64,000 bases of DNA from an uncultured bacterium (GTDB lineage Bacteria > Fidelibacterota > Marinisomatia > Marinisomatales > AB-629-J13), in assembly GCA_964518835.1 (NCBI GenBank), contig CAZFKU010000002.1, positions 3,120 through 67,119 on the forward strand, read 5' to 3'. The translations under genes were made by a program, and so were the position numbers. Numbering within the stretch: the first letter of the stretch is position 1; each line of letters starts with the position of its first letter. Shown here in pieces: positions 1-64,000 of the stretch. The notes under the pieces were generated by a model. It was given only the letters and a program-made list of their open reading frames with translations. It had not been told where the DNA came from and did no database searches.

Positions 1-227
1 AAGGATACTTTTGACGCTGTCTGAATATCTCTTTTAGGTCTAAAGTGATACACTAAATCCAAATAATTAATAGGTTGAAAAAAGGATGTATAATGAGGTT
101 TTTTCCTTTTGGCTCCTCGAATGATAATACTTACTTTTCCCTCGTCCCGGGTAAGACACCGTGCAATCATGCTTGTATCTCCAAATGGAAACCTTTTCAG
201 CACCACCGCTTCAGTGTGCACAATCAT
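1..227 (-). CDS. recO: DNA repair protein RecO, N-terminal part (gene runs off the left edge of the window)
   Basis: Absent from the ORF track because there is no stop in the window. My translation of the minus strand from ATG at 227 gives MIVHTEAVVLKRFPFGDTSMIARCLTRDEGKVSIIIRGAKRKKPHYTSFFQPINYLDLVYHFRPKRDIQTASKVS with no stops. This fits the RecO OB-fold N-terminus pattern. It starts 6 nt after the proS stop. Confidence 0.7.
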   Translation of the reverse strand, partial: MIVHTEAVVLKRFPFGDTSMIARCLTRDEGKVSIIIRGAKRKKPHYTSFFQPINYLDLVYHFRPKRDIQTASKVS

Positions 228-233
228 TATTGT

Positions 234-1700
234 TTAATATGCTTTAGCGAATATCACTTCATGTTTTGCCGGCTTCCCGCTGTAAACACAAGTTTTCCCG
301 GACACATCCCCGTCAGCAAGAATACATCGAATGGTCGCTTTCGTTTCTTCTTTGATTATAGTTTCGGTGTCATTTTCTCCATCCCATCCACAGCGGATGA
401 ACCCGCCATTATTTTTAATAACGGATTTAAATTCATCAAAAGAGCTCACTGTGCATGTATGTTCTTCTCTGAATGTAAGCGCTTGTTGGAAGAGATTGTC
501 CTGAATTTCATGCAAAAGGGTATCCACAGCGGTTCCAATAGAATCTTTCGACACAGCGGTTTTATCGCCTGTATCCCTCCTGACAAGCATCACCTGATTT
601 CCTTCCACATCACGGGGACCTACTTCCAGTCGCAATGGAACCCCTTTCATTTCCCATTCATTAAATTTGAATCCCGGGGAATTGGGACTCCAATCCTGAT
701 GGAATCGAATTTTCTTCTCTTTGAATTCATTTAAAAAGGGCTCAATAAATTGACGGATATTCTGTTCATCCTCTTCGGTTCTTGCAATGGGAATAATGAC
801 GACCTGAATCGGGGCGATTTTGGGAGGAAGACGGAGACCTTTATCATCTCCGTGGGTCATGATGACAGCGCCCACAAGGCGGGTGCTCACTCCCCAGCTG
901 GTGGCGTAAACTAATTCCTCTTTGTTGTCCTCTGTTTGAAACGTAACACCAAAAGCCCTGGCAAAATTCTGACCGAGATTATGAGATGTTCCTGCCTGAA
1001 GGGCACGTTTATCTCCCATCATTGCTTCAATGCAGTAGGTTCGTTCTGCGCCGGCAAATTTCTCCGCATCAGATTTCAATCCAGTGAGAACCGGAATGGC
1101 AAGATGTTCTTCAGCCAGTTTTTTGTAAATATTCAGGATTAACAGAGCTTCAGTTTCTGCTTCTTCTTCTGTGGCATGTGCCGTATGGCCCTCCTGCCAG
1201 AGGAATTCAGTTGTCCGGAGAAACAATCTCGTCCGCATTTCCCAGCGAACAACGTTTGCCCATTGGTTGATAAGCAAAGGCAGGTCCCGATAAGACTGGA
1301 TCCATTTTTTATACATGAACCAAATAACAGTCTCAGATGTGGGGCGGACAATCACTTCCTCTTCAAGTTTGGATTCCGGATCTACGATGAGTCCATCCTC
1401 CCCCGCCTTTAACCGGGAATGGGTAACTACAGCACATTCCTTGGCAAATCCTTCTACATGGTCTGCTTCCTGAGCTAAAAAAGATTTGGGAATGAACAGA
1501 GGGAAATAAGCGTTGACATGTCCGCTGTCTTTAATCATTTTGTCAAGAGCATCCCGTAAATGTTCCCACAGAGAAAATCCATATGGTTTGATGACCATTG
1601 TTCCTTTTACGGGGCCATAATCTGCCAGTCCTGCACGGGCGATGACATCCGTGTACCAGCCGGAGAAATTTTGACTTTTAGGAGTAACTTTTTTAGACAT
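234..1700 (-). CDS. proS: Prolyl-tRNA synthetase, archaeal/eukaryal-type class II
   Basis: 488 aa. N-terminus FSGWYTDVIARAGLADYGPVKGTMVIKPYGFSLWE, class II core (FPLFIP, TSHNLGQNFA) and a C-terminal domain ending in the conserved terminal Tyr (FAKAY). Confidence 0.93.
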   Translation of the reverse strand: MSKKVTPKSQNFSGWYTDVIARAGLADYGPVKGTMVIKPYGFSLWEHLRDALDKMIKDSGHVNAYFPLFIPKSFLAQEADHVEGFAKECAVVTHSRLKAGEDGLIVDPESKLEEEVIVRPTSETVIWFMYKKWIQSYRDLPLLINQWANVVRWEMRTRLFLRTTEFLWQEGHTAHATEEEAETEALLILNIYKKLAEEHLAIPVLTGLKSDAEKFAGAERTYCIEAMMGDKRALQAGTSHNLGQNFARAFGVTFQTEDNKEELVYATSWGVSTRLVGAVIMTHGDDKGLRLPPKIAPIQVVIIPIARTEEDEQNIRQFIEPFLNEFKEKKIRFHQDWSPNSPGFKFNEWEMKGVPLRLEVGPRDVEGNQVMLVRRDTGDKTAVSKDSIGTAVDTLLHEIQDNLFQQALTFREEHTCTVSSFDEFKSVIKNNGGFIRCGWDGENDTETIIKEETKATIRCILADGDVSGKTCVYSGKPAKHEVIFAKAY

Positions 1701-1821
1701 TAATTTTTCTATGAATAAAAATGAATATAAATAATGGGTGAGAAATTACCGGCTATGATTCAGGTTGACAAATGAAAAGGTCATCGGAAATAACAGATGA
1801 CATGAAAGTTAAGACCGTTTT

Positions 1822-2178
1822 TTATTCCTCAGGTTTTTTTTCAATTACTTTAAACATTTTTTCTCCCGGCATTACCATCCCGTATTTTTCCCGTGCCAGT
1901 CTCATCAAATAATCATCATTATATTTTAAATTGTTTTTTTCATCTTCTAAATCCTGCAGTTCAAGACGTAATTCAGCAATGAGTTTCTGGGTCCTTTCCC
2001 GTTCTGAATTTATTTTAACCAATTGATAAATTCCGTGATCTCCGAAGAAGAAAATAATGACCAGTGTAATTCCGACCAGTAAAGCGACACCTCGTAAGAT
2101 TCGTTTTTTTGTCTCTGCAGTTTTCTGCCGATAGCGCAGTGTTACAGGAGTTTTCTTAGATTTATTGATCCGTCTCAT
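1822..2178 (-). CDS. Septum formation initiator, FtsB/DivIC-like
   Basis: 118 aa: basic N-terminus, one TM helix ([19 protein letters not shown]), then a coiled coil ([19 protein letters not shown]) and the motif [14 protein letters not shown] typical of FtsB/DivIC. Overlaps the eno stop by 4 nt, the usual eno-ftsB linkage. Confidence 0.7.
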
Positions 2179-3458
2179 GATTTCCCCAGGATGGATTTAT
2201 CAGGATAAACTGCCTTGGTTCCTAATTCTTCTTCGATTCTCAATAATTGATTGTATTTGCACAATCTGTCTGTCCTTGAGGCAGAACCGGTTTTAATTTG
2301 CCCCATTCCCATGGCAACGGCAAAATCAGCAATGAACGAATCCTCAGTTTCTCCGGAACGGTGGGATATAATCACAGCAAAATTATTTTTTCTTGCCAAC
2401 TCAACTGCCTGAATAGTTTCAGTGACTGTACCAATCTGGTTTAATTTAATTAATATAGCATTCATTGACTTTTCATCCACAGCTCTCTGGAGACGATTTA
2501 AATTTGTCACCGTTAAGTCATCCCCGACAATTTGTATGGTGTTTCCTAATGTTTTATTTAGGTGGTTCCAACCGTCCCAGTCATTTTCATCCAGCCCGTC
2601 CTCAATAGAAACAATGGGATATTTTTTCACCAGTGTTTGCCAATAGTTTACCATTTCCTCTGATGATAAGGAAAGCTTTTCTGAATCCAGCTGGTATCTA
2701 CCGTCTTCATAAAATTCACTTGACGCCGCATCAATAGCAAGGAATATGTCTCGTCCCGCTTCATAACCTGCCTTTTCAATCGCCTGAAGAATTATTTCGA
2801 TCGCCTCTTCATTGGATTTTAGGTTCGGAGCGAACCCCCCTTCATCTCCTACTGCAGTGTTCATCCCTTTCGATTTCAGAACATTTTTTAAATGGTGAAA
2901 TATTTCCGTACCCATTCTCAATCCTTCACTGAATGAATCCGCACCTAGAGGATAAACCATGAATTCTTGAATATCCACATTATTGTCTGCGTGACTGCCT
3001 CCATTTAAAATATTCATCATTGGTGCGGGTAATAATGAATTACCAGATTTTATATATTTCCACAGAGGTTTTGTCTTGTGATTTGCCGCTGCCCGGCACA
3101 CTGCCATTGACACACCCAAAATTGCATTTGCACCTAGGATGTTTTTGTTTGCTGTCCCGTCTGTTTCAATTAGTTTTTTATCAATGTATTCCTGTTCAAG
3201 GGCATTTTTACCCATCACCGATTTTTGTAACACACCATTCACATTTTGAATAGCGTTGAGAACACCCTTTCCCAAAAACCTCTGGGAGTTCCCGTCCCTC
3301 AGCTCTACTGCTTCATGTTCACCGGTTGAAGCTCCGGATGGGACTGCCGACCTGCCATGGGAACCATCTGCTAATATTACATCCACCTCAACTGTAGGGT
3401 TTCCCCGGGAATCCAGAATTTCTCTTCCCGATATTTTAATTATGGCTGAATCAGACAC
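2175..3458 (-). CDS. eno: Enolase (phosphopyruvate hydratase)
   Basis: 427 aa. [54 protein letters not shown]. Confidence 0.97.
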
Positions 3459-3566
3459 TTTCGTTTCACATGATTTTATTCAAATTAAAACGAGGAACAA
3501 CACCAGACAATACTCATTGTAAACTTAATTGTACGGAAAAACCACAACCCTTAATTTTCTGACAGC

Positions 3567-4541
3567 ATGAAAAGCAAAATAGATGTTTATAGGTTTAAAG
3601 AAACCAATTCTGGTGATTGGGATGAGTTTGTAAATAATGCATTCAATGGAACGATGTTTCATACCCGAAGGTTTCTCAGCTATCACCCGCAGGAACGTTT
3701 TCAGGACCACAGTCTGTATTTTGAAAAAAAAGGGAAACAATTTGCGGTGTTTCCTTCAGCGATTGTCCATACAAAAAATGGAGCTCTGCTTCACTCCCAT
3801 CCCGGTACAACTGTCAGCGGGTTTGTTACAAGAACGTCTCCGTCATTAAAAGAATCATTTGATTTGGTCACTTCATTGGTGGAGTATACTAGGGATGAAA
3901 ACTTTTCAGGAATCAGGATCACACTACCTCCCGATTGTTACACCAGAAATCCATCAAATTATTTGGAATTTGCACTTATGAAAAACGGATTTACCTATGA
4001 AAAAAGGGAAGTCTCCAGTGTGTTGTTATTACCAGGCACAAGTGAAGACATAATGAAAGGTTTTAAACCATCACACCGTCAAGCTGTTCGAAAAGCTGAG
4101 AAAGAAGGTGTGCGAATTGAGCTGTCATCCGACTTTGAAACATTTTATTCGATTTTAAAAAATAATTTATCCAAACGGCACAATGTTTTTCCTACTCACA
4201 GTCTTAAAGAATTAGAATTATTGCAAACGCTTTTCCCGGACAGGATTATTTTGCACGGTGCATTTATTAGAGGTAAAATGATAGCAGGAGTCGTAAGTTT
4301 CATTTTAAATAAACGGACACAGTTGGCATTTTACATTTCACACGATGAGAATTTTCAGGAGAAACGAGCCTTAAATCTATTGTTTTATACAATTTTTAGG
4401 GAGGCGGTTCAGAATGGGAAAAAGGTTTTTGATTTTGGTATATTTACGATAAATGAAGAAGCTAATTTTGGATTAGCCCGATTCAAAGAAAATTTTGGGG
4501 CGAGGGGTGTATTTCGAAATACAGTTGAGCTGACCTATTAA
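3567..4541 (+). CDS. FemAB-like / GNAT (Acetyltransf_6-type) acyl- or aminoacyl-transferase
   Basis: 324 aa. Size and layout match FemAB-family/BioF2-like acetyltransferases found in polysaccharide loci, with the C-terminal pattern GARGVFRN...FGLARFKENFG. Assigned by eye only. Confidence 0.5.
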   Translation: MKSKIDVYRFKETNSGDWDEFVNNAFNGTMFHTRRFLSYHPQERFQDHSLYFEKKGKQFAVFPSAIVHTKNGALLHSHPGTTVSGFVTRTSPSLKESFDLVTSLVEYTRDENFSGIRITLPPDCYTRNPSNYLEFALMKNGFTYEKREVSSVLLLPGTSEDIMKGFKPSHRQAVRKAEKEGVRIELSSDFETFYSILKNNLSKRHNVFPTHSLKELELLQTLFPDRIILHGAFIRGKMIAGVVSFILNKRTQLAFYISHDENFQEKRALNLLFYTIFREAVQNGKKVFDFGIFTINEEANFGLARFKENFGARGVFRNTVELTY

Positions 4542-4552
4542 CCTTTAGATAC

Positions 4553-5965
4553 TTGACTTCCTTTCCAAAACAAACCCTGATCTATGGAACAGGGCATATT
4601 TTAGTCCGTGTTGTAACATTCCTGTTACTACCATTATATACAAATATTTTCAGCCCTGGTGAATACGGTATAATCTCCCTTGCCTATGTGTTCATGAGCC
4701 TTGGAAGGATATTTTATCATTTTGGATTTGATTCAGCATTGATGAAATTTCATGTCAGCGAGTCGAAAGAAAATACAACTAAATCCTTCACAACAATTTA
4801 TTTCGCTCAATTTATTTCTTCACTAATTATTACCACTTGTATTATCGTCTTTAAAACTCCTCTCAGTTTTATCCTGTTTCAAGATGCGTTTCCGGAAATA
4901 ATTTCGATGATCGCACTCATACTATTTTGTGATACACTATGGAGCCTGACTCAAATTTTGCTCAGGGCAGAAAGTCGTCCCGTTTCATTCATCATTATTA
5001 ATTTGATCAATGTGATTACCACAATGGGGATGAACATATATTTCATTATTGGATTGAAGAAAGGAATGATGGGTGTTTTTTACGGAAATCTGACTGCGTC
5101 AGCACTCATATTATTTTTATCATTGTTTATTGTAATTCCAAAAATAAACATTAGTGATTTCAGCTCCCGCCTTTTGAAAAAAACTATAAAATTTGCTCTA
5201 CCATTTCTCCCGGCGGGTCTTTTTACCATTATAATGGAAGTGTCGGATAGGTATCTGCTTTTATGGCTCATGGGAACTGAAGCGGTGGGAATTTATTCTG
5301 CAGGATACAGATTGGGGATTTTCATTTCCCTTTTAGTCCTCAGTTTTAATATGGGATGGACACCTTATTTCCTCAATTTAAATCAATCGAAAAATGCTCC
5401 TCGGAAATACGCTCAAATCTTTTCGATATTTAACGGAATAATTTGTTTTTTCATGGTTTTTATTACACTTTGGATAAATAAAATTGTAAGAATAAAGATC
5501 GGAAACGTAACATTTTTTGGGGAAGAATTTTGGCAATCTACAGAAATTATTCCGGTGATTATGCTGGGGTATTTTTTTTCAGGATTATATGTACTTCAAC
5601 TTCCGGGTATTTATGCTACAGATAAAACCCGACTGATTCCATTGTTTCGGGGAATTGGTGCAGTTTCAAACATAGTATTGAATTTAATCCTTATACCCAG
5701 ATTTGGTGTTATGGGAGCAGCCTGGGCAACAGCTGTTTCTTTTGGCATTATTGCATTAACTATTTTTTTATTTAATTATTCTCAATATCCAATTCCGTTT
5801 ACATTTCAATCGATTATTATTCCTCTAGGTTATTTTGGTCTTGCCTGTATTGTTCCCGGAGGGCTCTGGAATCAAATAATATTAACCGTGGGATTTATTC
5901 CTGTTTGGTATGGGTTTGCTCTCAGGAAATCGGAAAGAGAATTGATAAAAACCAAATTATTTTGA
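4553..5965 (+). CDS. Polysaccharide flippase (Wzx, MOP/PST family)
   Basis: 470 aa, TTG start, about 12-14 hydrophobic helices. N-terminus GTGHILVRVVTFLLLPLYTNIFSPGEYG is typical of O-antigen/polysaccharide flippases. Confidence 0.75.
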   Translation: MTSFPKQTLIYGTGHILVRVVTFLLLPLYTNIFSPGEYGIISLAYVFMSLGRIFYHFGFDSALMKFHVSESKENTTKSFTTIYFAQFISSLIITTCIIVFKTPLSFILFQDAFPEIISMIALILFCDTLWSLTQILLRAESRPVSFIIINLINVITTMGMNIYFIIGLKKGMMGVFYGNLTASALILFLSLFIVIPKINISDFSSRLLKKTIKFALPFLPAGLFTIIMEVSDRYLLLWLMGTEAVGIYSAGYRLGIFISLLVLSFNMGWTPYFLNLNQSKNAPRKYAQIFSIFNGIICFFMVFITLWINKIVRIKIGNVTFFGEEFWQSTEIIPVIMLGYFFSGLYVLQLPGIYATDKTRLIPLFRGIGAVSNIVLNLILIPRFGVMGAAWATAVSFGIIALTIFLFNYSQYPIPFTFQSIIIPLGYFGLACIVPGGLWNQIILTVGFIPVWYGFALRKSERELIKTKLF

Positions 5966-7071
5966 TTGCCGTTGTCTCTTTTGAACATTTCCTGGATGAT
6001 GAGCGAATTTATCACCGCCAAATAAAAACACTTATAAAAAATGGATTTCAGGTTTCATATTTTACCCGATCAAACTCAGAAATAGATTTATCTACACCAG
6101 AATTGAGCCATGTTAATTTCCCAAAATTAACTTCGCTAAAAGAATACACTCAAAAAATAGTCGGCTATTTTTCCGGAAGCAGTCCTCCAAAGGTAGTCCA
6201 CATCCATGAACCGGAGTTGCTTGATTTAGCCTCAACCCTGAAAATACAATTTGGGACGAAAGTTATTTATGATGTTCATGAGGATTATCCTTCCTTAATA
6301 CATACATTTTCGAGGAAAACCAAATTGATTAAGACAGTCAAGGAAAAATTCTGGTTGGAAAAAGAGAAACGGTTTTTAAAGTGGGTGGACAGGATTATTT
6401 TGGCAAGCCCATACATTAAAAACAGTGGTTATGATGAAAAAGGATTCACTCCGGTTATTCTTGAAAATTTTCCGACGTTAAGTATGATTCCCAAGGTCGA
6501 CTTTGATTGTAACCGGGGAAACACGATGATTTATCACGGACATCTTGGACCGGAAAGAGGAATTTCTGAATTAATTCAATCAGTATTAATTGTGTCAAAC
6601 GAAATTCCCGATATATCTTTATCCCTATATGGTTCATTTCGGACAAATGATTATCAAAATGAAATACTAGCATTAATAAAGCAATTGTCTCTTGATCAAC
6701 ATATAAACTGGTATGGACAAATAAATCATGAAGAGATTTGGGAAAAATTATCTGAATCCTCAGTTGGTGTAATTCCATTTCTTGATAAGCCACTTACCAG
6801 GTTGGGGACACCAACGAAACTGTTTGAATATATGGCTTCAGGTTGTCGTATTGTAGCATCAAACCTTCCCCCTATGAAACGATTTGATGTTAATGGAATT
6901 TTAATGGTTTCACCCGGTAATATTAAAAACCTTAGTCAATGTTTAGTTGAAGCACTGCAAAAAAACTCTAATGAATCGCTGGAATTAAACCATAAAAAAA
7001 TTATGGATGAATATAATTGGGAAACCATTGAGCATAGATTAATAGATACATATGGGGAATTGTTGAAGTGA
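5962..7071 (+). CDS. Glycosyltransferase family 4 (GT-B, GT1 clan)
   Basis: The ORF track opens at 5905. I prefer the TTG at 5962 (TTGA overlap with the wzx stop), giving LIAVVSFEHF... C-terminal half has the retaining GT-B pattern (GTPTKLFEYMASGCRIVAS, the EX7E region). Confidence 0.75.
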   Translation: MIAVVSFEHFLDDERIYHRQIKTLIKNGFQVSYFTRSNSEIDLSTPELSHVNFPKLTSLKEYTQKIVGYFSGSSPPKVVHIHEPELLDLASTLKIQFGTKVIYDVHEDYPSLIHTFSRKTKLIKTVKEKFWLEKEKRFLKWVDRIILASPYIKNSGYDEKGFTPVILENFPTLSMIPKVDFDCNRGNTMIYHGHLGPERGISELIQSVLIVSNEIPDISLSLYGSFRTNDYQNEILALIKQLSLDQHINWYGQINHEEIWEKLSESSVGVIPFLDKPLTRLGTPTKLFEYMASGCRIVASNLPPMKRFDVNGILMVSPGNIKNLSQCLVEALQKNSNESLELNHKKIMDEYNWETIEHRLIDTYGELLK

Positions 7072-8156
7072 AAATCCTTTATATTTCACCTGAAAATACC
7101 GTTGGAACTTTATCTGCTTGGAAATCCATCCATGAAAATAATGGACATTATTGCAGGACGCTTACTTTTTTCAGGTCTCCAAAAAATTTCAATGAAGACA
7201 TCTGTCTGGATCTACCGTTCAATTTTACAAAAAATTGGATGGCTTGTTTACGGCATATTGTGTACAAAATATACCGGGGAAAAGATGGCTATCGAAAGGA
7301 AAAATCCGGCTATCCTCCGGTATGGAAACCAGAGGGGATAATTGACACTTCGTTTTTAAGGTTTAAAGATTGGGTATGGTATCCGAGAGTAGAATCTGCG
7401 ATCAGGGAATATGATTTGCTCAATTTTGATGTGATTCATTTTGAAAGCGGAATGGATTTTTTAAAAAACGAATTTTTTGTCAAAAAAATAAAAGAAGCAC
7501 GAAAGAAAATAATTTGTCACTATCATGGAGAAGATTTGCGAACGAGAGGTGTAATGCCCGAACTTGATTCCATTAGTGATTTAAATCTCACAAATGAATT
7601 GGATTTACTGGAGAAACATCCCAATATTCATTATATTTTTCTCCCTTTTGATACAAAATCGTTCACACCGAAAAAAAACATAAATGAAAAGATTCGTGTT
7701 GCCCATGCGCCTACAAACCGATATTATAAGGGATCAAACCTAATCATTAATCTATGCAGAAAACTTGAAGATGAAGGGATGATTCATTTTGATTTAATAG
7801 AAAACCTTCCACACCAAAAGGCGATTAAATATAAAAAGGAAGCAGATATTTTTATAGATCAAATTGGAGACAAAGGCGGCTGGGGCTATGGGATGAACTC
7901 TGTGGAAGCTCTCTCTATGGGTATTTGTACGTTGACAGAGATGAACAAGAAATATTGTGACTTTCTTCCGGATCATCCTTTTGTAAATGTTAATGAAAAG
8001 ACATTAGAAATCGAACTGAGAAGATTGATTAACGACAGAAACAGAATTTTGCATTTTGGAAGAAAAGGGAAAGATTGGGTGGATAAAACCCATAATTATA
8101 CTGAAGTAGCAAATTCTTTATACACTTATTACAGAAATATAGGACTTTCAGTTTGA
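7068..8156 (+). CDS. Putative glycosyltransferase (GT-B-like)
   Basis: 362 aa, GTGA overlap with the upstream gene. MKILYISPEN N-terminus, HAPTNRYYKGSNLI and MNSVEALSMGICTL resemble the GT1-clan C-terminal domain. A weaker call. Confidence 0.5.
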   Translation: MKILYISPENTVGTLSAWKSIHENNGHYCRTLTFFRSPKNFNEDICLDLPFNFTKNWMACLRHIVYKIYRGKDGYRKEKSGYPPVWKPEGIIDTSFLRFKDWVWYPRVESAIREYDLLNFDVIHFESGMDFLKNEFFVKKIKEARKKIICHYHGEDLRTRGVMPELDSISDLNLTNELDLLEKHPNIHYIFLPFDTKSFTPKKNINEKIRVAHAPTNRYYKGSNLIINLCRKLEDEGMIHFDLIENLPHQKAIKYKKEADIFIDQIGDKGGWGYGMNSVEALSMGICTLTEMNKKYCDFLPDHPFVNVNEKTLEIELRRLINDRNRILHFGRKGKDWVDKTHNYTEVANSLYTYYRNIGLSV

Positions 8157-9235
8157 AACAGGAAATCTATCATCCCAGGAAACTGATTATCTCCCGATTT
8201 ATCAGCAGTTTGATTTATCCTTTTGTACGGATTTTTATTCACAATCCAATTACATCTGATTTTAAAAAGGATGAGATTAAAAAAATTTTAGTTACAGAAT
8301 ACCATTGTATTGGGGATGTGTTGATGATTATTCCAGCCTTGCGGCTGATAAAATCGTCATTTCCTAAAGCTGAATTAACATTGTTAACAAACTCTGACGC
8401 TTCAGCATTAGCTGAAGTTTTAGAAATAGCTGATAAGATAATTTCTTTTGATTTTCCATGGACGGGGAAGACAGATAAAATAAAATATAGGGAAGCGTGG
8501 GATGTCGCAATAAAGCTCAAGAAGGAAAACTTTGATTTGGGAATTGATTTTAAAGGCGATCTGAGAAACCTAATATTTTTATGGAAAACCGGTTCAAAAT
8601 TTAGAATAGGATTTAATGGAACGGGAGGAAATTATTTTATCACCCATCCATTCCCGTTCCCTTTTACAGTTCACCAGAGAGACAGATCAATTCAATTATT
8701 ACGATCAATTGGATTAAATAAAAAAATTGATAAATCAATCATTGATATACCAAATAGTACAAGTGATAAAAAAGATTTTATAGTCCTTCATCCCGGTGCA
8801 AATCACAAAGCAAGACAGTGGTCAAAAAATAATTGGATAAAACTTGTGGAATTGCTGGAACATTCACACAAAATTGCTTTAGTAAAAACTAATGATTCAG
8901 TAAAAACAATTACCTACTTATCAGAAATTTATCCGGATATTTTTATTTTTTCAGATTCGCTTCCGAATTTTGGAAGGTGGCTCCAACACCAGAAAATGCT
9001 GATTGGAATGGATTCCATGGCAGTTCATTTGGCGGGTGTCTTAGGAATTCCTTCACTTGCTATTTTTGGGAAACAGGATCCTGATTTAACGAAACCCAAA
9101 TTTAATAACTCAGAGTTTATAATTCCTGAAAATTCATGCAATCATAAAAATAATCACTGGAGATTATGCGGAAAGTGTACTAACTCCGTAAAACCTGAAG
9201 CAGTATTTGAAAAAATAAAAAGGTTACAACTATAG
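8153..9235 (+). CDS. Glycosyltransferase family 9 (heptosyltransferase-like, WaaC/WaaF family)
   Basis: 360 aa. KKILVTEYHCIGDVLMIIPALRLIKSSFPKAELTLLTN, LHPGANHKARQWS and DSMAVHLAGVLGIPSLAIFG are GT9 hallmarks. Confidence 0.8.
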   Translation: MKQEIYHPRKLIISRFISSLIYPFVRIFIHNPITSDFKKDEIKKILVTEYHCIGDVLMIIPALRLIKSSFPKAELTLLTNSDASALAEVLEIADKIISFDFPWTGKTDKIKYREAWDVAIKLKKENFDLGIDFKGDLRNLIFLWKTGSKFRIGFNGTGGNYFITHPFPFPFTVHQRDRSIQLLRSIGLNKKIDKSIIDIPNSTSDKKDFIVLHPGANHKARQWSKNNWIKLVELLEHSHKIALVKTNDSVKTITYLSEIYPDIFIFSDSLPNFGRWLQHQKMLIGMDSMAVHLAGVLGIPSLAIFGKQDPDLTKPKFNNSEFIIPENSCNHKNNHWRLCGKCTNSVKPEAVFEKIKRLQL

Positions 9236-9306
9236 TATTACCATACCCTGTAAACAATTTAATTTTTTTATGCAATTTTCGGATTAGTCACAAAAAAAAT
9301 ATTTTA

Positions 9307-9337
9307 ATTGAATTATAATTATTTTTGTGTAAATTTG
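9307..9337 (+). promoter_or_regulatory. Promoter-like sequence upstream of the small-protein locus
   Basis: ATTG (9307-9310), a 19-nt spacer, then TAAATTTG (9330-9337). This approximates the FCB/Bacteroidetes-type TTTG-N19-TAnnTTTG promoter. A TTGAAT hexamer at 9308 is also present. AT-rich context, so this may be chance. Confidence 0.25.
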
Positions 9338-9343
9338 ATAAAT

Positions 9344-9363
9344 ACTCTGAGATAAACTCTGAG
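9344..9363 (+). repeat. Tandem direct repeat ACTCTGAG x2 (12-nt period)
   Basis: ACTCTGAG occurs at 9344-9351 and again at 9356-9363. Each copy contains the mini-palindrome CTCnGAG. It lies just downstream of the promoter-like sequence. Function unknown. Confidence 0.5.
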
Positions 9364-9393
9364 CACCAAACATATAAAAATCATTAGATTTGG

Positions 9394-9423
9394 AAAAAAA
9401 CGGGGATACGTATCCCCGTTTTT
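9394..9423. terminator. Palindromic intrinsic-terminator-like hairpin (A-tract / stem / T-tract)
   Basis: AAAAAAA-CGGGGAT-ACGT-ATCCCCG-TTTTT. Perfect 18-nt palindrome at 9401-9418, flanked by A7 and T5. It sits 160 nt after the GT9 stop and only 33 nt before the next start codon. Confidence 0.6.
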
Positions 9424-9456
9424 CATTTACTACACATAAACCAAGGAGGTACACTT

Positions 9457-9663
9457 ATGGCAGATATAAGTTCAACCGTAGAGAATGTAGTTGGCGGAAT
9501 TGTAAGCCTGATCAAAGGTCTCATCGTATTATTCGTTTTTGCGAATATTATTTACGATACTGGATTTGATCCGGTTTATGGAATCATAAATCTAGTTGAT
9601 TCATTTCTAAGCGGTGGCTTTGCCGGACTATTGGCACTTCTGGTTCTCGTATCATTTTTATAG
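9457..9663 (+). CDS. Small hydrophobic membrane protein, paralog A (68 aa)
   Basis: Strong SD (CCAAGGAGGTACACTT-ATG). Two predicted TM segments. Conserved C-terminal GGFAGLLALLVL. Paralogous to the next ORF. Confidence 0.6.
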   Translation: MADISSTVENVVGGIVSLIKGLIVLFVFANIIYDTGFDPVYGIINLVDSFLSGGFAGLLALLVLVSFL

Positions 9664-9722
9664 GCAGTACGCCTGAATTATGGACGAAACCACGAGTTTG
9701 AATCATCCCATATGGAGGAAAA

Positions 9723-9938
9723 ATGAAAAACGCACTTGACTTTATTAATAAGTGGCTAGGTGAACTTACGGAAATACTGAAATCACTGATAGTGGTTGGC
9801 GTGGTCGTTGGTATATTGTTCGATGACTTTTTTGGAGTTATTGAAGGTATAGGGCACGTTGTCGGACAGTTCGGAGACGGAGGTCTAGCAGGACTCCTTG
9901 CTCTGATGATTATATATATGTGGTACCAGAAGAAATAA
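9723..9938 (+). CDS. Small hydrophobic membrane protein, paralog B (71 aa)
   Basis: SD (ATGGAGGAAAA-ATG). Two predicted TM segments. GGLAGLLALMII motif. 21 of 58 positions are identical to paralog A in an ungapped alignment done by eye. Confidence 0.6.
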   Translation: MKNALDFINKWLGELTEILKSLIVVGVVVGILFDDFFGVIEGIGHVVGQFGDGGLAGLLALMIIYMWYQKK

Positions 9939-9956
9939 CCCGAATCCCATACTGAT

Positions 9957-9987
9957 GAACGCCCCGGAAACGGGGCGTTCTTTTTTT
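9957..9987 (+). terminator. Rho-independent terminator
   Basis: GAACGCCCCG-GAAA-CGGGGCGTTC followed by TTTTTTT. Perfect 10-bp GC-rich stem with a GNRA-type tetraloop and a T7 tract, 19 nt after the paralog B stop. Confidence 0.85.
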
Positions 9988-9991
9988 GGTA

Positions 9992-10825
9992 ATGAAACTC
10001 AGTCAATTTATTCTCTATTTTTCTTTTACTGTTATTCAACCATTATATTCTGCTTTTGAGCTTAAACCTACAACTACCCTTCAAATTGGTTCGGGAAACA
10101 GAAGCTTAACTCTCAGTTCCAACAGTATTAATATTTTTAATGATCCGTCATCCATTTTAAATGGAAAGACGTTTCAACTTCAGGCATATTCCAAAACCGC
10201 ATTCAATTTTTCCGAATTGAAATTCAATCATTGGTCAGCACATTCAAATTCAGGATATTGGGCTTGGGGAATTGGAGGAAGCAAATTTGGGAATAAACTT
10301 TATAATGAGTCAGCCTTATCATTCGTTGCAGGGAAACGGTTTTTTGAGAAAGTAAATTTTGGTCTAAACCTAACATGGTACAGTCTGAATATAACAAGAT
10401 ACGGATCTGCTCAAACACCCGGGTTAACCATTTCATGGCATTTTCCAATCAGTGAAGGATGGACTTGGGGAACGTCTCTGAGAAATATAAATGCACCAAA
10501 GATTGGGAAGTCAGATGAGTTATTACCCCAGGTAGTCGCTACAAATCTCACCGGAAATTTTGAAAACAAAATTTATTTGTATATGGAGTGGGAGCAGGAT
10601 TTAACTGTTTCATCAACTTTTAGGATGGGAGCCTCATGGAAACCAAATCCATTCCTTCAAACTGCAACGGGATTTGAATCCGGAACAGGGACTCCTACGT
10701 TTGGAATAATTTTACAATCAAGATATGGGACAATTGAGTATGGATTACAATATTTTCCCCTGCTTCAGCGTTATACTTATCAGGCGGGGATTCATTTTTA
10801 TCCTGATCAGTTTTTGCCTGATTAA
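9992..10825 (+). CDS. Putative outer-membrane beta-barrel protein
   Basis: The ORF track starts at TTG 9986. ATG 9992 gives MKLSQFILYFSFTVIQPLYSA, which is signal-peptide-like. The rest is rich in alternating aromatic/polar beta-strand patterns (WAWGIGGSKFGN, LTISWHF, YLYMEWEQ, YTYQAGIHFY). No confident family assignment. Confidence 0.5.
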   Translation: MKLSQFILYFSFTVIQPLYSAFELKPTTTLQIGSGNRSLTLSSNSINIFNDPSSILNGKTFQLQAYSKTAFNFSELKFNHWSAHSNSGYWAWGIGGSKFGNKLYNESALSFVAGKRFFEKVNFGLNLTWYSLNITRYGSAQTPGLTISWHFPISEGWTWGTSLRNINAPKIGKSDELLPQVVATNLTGNFENKIYLYMEWEQDLTVSSTFRMGASWKPNPFLQTATGFESGTGTPTFGIILQSRYGTIEYGLQYFPLLQRYTYQAGIHFYPDQFLPD

Positions 10826-12563
10826 GGCAGGAACAGATCAATTATTGGACCAAATTGGAGTTGATCCGGAAAATCCAATACCGGATGAAGATATTGTACT
10901 TCTTGAAGAAATCTTTTTGATCTCGCCAAAAAACCATAATCAATTAGTTCAAAAACTTTCAGAATTGTCGTTAATAACTGCCCAGGATGTATCTTTATTG
11001 AAAAACAGTGAAACGCTATTTGAACTGGCAGAAAATCCTCAAGCATCGGAAACATTAATTACCATACTGACTCAGCTTGCAAAACAAAAACCTGTAAAAA
11101 ATGATAACGGATGGATAAAACAAACAATTACTGAATCCAATGATTTTCGTTACAGGTGGAATGGATGGATAAGATCAGATGCTCTGCAGGGAGGATTCTC
11201 AATTGAACGGGATCCTGGAGAACAAAACATCATGGATGCTTCTTCCGGTTTTGTTGAAGGAGAAATTTCCAATGTAAAGTGGATATTGGGGGATCACCAG
11301 GTTATTTCCGGTTTTGGATTATTATCATGGAGAACATTTCCGGTGAATAAAACTTTTGAGGCAGTTTCCTCCATCAATAGGATGGGTAAAGGATTAACTG
11401 CCTATAAATCAAGTCACGAATCATGGGGCTACAGAGGAGTTGGTCTGTCTGGGGACTCCCGCTTTGGGAAATGGATGGTGTCACTGAGTCACAATTTACA
11501 CGATGGGGAGATGGATTCCACAGGTATGTTAAAAATTACTGATACCGGAGATCACAGTTCCTATTCATCTCTGAAAAGGAAAAACACCCTGAAGGAATCC
11601 GTTTTGATCAGCCGCTGGGTAGTGGAAGAAGAAAATTACACTTTTGGTTTCATGGGGTATTCGGCTCTCTGGGCATCAAAAAGCAGGGAGACAAAGAAAA
11701 CCAATTCTGTTTCATTTTCCGGAGAGTTAAAGGGAAAATTGATTACTTTTTTTGGAGAAGCTGCATGGGAAGGATTAAACAGCAACCGTATTTTTCTGGG
11801 TGCAAAACTGCCGGTTCCCCGGGGTCTGTATCTCATGTCATTTCGACATTATGATGGGATTTTTCAGTCATATCGCTCTAATCCTTTTGGTGAGTGGTCC
11901 AATGCAGGTGAGACGGGAATTTTTCAAGGGTTGATGATTCGATTGGGCAAGAACCGAGTCACAGTATTTAGTGATATATTTGGAAAACACCAGAATTCTT
12001 CATTATCCCATTTTAGTACAATGGGGATCGAATCAGGTTTGAGATGGGAAATTCGGTATTCTTCTTTTCGGTGGAGAATTCAGTGGAAACAATCATGGAA
12101 ATCAAATGGGGAAAATTATTATTATCTTCCGTCTGGTGGGTTGAGTTATAAAAACAGTGAATCTGTAAAGGGTACATTTTATTATAATTCTGAGAATGGG
12201 TTTCTGACTAATAAATTTGAAATTTCTTCGACTAAATTTGAAAATGACTTTGAATGGTTTAAAAGCATTGGTGTACAGGAAAAAATTACTGCTTCATTTG
12301 AAACCATTTCCTTGGAATTGCAATGGATTATAATTCAGAGTAATGACTATGCATCACGACTTTATTTTTGGGATGTAAATCTTCCCGGTGAAATGCGCAA
12401 CCGTGTGTTTAGTTATGACAGTCATTCCCCGGCAGTTAAATGTATGTTTTATTCAAGCACCTCAACCCGAATAGGAATGCGGTACCGACTTATTTGGGAT
12501 GGATTTACATTTCATCCTGACCCTCATCAGGAAGGTGCATTGATGATTGAGGCAAGTTTTTAA
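10740..12563 (+). CDS. Large secreted/outer-membrane beta-rich protein with a degenerate helix-hairpin-helix-like N-terminal region
   Basis: About 607 aa. Start uncertain (ATG 10725 or 10740; both overlap the upstream gene by more than 80 nt). Hydrophobic leader RRGFIFILISFCLIKAG. N-terminal helical region (LSELSLITAQDVSLL) resembles ComEA-type HhH. The central KWILGDHQVISGFGLLSW and the W/Y/G-rich remainder resemble a widespread FCB family of unknown function, from memory only. Confidence 0.5.
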   Translation: MDYNIFPCFSVILIRRGFIFILISFCLIKAGTDQLLDQIGVDPENPIPDEDIVLLEEIFLISPKNHNQLVQKLSELSLITAQDVSLLKNSETLFELAENPQASETLITILTQLAKQKPVKNDNGWIKQTITESNDFRYRWNGWIRSDALQGGFSIERDPGEQNIMDASSGFVEGEISNVKWILGDHQVISGFGLLSWRTFPVNKTFEAVSSINRMGKGLTAYKSSHESWGYRGVGLSGDSRFGKWMVSLSHNLHDGEMDSTGMLKITDTGDHSSYSSLKRKNTLKESVLISRWVVEEENYTFGFMGYSALWASKSRETKKTNSVSFSGELKGKLITFFGEAAWEGLNSNRIFLGAKLPVPRGLYLMSFRHYDGIFQSYRSNPFGEWSNAGETGIFQGLMIRLGKNRVTVFSDIFGKHQNSSLSHFSTMGIESGLRWEIRYSSFRWRIQWKQSWKSNGENYYYLPSGGLSYKNSESVKGTFYYNSENGFLTNKFEISSTKFENDFEWFKSIGVQEKITASFETISLELQWIIIQSNDYASRLYFWDVNLPGEMRNRVFSYDSHSPAVKCMFYSSTSTRIGMRYRLIWDGFTFHPDPHQEGALMIEASF

Positions 12564-12609
12564 CTGCCTCCTTGGAAAAAATAGACTTAACGGAATAATT
12601 TCACACTAT

Positions 12610-14094
12610 ATGAAAACAATTTTGTTCAAAACTTTCCCGCTTTTTCTTTTTATGTCATATGTATGTGGGACTTCAATTGGTGTCATTTTCCCCGGTCAAA
12701 ACAGTGTTGAAGAATTAAAAACAATGGTGTATGGGAATCAGGTATATTGTTCGACAAATGATCTATCAAGAATATTAAAATGCGGGTTTTATCATAGTGA
12801 TAAAAGGGGAAAAATCGTACTTTATATTGAAAATCGAAGAGTGAAGGTTTCAGCTCAATCCAGTTTTGTTCTTGTAGATGATCATGTGTACCAGATTCCC
12901 AATCCCGGCATTGGAATGGAAACAGATATTTTTCTTCCTGCAACCGGATTTTTCACTGTTCTAAAATCATCTGTGTTCCCCGGATTGCATTATGATTCCC
13001 AGAAAAAAATCCTTGAAATTGATGTTAAAGGATTCAATATAAATAAGGTGGAGATTGACGAAAAAGCCAATGGCACCATCCTTTATATCAAAACAAGAGA
13101 AGAATTTCCCGAAGGGCATATTAGTGCATTCAAACACAAAAACGGATGGTTTTACGTCACGGTGAAAGGAGGAATAATTGATTCTGAGAAAGTAGAAAAA
13201 ACATATACCCGGGGAAACGTGAGGAAGGTGTCGGCAGATCAGTTAAGTGAATCGGCACAATTGGCTTTTAAGCTGGGGTCCGAAATTGAAGGACATGAAT
13301 TATATCAGACAGAGCATCCATCAGAGATTGTTATCACACTGAGGACACCCATTGAAAATAATCTCTATATTAAATCAATGAAAAACCAATGGTTTCTGGA
13401 CACAGTTGTATTGGATGCAGGACACGGAGGGAAAGATGGTGGAACACGAGGGAAAAGGGGGACGAAGGAAAAAGACATCACTTTAGATATTACAAAGCGA
13501 CTGGGTTCATTGATCGAGAAAAATACTCGGATTAAAGTGATTTACACCAGAGAAGAAGATGTATTTATTCCCCTGAAAAGACGTACCCAAATGGCAAACG
13601 AAAAAAAGGGGAAATTATTCATCAGTATTCATGCAAATGCCAACCCCAATAAAAAAGTCAGGGGATTTGAAACATATCTGCTTCGTCCGGGTAAAACGGA
13701 AGATGCAATTGCAGTGGCTTCAAGAGAGAATTCGGTTATAAATCTTGAAGAAAATAAAACAAATTTCTATGATAAACTGGAAGGTACAAATCTTATCATG
13801 GCAACTATGGCACAAAGCATGTACATGAAAGAAAGCGAAGATTTAGCTGATAAAATTCAAAAAGAGATTGCAAAAAAAGTATCCTCAAAAAACCGTGGAG
13901 TGAAACAGGCAGGATTTTATGTGCTTGTGGGAGCAAGCATGCCTAACGTTTTAGTTGAAGTAGGATTTTTATCAAACAGACATGAAGAAAAACTTCTGAG
14001 AAAAAAATCATATCGCCAGAATATTGCGGAAGGAATCTTTCAGGCAATTCTTCAATTTAAACAGTCTAAAGAAGAAATGTTAGCCAAAGGATAA
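12610..14094 (+). CDS. N-acetylmuramoyl-L-alanine amidase (Amidase_3, AmiC-like) with an N-terminal AMIN-like extension
   Basis: Start moved to ATG 12610 (MKTILFKTFPLFLFMSYV, a signal peptide). The catalytic domain has VVLDAGHGGKDGG, ISIHANA, VLVEVGFLSN. Confidence 0.85.
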   Translation: MKTILFKTFPLFLFMSYVCGTSIGVIFPGQNSVEELKTMVYGNQVYCSTNDLSRILKCGFYHSDKRGKIVLYIENRRVKVSAQSSFVLVDDHVYQIPNPGIGMETDIFLPATGFFTVLKSSVFPGLHYDSQKKILEIDVKGFNINKVEIDEKANGTILYIKTREEFPEGHISAFKHKNGWFYVTVKGGIIDSEKVEKTYTRGNVRKVSADQLSESAQLAFKLGSEIEGHELYQTEHPSEIVITLRTPIENNLYIKSMKNQWFLDTVVLDAGHGGKDGGTRGKRGTKEKDITLDITKRLGSLIEKNTRIKVIYTREEDVFIPLKRRTQMANEKKGKLFISIHANANPNKKVRGFETYLLRPGKTEDAIAVASRENSVINLEENKTNFYDKLEGTNLIMATMAQSMYMKESEDLADKIQKEIAKKVSSKNRGVKQAGFYVLVGASMPNVLVEVGFLSNRHEEKLLRKKSYRQNIAEGIFQAILQFKQSKEEMLAKG

Positions 14095-14903
14095 TGACTT
14101 CAGAATGTCCCATCGGTGTCTTTGATTCAGGATTAGGCGGACTCACGGTTGTAAAAGCACTGAGGAAACATTTTCCAAATGAATCCATCGTTTATCTTGG
14201 TGATACCGCCAGAGTCCCCTATGGAAATAAAAGCAGGTCCACAGTACAGAAATATTCTTATGAAATTGCGGATTTTCTTTTAGAGAAAAATGTAAAGGCA
14301 ATTGTTGTGGCTTGCAATACGGCTACCGCATTAGCATTGGAGGAATTGAAAAAACGATTTTCAGTTCCGGTAATAGGTGTCATTCAACCTGGAGTGAAGG
14401 CAGCAGAGGAAAAAACAAAAAATAAAAAAATCGGAATAATCGGTACCATCGCTACCATTCAATCTGGTGCGTATGAAAAACAATTCAATTCAATCAATGG
14501 GGAAATAAATGTAACTTCTCAAGCCTGCCCTTTGCTGGTTCCTCTTGCAGAAGACGGCTGGATGAAGGAGAAAATTGTCAATGATATTTTAACCCATTAC
14601 CTTGAACCCTTGATTAAGGAAAATATTGACACATTGGTTCTGGGATGTACACATTATCCTGTATTTTCAACGCTTATAGGTAATGTTTTGGGACAGGACG
14701 TTACATTAATTGATTCACCTGCGGAAGTTGCAAGCGTTTTACTCGAATTATTGAAAGAAAATAATTTATTTACCATTAAGAATTTCCCGGGAAAACTGGA
14801 TTGTTATGTTACGGATAAAACCAGATCATACCCTGAAATCGCCGAAAGGTTTCTAGGAGCACCCGTTCCTAATTTATTTTTTACGGATTTGGATAAAAAT
14901 TAA
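14094..14903 (+). CDS. murI: Glutamate racemase
   Basis: 269 aa. IGVFDSGLGGLTV, VVACNTAT, LGCTHYP. Confidence 0.93.
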   Translation: MTSECPIGVFDSGLGGLTVVKALRKHFPNESIVYLGDTARVPYGNKSRSTVQKYSYEIADFLLEKNVKAIVVACNTATALALEELKKRFSVPVIGVIQPGVKAAEEKTKNKKIGIIGTIATIQSGAYEKQFNSINGEINVTSQACPLLVPLAEDGWMKEKIVNDILTHYLEPLIKENIDTLVLGCTHYPVFSTLIGNVLGQDVTLIDSPAEVASVLLELLKENNLFTIKNFPGKLDCYVTDKTRSYPEIAERFLGAPVPNLFFTDLDKN

Positions 14904-14948
14904 CCTTGGATGTGTTGGAGACTTTCTGCCAGCACTAAATAAATTACA

Positions 14949-16205
14949 TTGAATAAATTATTAACCTATTTATACAGTTTAGAGCGCAGGGGTATAAAAG
15001 TCGGTCTGGAACATACAAAAAGGCTTTTGAAAAAAGTTGGCGATCCTCACAATTACTTCCCGTCCATCCATGTAGCAGGGACAAATGGAAAAGGATCAAC
15101 ATGCGCAATGATCGGTTCCATCTTCAGGGAAACCGGTTTAAAAACCGGACTTTATACATCTCCCCATCTCCTCCGATTTAATGAACGTATTCGGGTAGAC
15201 GGTATCCCGATCTCTGATAAGGACATTATCCAGTTTGTGAAGCAGTATAGACATAGTTTTGATGAAATTCCCGTTACATTTTTTGAAGCTACAACAGCTA
15301 TGGCATTTTGGTATTTTAAAAAATCATGTGTGGATGTTGCGGTGATTGAGACAGGATTGGGAGGCAGACACGACTCAACAAATGTGCTTATTCCAAAACT
15401 GACGGTCATTACACCGGTGGCTCTGGACCATCGGCATTTATTAGGCAGAAACTTGAAAGAAATTGCCAGAGAAAAAGGAGGGATTATCAAATATAAAGTA
15501 CCGGTTGTCATTGCACCCCAAAACCAGGAAACAGAATATGTTTTGCGGGAAATATCCAGTCAAAAAAACTCTCACTGCATTTCTATGAAATCTCCAGTTG
15601 TTATAAAGATAGACCCAGTGAAAATGAATACGAAATTTCAAATAAATGATGTGTTCTACATGACACCTTTTATTGGTAATCATCAAATAGTAAATTCAGC
15701 CACAGCAATTCAAACTGCGTTGACTTATGACCATACAATTTCTTCAGAATTAATTAAAAATGGCATGGTTAAAACAGCTTGGCCAGGCAGACTACAAAAA
15801 CTGGATAAAAATTCACCAATATTTTATGATGTAGCCCATAATGCTCATGGATTAAAAGCTGTATTGGACACACTTAACTCATTATTTTCACAGAAACCTG
15901 TGGGAATATTTGCTTTAAAAGGAGATAAGGAATTGGAATTATTAGCAAAGGAGATCAAAGGAAAATTTTCTGATTTGATCACCGTTTCAACTGAAAATGC
16001 TGATTTATATTCCTCATCAGAGTTGAGCGACAAGCTGGAAAAACATGGAATCCCAAGTCGTTCCTCCGAAAATATTCACAATGCCTGGACAAAATGTCAA
16101 CACAGGAAAGACCCTTCTGTTCCGGTACTCATTTTTGGTAGTCATTACATCGCCGGAGATGTTTTTGAATTATTTGATTTTTCCTTTGACTCTGGCGTCA
16201 TCTGA
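14949..16205 (+). CDS. folC: Bifunctional folylpolyglutamate synthase / dihydrofolate synthase
   Basis: 418 aa, TTG start. HVAGTNGKGST P-loop, ETGLGGRHDSTN, Mur-ligase fold order. Confidence 0.9.
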   Translation: MNKLLTYLYSLERRGIKVGLEHTKRLLKKVGDPHNYFPSIHVAGTNGKGSTCAMIGSIFRETGLKTGLYTSPHLLRFNERIRVDGIPISDKDIIQFVKQYRHSFDEIPVTFFEATTAMAFWYFKKSCVDVAVIETGLGGRHDSTNVLIPKLTVITPVALDHRHLLGRNLKEIAREKGGIIKYKVPVVIAPQNQETEYVLREISSQKNSHCISMKSPVVIKIDPVKMNTKFQINDVFYMTPFIGNHQIVNSATAIQTALTYDHTISSELIKNGMVKTAWPGRLQKLDKNSPIFYDVAHNAHGLKAVLDTLNSLFSQKPVGIFALKGDKELELLAKEIKGKFSDLITVSTENADLYSSSELSDKLEKHGIPSRSSENIHNAWTKCQHRKDPSVPVLIFGSHYIAGDVFELFDFSFDSGVI

Positions 16206-16285
16206 TGTAATTTCTCACCAAAGTTGTGACCCGCTCTCGGCAGGTTTTTCTTTATAAAAACCCCATTCCCATTAAGGAATCCTCT

Positions 16286-17533
16286 ATGGATGTAAATGAA
16301 TTAAAATCTTTAAAAATTAAAGAGCTTACAAAATTATCACAGGATATCGGTGTTCAATCTGTTTCCGGTTTGAATAAGCAGGAGTTGATTGTTCGAATCC
16401 TTAAAGCCCAGGCTGAAAAGGATGGAGTATTGTATTCCAAAGGTGTGCTGGAAGTCATGTCCGATGGATACGGATTCCTTCGCAGTCCTGATTTCAATTA
16501 TTTACCGGGACCGGATGATATTTATGTAAGCCCCTCCCAAATTAAAAGATTTGGTCTGCGTACCGGTCACCTCATATCCGGACAGATAAGACCGCCAAAG
16601 ACCAAAGAACGTTTTTACGCCCTTCTGAAAATTGATTTGGTGAACGATCGACCGATTGAAGACGTTAAAAAAGCGATTCTTTTTGATAACCTGACTCCCT
16701 TTTATCCGGAGGAGAAATTTGTTTTGGAGACGGATTCAAAAAACCTGTCCATGCGGATATTGGATTTAATTTCTCCTATTGGAAAAGGGCAGAGAGGACT
16801 GATTGTTGCTGCACCGAAAACCGGGAAAACCATACTGCTTCAGCATCTTGCGAACTCCATCAGGAAAAATTCATCCAAAACCAAATTATTAATTTTGCTT
16901 ATTGATGAACGACCGGAAGAAGTGACCGATATGAAACGCAATGTGGATGCGGAGGTGGTGAGTTCCACTTTTGATGAGGTTCCGGAGCGGCATGTAGCTG
17001 TTGCAGATATGGTATTGCAGAAAGCGAAACGAATGGTGGAATATGGAGAAGATGTAGTTATTTTGCTTGACAGTATAACCCGATTGGCAAGGGCACATAA
17101 TGCAGTCATCCCTCACAGCGGTAAAATTTTATCAGGTGGCGTGGATGCAAATGCTCTAAAAAAACCAAAACAGTTTTTCGGTGCTGCAAGAAATACGGAA
17201 GAAGGAGGAACCCTAACAATCGTTGCAACAGCCCTTGTAGATACTGGAAGTCGCATGGATGATGTTATTTTTGAGGAATTCAAGGGAACTGGTAATATGG
17301 AACTTGTTCTGGATAGAGGTCTGAGCGACCGCCGTATTTTCCCCTCTTTTGATCTTATCCGATCCGGTACCCGCAGGGAAGAACTTTTGGTCAGTAAAAA
17401 ACATTTGGGTAGAATGTGGATTTTAAGAAAAATACTGAATGATATGAATCCTGTTGAGGCAATGGAGTTCTTTCAGGAAAGAATAAAACGGACCAAGTCC
17501 AATGAGGATTTCATGAATACGATGAGTCAATAA
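16286..17533 (+). CDS. rho: Transcription termination factor Rho
   Basis: The ORF track opens at GTG 16226. ATG 16286 has an AAGGA SD and gives [31 protein letters not shown] (RNA-binding domain), APPKTGKT Walker [33 protein letters not shown]. Confidence 0.95.
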
Positions 17534-17579
17534 ATAAAATTTAATAAATGGTTTTCATAAATTATAAAGAGGTCATACA

Positions 17580-18575
17580 ATGGAGGCAAACAGCCCGAAA
17601 GCAAATTCGTTGCGGACAGTAACTGTTCGTCTGATAACAGATAAACCGGTAAAGAAAACACCATATCAGGTAAAAGGTGTTTTTATGAATCAATTTGCCG
17701 ATGATCAAGTTATTCCCCTGCTTAACGGACAATACAGAAAAGAATTCCTGTATCCACGAATTCAAGTGAAGATACTGAATGAACAGATTTATCTTGTAGG
17801 AATTAATGAAGGTGTGGACTCCTTACTTTCATTAAGTGAAAAATTTAACACTCTTGATTTTGGAAACATTACCTTTCTGGTAAATGATGTAAATGTTGAT
17901 GAGCAGACAGAAATATTGATTCCGTCCAATCGCCCTGTGCGATATAGATTCATTTCTCCCTGGGTGGCATTAAACCCGGTTACAAATAAGCGATACAGAG
18001 ATTTGGATAACTCAGGCAGGATAAAATATCTTAGTCAGTTACTCACACATAATATTTTATTTTTAGGGAAGGAAATGGGGGTTACAATTAATACAAAAGT
18101 TTACACTTGGCTTTCGCTTTCATCTTTGTTCCCAAAACCAGTTGGAGAGAAAAATTGGGGCTCATTTTACGGAGGATTTAAAACCAATTTTATTCTCCCG
18201 AATTACATTGGTCTGGGCAACGGGATTACACGGGGTTTTGGTACTATTTACGGATTATTTGATCCGGATGCATTTTCTTTTGATGAAGAATCACTTAAGG
18301 AAAAAACAAAAAAACAAAATAAACCAAAATTTAAAGAGAAATCCAAAAACAGCAGTTCACCAACCAGATACCGAAAGAAAAAAAAGGTGTCAAATAAAAA
18401 AATAAGCGATGGAACCACGCCGTTTAAAACAAAAAAGTCGAAAAATAATAAAAGGAAAAAGAAAACACACCCCCAGTTTGCTGATCAGGTTAAAAAAACT
18501 GAATCTAATGGTAAATCATCTGATGATTTTAATTTTAACCGGGGGAAATACCATAAAAAGCAGCATAAGTTTTAA
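17580..18575 (+). CDS. Cas6/RAMP-like protein (orphan) with a C-terminal lysine-rich tail
   Basis: 331 aa, AAGAGG SD. The core (about residues 1-235) has Cas6 size and layout (RTVTVRLIT...YQVKGVFMNQF; RYRFISPWVAL). It carries an exact RAMP glycine-rich loop G-h-G-x5-G-h-G = GLGNGITRGFG (residues 211-221, nt 18210-18242). The last 91 residues contain 29 Lys and 4 Arg by my count. Assigned from motifs by eye. Confidence 0.6.
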   Translation: MEANSPKANSLRTVTVRLITDKPVKKTPYQVKGVFMNQFADDQVIPLLNGQYRKEFLYPRIQVKILNEQIYLVGINEGVDSLLSLSEKFNTLDFGNITFLVNDVNVDEQTEILIPSNRPVRYRFISPWVALNPVTNKRYRDLDNSGRIKYLSQLLTHNILFLGKEMGVTINTKVYTWLSLSSLFPKPVGEKNWGSFYGGFKTNFILPNYIGLGNGITRGFGTIYGLFDPDAFSFDEESLKEKTKKQNKPKFKEKSKNSSSPTRYRKKKKVSNKKISDGTTPFKTKKSKNNKRKKKTHPQFADQVKKTESNGKSSDDFNFNRGKYHKKQHKF

Positions 18576-18657
18576 CAGGGATTAATGTTACATTTCCTCT
18601 CAGTAATATACAGACCGGTATTTAATTTCGGTTCCGAAAGAAAAATCTGAAATAAAG

Positions 18658-19845
18658 ATGAAATTTGCCAGTCGAATATCCAGGCTTAAACCATCCTTTA
18701 CCATGCAAATGGCTGCGACAGCAGTGCATATGAGGCAAAAAGGATTGGACGTTGTTGATTTTACCGTGGGTGAACCTGACTTTTCTACCTCTTCCCATAT
18801 CTGTGATGCAGCAAAAATTGCCTTAGATGAAGGATTCACAAAATATACTTCAGTCAGTGGAATTCCTGAGCTGAAATCAGCAATCCGAACGAAAGTGAAA
18901 AGGGATAATAACATTGAAATTGACTCTGGACAAATTTTAGTATCAAACGGGGGAAAACAAAGTCTGTATCTTGCCTGTCAGGCATTATTTGAAAAGGGAG
19001 ACGAAGCGCTGATTTTTTCTCCCTACTGGGTTTCTTATCCGGAGATGGTTCGATTGTCTGATGCAGAGCCGGTAATTATCAGCACTGATCCGGAGAATCA
19101 ATATGAGCCTGATTTTGACAGCTTAGAAAATAATATTTCACCAAAAGTAAAAGGAGTAATCATAAACAATCCTTCCAATCCAACAGGCGCAGTGTGGTCA
19201 GATGATGCAGTAAAACGTGTACTTACAATGGCGAAACAGCATGAATGGGTAGTTTTTTCTGATGAATGTTACGAGCAATTAGTTTATGATAAATCCTTTA
19301 AAAGTGTAGAATGTCTTAATCAGGTTGGAGCGGAAGTGATTACCTTCATGACCTTATCAAAATCTTATGCCATGACTGGATGGAGAGTAGGATATGCTTT
19401 CGGGAATGAAGATTTTATTAAAGCGATGACAAAACTTCAGGGACAGGAAACATCCTGTGCCAACGCCATAGCTCAAAAAGCGGCGGTGGAAGCACTGACG
19501 GGAGACCAATCATCCATGATTGAAATGAAGGAAACTTTTCGAAATAGAAGAGATTTAATGATTGGTTTGTTAAATGAAATTCCTAAAATATCATGTTCAA
19601 AACCCAAAGGTGCTTTTTATGCATTTCCGGACTGTTCCGGATATTTTGGTACCCGAGCCAATGGAAAGACAATGACAACTTCTACACAGTTGTCAGAATA
19701 TATCTTAGAAGAATCAAAAGTGGTTACTGTACCCGGAGACGGTTTTGGGGCACCAAAAAATATTAGATTTTCTTATGCAGTCTCATCGGAAATGATACAA
19801 AAAGGAATTGACCGATTGAGCCAGGCATTAGACCAATTAAATTAA
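18658..19845 (+). CDS. Aspartate/aromatic aminotransferase (PLP-dependent, class I)
   Basis: 395 aa. FTVGEPDF, NPSNPTG, MTLSKSYAMTGWRVGY (PLP-lysine region), RFSYA. Confidence 0.88.
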   Translation: MKFASRISRLKPSFTMQMAATAVHMRQKGLDVVDFTVGEPDFSTSSHICDAAKIALDEGFTKYTSVSGIPELKSAIRTKVKRDNNIEIDSGQILVSNGGKQSLYLACQALFEKGDEALIFSPYWVSYPEMVRLSDAEPVIISTDPENQYEPDFDSLENNISPKVKGVIINNPSNPTGAVWSDDAVKRVLTMAKQHEWVVFSDECYEQLVYDKSFKSVECLNQVGAEVITFMTLSKSYAMTGWRVGYAFGNEDFIKAMTKLQGQETSCANAIAQKAAVEALTGDQSSMIEMKETFRNRRDLMIGLLNEIPKISCSKPKGAFYAFPDCSGYFGTRANGKTMTTSTQLSEYILEESKVVTVPGDGFGAPKNIRFSYAVSSEMIQKGIDRLSQALDQLN

Positions 19846-19860
19846 TTAGGAGAATAACCA

Positions 19861-20067
19861 ATGAAAAAAGGAATTCATCCGGAGTACAAGACAGGAAAGG
19901 TCCACTGTGCATGCGGGAATGAGTTTGAAGTGTACAGTACTTTAGGCGATCAACGAATTGAAATTTGTAATGTATGTCATCCATTTTTTTCCGGTAAACA
20001 AAAACTGGTTGATACGGCAGGACGAATTGAAAAATTTGAGCAGAAATACGGAAAGACCTCTCCTTAA
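19861..20067 (+). CDS. rpmE: 50S ribosomal protein L31
   Basis: 68 aa. MKKGIHPEY...[21 protein letters not shown]; SD TAGGAG upstream. Confidence 0.95.
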
Positions 20068-20115
20068 TAGTTGCTGAAAAAGAGATAATTCTTTAGTTGA
20101 ATCACATTTCTGTTT

Positions 20116-21084
20116 ATGAGGATTTCAATTAAATCTCTGTTTATTATGAAGCCGGCTATTCTTGTGGGAGGACAGGCAGTGATTGAGGGTGTTATGATGC
20201 GTGTCCCCGGCGCAGTCGCAACGGCAGTACGGGACCCGAAAGGAAAAATCCTTATCAAACGAAAACCGTTTTTTTCTGTTATAGAAAAATCACCTTTTTG
20301 GAAAAAACCGGTTTTAAGAGGTGCGGCTTCTTTATTTGAAGCAATGAAATTAGGATATTCAACATTGCAATGGTCTGCTGATATTGCGATACCACCGGAA
20401 GAACCCGACCAAAAACAGAACAAGTTTGCAGATATTTTCACTACATTTTTTTCTGTAGGGTTAGCACTTTTTTTGTTTCTCATTCTTCCATTGTGGATAA
20501 CCACAAAATTCTTAAATGTTGAAAAAGATGCTTTCTGGTTTAACCTTATATCCGGTGGATTTCGCATTACTTTTTTTGTGATTTACTTAGCTTTGATATC
20601 TATGTTAAAAGATGTTCGCCGGCTGTTTAAATACCATGGCTCTGAACATAAAGTTGTGTATAATTTTGAGTCAGGGCAGGAACTGACTATTCAGAATGCA
20701 CAGTCCTTCCCCACTCAGCATCCACGCTGTGGTACAAGCTTTCTTTTTATCGTACTGCTTTCTGCAATATTAATTTTTGCTGTGGTGGATACGGTTATTA
20801 TTTCTGTGTTAGGCACCATTTCTCTGCCAATACGATTGTTGTTTCATATTCCCATGATTCCCATAGTTTCCGGAATTGGATATGAAGTTATAAAATTGAC
20901 TGCAAGAAATGAATCACTCATTTTCCGAATCTTGAGAAAACCGGGATTATGGCTGCAGAATATCACAACCCGTCCTCCCGAAGATGATATGGTGGAAGTT
21001 GCCATTGAAGCACTGAAATCTGCATTTGGGGATGAATACGAAAAAGTATCAGGTAAGGAATATGTTGCCGAGGCAATTGGATGA
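20116..21084 (+). CDS. DUF1385 family membrane protein (YqhQ-like)
   Basis: 322 aa. [29 protein letters not shown]. It sits in the usual rpmE / DUF1385 / prfA / prmC context. An alternative start is ATG 20146. Confidence 0.8.
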
Positions 21085-22151
21085 AAGAAAAGGTAATTGA
21101 AATAATTGACCATTTTGAGGATATTGAAAAACAGTTTTCCACTCCTGAAGTTATTGGCAATCCGGAACTCATGAAAAAAACAGCGCAGGAAAGAAGCCGC
21201 CTGGAACCGGTTGTGATAAAGGGCAGAGAATATATTGAATTAATTCAACAAATCGAAGAAGTTGAAGAAATATTACCCGGTGATGATGAAGAACTTATCC
21301 AATTAGCGAAAGAAGAATTGGCAGAACTGAGTACCAGAAAAATATTAATGGAAGAAGAACTGAAAATATTGCTTCTTCCCCGAAATCCAAACGATGATAA
21401 AAGTATAATCATGGAGATTCGAGCTGGGACAGGCGGAGAGGAAGCGGCTTTGTTTGCTGCTGATTTATTTCGGATGTATTCCCATTACGCAGAAAATGCA
21501 AATTTATCCTTAAAAATACTGGATGTGAATGAAACAGGAATTGGAGGATTTAAAAGCATCACATTCTCATTGAACGGCGAAGGAGCATATGGCAGGCTGA
21601 AGTTTGAAAGCGGTGTCCACCGGGTTCAAAGAGTTCCAAAAACAGAAGCAAGTGGTCGTCTGCATACTTCAGCTGCAACAGTGGCGGTTTTGCCGGAAGC
21701 CGAAGATGCTGATATTGAGGTGAGGGATGAAGATTTGAAAATAGACACATATCGAGCCAGCGGTGCCGGAGGTCAGCATGTCAATAAAACAGAATCGGCA
21801 ATACGGATAACACATTTACCAACGGGATTGGTGGTAACATGCCAGGATGAAAAATCCCAGCATAAAAACCGAACGGCTGCGATGAAAGTTCTGCGATCCA
21901 GATTACTTGCTGCTGAGGAAGAAAGATTGGCTCAGGAACGGGCGGAAACCCGCCGTTCATTGGTGTCAACAGGAGATCGTTCAGCGAAGATACGAACCTA
22001 TAATTTCCCTCAAAACAGGGTAACCGACCATCGGATAAATTATACTGCACATAATCTTGAAAATATGATAAACGGAGACTTGATACCATTTATCGAACAG
22101 CTTCAATTAGCAGAACAACAGGAACAGTTAACCGGCATAAATACAGGATGA
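21081..22151 (+). CDS. prfA: Peptide chain release factor 1
   Basis: 356 aa. PKTE tripeptide-anticodon region ([17 protein letters not shown]) and [20 protein letters not shown]. Confidence 0.96.
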
Positions 22152-23011
22152 AGAATTCAGAATTATCAACTCCATTACTGCATGAATTGATTTCATGGGG
22201 AGAAATGCAACTGAACCATCATCAAATCGAAAATCCACACCGAAATGTACTTTGGATGGCGAGTGATCTGTTTGATTGCAGAATGAGTGATCTGCCTTTC
22301 AGTCAAAAACCTGTTTCCTATCATCAGTTAAAAACATTCAAAAAATGGATTGGCCGAAGAGTAAATCATGAACCGGTGCAGAAAATCACCGGGAAAACAG
22401 AATTTTACGGATTGACTTTTTACCTAGATTCAGGAGTATTTATTCCCAGACCCGAAACAGAGAGATTGGTTGATGAAGTATTAGGTTTAATAACAAAACA
22501 GAACCCCATTTCAATATTAGATGTCGGAACGGGATCAGGCTGTTTAGCAGTTGCTTTGGCAAAAGAATGTGAAAATTCACAAATAACAGCGATAGACATT
22601 TCCACAAGAGCATTAAAAATAGCAAAAATAAACAGGGATTATCACGAGTTGAAAAATATCCGTTTTAAAAAGATGGATATTCTTACAGAAACTCCAAAAC
22701 ACACTTATGATTTGGTTATTTCCAATCCTCCCTACATTCCAAAAAAAGACATGAAGTTTTTAATGCCGGAGGTGATTGATCATGATCCAGTGTTAGCGCT
22801 GACAGATAATGCAGACGGATTAATTTTTTATAGATATTTAGCCAAACATTTCCATTCGCTTGTAAATCCAAACGGATATATGGTGTTAGAGACAGGAAGT
22901 AGAGAACACTCTTTCAAGGCAATAAAAATATTCTGTCATTATGGATATAATGCAGATTTGAAAAAAGATTACTCAGGAAATCACAGAGTTCTCATAGTAC
23001 AATCCAAATGA
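22148..23011 (+). CDS. prmC: Release factor glutamine N5-methyltransferase
   Basis: 287 aa. [31 protein letters not shown]. Confidence 0.9.
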
Positions 23012-23856
23012 ATTCCGTGGCAGATTATGTCCGCATTCTCCGCCCGATCAATATTATCATTTCTGCTGGGACTGTTGTTGTTTGTGCTGGTATTCTGAAT
23101 GCGTTCGAGAATATTTTTCTTCTCATTTCTACCGTTTTGACAGTAGGTTTATTTATAGGCGGTGCGAATATCTTCAATGACATTCAGGATAAAAAAGAAG
23201 ATAATATAAACAAACCAGAAAGACCCATAGCCGCCGGTCAAATTTCCTTGAAAGCAGCAGGAAATTATGCAAAAGTATTATTTATTTCAGGGGCTGGAAT
23301 GTGTTTTTTGCTTCCCCTGTCTGCGACTTTGCTTGTCTGGTTTATTGTCTTTCCTCTTCTGATATTTTACTCACTCAAATTGAAATCAATTCCTCTTGTG
23401 GGAAATGGTGTCATAGCTTTTTTATTGGGACTGACCTTTCTATTTTGCGGATTGGTTTTTGAAAATATTAATCCCATGTTCATCCCGGCAGGTCTTGCAT
23501 TTTCTTTGACATTAGTACGGGAATTGATAAAAGATATTGAAGACATGGAAGGAGACAAAAAATCGGGGTTAAGGACCTTTCCTATAATGTTTGGGCTGGA
23601 TAAAGCTGTTCAGCTGGTAATCCTGCTTTCGGTAGCAACAGGAATTGTCTCTGTTATTCCGTATTTTACAAATTTATATTCTGCATTTTATCTCATTCCG
23701 CTTGTCTTGGGAGTTGAGTTACCATTGACAATTGTTGTATTTTCGTTCATGAAATCACACTCCAGATCAACCGCCAGAAAATCATCCATTTTACTAAAAA
23801 TTGCCACCATCATGGGAATCATTTCAATATATACAGGAGCTAAAATTGGGACCTGA
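23008..23856 (+). CDS. UbiA-family prenyltransferase, archaeal DGGGP-synthase-like (geranylgeranylglycerol-phosphate geranylgeranyltransferase-like)
   Basis: 282 aa, about 8-9 TM helices. First Asp-rich motif NDIQDKKEDNINKPERPIAAG (NDxxDxxxD, nt 23176-23202). Second motif RELIKDIEDMEGDKKSGLRTFPIMFG. Both resemble DGGGPS-type UbiA proteins more than MenA/UbiA/CyoE types, from memory. Confidence 0.75.
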   Translation: MNSVADYVRILRPINIIISAGTVVVCAGILNAFENIFLLISTVLTVGLFIGGANIFNDIQDKKEDNINKPERPIAAGQISLKAAGNYAKVLFISGAGMCFLLPLSATLLVWFIVFPLLIFYSLKLKSIPLVGNGVIAFLLGLTFLFCGLVFENINPMFIPAGLAFSLTLVRELIKDIEDMEGDKKSGLRTFPIMFGLDKAVQLVILLSVATGIVSVIPYFTNLYSAFYLIPLVLGVELPLTIVVFSFMKSHSRSTARKSSILLKIATIMGIISIYTGAKIGT

Positions 23857-26800
23857 ATTCGTCCATTTGCATAACCATTCCGATTATAGTCTTTTGGATG
23901 GTGCCCAACCCATCAAACAAATGGTAAACAGGACTGAAGAACTGGGAATGAATTCCATTGCTTTAACCGATCATGGAAATATGTTTGGTGCAGTAGATTT
24001 TTACCTGCAATGTGAGAAAAAAGGAATTAATCCGATTATCGGGATGGAAGCTTATATTGTGGGGAAAGGAAGTCGTACAATTAAGCAGACGGCTCAAGGT
24101 CACCGTCAGCGGACGTTTCATATTATCCTTCTGTGTAAAGATATACAAGGTTATAAAAATCTCATGAAACTGTCTTCCTCATCATTTCTTGATGGATTTT
24201 ATTATAAACCCCGAATGGATAAAGAAATATTGAAAGACCATTCAGAAGGTCTCATAGGACTTTCTGCCTGTCTGAATGGTGAAATAACCAGACTTCACTT
24301 GGACGGTAAGGATCTGGAAGCCCAGCATGCTGTTGAAGAACATGTAAACATTTTCGGGAAAGATAATTTTTATATGGAAATTCAACGGCACGGAATGGAG
24401 GAAGACCGTGCATACGATAAAAACCTGCAGCTGGCAAAACAGATGGGTCTCAAATATGTTGCCACCAATGATGTTCATTACACTCGCAAAAAACACTGGG
24501 ATTCCCATGATATTCTCATCTGCCTTCAAAGCAATCATTTTCGCAGTGATGAAAAAAGAATGAGATATAAGAAAGAAGAATTTTTTCTCCGCTCTCCTGA
24601 AGAGATGAGAAAATTGTTTGATGATTTACCGGAAGCCTGCGATGCCACCCTTGAAATTGCAGAAAGATGTAATTTGAAATTGAATTTTGATTCATATCAT
24701 TTACCGGTTTTTACCATTCCTGAAAATTCAAAGGAAAAGGATTCGGATTTGTATCTCCAGTCCCTGTGCATGGATGGTCTTAAGTCTTTGTATCCCCAAA
24801 TAACATCTGAGTTAACAGAACGTTTGACCTACGAACTTTCTGTGATAAAACAGATGGGATTTTCAGGATATTTTTTGATTACAGCTGATTTTGTTGACTA
24901 TGCGAAGAAGCACCATATACCCGTAGGTCCCGGAAGGGGATCTGCAGCGGGGAGTCTGGTCTCTTATGTTTTAGGGATTACAACCATTGATCCAATGAAA
25001 CACGACCTTCTTTTTGAACGGTTTTTAAATCCCGAACGGGTTAGTCTTCCTGATATAGATATTGATTTTTGTTATGAACGCCGTGGAGAGGTCATTCAAT
25101 ATATTAAAAATAAATATGGAGAGAAATCCGTAACCCAAATTATTACTTTTGGGAAGATGAAAGCACGTCAGGCTGTGAAGGATGTGGGGCGGGTTATGGG
25201 ATATCCATTTGGAGAAGTAGATAAGATCGCAAAGGAAATTCCGGAAGAATTAAATATATCCCTGAATGGTGCATTAAAGAAAAGTCCGACATTCAAGAAA
25301 ATGGCAGATGGTGAATACAAAGAATTAATCGAACATTCTCTCATTCTGGAAGGGGTAAACCGCCATGCATCTACTCATGCAGCTGGGGTGGTTATTGTGC
25401 CGGGAGACCTCACGGACTTTATTCCGCTCTATAAATCATCAAAAGGAGATGTGACCAGCCAGTATGATATGAAAGGCTTGGAAAAATTAGGGTTGTTAAA
25501 GATGGATTTTCTCGGCCTTAGAAATCTTACAGTAATCGAGCGTACACTGGAATTGATCGAGAAGAATCATGAAAAGGTGGACATTCAATCTATCCCGCTT
25601 GATGATGAGGATGTGTATGATCTTTTTACACAGGGACTCACAATCGGAATCTTCCAGTTTGAGTCAGCAGGGATGCGGGAGTTTTTAACAAAGTTGAAAC
25701 CCACCTGTATCGAAGACCTTATCGCAATGAATGCGTTGTACAGACCGGGCCCCATGAGCAATATTGACGATTTTATCCAACGGAAACAGGGTAAAAGAAC
25801 AATTGATTACATGCATAAAAACCTTGAGGATATTTTAAAAGAAACGTATGGAATTATTGTTTATCAGGAACAGGTCATGCAAATAGCAAACCAGATTGCA
25901 GGATTTTCTCTGGCAAATGCAGACTTAATGCGTAGGGCAATGGGAAAGAAGGATGTTGCACTAATGAAGCGGATGAAAACTGATTTTGTTGAAGGGTCTG
26001 AAAAAAATAAAATCAGTGCCCGAAAGGCAAAAGCCATATTTGCCTTGATTGAAAAATTTGCTGAATATGGTTTTAACAAAAGTCACTCCACTGCTTATGC
26101 CTACATTGCCTATCAAACCGCATGGTTAAAAACACATTATGCTGTTGAATTTATGTCTGCAAATCTCACCAGTTTTATGTCCGACACCAATCGAATAGTC
26201 CGGCTTATTAATGAATGCAGAAAATTAAACATACAAGTTCACCCTCCGGATATAAATATATCCGAAATTGATTTTCAGCCTCTTGATAATCAGAGCATCT
26301 CTTATGGTTTGAATGCTATAAAAAACGTTGGTTCCTCTGCGCTGAAAAGTATTATTGATGAAAGAGAAAAAAAGGGAGAGTTTAAATCAATCTTCGATTT
26401 TTGTTCCCGGGTTGTATCTGCATCATTGAACAGAAAAGTGATTGAAAGTTTAATTAAAGCAGGTGCGCTGGATTGTCTTCCCGGAAAACGATCTGAAATG
26501 TTTGCTTCTATCGATAATGTTCTCAAATATGGACAAAGTATCCAGATCAATCAGAATAGAAATCAGGTGGATATTTTTGGCGGAAAAGATGGTGCAAACT
26601 CGATGATAAAAGAACCGAAATTGCATGAAAGTGAACCGTGGAGTGAAAAGCAATCTCTCACATTTGAGAAAGAAGTTTTGGGAACGTATGTGTCCGGTCA
26701 CCCCCTGATAAAACATGCAGATATAATTGAGAAATATGCTACCTATGATTTTACGGAAGCCATTCCAGCCGCTACAGGAAAATCATTCAGGTTGGGCGGT

Positions 26801-27277
26801 TTGATTGAAGGAATAACCCGAAATTTCGATAAAAACGGGAGAGAATGGGCACGAATAAAAATGGAATGTATCGGAGGAAGGGCAGAAATTATTGCTTTTA
26901 ATGATATATTTTCTCGGTTTAAAGAAATAATTAAGGAAGGAAATATTGTGTTTGTTTCAGGAAACCCAGAAGATAGATCTGAAACTCGAAATGTAAAAAT
27001 GTTAGCAGAGAACATTGTCTCACTGGACAAGGCAGAAGACCAATTGTCCAAACATTTAAATATATTGGTTAATCCCGATTCCATTACTACCAAGGAAATT
27101 GACGAGCTTTATAAAATCGCTGAGGATTATCAGGGCGATACACGGTTGGTGTTTCATATCCCCAAAAACGGAAGACACCAGCAAATTCTCGCACACAATA
27201 TTCGTGTTTCAACCGATAGTAAATTCTGCAGTAAGCTGAAAAAAATATACGGTAAACAGAATATATGGATTGAATGA
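23846..27277 (+). CDS. dnaE: DNA polymerase III alpha subunit
   Basis: The ORF track opens at TTG 23801. TTG 23846 has a GGAG SD with a 6-nt spacer and gives [20 protein letters not shown] (PHP domain). Also [26 protein letters not shown], the OB fold and C-terminus. Confidence 0.95.
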
Positions 27278-27717
27278 TTGCAGTAGTACAACGTGTCTCT
27301 AAAGGAAATGTAACCATCCATGGAGAGGTAAAAAGCGCTATTCAAAACGGGCTGGTTGTTTTGATAGGCGTTATGCAGGATGATACGGAAGAAGATGTCA
27401 ATTTTTTAGTGGAAAAAATTTCGGGATTCAGGATTTTCAATGATGAGGATGATAAAATGAATCTATCTGTTAAGGACATCAAAGGCTCTGTTTTAGTGAT
27501 AAGCCAATTTACACTTTGCGGGGATTGGAAAAAAGGAAGGCGTCCCAGTTTTATCCATGCCGCCCCGCCTGAGAAAGGGAAACATCTATACGAACGGTTT
27601 ATGTATCAATTACGTGAAAAGGAAATTCCTGTAGAATCAGGAGAATTCGGTGCGATGATGTCAGTTAACTTGACAAATGAAGGACCGGTTACTTTTGTTC
27701 TGGATAGTAAAATTTAA
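27274..27717 (+). CDS. dtd: D-aminoacyl-tRNA deacylase
   Basis: 147 aa. [27 protein letters not shown]. Confidence 0.93.
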
Positions 27718-27797
27718 GGAATGCTCCCGCTAGTTGCCCTTTTTTATTTTGGATGTTCCTATTGTAATTTTATGATGTAAATGAATCCACTTTTTAA

Positions 27798-28202
27798 ATG
27801 AATCGAAAAATAAGAATTATTATGGCAAAGCCCGGCTTGGACGGTCATGACCGGGGGATCAAAGTCTTAGCTTCCGCTTACAGGGATGCAGGGATGGAAG
27901 TCATTTATCTGGGACTACGCCAGACTCCTGAAATGATCGTTTCTGCTGCATTGCAGGAAGATGCAGATGTCATCGCCTTGTCCAGTTTAAATAATGCACA
28001 CATGACCATTTTCCCCAGAGTGAAAAACCTTATGGACGAAAAAGGTTTGACCGATGTCTTATTGACCGGCGGCGGGATTATTCCAAAGAAGGATATGGAT
28101 TCGTTATACGAAATGGGAGTCGGAAAGTTATTCGGTCCCGGAACACCTGTCCATAAAACGATTGATTATATTACTGAGTGGGTGAATTCCAACCGCAGAT
28201 GA
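27798..28202 (+). CDS. Cobalamin-binding domain protein (methylmalonyl-CoA mutase C-terminal/small-subunit type)
   Basis: 134 aa. [15 protein letters not shown] contains the DxHxxG B12-binding motif, then DVIALSSL...LTGGGIIP. Confidence 0.85.
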
Positions 28203-28831
28203 TGGATTTATCAGACCGGGAAATCATGGGAGATTATTTTCATAATCATCCGGACTCGAACCAGTTTCCGTTGGTAGCAGACCTGTTTTTGATGGATGGA
28301 GAGACTCCTGGAGCAGAAGAAATTTGTAAAATTGGATTGAACCATCATCCGGATCATCCGGATGGCTTGTTTGTTTTGGCACAAATCCAAAATGAAAATA
28401 AAGATTTTAAAAAAGCGGAAGGAACATTAAAAAGGTTACTTAAAACCCACACTGTTTATCCTGAAGCACTCACACTTTTAGCTGAAATTCAGGAAAAAAT
28501 AAACCGTTCCCCAAATACTGTTAAAGCGGTAAGAAAAAATTATGAACGGTTTAATTTCAAGTCAGCACATCAGAAGCGGAAGAAAATTACGAAGAAACAA
28601 AACTCAACCACTCGAAAAAAAACGGCACAATCCGTTTCCACCTCCGAGTTGAAACCCTTAAAGATAAGTTCCAAATTGGCAACATTCACTTTGGTGGAAA
28701 TATTGGAAAACCAGGGTTTATATCCTCAGGCTATTGATATATTGGATATTCTTGAGGAAAAAAATCAAGATAAAAAACGGGTAATAAAAACCCGCAACAG
28801 GATTTTAAAAAAGTTTCACTCAAGTAATTAA
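28199..28831 (+). CDS. TPR-like hypothetical protein with a basic central linker
   Basis: Start moved to ATG 28199 (ATGA overlap with the upstream stop). Helical TPR-like N-terminus, [16 protein letters not shown] linker, and a C-terminal [24 protein letters not shown] motif. No catalytic signature. Confidence 0.5.
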
Positions 28832-28852
28832 CATCTTTTCAATTTAAAAGTA

Positions 28853-29938
28853 ATGACTCCTTCATTATACTCAGCTCGTCAGGAAAAACTGAAATCTGTT
28901 CTCAGTGAACAGGGAATTGACGGTATCATCCTTACAAATCTCACCAGCATTCGTTATATCTGTGGATTCACAGGTTCCGCTGCTACCTGCCTGGTTCTTC
29001 CTCAAGATCAATATTTTATTTCTGATGGAAGATACACAGAACAATCCAAAAAACAAGTTTCAGGATTTTCATGCATTATTGAAAATTTATCCCATTTAGA
29101 ACTCATGAGCACAAAAAAAAGAAACCTGATTCCCAACGGATTAAAATTGGGATTTGAAGGAGAGCATCTTCCTTTTACTCAGTACAATACCATGACAGAA
29201 CTTTTTTCAAAAACGGATTGGATATGCACAAAAAATATTATGGAAAATTTACAGGCTGTGAAGGATGAATCCGAAATAAACGCCATTCGTACTGCCGTTG
29301 AGATTACGGATGCAGCTTATGAAGAAGTGGTTCCGCATATAAGAGAAGGGATCACTGAAAAAGAAATTGCAAATGAATTAGTTTTGTATTACCGCCGTGA
29401 GGGAGACGGAGAAGCCTACCCTCCCATTGTGGCCGGAGGACCAAACAGCGCCCTGCCTCATGCGGTTCCGACAGACAGAAAATTCAGGAAAGGGGATTTT
29501 ATAGTTATTGATGCTGCCGCTAAATATGCCGGTTATCATGCCGACATGACCCGCACACCTGTTCTTGGAAAAGAAACGGTAAAACACCGTGAAATTTACA
29601 ATATCGTCAAAGAAGCTCAGGAGACAGCAGTAGCTTCAGCAAAAGCAGGAGTCTCGTGCAAAGAAATGGATGCGATTCCACGAAATATTATTGAAAAGAA
29701 TGGATATGGAGAATATTTCAATCACGGGACGGGACATGGACTGGGATTGGAAATTCACACTCAGCCCCGTCTCAGTAAACTGAGCAATCAATTTCTCGAA
29801 CCGAAAAATGTGGTAACTGTAGAGCCGGGAATTTACCTTCCGGGCTGGGGAGGAGTCCGCATTGAAGATGACATAATCATCGAGGAAAATGGATGTGAAG
29901 TACTGAACACCACCTCCAGAGAACTAGTCGTTCTGTAA
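28853..29938 (+). CDS. Xaa-Pro aminopeptidase (M24B)
   Basis: 361 aa. IVAGGPNSALPHA, DAAAKYAGYHADMTRT, HGTGHGLGLEIH, VTVEPGIY, IEDD. Confidence 0.88.
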   Translation: MTPSLYSARQEKLKSVLSEQGIDGIILTNLTSIRYICGFTGSAATCLVLPQDQYFISDGRYTEQSKKQVSGFSCIIENLSHLELMSTKKRNLIPNGLKLGFEGEHLPFTQYNTMTELFSKTDWICTKNIMENLQAVKDESEINAIRTAVEITDAAYEEVVPHIREGITEKEIANELVLYYRREGDGEAYPPIVAGGPNSALPHAVPTDRKFRKGDFIVIDAAAKYAGYHADMTRTPVLGKETVKHREIYNIVKEAQETAVASAKAGVSCKEMDAIPRNIIEKNGYGEYFNHGTGHGLGLEIHTQPRLSKLSNQFLEPKNVVTVEPGIYLPGWGGVRIEDDIIIEENGCEVLNTTSRELVVL

Positions 29939-29962
29939 AATTAGATTTCATCTAATTCTGTA

Positions 29963-30598
29963 ATGCCAGCAATTAAGACTCTCATATTTGATATTGGCGG
30001 AGTTCTATTGGATATTCATCCTGAAAAAACCTTTAATTACTGGGCAAAAGCAACCGGGGTATCGTTGAAATACTTACATGAATTTGTTTCGTGGGATATC
30101 CATTATCAATATGAAACTGGCAAGTGTGACGATTTTCAATTTTATAGTGCATTCAATAATTTACTTCCCGGTGAAAATAAAATTTCTGAAGATGAATTCT
30201 GGCATGGCTGGAGATTACTGCTGGGGGAGGAAACTTCAATTGTGGGTTTGATGGAATCTTTGTGTCAAACCATTCCTGTCTGGCTATTATCCAACACCAA
30301 TCCTTGGCACATTCGATTTTTACAATCCAACAGTCAATGCCGACTCCACCGATTTGTCACGGGTGCTGTGTATTCCTTTGACACCGGATACAGAAAACCG
30401 GATCAAGAAATATATGAATTGACATTGAATAAAGTTAAATCTTCCGGTGGAGAAGCACTTTTTATTGATGATAATGAAGAGAATGTTGAAGGGGCAAAAA
30501 CCTCAGGGATGAATGCAGTTAGATATGAAGGATTAGAAAGACTTATTGAAGCTCTGGAAGATTTTGAAATTTCTATGACACAGCCTATAACAATATAA
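29963..30598 (+). CDS. HAD-superfamily hydrolase
   Basis: 211 aa. LIFDIGGVLLD (DxG/DxD-type motif I), LSNTN, FIDDNEENVEGA. Confidence 0.75.
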   Translation: MPAIKTLIFDIGGVLLDIHPEKTFNYWAKATGVSLKYLHEFVSWDIHYQYETGKCDDFQFYSAFNNLLPGENKISEDEFWHGWRLLLGEETSIVGLMESLCQTIPVWLLSNTNPWHIRFLQSNSQCRLHRFVTGAVYSFDTGYRKPDQEIYELTLNKVKSSGGEALFIDDNEENVEGAKTSGMNAVRYEGLERLIEALEDFEISMTQPITI

Positions 30599-30614
30599 AA
30601 AAACGAGTAAAAAA

Positions 30615-31955
30615 ATGAACCAAAACATCACTTTGAAACAATCAAAAGAACTCAAAAAACAAACCATTTCTGATGCGTCCTTGCGATTGGCAAGAAATGC
30701 TGCTATGCGAGGAGAGATTGAAGACCTTGCAATGGATTGGGAAGCCTATCGGAAAATTGATCATACATTCTCGGAAATGGTCTCTGGAGAAATGCCTGTA
30801 ACCAATCAAAAATCCAGTGGACGGTGTTGGGGGTTTGCCGGATTGAATTTATTCCGTATCTATCTGGGTAGAAAATATAATCTAAAAATGTTTGAATTCA
30901 GCCAGAGCTATTTCATGTTTTGGGACAAACTTGAAAAATCCAATTATTTTCTTGAAAATATAATTGCAACTTTGAATGAACCTAAAGACGGAAGACTCAT
31001 CATGCACCTTGTGGAAAATCCCATTCAGGATGGAGGCCAATGGCACATGTTCATCAATCTCATTAATAAATATGGTGTGGTTCCACAAACAGAAATGCCG
31101 GAGACCTTTCAGAGCAGTAAATCCATGCGGATGAACCGGATGATCACTCGAAAGTTGAGGGAATTTGCGAAGACTTTAAGGGATGCAAATAATAAAGGCG
31201 CAACCATTACAGATTTGCGAAATTTGAAAGAGGGTATGTTGGGGACCGTGTATCGCTTACTCACTATTCATTTAGGAACACCACCGGAAAATTTTGAGTG
31301 GCAAGTGAGAGACAAAAAAAAGAAATTTCACCGCTTTGAAGGTCTCACACCAAAACGGTTTTTTACAAATCATGTTGGGTTGGACTTACGTGATTATGTA
31401 TGTCTAATTAACTGCCCTATGTCCGATAAAACCTACAATGAAGTATATACAGTTGAATATCTTGGAAATGTATCGGGAGGTGAAAGTATCAAGTATTTAA
31501 ACCTTCCTTCTAAACGCCTCAGGGAGACTGCTATGGCGTCCATCAAAGATGATAGCCCTGTTTGGTTTGGGTGTGATGTAGGCAAACATTTTCACCGGTC
31601 ATTAGGAGTGATGGACATGGAATTGTTTGATTTTGATTTATTTTACGGAACAAGCTTTCCCATGACAAAAGCAGACCGTTTGGAATATGGAGACAGCCAG
31701 ATGACCCATGCCATGCTGTTTACCGGAGTAGATTTGGATTCAAAAGGCAAACCCCGGAAATGGCGGGTGGAAAACAGCTGGGGAAAGAAACGAAGTGACA
31801 AAGGCTACGATATTATGATGGACAACTGGTTTGATGAATATAATTATGAGGTGGTAGTTCATAAAAAATATTTGATAGGCGAAGAACTGGAAATTTATCA
31901 AAGGGAACCTGTAAAATTGCCCCCCTGGGATCCCATGGGGGCGTTGGCAAAATAA
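30615..31955 (+). CDS. pepC: Aminopeptidase C / bleomycin hydrolase (peptidase C1B)
   Basis: 446 aa. QKSSGRCWGFAGLN (catalytic Cys), HAMLFTGVD, VENSWG. Confidence 0.9.
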   Translation: MNQNITLKQSKELKKQTISDASLRLARNAAMRGEIEDLAMDWEAYRKIDHTFSEMVSGEMPVTNQKSSGRCWGFAGLNLFRIYLGRKYNLKMFEFSQSYFMFWDKLEKSNYFLENIIATLNEPKDGRLIMHLVENPIQDGGQWHMFINLINKYGVVPQTEMPETFQSSKSMRMNRMITRKLREFAKTLRDANNKGATITDLRNLKEGMLGTVYRLLTIHLGTPPENFEWQVRDKKKKFHRFEGLTPKRFFTNHVGLDLRDYVCLINCPMSDKTYNEVYTVEYLGNVSGGESIKYLNLPSKRLRETAMASIKDDSPVWFGCDVGKHFHRSLGVMDMELFDFDLFYGTSFPMTKADRLEYGDSQMTHAMLFTGVDLDSKGKPRKWRVENSWGKKRSDKGYDIMMDNWFDEYNYEVVVHKKYLIGEELEIYQREPVKLPPWDPMGALAK

Positions 31956-31963
31956 TTTAGTTT

Positions 31964-33097
31964 GTGAAAGAATCTTTTCTTCTATCCCCAGATGTAACCT
32001 TCCTCAACCACGGCTCCTTTGGTGCCTGCCCCCAGCAGGTTTTTGAAAAATATCAGTATTGGCAGAAAAAACTGGAAGAACAACCGGTTCAGTTTATGGC
32101 GGAAGATGTTTACAGACATTTGGAATCCGCACGAGTTGCATTAGGAAAATTTGTGGGATGCGATGGGAATGATTTATTTTTTGTCCCCAATCCAACCACA
32201 GGAGTAACCACCATCATAAACAGTTTTGAACTGAATTCGGGAGATGAAATTCTTTCCACAGACCATGAGTACGGTGCATTGATCCGTAGTTGGGAAGCAT
32301 ACACAGGCAGGACAGGAACTCACTTTATCCAAAGAAATATCCCTTTCCCCTGCATTACACACGAGGAATTCACTGAGTATTTTTGGGAAGGCGTTACGGA
32401 AAAGACAAAAGTGATTTTCCTAAGTCAAATTACCAGTTCCACAGCATTGATTTTTCCAGTTAAAGAAATTTGTAAAAGAGCAAGAGAAATGGGAATTCTC
32501 ACCATCATTGACGGCGCACATGTCCCGGGGCATATTCCTCTCACTATTTCAGAAATAGACCCGGATGTGTATGTAGGTGCCTGTCATAAATGGCTTTGTG
32601 CACCTAAGGGTTCATCATTTGTCTATGTGCGGAAATCATTTCAAGACAAAGTAAAACCACTTATCACCAGTTGGGGAAAAGAGGGAGTTGATCCTTCTGA
32701 AACCAATTTTTTACTTGAAAACCAATGGCAGGGAACCCGGGATATGAGCGCTTTCTTGACTGTGCCGACTGCCATAGAATTCCAACAAAATGATGACTGG
32801 AATATTCAAACGGAAAAATGCAGATGGATGGTACGGGAAACCCGCAGTAGGTTGGATGATTATTTTGAAATCAATCATCTATGTCCCAATAAGGAAGAAT
32901 GGTTGGGCCAAATGGCAAGTGTAGAAATCAAAACTGATGATCCAATCAATTTGAAAAGTACACTACTAAAAGAATTTTCCATTGAAGTGCCTATTTTTGA
33001 ATGGAATGAAAAAACACTTTTACGATATTCGTTTCAGGTGTACAACGATCAACAGGATGCGGATTTACTGATTTATGCGTTAAGGGAGATATTATAA
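31964..33097 (+). CDS. Aminotransferase class V (isopenicillin-N-epimerase / cysteine-desulfurase-like)
   Basis: 377 aa, GTG start. FLNHGSFGACP, IIDGAHVPGH, GACHKWLCAPKGSSF (PLP-Lys). Confidence 0.8.
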   Translation: MKESFLLSPDVTFLNHGSFGACPQQVFEKYQYWQKKLEEQPVQFMAEDVYRHLESARVALGKFVGCDGNDLFFVPNPTTGVTTIINSFELNSGDEILSTDHEYGALIRSWEAYTGRTGTHFIQRNIPFPCITHEEFTEYFWEGVTEKTKVIFLSQITSSTALIFPVKEICKRAREMGILTIIDGAHVPGHIPLTISEIDPDVYVGACHKWLCAPKGSSFVYVRKSFQDKVKPLITSWGKEGVDPSETNFLLENQWQGTRDMSAFLTVPTAIEFQQNDDWNIQTEKCRWMVRETRSRLDDYFEINHLCPNKEEWLGQMASVEIKTDDPINLKSTLLKEFSIEVPIFEWNEKTLLRYSFQVYNDQQDADLLIYALREIL

Positions 33098-34534
33098 TTT
33101 CACTTTAGCATTCACTAAAGCCTTCTTCCAAATCTCTAATTTTTCTTCCCTCTGAGTATCAGTCATTTTGGAAAAATATTCTTCCTGAAATGAATGGGTA
33201 ATTTTAGGAAATTCACCAAATTGGTTTTTAAATAAAAGGCGAAATACTCCCAATGCGGTTTTATCCTTTAGTGCAGACAATTTCACAGGAACCTTCAATA
33301 AATCCGCAATGAATTGCAGTAGGGGTTTTCTGGCACCACCTCCACCAGTGTGAACCACAGAAATTTTGAATCCGGCTTTTTTGAGAGTTTGTATTATATC
33401 GTGAACTAAAAACCCAATGGATTCCATTCCGGCTCTGATAATTTCGTTGTTTGATGCATTTTCCAAATTATAGAAAATAGATTTCTCTGGTTGAACCCAA
33501 TAGGGAGAGGTAATTCCGGTAAAACCGGGTATGAGAGCTCCATTTGTCGTTGTTTTTATACATCTTTTATCCCATTTCATTTTTTTATGGGGAATATTTA
33601 AATGGTCTTCCAACCAGTAAAAAAGAGAATTGCAAGCATTGATAGTTCCTTCTAAAAAAAATTGATAATTGAATTTTGAAGACCAAAATAAATTTGACAT
33701 AAGTCCATTTATAAATTTCGGCTTGTTTCCTGAATAACATTGAACAGAGCCTGATGTCCCTAAATTTACTGCAATTGTCCCGGACTCGGTAAAGCCCTGC
33801 CCCATCAATGCTGCCTGTTGATCACCGATGACACAAAATAGAGGAATGCTTTGATGGTTATTTGTTACCTTTCCAAAATCATGGATTGTCGGAACCAACG
33901 GAGGAAGGCTTGACCTGTTGACATTGAATAATTTATACAAACTGTCATCCCAATTGAGAGAAGCCAATGAAAATAATTGAGAACGCCCGGCTATTGAATG
34001 ATCCACAACAGCCGTTCCGGTTAAAACGTGTGTTAGGTAAGAACTAAGTGGACCAAAAAAGGTATTCCCTGATTTGACTCCCTCCTCAAGTTCAGGGGAA
34101 TTATTAATGAGATGAATATATTTTAAAGCTCCAAAATGACCGCTTAGGGGGACACCTGTTTTTCTGTAAACCGTCTGTTTTTGTTTCTTGAATTTCTTAA
34201 CGAGATAATGAGCCCGGTTATCCTGCCAACTGAGAGCTGGAGTTAGGGGATAACCGGATTTTTTATCCCAGAATAAAAAGGTTGACCTCTGCACCGCTAA
34301 TCCAATGGAGAGAATTCCTCCATTTTTTTCTTCTGACCAATTTAGTGCAGAAACCATTAATTTTTTCACCACGTCAGCAATGGATTGGGCGTTATCTTGA
34401 ATATGGAGCGGTTTAGGGCGGATTAAACTGTGTTTAATTTTTTCACTGAAACAAACTTCTCCTTTTTCATTAAATAGAAAAGATTTAGTTCCACTTGTTC
34501 CCTGATCAATAATAAGAAAGTAATGAACCTTCAT
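33092..34534 (-). CDS. FGGY-family carbohydrate kinase (glycerol-kinase-like)
   Basis: 480 aa. LIIDQGTSGTKSFLF, VIGDQQAALMGQG, HTGGGGARKPLLQFIADLL. Confidence 0.8.
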   Translation of the reverse strand: MKVHYFLIIDQGTSGTKSFLFNEKGEVCFSEKIKHSLIRPKPLHIQDNAQSIADVVKKLMVSALNWSEEKNGGILSIGLAVQRSTFLFWDKKSGYPLTPALSWQDNRAHYLVKKFKKQKQTVYRKTGVPLSGHFGALKYIHLINNSPELEEGVKSGNTFFGPLSSYLTHVLTGTAVVDHSIAGRSQLFSLASLNWDDSLYKLFNVNRSSLPPLVPTIHDFGKVTNNHQSIPLFCVIGDQQAALMGQGFTESGTIAVNLGTSGSVQCYSGNKPKFINGLMSNLFWSSKFNYQFFLEGTINACNSLFYWLEDHLNIPHKKMKWDKRCIKTTTNGALIPGFTGITSPYWVQPEKSIFYNLENASNNEIIRAGMESIGFLVHDIIQTLKKAGFKISVVHTGGGGARKPLLQFIADLLKVPVKLSALKDKTALGVFRLLFKNQFGEFPKITHSFQEEYFSKMTDTQREEKLEIWKKALVNAKVKL

Positions 34535-35734
34535 CTACTGGTAATTTAAAATTTTTCGATTTAAAAATCCAATAAGTCCGGTGAGTGTACCTCCGATTCC
34601 GAACAGCAGAAACACAATATGAATAGAAACAAATTCAGCCAAAATTCCCACTAAAGCTGTTGAAACTGCTGTCATACCAGAAACAGCCAAATGAACCATA
34701 GAAAACAGTCTGCCATGATAGTTGTTCGGTGTATATTTTTGGAGAATGGCTGTTCGGGAAACCGTAATAACCGGAATTCCCATTCCATGAAAAATGATGA
34801 TAAACAAAGCCATTGGAACCGATTGAACCCAAAAGAAAAGAGCGTAAGTCAATCCATCCCAAAGCATCCCCAGTAAAAGAAGAAATCCGCTTTTAAATCG
34901 TTGAGCAAATCGGTACATAAAAAACGATCCTGTCAACATCCCCAAAGCCATACCTGCTTCTACGAAGGCAAAGTCGGAGGCTGAACCACTCAAGTAATGT
35001 TTGATCATAATTGGCATCCCCACAATAGCTGGTCCCATGATGAAAATATTATTCACGATAGTCAAAATGATTAGAAGTCCAATTGAACCGTGGGTTTTCA
35101 AATAGGTAAATCCGGACTTTAATTCCTGGAATGGAACCCCCCTATTTGATTTTCTAATTTTATTTGGAGACCTGATGGTCAAAAGCAGTAGACCAGCTAA
35201 CAAGAAAGACATAGCATCCCAGACAAACAGTAATTTCACTGACATTACATTTAATAATATGCCGGCTAAAGCTGGTCCGGCTAAATATGCAAACTGTCCG
35301 CTGGTTGCTATCAGCGAATTTATTTTCATTAATGAATCACGGGGAAAGAGTTCAGGTAGAAATGCATTCATTGCCGGTGGAAATAAAGAACCGAATGAAG
35401 CACGAACAAAAGCCAGGATCCCAATGACGAATCCTATTTTAATATCCACGAATAATAGGATTGGAATAATGGCAACAACAATTGCCTGTGAAAAATTTGA
35501 GAATAACATTAGCCTTATTCTATTATGTCTGTCAGCTAAAACCCCTGCAAAAATTCCAAAAAGTATTGCTGGTAAATGAGCGCCCATTGCCACAAGTCCT
35601 GTTGCAAGAGTGGATTCAGTTATTTCAAGAATAATCCAAACCAGCGCTAATTGATAAACCGCATCTCCTGTAGCTGAAACGGTCTGAGCAGACCAGAGTT
35701 TTAAAGTGTTTTGTTTGATATGAGACCGGTTCAA
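34535..35734 (-). CDS. MFS transporter
   Basis: 399 aa, 12 predicted TM helices. GVLADRHNRIRLM loop motif between TM2 and TM3. Confidence 0.8.
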   Translation of the reverse strand: MNRSHIKQNTLKLWSAQTVSATGDAVYQLALVWIILEITESTLATGLVAMGAHLPAILFGIFAGVLADRHNRIRLMLFSNFSQAIVVAIIPILLFVDIKIGFVIGILAFVRASFGSLFPPAMNAFLPELFPRDSLMKINSLIATSGQFAYLAGPALAGILLNVMSVKLLFVWDAMSFLLAGLLLLTIRSPNKIRKSNRGVPFQELKSGFTYLKTHGSIGLLIILTIVNNIFIMGPAIVGMPIMIKHYLSGSASDFAFVEAGMALGMLTGSFFMYRFAQRFKSGFLLLLGMLWDGLTYALFFWVQSVPMALFIIIFHGMGIPVITVSRTAILQKYTPNNYHGRLFSMVHLAVSGMTAVSTALVGILAEFVSIHIVFLLFGIGGTLTGLIGFLNRKILNYQ

Positions 35735-35974
35735 GACAACCTTGGAGAAAAATAATTGAATTTTCTGAGAAGTTTCAAATTTCTGATTACATTAGTGAGA
35801 GATTTTTCTAAGTTCAATAAGCTTTCCTACTCCGTAGAGTTGGTATTTAAACGATGAGTAATGACAGAGCGAATTTATTACCTAAAAGACTTTTCCCCAT
35901 GATGAAATCATCACTAATTTTCGGGGTTTCATACAAAAATTATTTTTTCATTATTAAATATTTAGGAGTAATAA

Positions 35975-36280
35975 ATGACCTATATTATTGCTGAACCATG
36001 TGTAGGAACCTGCGATACTGCTTGTGTAGAAGTTTGTCCTGTTGACTGCATTCACGGACCTTATGATAAAACCGGTGCGGGAGAAGAGGCAAAAGCAGAT
36101 GATTTTGTACCGAAGGATGATGACATGCTATACATTGATCCTGAGGAATGTATTGATTGTGGTGCCTGCGAACCGGAATGTCCCGTGGAAGCAATTTTTG
36201 AAGAAAGCGAGGTCCCTGAAGAGTGGAACAAATACATTAAAATCAACTACGAATGGTTTGGTCAAGAATATACCGGCTGA
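35975..36280 (+). CDS. fdxA: Ferredoxin (FdxA-type, 7Fe-like)
   Basis: 101 aa. TYIIAEPCVGTCDTACVEVCPVDCIH and YIDPEECIDCGACEPECPVEAIF. SD TAGGAG. Confidence 0.9.
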   Translation: MTYIIAEPCVGTCDTACVEVCPVDCIHGPYDKTGAGEEAKADDFVPKDDDMLYIDPEECIDCGACEPECPVEAIFEESEVPEEWNKYIKINYEWFGQEYTG

Positions 36281-36302
36281 TATTTCACATCCTCTATTTA
36301 TT

Positions 36303-36330
36303 AAACGGCTTTTTTAGGAAAGCCGTTTTT
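36303..36330 (+). terminator. Rho-independent terminator after fdxA
   Basis: AAACGGCTTT-TTTAGG-AAAGCCGTTT followed by TT. 10-bp stem (36303-36312 pairs with 36319-36328); the T-run partly lies within the stem. Confidence 0.65.
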
Positions 36331-36350
36331 CATCTTCACCCTATTTCCCC

Positions 36351-37463
36351 ATGACAAAAGATCAAGTCTTAAAGGTTTTATCCCAAATTAATTATCCGGG
36401 ATTTAGTCGTGATATTGTTTCGTTTGGGTTGATTGATAATATTTCACTAAGTGATGAGAATATCCGTATTACATTGAAGATTTCTGCTGACAAAACAAAA
36501 CAGGAAGAACTGCAATTAATGGTCAAGGATAAATTAGAATCACTCAAAACATTCCGCCATATAGATGTAACGGTTACCGGAACTGCCCAGCCTAAAAGCA
36601 GTATGGCTCAACCCATGAAACCGGAAAAAGTGAAGCATATCATTGCAGTTGCCAGTGGAAAAGGTGGGGTGGGGAAATCTACTGTGGCAGCCAATTTAGC
36701 CTGTTCATTTTTTCAAAACGGATACAAGGTTGGACTTCTCGATCTTGATATTTATGGTCCATCCCTGCCCATCATTTTGGGAATCAATGAATCTCCTCAG
36801 CTCACTCAGGAAAAAAAATTGATTCCCCTGGACTGGAATGGTATAAAAGTTCTCAGTTTTGGATTTATCAGCGGAAATGATGCTCCCACAATTTGGCGGG
36901 GTCCCCTTGTAGCACGAATGACCGAGCAGTTTTTCCGGGATGTTTCATGGGGAGAATTAGACTATCTCATTCTGGATTTACCACCCGGGACAGGGGATAT
37001 TCAACTAACATTGACTCAAAAAATACAGATCAGTGGAGCCGTTATAGTTACAACACCGCAGGATATTGCACTTTCTGATGTACGAAAGGGTGCTGATATG
37101 TTCCGCAAGGTCAATACACCGGTTTTAGGTGTAGTTGAAAATATGTCGGGATTGACCTTAAAAGGAAAAGTGGTTGATGATGAAGAAAATCCCCTTAGGA
37201 ATAGTTTGGTTACATTAGAGGACGGGTATGAGTCGACCACGGATGAAAAAGGAAAATTCCAAATAACTATTGATCTGTTTAAAAAGGGGGGTGGTGAAAA
37301 AGAAAGTAAGCGTCTTGGTGTACCCTTGTTGGGGAAAATTCCACTGTCACAATCTATAATGGATTCTACAGATGCAGGAACACCCCTTACATTCCTATCA
37401 TCTGAAATTTCTGAATCAAAATTATTTTCTCAAATTGTGTCAAAAATAGATAATGAACTTTAA
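36351..37463 (+). CDS. Mrp/NBP35/ApbC-family P-loop ATPase (iron-sulfur cluster carrier homolog) lacking the CXXC motif
   Basis: 370 aa. DUF59-like N-terminus, deviant Walker A VASGKGGVGKST, DLPPGTGD, VVENMS. The region that normally holds CXXC is replaced by a Cys-free insert (residues 266-310). Confidence 0.85.
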   Translation: MTKDQVLKVLSQINYPGFSRDIVSFGLIDNISLSDENIRITLKISADKTKQEELQLMVKDKLESLKTFRHIDVTVTGTAQPKSSMAQPMKPEKVKHIIAVASGKGGVGKSTVAANLACSFFQNGYKVGLLDLDIYGPSLPIILGINESPQLTQEKKLIPLDWNGIKVLSFGFISGNDAPTIWRGPLVARMTEQFFRDVSWGELDYLILDLPPGTGDIQLTLTQKIQISGAVIVTTPQDIALSDVRKGADMFRKVNTPVLGVVENMSGLTLKGKVVDDEENPLRNSLVTLEDGYESTTDEKGKFQITIDLFKKGGGEKESKRLGVPLLGKIPLSQSIMDSTDAGTPLTFLSSEISESKLFSQIVSKIDNEL

Positions 37464-37553
37464 TTCTTTTTGGTTTTCATATTTGGAACAGAATCACTTA
37501 ATAAACATAGAAGGGTTGAATTATTATCACCTTTATTTAATTTGTAGCATTTA

Positions 37554-38312
37554 GTGAATTATTCAAAACTAAGAGAGGAAATTCTTAACCGGGGAATTAT
37601 CCCGGAACATATTGCTATCATAATGGATGGAAATGGCAGGTGGGCAAAACAGAGATCAATGCCTCGCCTGGCAGGTCATCATGAAGGAATTAATTCGGTT
37701 CGGGAAATAACCCGTGTCTGCGGAGAAATAGGGGTAAAACATTTAACTCTTTATACCTTTTCCACTGAAAATTGGCAGCGCCCACAAAGAGAAGTCTCAG
37801 CGTTGATGAAACTGCTTCTCAACACCATCCGGGATGAAGTCAAAAGTCTCCATAAGAACAAAGTTAAATTAACAACAATAGGCGATTTAAATGCTCTTCC
37901 TGATTCTGCACGAAAAGGCATTTTGGAGGGTATTGAATTAACTGAGGATAACACCGGGCTGAACCTGGTTTTAGCACTGAATTATGGTTCCAGACAGGAA
38001 TTAATAATGGCAGTGAATAAAATAATGGATCAAATAGATTCAGGAGAAGTAAAGCCGGAACAGATTTCCGAACAAACCATTTCGAATAATCTTTACACAA
38101 ACAATATCAAAGATCCGGATTTATTGATCAGAACCGGTGGAGAACATAGAATCAGCAATTTTTTATTGTGGCAATCGGCTTATTCTGAATTATATATGAC
38201 CGACACATATTGGCCTGAGTTTCGAGAAGAACAGCTATTAACCGCTATTCATGAATTTCAAAACAGGGAACGGCGATTCGGGAAAATAAGTAAGCAAGTA
38301 CAGACTGCATGA
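37554..38312 (+). CDS. uppS: Undecaprenyl diphosphate synthase (cis-isoprenyl transferase)
   Basis: 252 aa, GTG start. HIAIIMDGNGRWA, LTLYTFSTENW, RTGGEHRISNFLLWQSAYSE. Confidence 0.93.
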   Translation: MNYSKLREEILNRGIIPEHIAIIMDGNGRWAKQRSMPRLAGHHEGINSVREITRVCGEIGVKHLTLYTFSTENWQRPQREVSALMKLLLNTIRDEVKSLHKNKVKLTTIGDLNALPDSARKGILEGIELTEDNTGLNLVLALNYGSRQELIMAVNKIMDQIDSGEVKPEQISEQTISNNLYTNNIKDPDLLIRTGGEHRISNFLLWQSAYSELYMTDTYWPEFREEQLLTAIHEFQNRERRFGKISKQVQTA

Positions 38313-40708
38313 AGAACAAATTTTATCTATTCCTTTTCTCCCTCTGTTTTTTCAGTTTGTTTGGGCAACCTGCTTCTGAAATAAAAATCCTTGATGTAAC
38401 TGTTGAGGGGAATGTGGTTACAACCGATCGAATGATTCGATATACCGCTTCATTAAAAGTAGGGAATGAAGTGAAACCGGGAGACTTTTCCAAAGCGGTA
38501 AAACGGTTATGGAATTTGGGGATGTTTGCAGATATTCAAATCAGACTTGACGAAGAAACTGAAGACGGAATTAAAATAACCATTGTAGTTGAAGAAACGC
38601 CCATACTTGGGAAAATTTATTTTAAGGGAAATAAGAAAATCAAAGACTCCCAGTTAGAAGAAGAGCTAATGCTTGTATCCGGACAACGGCTTAAGCTGAA
38701 TACAATCCATGAAAAAATACAGGAATTAAAAACAATTTACTCAGAAGACGGTTTTTTATTGGCGGAGATTAAAAGTGAATTGACTCCTGCAAAAACCGTT
38801 CGGTCAAATGACCCAAAAATTTTGGAAATCACAAAAGATTTGACATTTCTCATAAAAGAAAACCGGAAAGTAAAAATCGGCACCATTAAATTTGAAGGAA
38901 ATAAATCTTTTTCTGATTGGAGACTCAGAAGAGTACTAAAAAATACAAAACAGCAAAGGTGGTATCTATTTTGGCGATCCCATTTTGACGATGAAAAATT
39001 TGATGAAGATATTGAATCACTCACTGCTTTTTATAAAAATAAAGGGTATCGGGATTTCCAATTTATTTCCGATTCTGTAGGGTACGGCAGTAAAAATAAA
39101 AAAATGAATATGTACATAAAAATTACTGAGGGACAAAAATACAAATTCAGAAATTTTACCTGGGAAGGAAATACTCTGTATGATGAAGAAATATTGAGTA
39201 GAGCATTAGGGTTGAATAGCGGTGACACGTATAATGAGGAAAATTTCAACAAGGCAATTTATGAGCGGATGCAAAGCCTATACATGGATAGAGGATATAT
39301 CTACAGTCAAATTGAACCTTTGGTAACTCCGGTTGGGGAAGACTCACTGGACATTCATTTTAGAATTTCGGAGAATCATAAGGTTTTTGTGAGAAACATT
39401 ATGATTGGTGGTAATACCAAAACAAGAGAGAATGTGATTCGTCGTGAATTAAGGATTTTTCCAGGAGATGTGTTCAGCAGGGAAAAATTGATGCGCAGTC
39501 AGCAGGCGGTCTGGATGCTGAATTATTTCTCCAATGTAGTTCCAGATGTAGTTCAGGTGGACGAAGCTCAGGTAGACCTTGATCTGGTAGTCGAGGAAAA
39601 ATCTGCAGACCGGGCTAACGCAAATATAGGATTTACAGGTGAATACGGGATGACCGGTGGCGGCGGACTTGAGTTCAATAATTTTAGAGGTTTGGGTCAG
39701 CGATTGATCTTCAGTTTTAATACAGGTACAAATTATTCAATTTATACCACCAATACCCCTTCCAAATACCAATCTATAAGCTTCAGTTTTACCGATCCGA
39801 TGGTGTATGACACACCCAATTTATTAGGTTTTTCAATCTATTATTCATTTCGTGGTGCCTCAACAAATTATTATTTTCCATTGGATTTTACGGTTAAGGG
39901 TGGATCTCTTACATGGGGCAGGCGCTTCCGTTGGCCTGATGACTATTTTAGAGGTAACTGGGCTTTGCGAGCCGTTGAAAAAGAATACAGCGGTGACCAG
40001 GACGACCTCGATCAATATGTAAAAGGATTAAACGTTTCACGGGGCATAAATCTGACCCAGATTGTCAGCAGGGACAGCCGGAACCGACCGGAATTTCCCA
40101 CGCTGGGATCCATGTTTTCCTTGGAAACCACCTTGTCCGGAGGGCTTTTGGGAGGGAATGAAGACTTTCATAAACATGTTTTGAAGTTAGAGTGGTATAC
40201 ACCTACATTCTGGAAATTTGTTTTGAAAAGTTCTTTTCATTTGGGGATGATAAAATCACTGCCTTCTCAGGAAGATGAACTTTCTATCATTCCCTTCGAT
40301 GAACGATTTATTATGGGCGGAAATGGAATTCCCTATGGGAATATGCTACGAGGATATCCGGATAATTCCATCGGTCCTGTTACTTCAGGCGGGAGTCCGA
40401 TTGGAGGAAATGCGATGATAAAATTTAATACGGAATTCAGATTTCCCTTTTCGGAAAATCCCGTTGTTTACGGTCTGATTTTTGGCGAAATGGGAAATGT
40501 CTGGAATTCACATCATATGACTGAACCGTTTAATATTCCCAGGGCGGGAGCACTGACCTTAAGAAAGTCAGCAGGTGTTGGCATTCGGTTTTTTATGCCA
40601 ATGATCGGTATGCTGGGATTTGATTTAGGTTATGGTTTTGATGATATAACCGGGTCTGGTAATCCTCAGGGATGGACATCAACCATCATATTTGGACAAC
40701 CATTTTAA
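38309..40708 (+). CDS. bamA: Outer membrane protein assembly factor BamA
   Basis: 799 aa. Signal peptide, POTRA repeats (ILDVTVEGN, IKFEGN, FTWEGN, RNIMIGGNTKTRENVIRREL), and a C-terminal Omp85 barrel ending in IIFGQPF. Confidence 0.93.
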   Translation: MKNKFYLFLFSLCFFSLFGQPASEIKILDVTVEGNVVTTDRMIRYTASLKVGNEVKPGDFSKAVKRLWNLGMFADIQIRLDEETEDGIKITIVVEETPILGKIYFKGNKKIKDSQLEEELMLVSGQRLKLNTIHEKIQELKTIYSEDGFLLAEIKSELTPAKTVRSNDPKILEITKDLTFLIKENRKVKIGTIKFEGNKSFSDWRLRRVLKNTKQQRWYLFWRSHFDDEKFDEDIESLTAFYKNKGYRDFQFISDSVGYGSKNKKMNMYIKITEGQKYKFRNFTWEGNTLYDEEILSRALGLNSGDTYNEENFNKAIYERMQSLYMDRGYIYSQIEPLVTPVGEDSLDIHFRISENHKVFVRNIMIGGNTKTRENVIRRELRIFPGDVFSREKLMRSQQAVWMLNYFSNVVPDVVQVDEAQVDLDLVVEEKSADRANANIGFTGEYGMTGGGGLEFNNFRGLGQRLIFSFNTGTNYSIYTTNTPSKYQSISFSFTDPMVYDTPNLLGFSIYYSFRGASTNYYFPLDFTVKGGSLTWGRRFRWPDDYFRGNWALRAVEKEYSGDQDDLDQYVKGLNVSRGINLTQIVSRDSRNRPEFPTLGSMFSLETTLSGGLLGGNEDFHKHVLKLEWYTPTFWKFVLKSSFHLGMIKSLPSQEDELSIIPFDERFIMGGNGIPYGNMLRGYPDNSIGPVTSGGSPIGGNAMIKFNTEFRFPFSENPVVYGLIFGEMGNVWNSHHMTEPFNIPRAGALTLRKSAGVGIRFFMPMIGMLGFDLGYGFDDITGSGNPQGWTSTIIFGQPF

Positions 40709-40730
40709 TTAATTTCTCAGGAGGAGAAAA

Positions 40731-41267
40731 GTGAATAAAAACACAAGTAAGATCTGTTTGATTATAAGTATCATTTTTTTGCCGATGCTGCTATTCGGTC
40801 AATTAAAAGTCGGATATGTAGCTTCTGACAGAATTCGAATGGAATATGAAGAATTCAAAGAATCAGAATCCCAGTTACAATTGGATTTTCAGAAAGTCCA
40901 ATTTGAATATCAGGAGCTGCTGAAAGAGTTAGATAGTTTAAAACAGGCATTTGAAACTCAACGATTAATGAGTTCTCCCGAATGGCGACGGGAAAAAGAG
41001 CAGGATATTAAAGACAAGGAAACAGCAATTCAGAACTTTCAGGCGAAAAAAGTTGGACCTGAAGGAGATTTGGTGAAAAAGCAATCTCAAATGGAATATG
41101 AATTACTTTCAAAAGTAAAAAAAGCTGTTGATAATGTAGCGATAGAAAAAGGATATGATTTTATTTTTGATGGATCCATAGCCTTGCTGTATGGAAAACC
41201 CACTCATGATCTAACCGATGATGTGCTGCATGAATTGAGAAAAGTCGGCAAGAACACACCCAGGTAG
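40731..41267 (+). CDS. OmpH/Skp family periplasmic chaperone
   Basis: 178 aa, GTG start with a GGAGGAG SD. Signal peptide, coiled-coil body, KGYDFIFDGS near the C-terminus. Canonical bamA-skp-lpxD position. Confidence 0.8.
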   Translation: MNKNTSKICLIISIIFLPMLLFGQLKVGYVASDRIRMEYEEFKESESQLQLDFQKVQFEYQELLKELDSLKQAFETQRLMSSPEWRREKEQDIKDKETAIQNFQAKKVGPEGDLVKKQSQMEYELLSKVKKAVDNVAIEKGYDFIFDGSIALLYGKPTHDLTDDVLHELRKVGKNTPR

Positions 41268-41275
41268 GCAATCAT

Positions 41276-42286
41276 TTGTCAACGCTGGAGCAACTGGCAG
41301 AATTGGTCGGAGGAAAACCAATTGGTCAATCTGACTTGGATATATCCGGTGTCTCCGAAATACAAGACGGAAAATCGGGGACCATATCTTTTTTAGCAAA
41401 TCCTAAATATAAACAATATTTGGAATCAACGATGGCATCAGCAGTCATTGTTTCAGACGCCTCATCCCTGAACGGAAAAAACGGGATCGTTGTTCAAAAC
41501 CCCCAGCTTGCATTCTCAAGGATAATAGATGAATTTCGTCCTATTCTGAAACTTCAAAAGGGAATTCATGCCACTGTTGATATTGATTCATCCGCTATTT
41601 TAGGTGATGAAGTTTCTGTGGGTGCCCATTCAGTGATAGAGGCAAATGCAGAAATTGGAGACGGAACCAGAATTGGAGCTAATTCCGTCATTGGATGTAA
41701 TACTGTTATTGGAAAAGATTGCAGTATTCATTCCCGTGTCACACTATATCATGATTGTACTATCGGAGATCGTGTTGTTATTTTCAGCGGGAGCGTTATA
41801 GGGAGTGACGGATTTGGGTTTGTCACTGAAAACAACATTCATCATAAGATTCCTCAAATCGGGAAAGTGGTTATTGGAAGTGATGTGGAAATAGGTGCAA
41901 ATTGCACGATAGACCGAGCTACTATAGGAGCAACAATCATAGGAAATATGACTAAAATGGATAATCTTATTCATATCGCTCATAATGTTAAGATAGGTAC
42001 AGGATGCCTCTTAGCTGCAGGAGTAGCAATTGCTGGCAGTGTGACCGTTGAAGATTTTTGTATTTTCGCAGGACAATCGGGAATTGTACCTCATGTTTCT
42101 ATCGGTTCTAAATCTATCATTGCAGCCCAATCCGGTGTCACAAAATCTTTAAAAGGCGGAGAGATATATTCTGGAATGCCAGCAAGAAAAATTCGTGAAC
42201 AGCATCAAAAAGATGCGATTTTATCCTCGGTATCCAATTTAAAAAAACGTATAGAAAACTTAGAAAAAATTTATTCTGAAAAGTGA
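41276..42286 (+). CDS. lpxD: UDP-3-O-acylglucosamine N-acyltransferase
   Basis: 336 aa, TTG start. TLEQLAELVGG, ISFLANPKY, long left-handed beta-helix hexapeptide repeats, HNVKIG. Confidence 0.92.
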   Translation: MSTLEQLAELVGGKPIGQSDLDISGVSEIQDGKSGTISFLANPKYKQYLESTMASAVIVSDASSLNGKNGIVVQNPQLAFSRIIDEFRPILKLQKGIHATVDIDSSAILGDEVSVGAHSVIEANAEIGDGTRIGANSVIGCNTVIGKDCSIHSRVTLYHDCTIGDRVVIFSGSVIGSDGFGFVTENNIHHKIPQIGKVVIGSDVEIGANCTIDRATIGATIIGNMTKMDNLIHIAHNVKIGTGCLLAAGVAIAGSVTVEDFCIFAGQSGIVPHVSIGSKSIIAAQSGVTKSLKGGEIYSGMPARKIREQHQKDAILSSVSNLKKRIENLEKIYSEK

Positions 42287-43218
42287 ACACCCCTCATAGG
42301 TTTCAGCGCACCATTTCCACACCGGTATCTTGTACCGGTATCGGATTGCATACCGGACTTGAAAGTACAATTATATTTAAACCAGCTCCTGAGGATTATG
42401 GCGTTCATTTTGTAAGAAAGGATGTTGATAACTGCCCTGCGATCATGGCAGACATTGACCATGTTGTGGATATTTCAAGGGGGACAACTATTGAACAGAG
42501 CGGTGTAAAGATTTTTACAGTTGAACATGCACTGGCTGCAGTTTCAGGTTTACGGATTGACAATGTATTAATTGAATTGACTGCTAAAGAGCCTCCCGTT
42601 ATGGATGGCAGTTCTAAAGATTTTGTTGAAGCATTGCAAAAATCAGGAATTGTAGAACAGAAAAAACCACGAAAAGTATTGGAAATATCTGAGCCGGTTG
42701 CTTATTCAGATCCCGAAAAGGGCGTGGATATTCACGTTGTACCTTCTGACAGATTTCGAGTAACCTTTATGATAGATTATAAACTACCTTCATTAGGGTC
42801 ACAATATACTGCTGTTTACAATATGCAGGAGGATTTTGCACGGGAACTTGCACCTGCAAGGACATTCTGCTTTTTAAGTGAGATTGAAGAACTGAGAGAA
42901 ATCGGATTGATTAAAGGAGGTGCACTGGACAATGCCGTGGTCATAGTAGATAAGGAAATCAATGATTCTGAAGTCAACAGACTCCGGTCACTTTTTGGAA
43001 TTGAAGAAGACATAATCATGGGTGCAAACGGAATTTTAAATGGAAAAAAATTGAGATATAAAAATGAACCTGTTCGCCATAAAACCTTGGATTTGATAGG
43101 AGATATGGCTTTACTCGGTGTTCCCATAAAAGGACATGTAACAGCTGCAAGAAGTGGTCATGCAAGCAATGTGGAATTTGTGAAAATGATTCGCAACCTA
43201 TACACAGATTTTTTTTAA
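42283..43218 (+). CDS. lpxC: UDP-3-O-acyl-N-acetylglucosamine deacetylase
   Basis: 311 aa, GTGA overlap. GIGLHTG, TVEHALAA, EPPVMDGSS, HKTLDLIGD, SGHA. Confidence 0.93.
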   Translation: MNTPHRFQRTISTPVSCTGIGLHTGLESTIIFKPAPEDYGVHFVRKDVDNCPAIMADIDHVVDISRGTTIEQSGVKIFTVEHALAAVSGLRIDNVLIELTAKEPPVMDGSSKDFVEALQKSGIVEQKKPRKVLEISEPVAYSDPEKGVDIHVVPSDRFRVTFMIDYKLPSLGSQYTAVYNMQEDFARELAPARTFCFLSEIEELREIGLIKGGALDNAVVIVDKEINDSEVNRLRSLFGIEEDIIMGANGILNGKKLRYKNEPVRHKTLDLIGDMALLGVPIKGHVTAARSGHASNVEFVKMIRNLYTDFF

Positions 43219-43227
43219 AAACAGCTT

Positions 43228-43674
43228 ATGCCAAAACCTTCATTTTTAATAGAGGACATATTAAAGATTGTCCCCCACCGCTACCCATTCATACTTATTG
43301 ACCGTATTTTAAGTTTTGATTCAGGGAATTCATTAACTGCAATTAAAAATGTCACCATAAATGAACATTATTTTCAAGGTCATTTTCCCAATCAGCCGCT
43401 GATGCCGGGGGTGTTGATTCTGGAAGCTATGGCACAGGCAGGAGCATTTCTGGTACTGAATACCGTTGATGATCCACTGAAAAAGAATATGTTTTTTACG
43501 GGAGTTTCAGACTCCAAATTTCGTGCCCCGGTTACTCCGGGGGATCAACTACGCCTGGAAATGGAATTGGTAAAGATGAAACTGTCAGCCGTTCAGTTGA
43601 AGGGAGAAGGGTATGTGGAAGATAAATTAGTTGCCCAAGCTCGCATAATGGCTAATATAGTTGATCGAGTATAA
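43228..43674 (+). CDS. fabZ: 3-hydroxyacyl-ACP dehydratase
   Basis: 148 aa. LPHRYPFILIDR, NEHYFQGHFPNQPLMPGVLILEAMAQ. Confidence 0.95.
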   Translation: MPKPSFLIEDILKIVPHRYPFILIDRILSFDSGNSLTAIKNVTINEHYFQGHFPNQPLMPGVLILEAMAQAGAFLVLNTVDDPLKKNMFFTGVSDSKFRAPVTPGDQLRLEMELVKMKLSAVQLKGEGYVEDKLVAQARIMANIVDRV

Positions 43675-43686
43675 GGGAGAGGTCCA

Positions 43687-44460
43687 ATTTCCACCTTCAT
43701 TCATCCTACAGCTATTGTACATAATGAAGCTGAATTAGGGGAAAATGTTCATATAGGACCTTTTGTATGTATCGAAAACAAGGTGACGATTGGGAATGGG
43801 ACAAGTATTGCAAACTTTGCAGTGGTAAAATCCGGTACAAATATTGGAGAAAACTGCAGGATTTTTCAAGGGTCTGTAATCGGAGAAATACCGCAGGATT
43901 TAAAGTTTGATGGTGAAGAAACAACAACCCTGATTGGGAATAATACAACCATTCGGGAATTTGTAACGATAAACAGAGGAACAGCAGCTCTAGGATATAC
44001 AAAAGTTGGAGAAAATGCTTTGTTGATGGCTTACATTCATATTGCACATGATTGTATTGTGGGAGATAATGTCATCATGGCAAATATGGCAACTTTGGGA
44101 GGTCATGTTGAGATTGACAATTGGGCATTTTTGGGGGGCGGAGTCATGGTTCATCAATTTTGTAAAGTGGGAGAACACGCATGTATAGGTGCGGGTTTTA
44201 GAGCGGTGCAGGATGTCCCACCATTTATATTGGCATCAGGTGAGCCAATTAAATATTGCGGTTTAAACAATGTTGGATTAAAAAGGAGAGGGTTTCGATC
44301 TGAAGACCGGAAGGTTATGAAGCAGATATATACATTATATTTTCGCTCCAACTTTCCCAGAAGGAAAGCACTGGATGAAATCAAAGACAAGTTTTCCAAA
44401 CGTCCTGTAGCTAAAGTGATTGTAAACTTTATTGAAAACAGCACCCGCGGTATTATTTAA
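43687..44460 (+). CDS. lpxA: Acyl-ACP--UDP-N-acetylglucosamine O-acyltransferase, probable ATT start
   Basis: The ORF track starts at GTG 43783. However the frame is open from 43675 and encodes the conserved LpxA N-terminus (STFIHPTAIVHNEAELGENVHIGPFVCIE) with no ATG/GTG/TTG before 43783. ATT at 43687 follows AAGGGAGAGG (43673-43682). Hexapeptide repeats; FRSEDRKVMKQIY at the C-terminus. Confidence 0.88.
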   Translation: MSTFIHPTAIVHNEAELGENVHIGPFVCIENKVTIGNGTSIANFAVVKSGTNIGENCRIFQGSVIGEIPQDLKFDGEETTTLIGNNTTIREFVTINRGTAALGYTKVGENALLMAYIHIAHDCIVGDNVIMANMATLGGHVEIDNWAFLGGGVMVHQFCKVGEHACIGAGFRAVQDVPPFILASGEPIKYCGLNNVGLKRRGFRSEDRKVMKQIYTLYFRSNFPRRKALDEIKDKFSKRPVAKVIVNFIENSTRGII

Positions 44461-44556
44461 ATCAGTAATTTTTGAAAAAGGTATTTTTTAGAACTTGATA
44501 TCCTTTAAGACTTTCTTTTCATAATACACCAAAAATCTAAGTATATTTGAAATTCA

Positions 44557-45294
44557 ATGGCACTGACCGTATCCATCCATAATAAAATCAACATCCTGAA
44601 GAAATGGACAGTTTTTCTTATGTTTTTTAATTTTGGAATTTCCCAATGGGCTGCTTTTGATATTCAACAGGAAGCATATTCCTCTGTGGATTTAAGAACA
44701 TTTATAGAAAGCACAACTTTTGGATTATCAGCAAACCCAGCATATATGCTCTCTTCTGAAAAAAGAGTGAATGTTGGAATGGGATTTTCCAGAAACATAT
44801 TGCTCCATTCCAACAGGTATCAGAACCAATTTTCCGGATGGTTTCCAAAATTTTCTGTGGATGTTTTTATAACGAATAACCTGTATCTTATAGGACGCCT
44901 AAGCCAGTTTTATTCTAATGAAGATATTATCCAATTTCACAATTACGGATTCGCATTAACATCTGGAGAAGATGATTCTTATCCATGGCAGAGCTCTGTT
45001 GTATTTTGTAATTTGGCGGGACCTCGAGATTTTGCATTAAGGTCGGTATCTTTAAAAATGATAACACGGATACAGATGATTGGTCACCAAGTTCAGATGG
45101 GGATTGGGAAAGAAATGTATTCAACAACATTTTACATTAATGATGTTAATTTTCCATCCAAAATGAAAGGAGAAATAAATTATCTCTTGCTGGGAATGCA
45201 GTTTGAAAGAAACTTATTCCGGATTATGCCACAAATCCGGTTACATCCAAGGTTAATTGGAACATCCGTTAGGATGACTTGGGGTATAGGCTGA
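44557..45294 (+). CDS. Hypothetical protein, possible outer-membrane beta-barrel
   Basis: 245 aa. Hydrophobic leader (WTVFLMFFNFGISQWAA) and alternating-residue strands. No recognisable family. Embedded between lpxA and dxr. Confidence 0.4.
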   Translation: MALTVSIHNKINILKKWTVFLMFFNFGISQWAAFDIQQEAYSSVDLRTFIESTTFGLSANPAYMLSSEKRVNVGMGFSRNILLHSNRYQNQFSGWFPKFSVDVFITNNLYLIGRLSQFYSNEDIIQFHNYGFALTSGEDDSYPWQSSVVFCNLAGPRDFALRSVSLKMITRIQMIGHQVQMGIGKEMYSTTFYINDVNFPSKMKGEINYLLLGMQFERNLFRIMPQIRLHPRLIGTSVRMTWGIG

Positions 45295-45297
45295 AAC

Positions 45298-46440
45298 ATG
45301 AAGAAGCTTTCCATTTTAGGATCAACGGGATCAATAGGTGTCAATACCTTAAATGTAATAAGAAAACTGGATGAGGATTTTACAATTAAATACCTTACGG
45401 CTAATTCGAATACTGAATTATTAATAGAACAAGCAATAGAGTTTCATCCTGAAACTGTGGTTATTGTGAATAAAGAAAAAGCTAAAACAGTGCAGGTAGC
45501 TTTAGAGAAATTAGGTACAGATGTTATGACAGGAAGAGAAGGACTTTTAGAATGTGCAGCAGATCCGGATGTGGATATTCTGTTAAATGGACTGGTGGGT
45601 TCATCGGGAATGGAACCTACATTTCAGGCAGTAAAGTCCGGAGTAGATGTTGCATTATCTAACAAAGAAAGCCTTGTTATGGCAGGGGATTTGATCAACC
45701 GTGAAAAGGAATCCACCGGTGCTACAATTTTTCCCGTTGACAGTGAACACTCAGCAATTTGGCAGTGTCTCTCTGGTGAATCAATGGATGATGTGCGAAA
45801 GATAATTCTGACGGGAAGCGGAGGACCGTTCCGAACCAGAGCCGCAGATTCGTTTTATGAAATTACACCTGAAGAAGCTCTGAATCATCCTAACTGGGAC
45901 ATGGGTAATAAAATCACAATTGATTCAGCCACAATGATGAATAAGGGTCTGGAGATTATTGAAACTCATTGGCTATTTGATATGGAACTAGATGCAATTG
46001 ATATCGTAGTACACCCTCAGTCCATCATCCACTCAATGGTAGAATTCAAAGATCGATCTGTAAAAGCACAATTGGGAATTCCTGATATGAAAATCCCTAT
46101 CCAGTATGCATTGACTTATCCAAGGCATTCCAATTCAGAATGGGAATCCCTTGACCTTGCCGCAATTGGCTCTCTGTCTTTTGAACCACCGGATTTGGAA
46201 AAATTTCCTTGTATAAAGCTAGCTTATGATGCACTAAAAACAGGAGGATCTACCCCTGCTGTATTGAATGTAGTAAATGAGTATGCTGTTTATAGGTTTT
46301 TAAAGGATGAAATTCGATTTACAGATATTTCCAAAATGATTGAAAAGGCTTGTGAACAGCATGATTGGGTAGAGTCTCCTGATTTTGAATCCCTTTCTGA
46401 TTTGGAATCATGGTCGATAGAGTTTGTAAATTCATATTAG
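45298..46440 (+). CDS. dxr: 1-deoxy-D-xylulose 5-phosphate reductoisomerase
   Basis: 380 aa. ILGSTGSIGVNTL, LSNKESLVMAG, PVDSEHSAIWQC, LTGSGGPFR, NHPNWDMGNKITIDSATMMNKGLE. Confidence 0.95.
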   Translation: MKKLSILGSTGSIGVNTLNVIRKLDEDFTIKYLTANSNTELLIEQAIEFHPETVVIVNKEKAKTVQVALEKLGTDVMTGREGLLECAADPDVDILLNGLVGSSGMEPTFQAVKSGVDVALSNKESLVMAGDLINREKESTGATIFPVDSEHSAIWQCLSGESMDDVRKIILTGSGGPFRTRAADSFYEITPEEALNHPNWDMGNKITIDSATMMNKGLEIIETHWLFDMELDAIDIVVHPQSIIHSMVEFKDRSVKAQLGIPDMKIPIQYALTYPRHSNSEWESLDLAAIGSLSFEPPDLEKFPCIKLAYDALKTGGSTPAVLNVVNEYAVYRFLKDEIRFTDISKMIEKACEQHDWVESPDFESLSDLESWSIEFVNSY

Positions 46441-46474
46441 CTATGGTTTATTATTAGGTATTTGGTAAAATAAT

Positions 46475-47686
46475 ATGACTACCCTTTGGGCTACAATAAT
46501 TGTAATTGGTGTTTTAGTTTTTGTCCATGAACTGGGGCACTACCTTGCGGCACGTTCTGTTGGAGTTCGAGTAGAACGGTTCTCAGTTGGTTTTCCCCCA
46601 AGATTTATTACATTCACTTCAATTAGCGGAGGTTGGTTAATTCAACTGTATTTCTTTTATTTTTCCTCTGGAAAAAAATTAAAATGGCAGGTTGTCTGGA
46701 AGAAAAAAGTTTTAATGCCTGAAAAAACAGGTACCGGTACAGAATACTGTATAGCATTAATTCCTCTGGGAGGCTATGTAAAGATGGCAGGAATTATTGA
46801 TGAAAGCATGGACACAACCATCACACATGAGCCTGATGAATTTATGAGCAAATCATTTTTATCCCAGGTATTTGTCATGAGTGCCGGGGTTATCATGAAT
46901 ATTCTTCTGGCGTTCATTATTTATACAGGGCTTTCCTTTCATTTTGGGAAACCGGTTGAAAATCCGCCCACAGTTGTGTCCCAACTGGTGGACGAAATGC
47001 CTGCAAAAGAAGCGGGGATTTTGCCCGGAGATAAAATAATTTCAGTAAATGGAGAATCAGTTGAGAATTGGAAAGACATGGTACAACACATCCACAGTCT
47101 TCCCGAAGAACAAATAGGATTGGAAATAAACCGTGATGGTAATTTGATTACGAAACGATTTAAAACAACATCAACAGTTATTCAAACTGTGTCAGGAATG
47201 GATACAGTCGGTTTTATAGGTATTGGTCCTGCAATTCAATTTTATGATTTTTTCTTGCGATTATATTACATATCGGATATTGATATAAATATTTTTCAGG
47301 CATCCCTTTCAGGAATTAATTCTACAATGAGTGGATTTGGGCTCATAGTCATGTCAATTAAAATGTTAATATCAAGAGAAGCTTCCATAAAAGAATTGGG
47401 GGGACCGATCATGATTGCCCAGTTAGCAGGAGAGACAGCCAAAGCCGGATTGCCTTCATTATTATCTTTCATGGCACTGATCAGTATTAACCTGGCGTTT
47501 TTAAATATCCTTCCCATCCCCGGATTGGATGGTGGGCATATTTTTATTACAGTTATTCAGGCAATTATTCGTAAACCATTAAGTATAAAAACACGAATGA
47601 TCTTTCAGCAAATCGGTATGGCAATCCTTTTATTGCTCATGATTACTGTTCTATACAATGATATCGGTCGGCTGTTCACAAACTAA
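46475..47686 (+). CDS. rseP: RIP metalloprotease RseP (site-2 protease, M50)
   Basis: 403 aa. HELGHYLAAR (HExxH), IPLGGYVKMAG, one PDZ-like region (AKEAGILPGDKIISVNG), NILPIPGLDGGH. Confidence 0.88.
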   Translation: MTTLWATIIVIGVLVFVHELGHYLAARSVGVRVERFSVGFPPRFITFTSISGGWLIQLYFFYFSSGKKLKWQVVWKKKVLMPEKTGTGTEYCIALIPLGGYVKMAGIIDESMDTTITHEPDEFMSKSFLSQVFVMSAGVIMNILLAFIIYTGLSFHFGKPVENPPTVVSQLVDEMPAKEAGILPGDKIISVNGESVENWKDMVQHIHSLPEEQIGLEINRDGNLITKRFKTTSTVIQTVSGMDTVGFIGIGPAIQFYDFFLRLYYISDIDINIFQASLSGINSTMSGFGLIVMSIKMLISREASIKELGGPIMIAQLAGETAKAGLPSLLSFMALISINLAFLNILPIPGLDGGHIFITVIQAIIRKPLSIKTRMIFQQIGMAILLLLMITVLYNDIGRLFTN

Positions 47687-48407
47687 ATGATGTCAGTTTT
47701 AAGTTCATTGTTCCATATTTAAGTTTTACCAATATCTGTACCGGAATTCTGCGGAGGTCCTCACTGAACCAAATGGTCATATCTCCTTCATTCCTGAGAA
47801 GTGTTTTTCCATCTTTAAATGGTTTAATCACGAGACACTTAAATATTCCCGCAGGAACGGTTATGGATTCAACCTTATCTACATACAGCTGAAAATTCGT
47901 AAACGAATTGTTATCAAATGTAACCATTTTTAGGGTTTCCTCCAGAACCAGGGGAATGGTTCTTAAATAGTAAAACAGCGAATAAGGATCAAAAACAATT
48001 TCGGATATATGTATTGAATCATTATTCACAACAGCAAGTGAATCACCGTAAAAAAGTTCTGTTTGAGAATTTTTTCTATAGTTTCCCTGTCTGATTGACT
48101 TTACCTGTCGATGAACAAATAATCCCTCAATATCAATCCATGAATCCACCCTGTCCCTTATTTTAAACAATCTGTCTGCGAATGATCCTGTCCGGGCTGA
48201 GTATTGAATGTGAAATGATGGAATGTTATTCACTGTGTCCAAAGAAACGATTTTTAATGCCGCTGTCCCGGCGGGAATAAAATTAAATTTAGCTGTGTAA
48301 TTAAGAGTTTCACCAACCCTGAAAGGAAAATCATTTCCATAAATTCCACAGGAAAAGCAAAGTGAAAACAAAATGAAGGGAATTCTAAACTTTGATTGAT
48401 GAATCAT
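47676..48407 (-). CDS. DUF3108 domain-containing protein
   Basis: 243 aa. Signal peptide, and ETLNYTAKFNFIPAGTAALKI, which is typical of the DUF3108 N-terminus. Assigned from memory. Confidence 0.65.
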   Translation of the reverse strand: MIHQSKFRIPFILFSLCFSCGIYGNDFPFRVGETLNYTAKFNFIPAGTAALKIVSLDTVNNIPSFHIQYSARTGSFADRLFKIRDRVDSWIDIEGLFVHRQVKSIRQGNYRKNSQTELFYGDSLAVVNNDSIHISEIVFDPYSLFYYLRTIPLVLEETLKMVTFDNNSFTNFQLYVDKVESITVPAGIFKCLVIKPFKDGKTLLRNEGDMTIWFSEDLRRIPVQILVKLKYGTMNLKLTSFSL

Positions 48408-48976
48408 CTGATTATTTTTAATGTTTTATCCATAAGTTTATAAATTCTGGACCCTTTTGAATCAGGAAGTTGTCCTTCATCTACCAGTAAATCGATTTGA
48501 TTTCCAAATTGTTTCATAATTTCGTTTGCATCATTTAAAGGGATTTTTCCTGTTCGATTTACGCTGGTGGTTGTAATGGGGTAATTTAATGTTTGAACAA
48601 GGTTTTTTCCAAAAGGATGATTCGGAATACGAATTCCCACAGAACAATCCGTACCAAAAATTTCTGAGCAAAGTGCTCTCCTTTTAGCTGGGACGATTAT
48701 GGTGTTTGCACCTCCAAGTTTTTGTGATAAAATATTCTCTTCTTCCCCTGATAATTCAGATATTTTAAATGCCATGTTCATGTCGCTGACCAAAACACTC
48801 ATGGGACCCTTACGGTTTTTAATTTTATTTATTTTTTCGATAACGTTGCTATTGGAAGCATCTCCCCCAAATCCGTATAAAGTGTCGGTAGGATAAACTA
48901 TGATGCCGCCAGATTTAATTATTTTAATTGCAGAGGACATTGCCTCTGGAGATTGAGATGAAATGCGAAGACTCAT
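48404..48976 (-). CDS. tsaC: L-threonylcarbamoyladenylate synthase (TsaC/YrdC type)
   Basis: 190 aa. IIKSGGIIVYPTDTLYGFGGDA, IRIPNHPF, ITTTSVNRTG. Confidence 0.85.
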   Translation of the reverse strand: MSLRISSQSPEAMSSAIKIIKSGGIIVYPTDTLYGFGGDASNSNVIEKINKIKNRKGPMSVLVSDMNMAFKISELSGEEENILSQKLGGANTIIVPAKRRALCSEIFGTDCSVGIRIPNHPFGKNLVQTLNYPITTTSVNRTGKIPLNDANEIMKQFGNQIDLLVDEGQLPDSKGSRIYKLMDKTLKIIR

Positions 48977-49836
48977 TAATTAGGCGGTGGTGTTTTCCAG
49001 CGGTTGTGCCACCAGAAATACTGTTCCGGGTGGATACGAATTTCATTTTCTAACAATTGGGTGTACGCTTGAGTGAAAGTTTTGGTATTTTTCAGTGAGT
49101 TTTTGGGGATATCAGAAAATTTAATCAGGAATTTGTTATGTCCTTCTTTACTGCAGACTCCAAACACAGGAATGGATCCTTTCCGTTGAAAAAACCGGGC
49201 AGCCCCCTTTGGTGTTGATGAAAGGATATTAAAGAATCGAACAAACACACCCCTTCCTTTTGCGTCTTGGTCACTTACTAAACCTAAAATTTCCCCTCTA
49301 TCCAGGACATTATTCATTTTATTCATAGAGTCATACCTGAACACATGTTTTATCCCACTCCACTCCCTTTTTTTTGTGAAAAATTGATGAGCCCCTTTGT
49401 TTTTTTGTATATGAGCTACACCGGTCATTGGATAATTCTGTTTCCCAAACCAAGCAACAATACATTCCCAGAATCCAAAATGTCCTGAGATATACAATAC
49501 ACCTTTTTTTTTCCTTATGGCTTTATCCACCACACTTTTATTTTGAACTTCTATATTTGTTTGTTCAAAAGATTCAGGAAATCCAAGAAAAAATAGGAAC
49601 TGTTCCAAAACGAAAGCATAACATTTTTTTAATAAAAGTATTTTCCATTTCAATGATTTTTCCGGAAATGCTTTGCTTATATTTTTTAATGCCATTGATT
49701 TCCTGACAGGAATATAATGGAAAGCAAATCCTCCTATTTTTTGTGCCCAGATAATCCTTTCAGATGGATTCATTCTACGGGCTATGTAGCTCAGGAAATG
49801 AAGAAGGGAAAAAATTATTCGTTCATTTAGTTTCAT
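48976..49836 (-). CDS. Lysophospholipid / lipid A biosynthesis acyltransferase (LpxL/HtrB family)
   Basis: 286 aa. SGHFGFWE (HX4D/E-like acyltransferase motif region), VSDQDAKGRGVFVRFF, PEQYFWWHNRWK. Confidence 0.75.
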   Translation of the reverse strand: MKLNERIIFSLLHFLSYIARRMNPSERIIWAQKIGGFAFHYIPVRKSMALKNISKAFPEKSLKWKILLLKKCYAFVLEQFLFFLGFPESFEQTNIEVQNKSVVDKAIRKKKGVLYISGHFGFWECIVAWFGKQNYPMTGVAHIQKNKGAHQFFTKKREWSGIKHVFRYDSMNKMNNVLDRGEILGLVSDQDAKGRGVFVRFFNILSSTPKGAARFFQRKGSIPVFGVCSKEGHNKFLIKFSDIPKNSLKNTKTFTQAYTQLLENEIRIHPEQYFWWHNRWKTPPPN

Positions 49837-49906
49837 TGTGGTGTCGTAATTTGTTAGAATCTAAGGTAAATTCTTACATTGTAAAATTTCTTTTAAGAAT
49901 GACTTT

Positions 49907-51271
49907 ATGTACATTAAATCACTGAGATTTATTCTTTTGATATCTGTTTTGGCTTCAACGTGGGCTGCCAAAATTGTTTATGTTGTGCCTATCCAGGGGA
50001 CGATTGACCTTGGACTACCGCCATTTATTGAAAGGGTAATTTCTACCGCAGAAGATGAAAATGCAGAAGGTGTTATATTTGATATAGACACATTTGGTGG
50101 TCGGGTGGATGCCGCCACTCAAATTAAAGATGCACTTCTTGACGCAAATCTGATGACTGTTGCATTTATCAATCGCCGTGCAATCTCTGCAGGAGCTTTG
50201 ATTTCTCTCTCCTGTGAAAAAATATTTATGACCGGAGGAGGTACAATAGGAGCTGCAACAGCAGTGGATATGTCCGGAAAAAAAGGATCTGAGAAAGTTA
50301 TTAGTTACATGCGGGAAGAAATGGCATCTACTGCAGAAAAAAGGGAAAGAAATATTGAAATAGCAAAAGGAATGGTGGATGAAGATTTATTTTTCACTCA
50401 TTTGGTATTGGATGGTGATTCCGTTTTGGTAGATGACCTGGAAGGCAGAAAAGAAGGAAAACTAATTACCCTCACTACAGAACTAGCAATTAAGTATGGA
50501 ATGGCAGATGAATCAACCGAGACGCTGGAAGGAGTCCTGAACATTCTTGGTTTAGAAGATGCTGAGGTCAGGAATGCATCTGTAAACTGGTCTGAAAACA
50601 TTGTCCGTTTTTTAACTGATCCGGTGGTGGCTTCTTTGCTCATGACTTTTGGTTTTTTGGGGATTCTTTTTGAACTTCAAAGTCCCGGCTGGGGAATCCC
50701 TGGCACCTTTGGCGCTATTTGTTTGGTGTTGTCTTTGGGTGCGTCTGCAATAGCCGAACTAGCTACAATGACTGATTTACTGATTATTTTGGTTGGTTTA
50801 ACCCTTCTTTTTATTGAAGGATTTTTAATTCCCGGTTTTGGAATCGCTGGTATTTCTGGAATTGTAGTGTTGTTATGGGGAATATATAAACTATTAATCC
50901 CTGATCATCCCGTTTCTGACGAAGTTTATTCTCGTGCATTGGATGGGTTTACCATTGGGATTCTTGGCGGAATTATTGCTTTATTTTTGCTTTTCAGATT
51001 GATGATAAAAACTAAGTTTTGGCATAAACTCACTTCTCCCGGAGCGGAAAGTAAAGAAGCCGGCTACACAGTTTCCATAGGGTTGGAAGACTATGTGGGG
51101 AAATCAGGTAAAACAGTTTCAGATCTTCGTCCATCCGGATGGATCAATGTTGAAAACCAAAAAATATTTGTTGTAACCGAAGGTGAATTTGTAGAAAAAA
51201 ATCAGCAGGTAAAGATTTTATCCGTGGACGGGAATCGGGTAGTTGTCAGAGTTAATTCAATTGAAAAATAG
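49907..51271 (+). CDS. NfeD family protein (membrane-bound ClpP-class serine protease)
   Basis: 454 aa. Signal peptide, ClpP-like domain (VIFDIDTFGGRVDAA, AISAGALISL), a multi-TM middle and a C-terminal OB-fold (GKTVSDLRPSGWINVENQKIFVVTEGEFV). Confidence 0.8.
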   Translation: MYIKSLRFILLISVLASTWAAKIVYVVPIQGTIDLGLPPFIERVISTAEDENAEGVIFDIDTFGGRVDAATQIKDALLDANLMTVAFINRRAISAGALISLSCEKIFMTGGGTIGAATAVDMSGKKGSEKVISYMREEMASTAEKRERNIEIAKGMVDEDLFFTHLVLDGDSVLVDDLEGRKEGKLITLTTELAIKYGMADESTETLEGVLNILGLEDAEVRNASVNWSENIVRFLTDPVVASLLMTFGFLGILFELQSPGWGIPGTFGAICLVLSLGASAIAELATMTDLLIILVGLTLLFIEGFLIPGFGIAGISGIVVLLWGIYKLLIPDHPVSDEVYSRALDGFTIGILGGIIALFLLFRLMIKTKFWHKLTSPGAESKEAGYTVSIGLEDYVGKSGKTVSDLRPSGWINVENQKIFVVTEGEFVEKNQQVKILSVDGNRVVVRVNSIEK

Positions 51272-51280
51272 GAGTATATC

Positions 51281-52291
51281 ATGCTTACTTATGTGACATT
51301 AGTTTTAGTTATTTTATTTGTTCTGGTATTTTTTTATTTTGTACCAGTGGGGCTGTGGATTCAGGCTATTGTGAGTCTTGGATTAGGTCGCATTACCATC
51401 ATTGATTTGATCCGCATGCGTTTGAGAAAAATACCTCCACGTCTTGTTGTGGATGCTATAATTAATTTGCACAAAGCCGGTTTGGAAGCTATTTCCACCA
51501 GTATGATGGAAACGCATTTTCTCGCAGGAGGTAATGTTTCGAATGTTGCTTTTTCGATGATTGCAGCAAACAAGGCAAACATCCCATTGGAGTTTGAGGC
51601 TTCCACAGCTATTGATCTTGCAGGGCGTGATATTAAAACCGCCGTAGAAACATCTGTTTATCCCAAGGTAATTGATGCTCCTGCAGCAGGGACATTAGCA
51701 GCAGTTGCCAAAGACGGGATTGAGGTTAAAGCCCGTGCCCGTGTTACTGTGCGGACTAATATCCCCGGACTTGTGGGAGGTGCAACCGATGAAACGATAA
51801 TTGCACGGGTGGGTGAAGGAATTGTGAGCGCTATCGGATCATCAGGTTCATACAAGGACGTGCTGGAAAATCCTGACTCAATATCAAAGTTTGTTTTGGA
51901 AAAAGGGCTGGATGCAGGTACTGCTTTCGAGATCCTGAGTATTGATATTGCTGATGTGGACGTGGGGAAAAATATTGGCGCTCATTTACAGGCAGATCAG
52001 GCAGAAGCGGACCTTCGTGTAGCTCAGGCTCGGGCAGAAACCCGACGGGCTATGGCTGTTGCCGAGGAACAGGAAATGAAGGCAAGAACTCAGAAAATGC
52101 GTGCCAAGGTAGTAGAATCTGAGGCAGAAGTTCCATTGGCAATGGCTCAAGCATTTCGTGAAGGGAAATTAGGAGTTTTTGATTATGTAAACATGCGTAA
52201 TGTTCAGGCAGATACGGATATGAGGGAATCCATATCCGGAGGCAAGGACATGAAATCTACCGAAGCTCCAGAGAAGAGGGATGAGGATTAA
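51281..52291 (+). CDS. floA: Flotillin-like protein FloA (UPF0365/YqfA family)
   Basis: 336 aa. [34 protein letters not shown]-like core, Ala/Glu-rich coiled coil ([32 protein letters not shown]). Confidence 0.88.
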
Positions 52292-52792
52292 ATGGAAGGA
52301 ATTGGATACTGGTTAATTATTGCAGCATTGTACCTGTTGTCATCCATAATGAAAAAACGGAAACAGCAGACTACCCGCCGTAAATTGAACCAGGAGGACT
52401 CAGTTCCGGATTCTGAACAAAAACAATCCCCAGTGAAATCAGATTTTCTACAAAACCTGTTTGGTGATATTAAGGAAATGGTTGAGGGATCAGAGTTAGT
52501 ACCTGAGCAGGTAAAAGATGATTTTGTGACTCCTGAGTCAGACGGATCGTTTCAGTATGAACCGGAACAAACTACTATCCCGGAACCGATCGAATCCGAT
52601 GAACCTGAATTTGAAGATTTTGGAAAGAAAGTGCCTGAATCAATCCGTGGAAAATATCAATATTGGGAAGGAGAGAAAATCAGCCACTACCATCTAAGTC
52701 CAATATTAAAGGATATGCACAATCTCAAACAAGCAATTGTACTTAAAGAAATTTTGGATAAACCACGAGCTATGAGAAGGGAAATCCGTTAG
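52292..52792 (+). CDS. Hypothetical single-pass membrane protein with an acidic linker
   Basis: 166 aa. ATG directly after the floA stop. N-terminal TM (GYWLIIAALYLLSSI), an acidic Pro/Glu-rich middle, and C-terminal LKQAIVLKEILDKPRAMR. Confidence 0.45.
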   Translation: MEGIGYWLIIAALYLLSSIMKKRKQQTTRRKLNQEDSVPDSEQKQSPVKSDFLQNLFGDIKEMVEGSELVPEQVKDDFVTPESDGSFQYEPEQTTIPEPIESDEPEFEDFGKKVPESIRGKYQYWEGEKISHYHLSPILKDMHNLKQAIVLKEILDKPRAMRREIR

Positions 52793-53382
52793 ACCAGTTT
52801 ATCGTAAATTTCCTTTACCTGTTCCTTTAGAACTTTTTCTGTAGTGTTATTATGGATGACGAAATCAGCCATTCGTACTTTTGTTTCACAAGGCCACTGT
52901 AAATCTATTCTTCTCATAATATCTTCCCGTGAAAGATTTTCTTTTTTAATGGATCGTTCCATCCGAATAAACAATTTTGCTGTAACAACAATGATATAGT
53001 CCAAGTGAGTATCCAACCCGGATTCATAGATCAATGCACCATCTACCATAAAAAATGAAGCTTTGTTTTTGGAAGATATTTTATCGAATTCATCGTCTAT
53101 TTTTTCGAAAATGTGAGGATGAATTATAGAATTCAGGTTCATTTGGTGATATTCATCCTGAAAACTCACTTTTGCCAACTTCACCCGGTCTATTTTCCCG
53201 GAATTATCCAGGATGTCCGATCCGAATTCAGCCATTAAATCATTTTGAATTATCGGGGAAGTATCCAGAAGCTTTTTTGCTTCTCGATCAGCATCAAAAA
53301 TATATGCACCTAATTTTTTAAATGCCTTTGCAGCAGCACTTTTTCCCACACCCATTCCACCTGTGAGTCCGGTTTTCATCAT
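52789..53382 (-). CDS. coaE: Dephospho-CoA kinase
   Basis: 197 aa. GLTGGMGVGKSAAAKAF, IFDADREAKKLL. Confidence 0.9.
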   Translation of the reverse strand: MMKTGLTGGMGVGKSAAAKAFKKLGAYIFDADREAKKLLDTSPIIQNDLMAEFGSDILDNSGKIDRVKLAKVSFQDEYHQMNLNSIIHPHIFEKIDDEFDKISSKNKASFFMVDGALIYESGLDTHLDYIIVVTAKLFIRMERSIKKENLSREDIMRRIDLQWPCETKVRMADFVIHNNTTEKVLKEQVKEIYDKLV

Positions 53383-53945
53383 GACGTTTTCAAAGCCTCG
53401 ATTATTCGGTCCGTTATTTCGGGAATTGTCCCAATGCCATTTACATTTTTAACTAAATCCCTTTTTTTATAATAGTTTAGCATAGGTGCTGTTTGTTCCC
53501 AATAGATTTTTTGTCGGCGTTTAATTACTTCAGGTGTATCATCGCTTCTCCCGGAATTTTTGCCTCTAAGCACAAGTCGATTTACTAATTCATCTTCATC
53601 AGCCATAAGACTGATCACTGAATTTAACCGATGATGGAGGTGAATCAGTATTTCATCAAATCCTTCAGCTTGAGGGATTGTCCGGGGGAATCCATCCAAT
53701 AGATACCCAGGGGAACAATCTGCTCTAGAAAGCCGGAGTTCCATCATTTTTAGCAGGATTTCATCGGGAACCAGTTTTCCTGCATCCATGAAAGATTGAG
53801 CCTCTTTACCGATATGAGATTCAGATTCCACCTCTCCTCTCAAAATGTCTCCGGTGGACAGGTGAATGATATGAAAATATTCTTTAAGCCTATCGGCTTG
53901 AGTTCCTTTTCCTACTCCTGGAGGACCTAAAAGAATTAGTCGCAT
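53379..53945 (-). CDS. adk: Adenylate kinase (short-LID type)
   Basis: 188 aa. MRLILLGPPGVGKGTQA, STGDILR, LLDGFPRT, RSDDTPEVIKRR. Confidence 0.93.
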   Translation of the reverse strand: MRLILLGPPGVGKGTQADRLKEYFHIIHLSTGDILRGEVESESHIGKEAQSFMDAGKLVPDEILLKMMELRLSRADCSPGYLLDGFPRTIPQAEGFDEILIHLHHRLNSVISLMADEDELVNRLVLRGKNSGRSDDTPEVIKRRQKIYWEQTAPMLNYYKKRDLVKNVNGIGTIPEITDRIIEALKTS

Positions 53946-53957
53946 TTTTGTAATTGT

Positions 53958-55178
53958 TTAAATAAGTATTCCAGCAATGGTAGCAGTCAGCCACGACGCT
54001 AAAACTCCTCCTATCATTGCTTTCAAAGCAAGTTTTGCTAAATCTTTCCTTCGTTCCGGAGCAATTCCGCCAATGCCTCCTATTTGGATTCCGATGGAAC
54101 CAAAATTTGCAAAACCGCACAAAGCATAGCTGGCGATTATTGCCGTACGGTCTGAAATTGCCTCCTCCAATCTTAAATCTCTCAGGTTACTATAAGCAAT
54201 CAATTCTGTAAAAATTATTTTTTCACCCATCAGTGTCCCCATTACACCTGCTTCATCCCAGGACACTCCCATTGTCCATGCCAGTGGTTTGAAAAAAAAT
54301 CCGAATATCATTTCCAGAGAGAGTCCTGCAAATCCCAGAAGATAATTGACCAATGCGATAGCAGATACAAATGCAACAATCATGGCTGCTACATTTGCCG
54401 CTAATTTCATTCCGGCGGTGGCACCTTGGGATAAGGCTTCCAAAGCATTGTCATCCGTTTTTGGTATGTTTATTTTAACTTCTCCCATCGTTTCCGACTC
54501 CTCAGTTTCCGGTAGAATAATTTTAGCAATAACCATTGCCGCCGGAGCACTCATGATAGAGGCAGCCAGTAAATGCCCTGCAATCCCGGGGATATCTCCA
54601 AGCATGGTGACATAAATTGCCATCACTCCACCGGCAATAGTGGCAAATCCGCCGGTCATCACTGCCATGAGTTCCGAGCGGGTCATGGAATGGATAAAGG
54701 GTCTCACCATGAGGGGAGCTTCGGTTTGGCCTACAAAAATATTGGCGGAAATGCTCAGGGTCTCAGAACCGCTAGTCCCCATCGTTTTTTGCATGATTCG
54801 GGCTATCCATTTCACAATGATTTGAATTATACCAAAATGATAAAATACCGCCATCAGAGCGGAGAAAAAAATGATAGTGGGTAAAGCTCGAAATGCAAAA
54901 TTAACCAAGGCGGAATGATATCCTACATCCGTAATAAAAGATTTGAAAAGGAAATCACTTCCAGCGTCAGAAAAGCTGATCAATTTTTTTACTGTTTTAT
55001 CGAAAAATCCAAAAAAAGGAGGACCCAGAGGTGTTTTTAAAATAAGCAGTGCAAGGAATAGCTGAATTCCCAACCCCCATCCAACTATTCTGAGGTTTAT
55101 TTTTCTGCGATTATTGGAAAGGGAATAAGCTATAACCAAAAGGACGATAATCCCTAGAAACCCTGTAAATTGATTCAT
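53958..55178 (-). CDS. nupC: NupC/NupG-family concentrative nucleoside transporter
   Basis: Start moved to ATG 55178 (ATGA overlap with the tdk stop), giving MNQFTGFLGIIVLL. FVGQTEAPLMVRP, CGFANFGSIGIQIGG. Confidence 0.88.
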   Translation of the reverse strand: MNQFTGFLGIIVLLVIAYSLSNNRRKINLRIVGWGLGIQLFLALLILKTPLGPPFFGFFDKTVKKLISFSDAGSDFLFKSFITDVGYHSALVNFAFRALPTIIFFSALMAVFYHFGIIQIIVKWIARIMQKTMGTSGSETLSISANIFVGQTEAPLMVRPFIHSMTRSELMAVMTGGFATIAGGVMAIYVTMLGDIPGIAGHLLAASIMSAPAAMVIAKIILPETEESETMGEVKINIPKTDDNALEALSQGATAGMKLAANVAAMIVAFVSAIALVNYLLGFAGLSLEMIFGFFFKPLAWTMGVSWDEAGVMGTLMGEKIIFTELIAYSNLRDLRLEEAISDRTAIIASYALCGFANFGSIGIQIGGIGGIAPERRKDLAKLALKAMIGGVLASWLTATIAGILI

Positions 55179-55741
55179 GTTATTTCCTCCGATGAAACAA
55201 AACAATTCCTGCATCGAGCTTCGTAGATATCTGTTTCCCCCACGATAATTTGTTCAGTTTCCTCTGTTTTCCTTTGTGTATAGGATGCCGGTTTACCGCA
55301 TTGAACACAGATAGCCCGTAATTTGTCCAAATAATCTGCTTCACACATCAAAGCAGGCATCGGACCAAACGGGGCACCACGATAGTCTGTATCAAGTCCC
55401 GCCGCTATGACCCTTTTTTTATTTTCCGCAAGGCTTTTACACACATTTATAATATCCTCATGGAAAAATTGAACTTCATCAATTCCAACGACTTCAGCAT
55501 CATCTGCCAAGCTCAAGATATCATGGACATCTTTTACCAAGTGTGATTCAAGTTTCAAATTATTATGAGATACAATGTGATTTTCACTATACCGTCCATC
55601 AATATGGGGTTTAAAAATGGTAGTTTGCATCCGGGCGATTTGGGCACGGCGAAGCCGTCTGATCAATTCTTCGGTTTTACCGCTGAACATACATCCGCAA
55701 ATTACTTCTATCCAACCTGATTCAGATGATTTTGGACTCAT
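55175..55741 (-). CDS. tdk: Thymidine kinase
   Basis: 188 aa. GCMFSGKTEELIRR, VVGIDEVQFF, and a zinc ribbon CVQCGKPA...CRNC. Confidence 0.93.
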   Translation of the reverse strand: MSPKSSESGWIEVICGCMFSGKTEELIRRLRRAQIARMQTTIFKPHIDGRYSENHIVSHNNLKLESHLVKDVHDILSLADDAEVVGIDEVQFFHEDIINVCKSLAENKKRVIAAGLDTDYRGAPFGPMPALMCEADYLDKLRAICVQCGKPASYTQRKTEETEQIIVGETDIYEARCRNCFVSSEEIT

Positions 55742-55753
55742 TAGTTCTCTTTT

Positions 55754-56140
55754 TCATATTAATTTTTCCTTGTCAAAAGCGTCCGGGAGCAAGGTTCTGC
55801 TTGATGTTTCTTTCATTTTGTTTTCATTGTCAGTTATCAAGATCGGAATATCTCCGCACAACTCCCAGATAACCTGCCGACAGGCTCCACAGGGGAATCC
55901 CCCATTTTTACTTGCCACCGCCAAAGCTTTGAATGTGGAATGTCCCTCAGAAACAGCATTATACAAAGCAATCCGTTCAGCACAGCATGTTAATCCATAA
56001 CTGACGGATTCTACATTACACCCGCCAATTATGGTACCATCCTCCGTTTCAACAGAAGCCCCTACAGTGTATTTAGAAAAAGGTGCGTATGATTTTTCAC
56101 GCATCTTTTTTGCAATTCGTATGAGTTTTTCTTGATTCAT
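55754..56140 (-). CDS. cdd: Cytidine deaminase
   Basis: 128 aa. CAERIALYNAVSEG and PCGACRQVIWE (the zinc ligands). Confidence 0.92.
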   Translation of the reverse strand: MNQEKLIRIAKKMREKSYAPFSKYTVGASVETEDGTIIGGCNVESVSYGLTCCAERIALYNAVSEGHSTFKALAVASKNGGFPCGACRQVIWELCGDIPILITDNENKMKETSSRTLLPDAFDKEKLI

Positions 56141-56143
56141 GAT

Positions 56144-56791
56144 TTACACAACTCGAAACGTTCTGAATAATTTTTGTCCTCCAACACCAGCAATAAATCC
56201 CCCTATATGAGCAAACCATGCCACCCCACCGGTTGTATCCAGCCCTAGCGTCCCCAGTCCATTGCTTAATTGCATAAAAAACCAAATTCCCAATACAATT
56301 TGCGCAGGTACTCTAACCGTAGTGATAAAGAAAAATATGATGAAAACATGGACTCTTGCTTTTGGGTACATCATCATGTAAGCACCTAAAACTCCGGCAA
56401 TGGCTCCGCTGGCACCTACCATTGGAATTTGAGACACTGAATTTAATACCACCTGACTCAATGCTGCGGCCACTCCACAGGCGAGGTAAAACAGCAGGTA
56501 GCGGACATGCCCTAAAGCGCTTTCCACATTATCTCCAAATATCCACAAGAACCACATATTCCCCGCAATATGGGCGATGCCTCCGTGGATGAACATGGAT
56601 GTAAAAATATTTAAAATGGAAAACTGAGCCGGGACAAGACCGAATGCGTAAATGAAAGCTCTTTCTGCTGCAACGTCTGAAAGTCCTAAGCTAATTTGAA
56701 AAAGATGGACAGCAATGTTTATTCCTAAAATGGAATAGGTGACATACGGGACAAGTATTCGGGGATTGTCATCCTTGTACGGAAAAAACAC
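56144..56791 (-). CDS. Rhomboid family intramembrane serine protease
   Basis: 215 aa. FIHGGIAHIAGNMWFLWIFG and GASGAIAGVLGAY (catalytic Ser), HIGGFIAG (catalytic His). Confidence 0.88.
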   Translation of the reverse strand: MFFPYKDDNPRILVPYVTYSILGINIAVHLFQISLGLSDVAAERAFIYAFGLVPAQFSILNIFTSMFIHGGIAHIAGNMWFLWIFGDNVESALGHVRYLLFYLACGVAAALSQVVLNSVSQIPMVGASGAIAGVLGAYMMMYPKARVHVFIIFFFITTVRVPAQIVLGIWFFMQLSNGLGTLGLDTTGGVAWFAHIGGFIAGVGGQKLFRTFRVV

Positions 56792-56861
56792 AGGTCAATT
56801 TTATCTGATTAATTATAAAAAACCAAAAGAGATTCTGTAAACAACCAAAAGAAATGGCAAT

Positions 56862-58871
56862 TCAATTTACAGAAAAAAATATAGTTTTTTCTAATTTATT
56901 CCCGGCATAATCTTTAACAATCAAAACTACCGAGTGTTCACCGCTACTCAATGAATCATGGAGTGAATAAGACAACTTTCTCATTATGGGTTGATAGGCA
57001 CAATAAACAGGTTTTCCGTCCAGAATAATTTTTAATGCTTCTTCTGTAGGTTCGATCCCTGAAAGATCATCTTTTAGAATGTATTCAAAGGAAGAAATTT
57101 CATCAGGGAGATAGGACTGTAAATGTGCCGGAAAAGCATTCACAATTTCAGGAGGAGTTGAGTCCTGTAATAATGTTACCAACCCTAATTCAAGTAATCC
57201 CGCTGATATTAGAGTCGAATTTTTAAAACGAGATTCCTGAAACTCCCATTCTTCTTTTTTGAAATTAAATTTATAAATTCCTAATCCATCCATATATTGT
57301 TGATTTTGGTTTAACGTGAATGTCAGGATTGCAGGATTTTTCAAGGTGAGATTTATAGGTTCAATTAAATAAATATTTGTCACTGGATTTATGGGATGAT
57401 TTGAAGAGGGATTCCCAACATTATCAATCCAAACCAATGCTGTATCGTATAATGTGGAATCAGTGAATTGGATAGTCACCGTTTGGTCAATAGAATTTAG
57501 TATAGAATGTGAATTGGGATAAGCGACTTTTGAATTAATAGGAAAGTTAATTGGACCTTCTTCAGTTGATATTGAAATACTGTTAACATTTTTAAATTCA
57601 TCAAAAGGAATTAATGAACTATAAAAAGTTTGAAGGGTAGATTGATAGAATTTAAAATTAAAATAGTTTTCATTTTTTAAGAGGGTACCTTCTCGACCTG
57701 TAATGTGATTATATGAGGATTGAAATTTGATAAAAACACCCGCTTCGCTATTTAAAATTTGTAAGGGTGTATTAAAAATGATATTGTTATGCAACACTTC
57801 CGGATTTAACCACAATCGTGGTTTTTGTTGATATTTATTTTTGGTTAGCCCCCAGACAATCTCTGCGTTTGCTCTTGAAATATTTCCTGCAGCGTCCATT
57901 ACGGAAAGGTGGAGTGAATGAATACCGGGAGACAGTGAAATTTGTCCATTTAATTCAATATTGGGAAGAAAAGCCGAATTATTCTTCAGAAATAATTTAT
58001 GATAAGACAGACCTTCCGTTTTTCCAAATTCACGGTTTTCAATGGAATTCATTTGTCCTGTTTGATCAAAACTGATGGAATCATACGTAAAATCAAAAGC
58101 CAAAACATCATCAATAAACAGTTCCGCTTTAAAGAATTGATAACGATTTGTATTTTGCTGGATTTTATCCTCTAAGCTGATAGCAAATCCAATTTTTCCT
58201 GTGGTACAATAAATCGTATCTAAAATTGAATATAGACCGGTTTGGTGTTGAATCATTGAAAATTCCATTGGCAAGGGGAATCCGTTTATGAGTGTTTCCG
58301 GTTTTAGTGGAAAAACAGTCATCCCCTTTAAAACGGGAGGGAGTGTATCGGAAATAGAAATTCCCTGCCTCAGGGGATTTAATGTAGTACCCTTCGGACT
58401 CCGCAGTTCAAAATGGAGATGAGGTCCAAATGATGCTCCACTGTTTCCGGTAAAACCAATGATGTCACCCTTTTTAAATGGGAAATCTGTGCTGTCAAAA
58501 TATGAATTTACATGGTAAGCACCCGCCTTTGATTGCAGGGAAAATAGTTTCTTTTCCAATTCATTGGAAAATTTACTCAAGTGGCAGTACACAGCAGTTT
58601 TTCCTGAATTTGTTTCCAGGTAAAGTGCTTTTCCATAGCCGGTGTAATTTGTGACCATTCGTGATATAAACCCATCTTCAACTGCAAAAACATCAAATCC
58701 TTCCCTGCCGTTGGTTTTGATGTCAATTCCCATGTGGAAATGGTCATCTCTGAATTCACCGAAATTTGAGGACAGTTTTCTGCCAGCATTTGTAGGCCAG
58801 ATCAATTCTCCATTTAAATGAGTGAAAATAAAAATTAAAAGAAAAAGGAGCAGTTTTGCATTAGAGTTCAT
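56862..58871 (-). CDS. M23 family metallopeptidase with a long C-terminal extension
   Basis: 669 aa. Signal peptide, HMGIDI and GNSGASFGPHLHFEL (M23 zinc ligands) in the first ~170 aa, then ~480 aa of beta-rich sequence with no recognised family. Confidence 0.8.
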   Translation of the reverse strand: MNSNAKLLLFLLIFIFTHLNGELIWPTNAGRKLSSNFGEFRDDHFHMGIDIKTNGREGFDVFAVEDGFISRMVTNYTGYGKALYLETNSGKTAVYCHLSKFSNELEKKLFSLQSKAGAYHVNSYFDSTDFPFKKGDIIGFTGNSGASFGPHLHFELRSPKGTTLNPLRQGISISDTLPPVLKGMTVFPLKPETLINGFPLPMEFSMIQHQTGLYSILDTIYCTTGKIGFAISLEDKIQQNTNRYQFFKAELFIDDVLAFDFTYDSISFDQTGQMNSIENREFGKTEGLSYHKLFLKNNSAFLPNIELNGQISLSPGIHSLHLSVMDAAGNISRANAEIVWGLTKNKYQQKPRLWLNPEVLHNNIIFNTPLQILNSEAGVFIKFQSSYNHITGREGTLLKNENYFNFKFYQSTLQTFYSSLIPFDEFKNVNSISISTEEGPINFPINSKVAYPNSHSILNSIDQTVTIQFTDSTLYDTALVWIDNVGNPSSNHPINPVTNIYLIEPINLTLKNPAILTFTLNQNQQYMDGLGIYKFNFKKEEWEFQESRFKNSTLISAGLLELGLVTLLQDSTPPEIVNAFPAHLQSYLPDEISSFEYILKDDLSGIEPTEEALKIILDGKPVYCAYQPIMRKLSYSLHDSLSSGEHSVVLIVKDYAGNKLEKTIFFSVN

Positions 58872-58950
58872 TGGGGTGTAGGAATTTAACCCGTTTCAAC
58901 CAATGACTAAATTATTTGAATTGACTTATCTCCAACTGCATCCGTTTTAA

Positions 58951-61900
58951 TTAACTGTTTGAATCAGAAAACCATTTATACAATGCTGGAATGATCAACA
59001 AAGTCAATACCGTTGACGTTACTAAACCACCCACTACTACCGTTGCTAAAGGACGTTGAACTTCGCTACCAGTTCCTGTTGCAAGAAGTAAAGGCAATAA
59101 CCCCAGTGTTGTGGTTATTGCTGTCATTAATACAGGGCGCAGACGCAGCATTGCACCTTTAACTGCTGCATTAGCAGCAGATAACCCCTCTTTTAAAAAT
59201 TGATTAATACAGGTTACCAGAACCATACCGTTTTCCAAAGCGATTCCAAACAGTGCTATAAACCCGATGGATGAGGGTACGGAAAGATTTTGATTTGTTA
59301 TCCACAATGCCACAATTCCGCCAACCAAAGCCAATGGGATATTGAGAAGAATCAACAAAGAATTTTTTACTGAATGAAAATTCAAATACAGCAGGGATAA
59401 TATGATTACTAAAATTATTGGAACAATTACTGCTAATTTTTTATTGGCTTCCTGCTGAAGTTTATACTGTCCTCCCCATTCGGTGAAATAACCGGCTGGC
59501 AGAATTACTCTTTCTTCTAAAACCTGTATAGCTTCTTCAACAAATGTACCAATATCCCGGTTGGACACATTACATTGAACCGTGATAAACCGCTGGTTGT
59601 TTTTTCTGGATATATGCCTGGGTCCCACAACCTCCCGAACTTCTGTCAATTCCGATAAGGACAACAATGCGCCGGAAGGAGATTTTATCATAATATTTTC
59701 AATTGCAGATTTACTCCCACGATACTTTTCCGGATACCTCACAAGAATATTGTACCTTTGAACTCCTTCAAATATTTGTCCTGCTTTTGCACCTCCGATG
59801 GCTGCACTGATCAACTCCTGGACATCAGAAACATTGATTCCATATCTGGCAATAGCGCCTCTATCAATTTCAATAACTAGTTGAGGTGAACCAACAATCT
59901 GGTCAGATTGAACATCTTCTGCTCCCCGAATATTTCTCAACACATTGGTTAATTCTTCACCCTTCTGATTAAGAATATCCAGATCATCACCAAATAATTT
60001 AATAGCCAAATCCCCACGAACACCTTCAATTAATTCGTCCGTCAACATTTTTATTGGCTGAGTAAGAGTAAAATTAACTCCCGGTAGGGAAACCAGTTTC
60101 CTGCGAATTATTTCCTCCATTTCATTAAGGGTTAGATTTTCACTCCATTGATCCTTCGGTTTATAATTAATAAATACATCTCCCAAATTGATAGCCATGA
60201 ATTCTCCCCCAACTTCCCCCGTTCCCATGATGGTTACGACTTCTTCTATTTCTGGAATTGCCAACAGTCTTTTTTCAATCAGCATCGCAAGTCGTTTGCT
60301 CTCATCAAGTGAAATTGACGGTGCCATTTGTATGGTCACAATCGTAGTTCCTTCATCCATTTCGGGGGTGTACTCCGATCCAAGTTGAGGGAAAATGACT
60401 GTTCCAATTAATATCAGTATAACAGTAATAATGACTGGTATCAGAGGTTTTTGAATAAAATAGGATATGAGTGAAAAGTATAATTTATTAGAAGAGACAT
60501 TTGGTTTTTTACCAATTTTAATGTGTTTTCGTTGTAAAAAAAACTTAGACAATGCTGGACTGATAAACAGCCCAAACATCAAAGAACCAATTAATGCCAA
60601 AGACACAGTAAATGCCAATGGTTTAAACATTCTACCTTCCACTCCTTGAATTGTCATAAGGGGCATAAATACAAGAATAATAATTATGGTTGAAAATATG
60701 ACCGGTCGAATAATCTCATGACAGGCATGAATGATAATTTTTACTTTATTTTCCTTTGGATCTGACAGCTGCAGTTTTCTGGTTATATTTTCTACCATCA
60801 CAATAGTATCGTCAACGAGAAGTCCAATGGCAATGGCTAAACCTGATAATGACATAAGATTTGCAGAAATTTCAAAAAACTGCATACCCATAATTGCAAA
60901 TAAAAGCGAAAAAGGAAGGGAAAACGCAACAACCAGACTTGATCGAATATTTCTTAAAAACAATAATAACACAATTACAACCAGAAATGTCCCTTGAAAC
61001 AGAGCATTTGAAACGGTGGATAAACTTGCATTCACAAGGGTTTTTTGTTCGTAATAGGGAACAATTGTTATTCCTTCCGGTAGTATCTGATTAATCTCAG
61101 CTAATTTCTTTTCTATCCTGTTAATAATTGTGGAAGAATTTGTACCAAACAGCTTTACAATTTGACCTGCAACAACTTCCATTTCACCATTTCTTGTCTG
61201 CAAACCACGACGGATTTCACCTCCAATTTTTATTTCCGCAATATCTCTTAAAAATACCGGGGTCCCTTTAATTGACTTAATCACAATTTTACCCAAATCA
61301 TCTATATTTTGCACTAACCCAACTGATCGGATAATAAATTCCTCAGAATTTTTAATGAGATATTGTGCACCAACATTTGAATTATTCTCCTCAATTATTT
61401 TTATTATTTCATTAAGAGTAATATCATATTGAAGCAACGATTCCGGATGTACATAAATTTGAAACTGCTTTTCAAATCCACCGACACTAATGACCTCTGT
61501 TACACCCGGAATTGTGCGGAGTATAGGCTTTATCATCCAGTCCTGAATTGTGCGTAGTTCTCCTAATGAGTAAGCTTTGGTTTGATCTTCAAGATAGTAA
61601 AACATGACAAAACCTAACACTGTGGAAATCGGCCCCATTGCGGGAGTGCCATACCCTTTAGGAATTTGTCTGGAGGCCTCCTGAAGACGCTCATTCACCA
61701 GTTGCCTTGCGAAATAAATATCCGTACCATCCTTAAAGAAAATGTTGACAATGGACAATCCGAATGTTGATATAGAACGAATTTCAACAATATCTGGTAA
61801 TCCTGTCATAGCAACTTCTACAGGATAGGTGATTAATTTTTCCACTTCTTCCGGAGCCAATCCTTCGGTTGTAGTGTACACTCTGACCACAGGAGGAGTA

Positions 61901-62022
61901 ATTTCGGGAAGTGCATCCAAAGGAAGACTCTGATAGCTGTAAATCCCTGCACCCACAATAATCAACCCTGTAAGGACCATTAGAAATCGATTTTCTAATA
62001 TAAATTGAATCAGTTTTTTCAT
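58951..62022 (-). CDS. RND efflux permease, heavy-metal-efflux (CzcA/CusA) type
   Basis: 1023 aa. LPLDALPEITPPVVRVYTTTEGLAPEEVEKLITYPVE, FGLSIVNIFFKDGTDIYFARQLVNERL, 12 TM helices with two large periplasmic loops. Confidence 0.92.
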   Translation of the reverse strand: MKKLIQFILENRFLMVLTGLIIVGAGIYSYQSLPLDALPEITPPVVRVYTTTEGLAPEEVEKLITYPVEVAMTGLPDIVEIRSISTFGLSIVNIFFKDGTDIYFARQLVNERLQEASRQIPKGYGTPAMGPISTVLGFVMFYYLEDQTKAYSLGELRTIQDWMIKPILRTIPGVTEVISVGGFEKQFQIYVHPESLLQYDITLNEIIKIIEENNSNVGAQYLIKNSEEFIIRSVGLVQNIDDLGKIVIKSIKGTPVFLRDIAEIKIGGEIRRGLQTRNGEMEVVAGQIVKLFGTNSSTIINRIEKKLAEINQILPEGITIVPYYEQKTLVNASLSTVSNALFQGTFLVVIVLLLFLRNIRSSLVVAFSLPFSLLFAIMGMQFFEISANLMSLSGLAIAIGLLVDDTIVMVENITRKLQLSDPKENKVKIIIHACHEIIRPVIFSTIIIILVFMPLMTIQGVEGRMFKPLAFTVSLALIGSLMFGLFISPALSKFFLQRKHIKIGKKPNVSSNKLYFSLISYFIQKPLIPVIITVILILIGTVIFPQLGSEYTPEMDEGTTIVTIQMAPSISLDESKRLAMLIEKRLLAIPEIEEVVTIMGTGEVGGEFMAINLGDVFINYKPKDQWSENLTLNEMEEIIRRKLVSLPGVNFTLTQPIKMLTDELIEGVRGDLAIKLFGDDLDILNQKGEELTNVLRNIRGAEDVQSDQIVGSPQLVIEIDRGAIARYGINVSDVQELISAAIGGAKAGQIFEGVQRYNILVRYPEKYRGSKSAIENIMIKSPSGALLSLSELTEVREVVGPRHISRKNNQRFITVQCNVSNRDIGTFVEEAIQVLEERVILPAGYFTEWGGQYKLQQEANKKLAVIVPIILVIILSLLYLNFHSVKNSLLILLNIPLALVGGIVALWITNQNLSVPSSIGFIALFGIALENGMVLVTCINQFLKEGLSAANAAVKGAMLRLRPVLMTAITTTLGLLPLLLATGTGSEVQRPLATVVVGGLVTSTVLTLLIIPALYKWFSDSNS

Positions 62023-62055
62023 TTCTTTATTTCCGAATTATAATTGCTGAATAGT

Positions 62056-63024
62056 CTAATGAATGTGTCCGCCGTCAAACATGTCTCTTCCAAGTTGTGC
62101 CTTTAGAATAAACCCATTTTCCTTTACATACTGCTGTCCAATATTCAATCCTGATAACACTTCAACATGGGATTGATTTTCCTTTCCAAGTGTCAACACA
62201 GAAGGTTCAAATATATGTCCGTCATAAACAAAAACTACTGTGTGTTCATTAACTGTTTCCAATGCTGTTTTTGGGATGAGAACTTTACAATTCGATTTAT
62301 TGATTACAATCTGACCGGTAATAAACTGCCCCGGTTTAAATTGTGAATCTGTGTTTTCTAATATCACTCTTGCTGAAGCTGTTCGTGTATCTTTGTCAAG
62401 AGTGGGAGAAATATAGGATATTTTACCACTTACGGATTTAGTCCCTGAACTGAGAAGAATATTTGTTATTTGTCCAATTTGAAGTTGAGCCAGATATTTT
62501 TGATAAACTGATAGAATAGCCCAAACTTCAGACAGGTCAGCAACTTCAAAATAATGGTCCTGTTTTCGGGCTGTTTCTCCTTTGGTAAAGTGCATGGCAA
62601 TCACAACTCCATTCATGGATGAGCGGAGTTCATAATCCGTTAGACTTTCATTACTCTCTATGACAGCCAATACTTCATCTTTTAAGACATCGTCTCCAAT
62701 TTGCTTAAATACTTCTTTTACTACGCCTTCAAATCTTGGAGTTATATGCGCTAAACGATCCGGACTAATCTGAATTTCACCCGGCAAATCAATTCTTTCT
62801 TCTAAAAAGCCTTCGGAAGCAATCCCGATTTGGATACCGGTTTCCTTCAGTATTTCAGGTGAAAAAGACAGTTCGGAATGATGTTCATCATCATGCTTAT
62901 GTGTATGTCCGTCATGATGGGCTGAATGAGATTTATTTTCATGACTATGATGAAAAAAGTACTGAGTTCCTAAAAAGGTGACCACAACTGTTGCTGCAAT
63001 AATGATTAAAATTTGTTTTTTCAT
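62056..63024 (-). CDS. RND efflux periplasmic adaptor (CzcB/CusB-like) with a His-rich N-terminus
   Basis: 322 aa. TM anchor, then HHSHENKSHSAHHDGHTHKHDDEHH (11 His in residues 25-49). Barrel-sandwich/beta-barrel adaptor pattern (GVVKEVFKQIGDDVLKDEVLAVIES, PGQFITGQI). Confidence 0.85.
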   Translation of the reverse strand: MKKQILIIIAATVVVTFLGTQYFFHHSHENKSHSAHHDGHTHKHDDEHHSELSFSPEILKETGIQIGIASEGFLEERIDLPGEIQISPDRLAHITPRFEGVVKEVFKQIGDDVLKDEVLAVIESNESLTDYELRSSMNGVVIAMHFTKGETARKQDHYFEVADLSEVWAILSVYQKYLAQLQIGQITNILLSSGTKSVSGKISYISPTLDKDTRTASARVILENTDSQFKPGQFITGQIVINKSNCKVLIPKTALETVNEHTVVFVYDGHIFEPSVLTLGKENQSHVEVLSGLNIGQQYVKENGFILKAQLGRDMFDGGHIH

Positions 63025-63026
63025 AA

Positions 63027-64000
63027 TTAATTTTCCTTCCTAAAGTGTGTGTGATTTGCAACTCCAGTAATGCGGTCTAATTCAAAAAAATATGTGTGGT
63101 AATATTTTAATGCTTTTATATACTGTTCCCGGGATTGAAACCACATTTTTTGGGCATCCACCACATCCAGATATGTGAAACGACCGTTTAAATATCCGTC
63201 TGTAATTATTGTATAGGCATCCTTAGCTTCAGGAATTATATTTTCCTTCAAAATTTCAATTTCAGAATTCAATCTCCCCAGTTCTGCTTTCAAATTTCTT
63301 ATCTCAAGATAAAGTTGTGATTCAATTGTATTATGATTCAGACTTGATTGTTCTAATTCAAAAATAGCGCTATTTATGTTTCCCTGATTTCGATTAAAAA
63401 CAGGAAGGGGAATTGACATTCCAATTTGAAATGTGTTTCCGGAATGCTCATTTTGCTTCATACCGGTCCCTAAACTTAAATCTGGAATTACTTCCGCTTT
63501 TTCAATCTGAACCTGTACTTTTTTAATTTCCATCAATACATTTGAGAGTTGAATTTCAAGTGAATTTTCTAAACCTACATTCTGTGGGATTTCAGGTACA
63601 TTTTCCAATTTACCCTCAGCTATGGTAAGGTAACCATTCTCATTCCCCCAAAATGATCTAAGCGTATTCCAGTAGGTCTCAATAGATTTTTCAGTAGAAC
63701 TCAGGTTCAATTTCTCATGATAAAGTTGGATTTTTACTCTGGATCTTTCCGCTGAAGATAATTTTCCCGCTTTAACTTTTCTATCAACTTTAGTCAATAA
63801 ATCATTGGAAATGGAAATGAGTTCTTCCTGAAACGACTTGGTTTTTTGTAAAAACAGAATGTTAGTAAAAATTTTCAAAGCTTCTGATACTTTAGATTGT
63901 TTTACAATCTCAAAATCTATTTCCGCTCTTTTCACTTGAAGTTCTTTCTGGCGCAAATTTTGTTTTCTTTTTCCACCTAAAGGGATTGGCTGAAAAATCA
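63027..64000 (-). CDS. TolC/CzcC-family outer membrane efflux protein (N-terminus beyond the right edge)
   Basis: The ORF track starts at TTG 63956, but the frame stays open to 64000 (...IFQPIPLGGKRKQNLRQKELQVKR). Coiled-coil-rich OEP repeat pattern; PLPVFNRNQGNI is typical of OEP family proteins. Confidence 0.75.
   Translation of the reverse strand, partial: IFQPIPLGGKRKQNLRQKELQVKRAEIDFEIVKQSKVSEALKIFTNILFLQKTKSFQEELISISNDLLTKVDRKVKAGKLSSAERSRVKIQLYHEKLNLSSTEKSIETYWNTLRSFWGNENGYLTIAEGKLENVPEIPQNVGLENSLEIQLSNVLMEIKKVQVQIEKAEVIPDLSLGTGMKQNEHSGNTFQIGMSIPLPVFNRNQGNINSAIFELEQSSLNHNTIESQLYLEIRNLKAELGRLNSEIEILKENIIPEAKDAYTIITDGYLNGRFTYLDVVDAQKMWFQSREQYIKALKYYHTYFFELDRITGVANHTHFRKEN

What the first reader, a model, noticed from the sequence alone, without database searches (positions are those of the whole stretch)
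17580..18575. Orphan Cas6/RAMP-like protein fused to a lysine-rich tail, next to rho, with no CRISPR array or cas genes in 64 kb
The evidence for Cas6 is as follows.
- Residues 1-235 have the size and strand/helix order of a two-RRM Cas6.
- They carry an exact RAMP glycine-rich loop, GLGNGITRGFG (G-h-G-x5-G-h-G; nt 18210-18242), at the position where Cas6 has it.
- The second-domain opening strand RYRFISPWVAL also fits the Cas6 pattern.

The context is atypical. The gene sits 46 nt after rho and 82 nt before an aminotransferase, in a purely housekeeping region. I saw no repeat-spacer array and no other cas gene anywhere in the window. The core contains a single His (H157) and none in the N-terminal domain, where many Cas6 enzymes keep the catalytic His. 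It may therefore bind RNA without cleaving, or use a Tyr/Lys-type site. The C-terminal ~95 residues are disordered-looking and extremely basic (29 K and 4 R in the last 91). This resembles the nucleic-acid-chaperone tails of histone-like or RNA-helicase/RNase E proteins.

My hypothesis is that a CRISPR-derived RNA-hairpin-binding fold has been exapted for housekeeping RNA processing or RNA chaperoning, possibly linked to Rho.
Basis: partly seen in the sequence, partly recalled or inferred. Interest (0 to 1): 0.7.

Follow-up and report, generated by a model that had tools for sequence, protein, structure and literature searches.

The report
Rho-linked inactivated Cas6b-like RNA-binding protein
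This gene encodes a clear descendant of the CRISPR RNA-cutting enzyme Cas6b that has lost its catalytic histidines and sits directly behind the transcription-terminator gene rho in every examined lineage of the marine phylum Fidelibacterota (SAR406), so a CRISPR part seems to have been re-used for housekeeping RNA biology.

Summary
ORF 17580-18575 (+) encodes 331 aa. Residues 10-223 match Pfam Cas6b_N and Cas6b_C above threshold, and PDB 4Z7K (M. maripaludis Cas6b) at E 7e-33. The AlphaFold model (pLDDT >90 for residues 11-225) superposes on Cas6b. The window has no CRISPR array and no other cas gene.

This is not an ordinary distal cas6:
- It belongs to a monophyletic Cas6b sub-clade seen only in Fidelibacterota/Marinimicrobia, including the cultured Fidelibacter multiformis.
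- Both catalytic histidines (H38/H40 of MmCas6b, about 90% conserved in classical Cas6b) and several other class-conserved residues are replaced.
- In all 88 lineages with visible upstream DNA, down to 27% identity, the gene lies 12-150 nt downstream of rho on the same strand, even where both outer neighbours differ.
- The core evolves at a housekeeping rate.

The tail is real and disordered. Its basicity is lineage-specific and tracks low GC. The conserved feature is a C-terminal peptide, [FY]N-x3-4-[YFH]H[KQR][KR]QH.

Best reading: a non-cleaving, Cas6-derived RNA-binding factor co-expressed with Rho. The link to Rho's function, the RNA ligand and the tail's partner are inferred or unknown. 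I found no literature on it.

The parts
17580..18575 (+). cas6L gene: 331-aa Cas6b-derived protein (stop codon included)
   Evidence: ORF; Pfam, PADLOC and PDB matches; 1163 homologues
17607..17909 (+). N-terminal RRM/ferredoxin-like domain (residues 10-110, Cas6b_N)
   Evidence: Pfam PF17955 E 2.5e-12; AF2 pLDDT >90
17709..17753 (+). Degenerate active-site segment (residues 44-58, DQVIPLLNGQYRKEF). It replaces the LHxH...Y catalytic segment of classical Cas6b.
   Evidence: Alignments. His is 90% conserved in classical Cas6b at the columns holding P46 and L48 here. The catalytic role of H38/H40/Y47 comes from PMC3479195.
17928..18248 (+). C-terminal RRM domain (residues 117-223, Cas6b_C), opening with the strand RYRFISPWVAL
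   Evidence: Pfam PF17262 E 5.2e-23. It aligns to LKYQFKTPWMAL of 4Z7K.
18210..18242 (+). Glycine-rich loop GLGNGITRGFG. The G-loop Lys of classical Cas6b (80%) is Asn here (97% in the clade).
   Evidence: G213, G219 and G221 are invariant in all 60 aligned sequences
18285..18527 (+). Disordered, lysine-rich linker (residues 236-316)
   Evidence: AF2 pLDDT 39-64; composition; the sequence is not conserved and the charge is lineage-specific
18528..18572 (+). Conserved C-terminal peptide FNFNRGKYHKKQHKF (family motif [FY]N-x3-4-[YFH]H[KQR][KR]QH-x1-2-COOH)
   Evidence: N320, H325 and H329 are invariant. The motif is in at least 114 of 128 homologues. It occurs once per locus in 79 loci and nowhere else in 1.66 Mb.
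17534..17579 (+). rho-cas6L spacer, 46 nt, with Shine-Dalgarno AAAGAGG at 17566-17572 and no terminator
   Evidence: no significant RNA fold
16286..17533 (+). rho, a canonical 415-aa transcription termination factor. The mechanical ORF starts at GTG 16226; the likely start is ATG 16286.
   Evidence: Collinear with E. coli Rho, E 1e-157, no insertions. It lies upstream of cas6L in every relative examined.

Best explanation
The gene encodes a Cas6b-derived protein (called Cas6L here) that no longer belongs to a CRISPR system.

**Shown.**
- It keeps the two-RRM Cas6b fold and the glycine-rich RNA-binding loop.
- The catalytic HxH pair and several other residues conserved in classical Cas6b are replaced.
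- It forms a single clade confined to Fidelibacterota (Marinimicrobia/SAR406).
- It is inherited vertically at a housekeeping rate.
- It is always the gene immediately after rho on the same strand. The gap is 12-25 nt in some deep branches, which indicates a rho-cas6L operon.

**Inferred.**
- It acts as a sequence-specific RNA-binding protein that binds without cutting, or at most cuts very slowly.
- It works in the same pathway as Rho. For example, it could mark, protect or hand over particular transcripts for Rho-dependent termination, or control expression of the rho-cas6L unit itself.
- In the marine lineages, a disordered linker ending in the conserved peptide ...FNxxxYHKKQHxF was added. 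This probably tethers the RNA-bound core to a partner, which could be Rho, RNA polymerase, the ribosome or the core itself.
- The strong lysine bias in this window's protein is largely a side effect of low GC.
For: **Homology and fold.**

**Loss of the active site.**
- H38/H40 are the interchangeable catalytic residues of MmCas6b, and Y47 contributes (PMC3479195).
- In 30 classical Cas6b representatives these two columns are His in 90%. In 30 rho-linked sequences they are Pro (80%) and Leu (77%).
- Other class-conserved residues also change: Y to V, S to F, the G-loop K to N, and K to D/G.
- No His column is conserved anywhere in the core.

**Non-CRISPR context.**
- No array and no cas gene in the 64 kb.
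- No array-like repeats in 98 loci totalling 1.66 Mb.
- The Pfam-annotated neighbourhoods contain no cas genes.
- A classical control lies inside cas4-cas2-cas1 / cas8b-cas7-cas5-cas3-cas6b.

**Rho linkage.**
- All 80 GTDB species loci plus the window have rho immediately upstream.
- So do all 7 deep-branching representatives at 27-40% identity. In two of these (P0165 and P0170) both outer neighbours differ, giving pyrB|rho-cas6L-lspA and rho-cas6L-ubiA-dnaE.
- The downstream aspAT link is broken in at least 10 lineages and the upstream folC link in at least 2. The rho-cas6L link is broken in none.

**Clade and taxonomy.** The clade is monophyletic in 12 of 15 NJ bootstraps. Source names are all Marinimicrobia/Fidelibacterota, including Fidelibacter multiformis WP_400166801.1.

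**Evolutionary rate.** Median core identity is 59%, against folC 48%, murI 51%, aspAT 56% and prfA 64%.

**Tail.**
Against: - No RNA ligand was identified. The window's own flanking spacers show no significant structure.
- A conserved GGTGTAGCAAC element occurs in the rho-cas6L spacer of 30 of 80 relatives, but it is absent from this window's clade.
- A mirror-tree test gave no special rate covariation between Rho and Cas6L: partial r 0.21, rank 11 of 21 gene pairs.
- All lineages belong to one phylum, so part of the adjacency could be inherited synteny rather than functional coupling.
- His-independent Cas6 enzymes exist (for example the crenarchaeal Cas6 of PMC3652601), so residual nuclease activity cannot be excluded from sequence alone.
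- The rest of this genome could not be scanned for CRISPR-cas.
Confidence: 0.6

Rival explanations
1. Cas6L is still an endoribonuclease that uses a His-independent site (for example Tyr, Arg or Lys residues). It processes housekeeping RNAs such as rRNA or tRNA precursors or polycistronic mRNAs. Its position after rho reflects only co-expression of two RNA-metabolism genes.
For: The fold and G-loop are intact. Y52, R53, Y58, R60 and K64 are invariant in the tail-bearing clade. An atypical, His-less Cas6 active site is documented in a crenarchaeal enzyme (PMC3652601, listed). The gene evolves at a housekeeping rate.
Against: Y52 is not conserved in the deep-branching rho-linked members, where the position is L, K, A or T. 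R53 also lapses there, being Gly in P0148. At least five residues conserved in classical Cas6b are lost together. Nothing in the neighbourhood points to rRNA or tRNA genes, and there are no tRNA or Rfam hits in the 64 kb.
Confidence: 0.2
2. Cas6L is an autoregulatory or operon-specific repressor. It binds an operator in the rho-cas6L transcript (leader or spacer) to set the levels of Rho and of itself, and has no genome-wide role.
For: A conserved linear motif GGTGTAGCAAC lies between a promoter-like TAAAyTTC box and the Shine-Dalgarno sequence of cas6L in 30 of 80 relatives. That is 32 hits in about 5 kb of spacer, against 125 in about 3 Mb elsewhere. rho leaders in relatives carry a hairpin plus a U-run. 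A regulatory, non-processing role for a Cas6 has a precedent in Thermus (PMC12102369).
Against: The motif is absent in this window's clade and in the 30-nt spacers of several SAR406 clades. No consistent secondary structure or covariation was found. Deep branches have spacers of only 12-25 nt.
Confidence: 0.12
3. It is an ordinary cas6 encoded away from its CRISPR-cas locus, supplying crRNA processing in trans.
For: NCBI's pipeline names several members 'CRISPR-associated endonuclease Cas6'. Type III systems often use a Cas6 encoded elsewhere (PMC12669027). Some Marinimicrobia are reported with CRISPR spacers (papers listed). The rest of this genome is unseen.
Against: Both catalytic His are lost clade-wide. 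The position after rho is fixed in 88 of 88 lineages. Divergence is at a housekeeping rate, unlike fast-evolving cas genes. There is no NCBIfam Cas6 model hit. No cas gene or array lies within 10 kb in any locus. The gene is retained in a phylum whose epipelagic members show streamlining signatures (estimated genome sizes 1-3.5 Mbp; PMC6143742).
Confidence: 0.03

Closest known systems
Cas6b, the type I-B crRNA endoribonuclease (Methanococcus maripaludis; PDB 4Z7K/4Z7L; Pfam PF17955 + PF17262)
   Same: It has the same two-RRM fold (Foldseek E 1e-18, TM 0.80, 26% identity). The profile match is collinear over residues 28-221. The same glycine-rich loop and the conserved YP.(I/V)Q.K and Y.F..PW.ALN strands are present.
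   Different: The catalytic H38/H40 and other class-conserved residues are replaced. There is no CRISPR array or cas operon; instead the gene has a fixed position after rho. It evolves at a housekeeping rate. Marine members carry a C-terminal disordered tail of about 70-130 aa with a conserved terminal peptide.
Cas6 enzymes with atypical, His-less active sites (the dimeric crenarchaeal Cas6; PMC3652601)
   Same: A Cas6 fold without the canonical catalytic histidine.
   Different: Those proteins remain CRISPR-associated and still process repeats. Cas6L has no CRISPR context, and no alternative catalytic residue is conserved across its whole clade.
Cas6 acting as a regulator rather than a processor (type III-associated Cas6 repressing type I-B in Thermus thermophilus; PMC12102369)
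   Same: This is a precedent for a Cas6 protein working through RNA binding or regulation rather than crRNA maturation.
   Different: That protein is still part of CRISPR-Cas biology. Cas6L is detached from CRISPR and attached to a core transcription gene.
Protein modulators of Rho (NusG, Rof/YaeO, phage Psu, Hfq) and the disordered N-terminal insertions of Rho in Bacteroidota and Actinobacteria (from my own knowledge, not tested here)
   Same: Possible functional analogy only. These are small RNA- or Rho-binding factors, or disordered charged segments, that tune Rho loading. Rho here is canonical and lacks any insertion, while a disordered segment is supplied by the neighbouring gene.
   Different: The folds are unrelated. 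No evidence of physical contact between Cas6L and Rho was obtained.

Membership tests
Cas6 / Cas6b (RAMP superfamily) | Two tandem ferredoxin-like (RRM) domains | tested here: met
   The AF2 model has pLDDT >90 for residues 11-225. Top Foldseek hits are 4Z7K/4Z7L Cas6b, followed by 20+ other Cas6 structures.
Cas6 / Cas6b (RAMP superfamily) | Significant match to curated family profiles | tested here: met
   Pfam Cas6b_N scores 47.2 bits (cut-off 25) and Cas6b_C 81.9 bits (cut-off 39.4). PADLOC Cas6 scores 6.6e-40. However, no NCBIfam Cas6 model matches.
Cas6 / Cas6b (RAMP superfamily) | Glycine-rich loop in the C-terminal domain | tested here: met
   GLGNGITRGFG is at residues 211-221. G213, G219 and G221 are invariant across 60 sequences. 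The loop Lys typical of classical Cas6b is Asn here.
Cas6 / Cas6b (RAMP superfamily) | Catalytic histidine(s) (H38/H40 in MmCas6b) | tested here: not met
   These columns are His in 90% of classical Cas6b but Pro/Leu in the rho-linked clade. The only core His (H157) is not conserved.
Cas6 / Cas6b (RAMP superfamily) | Genomic association with a CRISPR array and/or cas operon | tested here: not met
   No array or cas gene in the 64 kb. None within 8-10 kb in 97 related loci. The control Cas6b lies in a type I-B operon. Whole genomes were not available.
Cas6 / Cas6b (RAMP superfamily) | Endonucleolytic cleavage of repeat RNA that leaves an 8-nt 5' handle | not testable with these tools
   This needs biochemistry.
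Rho accessory / modulating factors | Physical binding to Rho, or a measurable effect on Rho-dependent termination | not testable with these tools
   Only conserved adjacency is shown. The mirror-tree test was uninformative.
Basic disordered nucleic-acid-chaperone tails (histone-like, RNase E or helicase C-terminal extensions) | A conserved, strongly basic, disordered extension | tested here: inconclusive
   The tail is disordered and basic here (+25). Among orthologues, however, net charge runs from -20 to +25 with a median of +7. K content follows GC (rho -0.72). Deep-branching members lack the tail.

The most novel reading that the evidence does not exclude
Cas6L is a dedicated, sequence-specific RNA-recognition partner of Rho in Fidelibacterota. 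In this reading a domesticated, nuclease-dead Cas6 either recruits Rho to defined transcripts or shields them from it. The marine lineages' C-terminal peptide would dock it onto Rho or the transcription machinery. This would be the first CRISPR-derived protein shown to be built into the core bacterial transcription-termination apparatus.
Probability: 0.3. Interest if true: 0.88.

Novelty: new variant of a known kind. Interest (0 to 1): 0.72.

Why it matters
Known re-uses of CRISPR parts mostly stay within mobile-element or defence biology, such as transposon-encoded systems and type IV systems. Here a Cas6 nuclease appears to have been disarmed and then fixed for the whole history of an abundant ocean phylum as the operon partner of an essential transcription factor.

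If the link to Rho is functional, it gives a new and directly testable way in which Rho-dependent termination can be made sequence-specific. A cultured organism, Fidelibacter multiformis, is available for those tests.

There are also practical consequences:
- Database entries that call these proteins 'CRISPR-associated endonuclease Cas6' are probably misleading for CRISPR surveys of marine metagenomes.
- A compact, naturally nuclease-dead Cas6 with its own RNA specificity could be useful as an RNA-tethering tool.

Tried and rejected
1. **Array search.** I searched the window for a CRISPR array with TRF, direct-repeat and k-mer spacing scans, and searched 98 loci with the k-mer scan. Nothing was found. 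The k-mer scan could not be validated on a positive control, because the type I-B control locus contained no array within its 16.7 kb.
2. **RNA genes.** Rfam and tRNA scans of the window gave nothing.
3. **RNA structure next to the gene.** Folding the three flanking spacers gave z-scores near 0. RNAalifold on 39 rho-cas6L spacers gave no consensus structure.
4. **Motif as a genome-wide site.** I tested whether GGTGTAGCAAC is a genome-wide Cas6L site. It is confined to the spacer and absent in this clade.
5. **TGTAAyTT box as a Cas6L site.** I rejected this. The box recurs upstream of unrelated genes and looks like a Bacteroidetes-type -7 promoter box.
6. **Co-evolution of Rho and Cas6L.** Mirror-tree partial correlation showed no excess.
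8. **Other proteins with the C-terminal peptide.** The database query was too short. The local six-frame scan found the motif only in Cas6L.
9. **AFDB fold search.** The library was unavailable.
10. **MmCas6b-RNA structure paper.** PMC4823167, which lists the RNA contacts, is not held.
11. **Literature.** Searches for a rho-linked or non-CRISPR Cas6 found nothing relevant.
12. **Frameshift or assembly artefact for the tail.** Rejected.
Full report
**What is in the sequence.** The ORF at 17580-18575 (+) exists as described: ATG start, 331 codons, and a Shine-Dalgarno AAAGAGG 7 nt upstream. It lies 46 nt after rho and 82 nt before a class I/II aminotransferase gene. The glycine-rich loop GLGNGITRGFG is at nt 18210-18242 and RYRFISPWVAL is at residues 121-131. 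H157 is the only His in residues 1-235, and the last 91 residues contain 29 K and 4 R. No terminator-like site separates rho, this gene and the aminotransferase gene.

**It is a Cas6b homologue.**
- Pfam Cas6b_N (residues 10-110, E 2.5e-12) and Cas6b_C (residues 117-223, E 5.2e-23) both exceed their gathering scores.
- PADLOC Cas6/Cas6b models score about 1e-40.
- No NCBIfam model matches.
- A profile of 17 family members hits only one solved protein, M. maripaludis Cas6b (4Z7K/4Z7L), at E 6.6e-33 over residues 28-221.
- An AlphaFold2 model built on a 60-sequence alignment has pLDDT >90 for residues 11-225 and a disordered remainder.
- Foldseek against the PDB returns Cas6b first (E 1.3e-18, TM 0.80 on the target), followed by more than 20 other Cas6 structures.

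**It is not in a CRISPR context.**
- The 64-kb window has no tandem or spaced repeat array, no Rfam family and no tRNA.
- None of the other 57 predicted proteins matches a cas model. The only PADLOC hits are generic ones: methyltransferases and cysteine-desulfurase-like DndA/SspA.
- Pfam shows housekeeping genes throughout, including proS, enolase, dnaE, lpxC, prfA and adk.

**The family.** A search of 5.8 billion proteins gave 1163 relatives. The best 120 are 46-99% identical and 294-366 aa long, and all of those that carry a source name come from Marinimicrobia/Neomarinimicrobiota/Fidelibacterota or 'FCB group' MAGs. A scan of one genome per GTDB species found 168 species encoding a relative. 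The best 80 loci were kept, and every one whose record title names a taxon is from this phylum.

An exhaustive HMMER search of 1.84 billion cluster representatives showed a gradient:
- tail-bearing proteins at 47% identity or more;
- a few tail-less proteins of 218-264 aa at 27-40%;
- then the bulk of classical Cas6b proteins of about 220 aa at 24-36%.

**Loss of the active site.** In M. maripaludis Cas6b, H38 and H40 are interchangeable catalytic residues. The double mutant is nearly dead, and Y47 also contributes (PMC3479195). In alignments of the representatives, classical Cas6b carries the motif (L/F)HxH. The window protein and its clade have (I/V)P(L/M)(L/I)(N/D)G in that place.

I quantified this on 30 rho-linked and 30 classical sequences:
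- The two His columns are 90% His in classical proteins, but Pro (80%) and Leu (77%) in the rho-linked set.
- Other class-conserved residues change as well: Tyr (93%) to Val, Ser (90%) to Phe, the G-loop Lys (80%) to Asn (97%), and Lys (90%) to Asp/Gly.
- No column of the core has a conserved His.

Tyr52, which is invariant in the tail-bearing clade, is not kept in the deep branches. No replacement catalytic residue is therefore evident. The fold-defining residues and the glycines of the loop remain invariant, which argues that RNA binding is retained.

**The rho linkage.** In all 80 GTDB loci, rho lies immediately upstream on the same strand. The usual order is amiC-murI-folC-rho-cas6L-aspAT-rpmE-DUF1385-prfA. 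The downstream part is rearranged in L009, L010, L030, L068, L071 and L076, yet rho-cas6L persists.

I then looked up the tail-less, His-less representatives:

| Representative | Identity | Context |
|---|---|---|
| P0134 | 40% | rho immediately upstream |
| P0146 | 34% | rho-cas6L-ubiE-like methyltransferase |
| P0148 | 31% | rho immediately upstream |
| P0165 | 31% | divergent pyrB, then rho-cas6L-lspA |
| P0170 | 30% | rho-cas6L-ubiA-dnaE |
| P0177 | 27% | rho immediately upstream |
| P0224 | 27% | rho immediately upstream |

All seven have rho directly upstream, with gaps of 12-150 nt. That makes 88 lineages with visible upstream DNA and no exception. By contrast, the folC link and the aspAT link are each broken several times.

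Source names place all of these in Marinimicrobia/Fidelibacterota, apart from one MAG labelled Lentisphaeria. The P0170 cluster contains the protein of the cultured Fidelibacter multiformis, WP_400166801.1, from a 2.79-Mb genome (PMC11652737). The 20 His-less representatives form one clade in neighbour-joining trees (12 of 15 bootstraps), and the tail-bearing proteins form a sub-clade within it. As a control, the classical HxH protein P0159 lies at the end of a complete type I-B operon, cas4-cas2-cas1 / cas8b-cas7-cas5-cas3-cas6b.

**Rate and neighbour.** Across 73 distant loci the Cas6L core is 59% identical to the window protein (median). The corresponding figures are folC 48%, murI 51%, aspAT 56%, amiC 56%, prfA 64% and rho 78%. 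This is housekeeping-like conservation, unlike typical cas genes. Rho itself is a canonical 415-aa protein, collinear with E. coli Rho and without insertions.

**The tail.**
- All 79 loci with a complete gene keep an open frame of 304-363 codons.
- The linker sequence is poorly conserved, but the extreme C-terminus is conserved: (D/E)(D/E)x(K/R)[FY]N-x3-4-[YFH]H[KQR][KR]QH-x1-2. N320, H325 and H329 are invariant.
- This peptide occurs exactly once per locus and nowhere else in 1.66 Mb of six-frame translation.
- Net tail charge ranges from -20 to +25 with a median of +7. This window's protein is the most basic.
- Lysine content correlates inversely with locus GC (Spearman -0.72, not phylogenetically corrected). 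This fits the low-GC, nitrogen-saving trend reported for epipelagic Marinimicrobia (PMC6143742).
- Many other members carry additional short motifs, VPKP(K/R)(K/R) and (V/K)(L/F)SEEF(D/E)IE, which this clade lacks.

The conserved property is therefore a flexible linker plus a terminal docking peptide, not basicity. Deep-branching members have no tail at all.

**Search for an RNA partner.**
- The window's own flanking spacers show no significant fold.
- In 30 of 80 relatives the rho-cas6L spacer contains GGTGTAGCAAC, placed between a TAAAyTTC box and the Shine-Dalgarno sequence. There are 32 hits in about 5 kb of spacer, against 125 in about 3 Mb elsewhere, and most of the latter lie in coding sequence.
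- No consensus structure emerged from these spacers, and the motif is absent in this window's clade.
- The TGTAAyTT box also follows the folC stop (window 16206-16214) and precedes several unrelated genes. It is most simply read as a Bacteroidetes-type -7 promoter element.
- A mirror-tree test showed no special rate covariation between Rho and Cas6L.
- A Rho-linker-Cas6L co-fold could not be run.

**Interpretation.** The following points are shown:
- a Cas6b-derived protein with an intact fold and a dismantled active site;
- restriction to Fidelibacterota and vertical inheritance;
- conservation at a housekeeping rate;
- an invariable position as the gene after rho;
- in marine lineages, a disordered tail ending in a conserved peptide.

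The following are inferred: non-cleaving, sequence-specific RNA binding, and action in the same pathway as Rho (termination, antitermination or control of the operon). The ordinary distal-cas6 reading is very unlikely. Residual His-independent nuclease activity and a purely autoregulatory role remain open.

I found no paper describing a rho-linked or CRISPR-independent Cas6. Public annotation is either 'hypothetical protein' or 'CRISPR-associated endonuclease Cas6'. I rate it a new variant of a known kind, with interest 0.72.

Noticed in passing
L009-L078 (rho-cas6L spacers, roughly locus positions 9900-10000); absent from window 17534-17579: A conserved linear motif GGTGTAGCAAC lies in the 5' UTR of cas6L in 30 of 80 related loci, sometimes twice. 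It sits between a TAAAyTTC box and the Shine-Dalgarno sequence, with no consistent hairpin. It is a candidate operator for Cas6L autoregulation.
   Followed up: partly
window 16206-16214 (after the folC stop); also 27764, 44465, 49846 and 1749 (minus strand): A TGTAAyTT(C) box recurs upstream of genes. In relatives it also occurs directly after the rho stop. It resembles the Bacteroidetes -7 promoter element TAnnTTTG, which suggests FCB-type promoters placed tightly against the preceding stop codon.
   Followed up: partly
window 16203-16288 and the rho leaders of L002, L008, L009, L023 and others: The folC-rho spacers of many relatives contain a short GC hairpin followed by a U-run, between the promoter-like box and the rho start. 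This could be a leader attenuator or the folC terminator. The window's own leader folds no better than shuffled sequence.
   Followed up: partly
L098:4080-4748 (GCA_043803325.1): Another Cas6b-like protein without the HxH motif (P0180, 222 aa) lies outside the rho-linked clade. It sits next to a SprT/YgjP-like metallopeptidase gene and near a bacterial gasdermin gene, with no cas genes and no rho. This may be an independent orphan Cas6b.
   Followed up: no
P0040 (481 aa; alignment columns 280-420): One family member carries a tandem duplication of the whole C-terminal RRM domain (RYRFLSNWVALN...GIGNGITRGYG occurs twice) before the tail. This is either a real duplication or an assembly artefact.
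   Followed up: no
window 18528-18572: The C-terminal peptide FNRGKYHKKQH resembles the start of the archaeal ribosomal protein eL32 domain (QFNRQDYHKKK in 9l94_Q). The profile E-value is only 2.3, so this is probably chance.
   Followed up: no
window 5966-7067, 9236-9583 and 10040-10724: These stretches of 270-690 nt have no ORF of 90 aa or more, in an otherwise 94%-coding window. Parts of them read like coding sequence, so they may be short genes, frameshifted genes or pseudogenes.
   Followed up: no
L081 and L082, positions 8933-12900: In the tail-less lineage of P0134, the gene after cas6L is followed by a run of small unannotated ORFs and META-domain genes, then secreted proteases, instead of aspAT-rpmE. 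This shows that the downstream synteny is not fixed.
   Followed up: no

Follow-up and report, generated by a model that had tools for sequence, protein, structure and literature searches.

A stretch of 64 kb (64,000 nucleotides, hereafter the window) from an uncultured marine bacterium of the Marinimicrobia (SAR406 / Neomarinimicrobiota), a phylum that ranks among the most abundant bacteria in the dark ocean, was analyzed around a tight co-directional run of genes that begins with rpmE and extends to dtd (Table 1). The operon members listed in a first-pass annotation of this DNA, namely rpmE, prfA, prmC, dnaE and dtd, were all identified by Pfam or NCBIfam models, and the open reading frame for a UbiA-family protein between prmC and dnaE was present as described there. 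A DUF1385 gene, absent from that list, stands between rpmE and prfA. From the DUF1385 gene to dtd, all junctions are overlaps of 4 or 11 nt. The ATGA shared by the prmC stop and the start of the UbiA-family gene, pointed out earlier, is also kept in relatives, and the proposed dnaE start within the last 11 nt of the UbiA-family gene is preceded by an AGGAG and agrees with the relatives, where the homologous codon is ATG (lineages L100, L007 and L188) or TTG (L186). The same TTG was chosen by gene callers on several public copies, yielding the 1143-aa product. Since relatives start at the homologous codon and a later start would cost the PHP motif its first His, this TTG was taken as the dnaE start. 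Promoters and terminators predicted near the operon were no more numerous than those in shuffled sequence, and Rfam matches and CRISPR-like arrays were absent from the window.

Table 1. Features of the rpmE–dtd gene run and of the UbiA-family protein encoded within it (coordinates in the window).
Feature	Coordinates	Strand	Basis
rpmE (ribosomal protein L31), first gene of the run	19861..20067	+	Pfam Ribosomal_L31 E 9e-30; NCBIfam L31 above cut-off
DUF1385 gene	20116..21084	+	Pfam DUF1385 E 9e-76; stop overlaps prfA start by 4 nt
prfA (release factor 1)	21081..22151	+	NCBIfam PRK00591, 494 bits vs cut-off 400
prmC (release-factor glutamine N5-methyltransferase)	22148..23011	+	NCBIfam TIGR03534, 243.8 bits vs cut-off 199
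DGGGP-synthase-like UbiA-family prenyltransferase, 282 aa	23008..23856	+	ATG start; Pfam, NCBIfam, PDB 6m31, AF2/Foldseek
ATGA, UbiA-gene start over prmC stop	23008..23011	+	sequence
Asp-rich motif 1, N57-D58-x2-D61-x3-D65 then INKPERP	23176..23238	+	= MjDGGGPS N62/D66/D70 (6m31 alignment)
Motif 2, Y121-x4-K126	23368..23385	+	= MjDGGGPS Y125/K130 (6m31 alignment)
Asp-rich motif 3, R171-E-x3-D176-x2-D179-x3-D183-KKSG	23518..23595	+	= MjDGGGPS D180/D183/D187 (6m31 alignment)
11-nt overlap, dnaE start (TTG) to UbiA-gene stop (TGA)	23846..23856	+	sequence
dnaE (DNA polymerase III alpha subunit), 1143 aa from TTG 23846	23846..27277	+	NCBIfam PRK05673, 1424.6 bits vs cut-off 1002
dtd (D-aminoacyl-tRNA deacylase)	27274..27717	+	NCBIfam TIGR00256, 199 bits vs cut-off 101.5; start overlaps dnaE stop by 4 nt

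The frame between prmC and dnaE is a real gene rather than a chance ORF, because residues 32–259 of its product matched the Pfam UbiA family (PF01040) well above the gathering threshold (125.8 versus 34.2 bits, E 2e-36) and a protein search retrieved 117 homologues. The AF2 model of the protein (pLDDT 94.2) consists of a short N-terminal helix and nine long helices, and this all-helical polytopic fold together with two Asp-rich motifs (aa 57–65 and 176–183) places it in the UbiA superfamily. In Foldseek searches the top match of the model was 6m31_A, the DGGGP synthase of M. jannaschii (MjDGGGPS), with a TM score of 0.77; matches to 4tq3, 4od5, UBIAD1 and DPPR synthase were also obtained. The same M. 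jannaschii structure was best when solved structures were searched by sequence, with a full-length alignment (E 6e-29). An identical protein carries the NCBI name geranylgeranylglycerol-phosphate geranylgeranyltransferase (DGGGP synthase). By profiles, solved structures and AF2 model, the gene product is thus closest to archaeal DGGGP synthase, as the first-pass annotation had proposed from two peptides, NDIQDKKEDNINKPERPIAAG (aa 57–77) and RELIKDIEDMEGDKKSGLRTFPIMFG (aa 171–196), both of which are present.

These peptides contain motifs 1 and 3. In a set of 40 homologues eleven positions were invariant and coincided with the catalytic motifs: N57, D58, D61 and D65 of motif 1, Y121 of motif 2, where K126 was at least 90% conserved, and R171, E172, D179, G182 and D183 of motif 3 were among the invariant residues. 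In MjDGGGPS, mutation of N62, D66, D70, Y125, K130, D180, D183 or D187 kills activity or GGGP binding (PMC9385802), and the counterparts of all eight (N57, D61, D65, Y121, K126, D176, D179 and D183) are kept. Conservation of these residues is necessary but insufficient for DGGGPS identity, because they are largely common to other UbiA subfamilies.

Profile scores were compared across the superfamily. The two best NCBIfam models were both of the archaeal DGGGPS type, PRK12884 with 193.5 bits (cut-off 269) and PRK12882 with 183.5 bits (cut-off 296), while the other two models of the DGGGPS set (PRK12882/12883/12884/12872) gave 138.5 bits (cut-off 353) and 114.4 bits (cut-off 288), so that none of the four curated equivalog cut-offs was reached by the protein although these models ranked best. 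A quinone (UbiA/MenA/MqnP), haem O (CyoE/CtaB) or (bacterio)chlorophyll synthase mis-assigned by likeness of motifs could in principle give such a picture: all these families have one fold in common and carry both NDxxDxxxD and DxxDxxxD, ApUbiA and AfUbiA matched the AF2 model with TM 0.64–0.74, and chlorophyll synthase was the second-best solved relative (E 2e-15). However, against the 193.5 bits of the DGGGPS type, ChlG/BchG models scored 54–71 bits and below their cut-offs (TIGR01476 71.1 versus 212; PRK07566 67.5 versus 313), UbiA models 35–41 (TIGR01474 34.8 versus 275), CyoE 41.5 (TIGR01473, cut-off 210), MenA at most 27.5 (cut-offs 264–277) and MqnP 22. The UbiA, MenA and CyoE models were neither best match nor above cut-off, and with scores that in whole bits do not exceed 41 they bear out the poorer fit that had been claimed for these enzymes. 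Identity was 16–20% to E. coli UbiA, MenA and CyoE versus 29.5% to MjDGGGPS, and adjacent quinone, haem-copper oxidase or photosynthesis genes were absent. On the profile scores, MenA, UbiA, CyoE and ChlG identities were rejected, and a mis-assigned enzyme of these kinds is close to refuted.

In a neighbor-joining tree (300 bootstraps, support counted by bipartitions), the Marinimicrobia proteins formed a monophyletic clade with 82% bootstrap, located amid MjDGGGPS and sequences from Lokiarchaeota, Cloacimonadota and Bacteroidetes; the E. coli enzymes UbiA, MenA and CyoE, and also ChlG, fell outside, by a split with a support of only 30–44%. Published trees are likewise weakly resolved (Coleman et al.). 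Because the protein scores below the NCBI DGGGPS cut-offs and the deep nodes of the tree are poorly supported, it is best described as DGGGPS-like rather than as a proven orthologue. The family itself is already known in Marinimicrobia, where homologues have been reported by two papers, so that no new enzyme family is involved, in keeping with the earlier statement that it occurs in FCB bacteria.

The gene order prmC-UbiA-dnaE was found to be kept across Marinimicrobia lineages whose DnaE proteins are only 48–57% identical, and was not found in the DGGGPS-like UbiA loci from outside the phylum that were compared, Bacteroidetes, Rhodothermales and Poribacteria among them. The 4-nt overlap of prmC and the UbiA-family gene (ATGA or TTGA) also occurs in L100, L186, L007 and L008, and is missing in L188 (27-nt gap) and L009 (gap of about 490 nt). 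The DUF1385 gene is retained in L007, L008 and L009 and lost in L187. Tight overlaps could make deletion of a gene costly, and the UbiA-family gene might then be a relic, decaying or without function, that dates from an ancient archaeal-to-FCB transfer and persists only through its position between essential, translationally coupled genes; coupling has indeed been lost in some lineages, with four genes inserted in L008 and gaps in L009. Nevertheless, an intact ORF was present in all lineages examined, even at 36% identity, and in the same lineages UbiA identity (36–48%) compares with 38–43% for PrmC, so that it evolves no faster than its neighbor. Together with the eleven invariant positions at the catalytic motifs and the confidently folded model, this makes a relic highly improbable. 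The gene is neither accessory nor recently transferred in Marinimicrobia, locked as it is between essential genes with overlapping frames, and the phylum-wide conservation of its position is new.

A DGGGP synthase would act on the product of a GGGPS. Among the large ORFs of the 64-kb window, all of which were scanned with Pfam, there was no GGGPS/PcrB, G1P-dehydrogenase-type, CarS, geranylgeranyl reductase (GGR) or trans-polyprenyl synthase gene, and tblastn of the window with GGGPS, GGR and IPPS queries found no such gene, in line with the first-pass annotation, which had noted the lack of GGGPS/PcrB and G1P dehydrogenase there. A scan of genomes showed that two named genomes of marine Neomarinimicrobiota encode GGGPS (E 1e-43 and 9e-42 to Pfam PcrB). 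In Marinimicrobia it lies in the context accBC-gcvH-GGGPS-xerC, with accB-accC-gcvH upstream and thus beside genes of fatty-acid biosynthesis, distinct from the cluster of the UbiA-family gene, and this phylum-specific context recurred in 34 metagenome loci over a wide GC range. This partner, fixed in a separate housekeeping cluster of marine Marinimicrobia, is the second new element. One of the 34 loci, L181, was close to the window in composition (GC 0.39; tetranucleotide r = 0.88, self-calibration 0.72–0.94); other Marinimicrobia gave r of about 0.65 and one Bacteroidetes locus 0.80, and as tetranucleotides do not discriminate at phylum level they were used only as a hint that L181 belongs to the same population. 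The earlier reading had been made to depend on a GGGPS-like partner in the genome; such a partner exists in marine Marinimicrobia, an answer that holds at the level of the phylum only. In an attempt to link the two genes within one assembly, the assemblies of P0018, P0021 and P0038 proved to differ from those of L064 and L065. With a Cloacimonadota GGGPS as protein query, the best 120 matches were all Cloacimonadota-like, with no Marinimicrobia GGGPS among them, and an exhaustive search of GGGPS representatives, of which 30 were named, returned only Ignavibacteria, Flavobacteriales, Marinilabiliaceae and Thermofilum. P0265, considered as a Marinimicrobia GGGPS, was rejected as belonging to Delongbacteria.

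The literature is split on whether GGGPS and the UbiA-family gene co-occur in Marinimicrobia genomes; in the supplement of Villanueva et al. the two were not found together in single genomes of this group, and among FCB phyla G1PDH was detected solely in Fibrobacteres and Cloacimonetes (Coleman et al.). These observations bear on the possibility that the enzyme is a DGGGPS-derived paralogue with another acceptor, such as a bacterial lyso-lipid (acyl- or alkyl-glycerol-3-phosphate), a polyprenyl phosphate or some other membrane molecule, which would make no archaeal-type diethers and need no GGGPS. Such a divergence would fit the sub-cut-off scores, the well-supported clade of its own (82–99% bootstrap) with about 30% identity to any characterized DGGGPS, the position of the gene, never beside GGGPS, GGR or IPPS in the Marinimicrobia loci examined, and the published surveys, in which neither the pair of genes in a single Marinimicrobia genome nor G1PDH was found. 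Villanueva et al. proposed a divergent activity for divergent Bacteroidetes copies, many Marinisomatota MAGs carry the bacterial ether-lipid genes Ger and Agps, so that alkyl-glycerol acceptors may exist (PMC11868695), and UbiA-family enzymes group by acceptor, which small changes are able to shift (PMC9385802). Yet the genomes of those surveys, of the 2017 era, were mostly partial SAGs and MAGs, and the residues that bind or position GGGP in MjDGGGPS (N62, Y125 and the Asp residues of motifs 1 and 3) are all kept. A lone DGGGPS-like enzyme is, moreover, less likely because GGGPS exists in marine Marinimicrobia, fixed in a core-gene context over a wide GC range. A change of acceptor is accordingly regarded as possible but rather doubtful.

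The reading preferred, and held to be somewhat probable, is that of a prenyltransferase of the DGGGPS branch that makes di-O-prenylglyceryl phosphate from the GGGPS product and is co-expressed with a housekeeping unit. The protein would be a polytopic, Mg2+-dependent inner-membrane enzyme that belongs, within the UbiA superfamily, to the DGGGP-synthase branch. Most likely it takes a polyprenyl chain, probably geranylgeranyl, from its diphosphate and attaches it to a mono-prenyl-glyceryl phosphate at the hydroxyl that is still free; this acceptor would be supplied by the GGGPS/PcrB homologue of the phylum. The resulting di-O-prenylglyceryl phosphate would be an archaeal-type ether-lipid core, which CdsA-type bacterial enzymes could process further. 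Genes for CdsA are often located near uppS and dxr, and an ORF of the window in such a position (44557–45294) was considered as a divergent CdsA; it had no family match, and its sequence resembles a secreted or outer-membrane protein, not a polytopic enzyme. DUF1385-prfA-prmC-UbiA-dnaE-dtd may form a single transcription and translation unit, in which ribosomes ending prmC would restart on the UbiA-family gene at the ATGA and those ending the latter would restart on dnaE through the 11-nt overlap. Because of this coupling, expression of the UbiA-family gene would go with that of the core genes for translation and replication, not with a regulon for stress or a niche; from gene arrangement alone, constitutive expression would be expected. 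The acceptor, the donor chain length, co-occurrence with GGGPS in the same genome, expression and the lipid product are all points that we infer.

Fixation of both the DGGGPS-like gene and GGGPS in core clusters argues for a constitutive and ancient function of the two Marinimicrobia ether-bond genes. It is a tentative and on balance unlikely proposition that Marinimicrobia constitutively make isoprenoid glycerol ether lipids alongside bacterial lipids, with both genes built into separate core operons before diversification of the phylum began. At issue in the debate on the lipid divide is whether archaeal-type ether lipids are truly produced by any bacterium in nature, and a mixed membrane, if true, would belong to the housekeeping traits of a bacterium abundant worldwide. 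Should the lipids be made, they would be a bacterial source of marine archaeol-type biomarkers, and what isoprenoid ether biomarkers mean in the ocean interior would have to be reconsidered; otherwise the UbiA-family enzyme would have a different acceptor, of interest in itself. Concrete test organisms are Fidelibacter multiformis, the one member of the phylum in culture, whose lipids have been analyzed as FAMEs only, and those with closed SAR406 genomes.

Comparison with characterized systems sets the protein in the following frame. The next-closest characterized UbiA subfamily is ChlG/BchG (PDB 9SAS), with 26% identity, E 2e-15 and a similar motif 3 (xDxxxxEGD), but at 71 versus 193.5 bits for the DGGGPS type and in a photosynthesis context that is absent here. 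MjDGGGPS (PDB 6M31/7BPU; EC 2.5.1.42) is nearly equal in length (283 versus 282 aa) and shares the architecture of one short and nine long helices predicted here by the model (TM 0.77, E 6e-29), as well as motifs 1 to 3 and the residues that mutation shows to be critical, at an identity of only about 29–30%. By contrast to M. jannaschii, the host here is a diderm bacterium, with the LPS genes lpxA/C/D and BamA in the window, and the gene sits in a translation and replication operon, with no G1PDH or CarS in the window. UbiA genes of Bacteroidetes, Rhodothermales and Poribacteria belong to the same subfamily (28–40% identity) and are known from sequence alone; the Rhodothermales homologue adjoins GGR and the Poribacteria clusters read UbiA..GGR-GGGPS, whereas none of these loci has the order prmC-UbiA-dnaE. 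The DGGGPS of Ca. Cloacimonetes (Cloacimonadota), an FCB-group member of the same subfamily with about 30–34% identity (a relative, P0071, matched the window protein with E 2e-22), is the only bacterial one with functional evidence, obtained by heterologous expression: together with its GGGPS, it yielded PG-archaeol in E. coli (Villanueva et al. 2020, PMC7852524). In Cloacimonadota the genes form a dedicated polyprenyl synthase-DGGGPS-GGGPS operon, whereas in Marinimicrobia they occupy two separate loci in different housekeeping clusters.

The gene that the first-pass annotation had placed inside an rpmE-prfA-prmC-dnaE-dtd operon, as a UbiA prenyltransferase resembling the archaeal enzyme that forms the second ether bond (DGGGPS), was recovered, and the two peptides quoted from its product were found at aa 57-77 and aa 171-196. 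The operon held as listed, except that a DUF1385 gene had been left out. An identical protein, P0001, is named 'geranylgeranylglycerol-phosphate geranylgeranyltransferase [Candidatus Marinimicrobia bacterium]' at NCBI and is encoded on contigs from MAG GCA_030745735.1, from a JGI marine metagenome and from Tara Oceans assemblies. The window (GC 38%) includes lpxA/C/D, fabZ, bamA, uppS and dxr, and therefore derives from an ordinary diderm bacterium with an MEP pathway. A 245-aa ORF with an N-terminal hydrophobic segment, lacking matches in Pfam or NCBIfam, looks from its sequence like a secreted or outer-membrane protein; on these grounds its identification as cdsA, a gene often near uppS and dxr, was rejected.

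Coordinates of genes and loci (window positions unless a locus is named)
Feature	Position	Strand	Remarks
Co-directional run	3567-33097	+	FemAB-like gene to class-V aminotransferase
Cas6b-like gene	17580-18575	+	between rho and aminotransferase
Cas6b-like gene, relatives L007; L008; L009	627-1631; 558-1553; 205-921		
rpmE	19861-20067	+	Pfam and NCBIfam
DUF1385 gene	20116-21084	+	Pfam and NCBIfam; between rpmE and prfA
prfA	21081-22151	+	Pfam and NCBIfam
prmC	22148-23011	+	Pfam and NCBIfam
UbiA-family gene	23008-23856	+	ATG start, 282 aa
dnaE	start TTG 23846	+	Pfam and NCBIfam; start supported by comparison with relatives
dtd	27274-27717	+	Pfam and NCBIfam
245-aa ORF	44557-45294	+	between lpxA and dxr
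GGGPS context, L064; L065	5198-14068; 125-9618		
Ferredoxin-GGR-GGGPS-ispE unit, L019	6600-9574		
Candidatus Poribacteria genomes with DGGGPS-like UbiA near GGGPS (L023, L024, L027, L028, L032, L034, L037, L049)	8001		GGGPS match

Pfam assigned the protein to the UbiA family (E 2e-36). The four top NCBIfam models were all of archaeal DGGGP-synthase type, scoring 193.5, 183.5, 138.5 and 114.4 bits, in no case reaching the curated cut-offs (269-353 bits); bacteriochlorophyll/chlorophyll synthases followed (at most 71 bits), and then UbiA, CyoE, MenA and MqnP (at most 41 bits). Among solved structures the best match, over the full length, was M. jannaschii DGGGPS (MjDGGGPS, 6M31; E 6e-29), chlorophyll synthase being second (E 2e-15). 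The ranking agrees with the initial preference for a DGGGPS-like protein over MenA, UbiA/COQ2 or haem O synthase, and a quinone, haem or chlorophyll prenyltransferase appears very improbable. An AlphaFold2 model built from 40 homologues (pLDDT 94.2, pTM 0.89) comprised nine long helices and a short N-terminal helix, and Foldseek returned 6M31 first (TM 0.77), with AfUbiA, ApUbiA, UBIAD1 and DPPR synthase behind. Mutagenesis of MjDGGGPS has shown that N62, D66, D70, Y125, K130, D180, D183 and D187 matter for catalysis or GGGP binding (PMC9385802); these align to N57, D61, D65, Y121, K126, D176, D179 and D183, and 11 positions in and around the catalytic motifs are invariant among 40 homologues. 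Pairwise identity with the protein was 29.5% for MjDGGGPS and 30% for a Cloacimonadota homologue, dropping to 26% for ChlG and to 16-20% for E. coli UbiA, MenA and CyoE. In a neighbour-joining tree that took in E. coli UbiA, MenA and CyoE, plus ChlG and MjDGGGPS, the protein fell inside a monophyletic Marinimicrobia clade (82-99% bootstrap) lying among archaeal and FCB DGGGPS-like sequences; deep nodes were unresolved, as in published trees (PMC6431249).

All junctions from the DUF1385 gene to dtd are 4-nt overlaps, except for an 11-nt overlap at UbiA/dnaE. The ATGA common to the UbiA start and the prmC stop was confirmed, and comparison supports the TTG proposed to start dnaE: the homologous codon is ATG in relatives L100, L007 and L188 and TTG in L186, with the same N-terminus in each (M plus 14 residues), and the PHP motif would lose its first histidine if translation began further downstream, where one public annotation sets the start. 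AGGAG precedes this TTG in the window and is not kept in more distant relatives, so that coupling probably relies on termination-reinitiation and not on a Shine-Dalgarno site. The DUF1385 gene, translationally coupled to prfA by its overlap, is kept in most Marinimicrobia relatives and lost in the lineage of homologue P0038 (L187). The surrounding co-directional run extends without interruption for about 30 kb and contains many stop/start codon overlaps. Promoter-like and terminator-like sites between about 18.5 and 29 kb did not exceed their frequency in shuffled sequence, and transcription-unit boundaries are thus not readable from the sequence.

Contigs carrying UbiA homologues were examined at falling identity. 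The order rho - Cas6b-like - aminotransferase - rpmE - DUF1385 - prfA - prmC - UbiA - dnaE - dtd recurred in five lineages: at 79% (L100-L105) and 48% (L007, a 2.14-Mb closed contig); at 45% (L187-L192) minus DUF1385; at 42% (L008) with four genes inserted between UbiA and dnaE; and at 36% (L009/L010, two Neomarinimicrobiota assemblies) with gaps in place of overlaps. Since DnaE is 48-57% and PrfA 58-69% identical to the window across these lineages, the prmC-UbiA-dnaE arrangement is older than deep splits of the phylum. UbiA (36-48% identity) and the adjacent PrmC (38-43%) have diverged to a similar degree, which argues for purifying selection; that the gene is a functionless relic seems highly unlikely. 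The solitary Cas6b-like gene matches Pfam Cas6b_N (E 2.5e-12) and Cas6b_C (E 5e-23), with nothing in NCBIfam, and is kept at the same position at 40-48% identity across Marinimicrobia lineages. The window contains no other cas genes and no CRISPR-like array (TRF reported only two short two-copy repeats), and the gene may encode a domesticated RNA endonuclease.

As first stated, the window holds no gene for GGGPS, the PcrB-family maker of the DGGGPS acceptor: neither GGGPS, GGR nor trans-polyprenyl synthase was found by tblastn, nor their Pfam families among its large ORFs. Protein-database searches from Cloacimonadota GGGPS reached no Marinimicrobia GGGPS. GTDB species genomes were then scanned with a GGGPS alignment, sampling 600 pattern matches and keeping the best 80, which included two marine Neomarinimicrobiota, SAG AM-311-E08 (L064) and Black Sea MAG BS750m-G69 (L065). 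Both encode clear PcrB-family members (E 1e-43 and 9e-42) in the context efp-accB-accC-gcvH-(gcvP)-GGGPS-(SIS)-xerC-M50 peptidase-FTCD-mutL, present in none of the 78 other named genomes among the best 80. Within this cluster, GGGPS comes directly after biotin carboxylase genes of fatty-acid synthesis. A metagenome scan with both sequences gave 80 loci (L106-L185), 34 of which carried at least four genes of the context (GC 0.27-0.55). Together with L064 and L065, these indicate that GGGPS is widespread in marine Marinimicrobia and occupies a fixed position in a housekeeping cluster, as the UbiA gene does in its own. For one of the 34, L181 (GC 0.39, on a 131-kb contig), tetranucleotide composition correlated with that of the window at 0.88, inside the 0.72-0.94 spanned by the window's own 8-kb pieces versus its remainder and higher than in other Marinimicrobia loci (about 0.65). 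The UbiA gene and GGGPS may co-occur in this genome.

The reading we favour, with somewhat more confidence than doubt, is that a putative DGGGPS-type enzyme would form the second prenyl ether on the product of GGGPS, its expression being tied by translational coupling to core translation and replication genes. A DGGGPS-derived enzyme acting on a different acceptor is a less probable, though serious, alternative; consistent with it are the sub-threshold NCBIfam scores, the separate Marinimicrobia clade, the separate locations of the UbiA gene and GGGPS, the lack of a known G1PDH, a published note that no single genome had yielded both genes, and the frequency of bacterial ether-lipid genes in Marinisomatota.

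The original observation was correct, and the analysis supports its interpretation. Neither the enzyme family, nor its occurrence in the phylum, nor the annotation of the gene is new, given the NCBI name and published surveys. As the first-pass annotation had noted for FCB bacteria, GGGPS and DGGGPS orthologues are on record: Coleman et al. 2019 (PMC6431249) surveyed 12 FCB phyla and reported both in every one, Ca. Marinimicrobia (genome CG1_02_48_14) among them, and found G1PDH in Fibrobacteres and Cloacimonetes alone. In Villanueva et al. 2020 (PMC7852524), co-localised Cloacimonetes GGGPS and DGGGPS yielded PG-archaeol in E. coli. No paper mentioning the operon context turned up in the literature searches. 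Added here are the phylum-wide conservation of prmC-UbiA-dnaE and the parallel fixation of GGGPS beside accBC-gcvH. For Fidelibacter multiformis, the sole cultured member of the phylum, the description gives fatty-acid methyl esters only.

In a low-GC (32%) diderm bacterium (L019; GCA_054040215.1, JBPKZK010000046.1), spoVG-prs-rplY-pth-rpsF-ssb-rpsR-rplI has a compact ferredoxin-GGR-GGGPS-ispE unit inserted on its upstream side; here, too, genes for archaeal-type lipids stand amid core genes. In Poribacteria, UbiA homologues 28-38% identical to the Marinimicrobia type are encoded upstream of GGGPS at a distance of 1.5-5 kb, several of the genomes having a GGR gene in the interval, a supporting association for the UbiA-GGGPS pairing; contrary to the 2020 report, such co-localisation is therefore not confined to Cloacimonadota. 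Unlike the Marinimicrobia gene, UbiA homologues are found in a polyprenyl synthase-UbiA-GGGPS arrangement in Cloacimonadota, as UbiA-GGR in Rhodothermales, as UbiA-rnhB in the lineage of homologue P0057, and upstream of EamA in a Bacteroidetes MAG.
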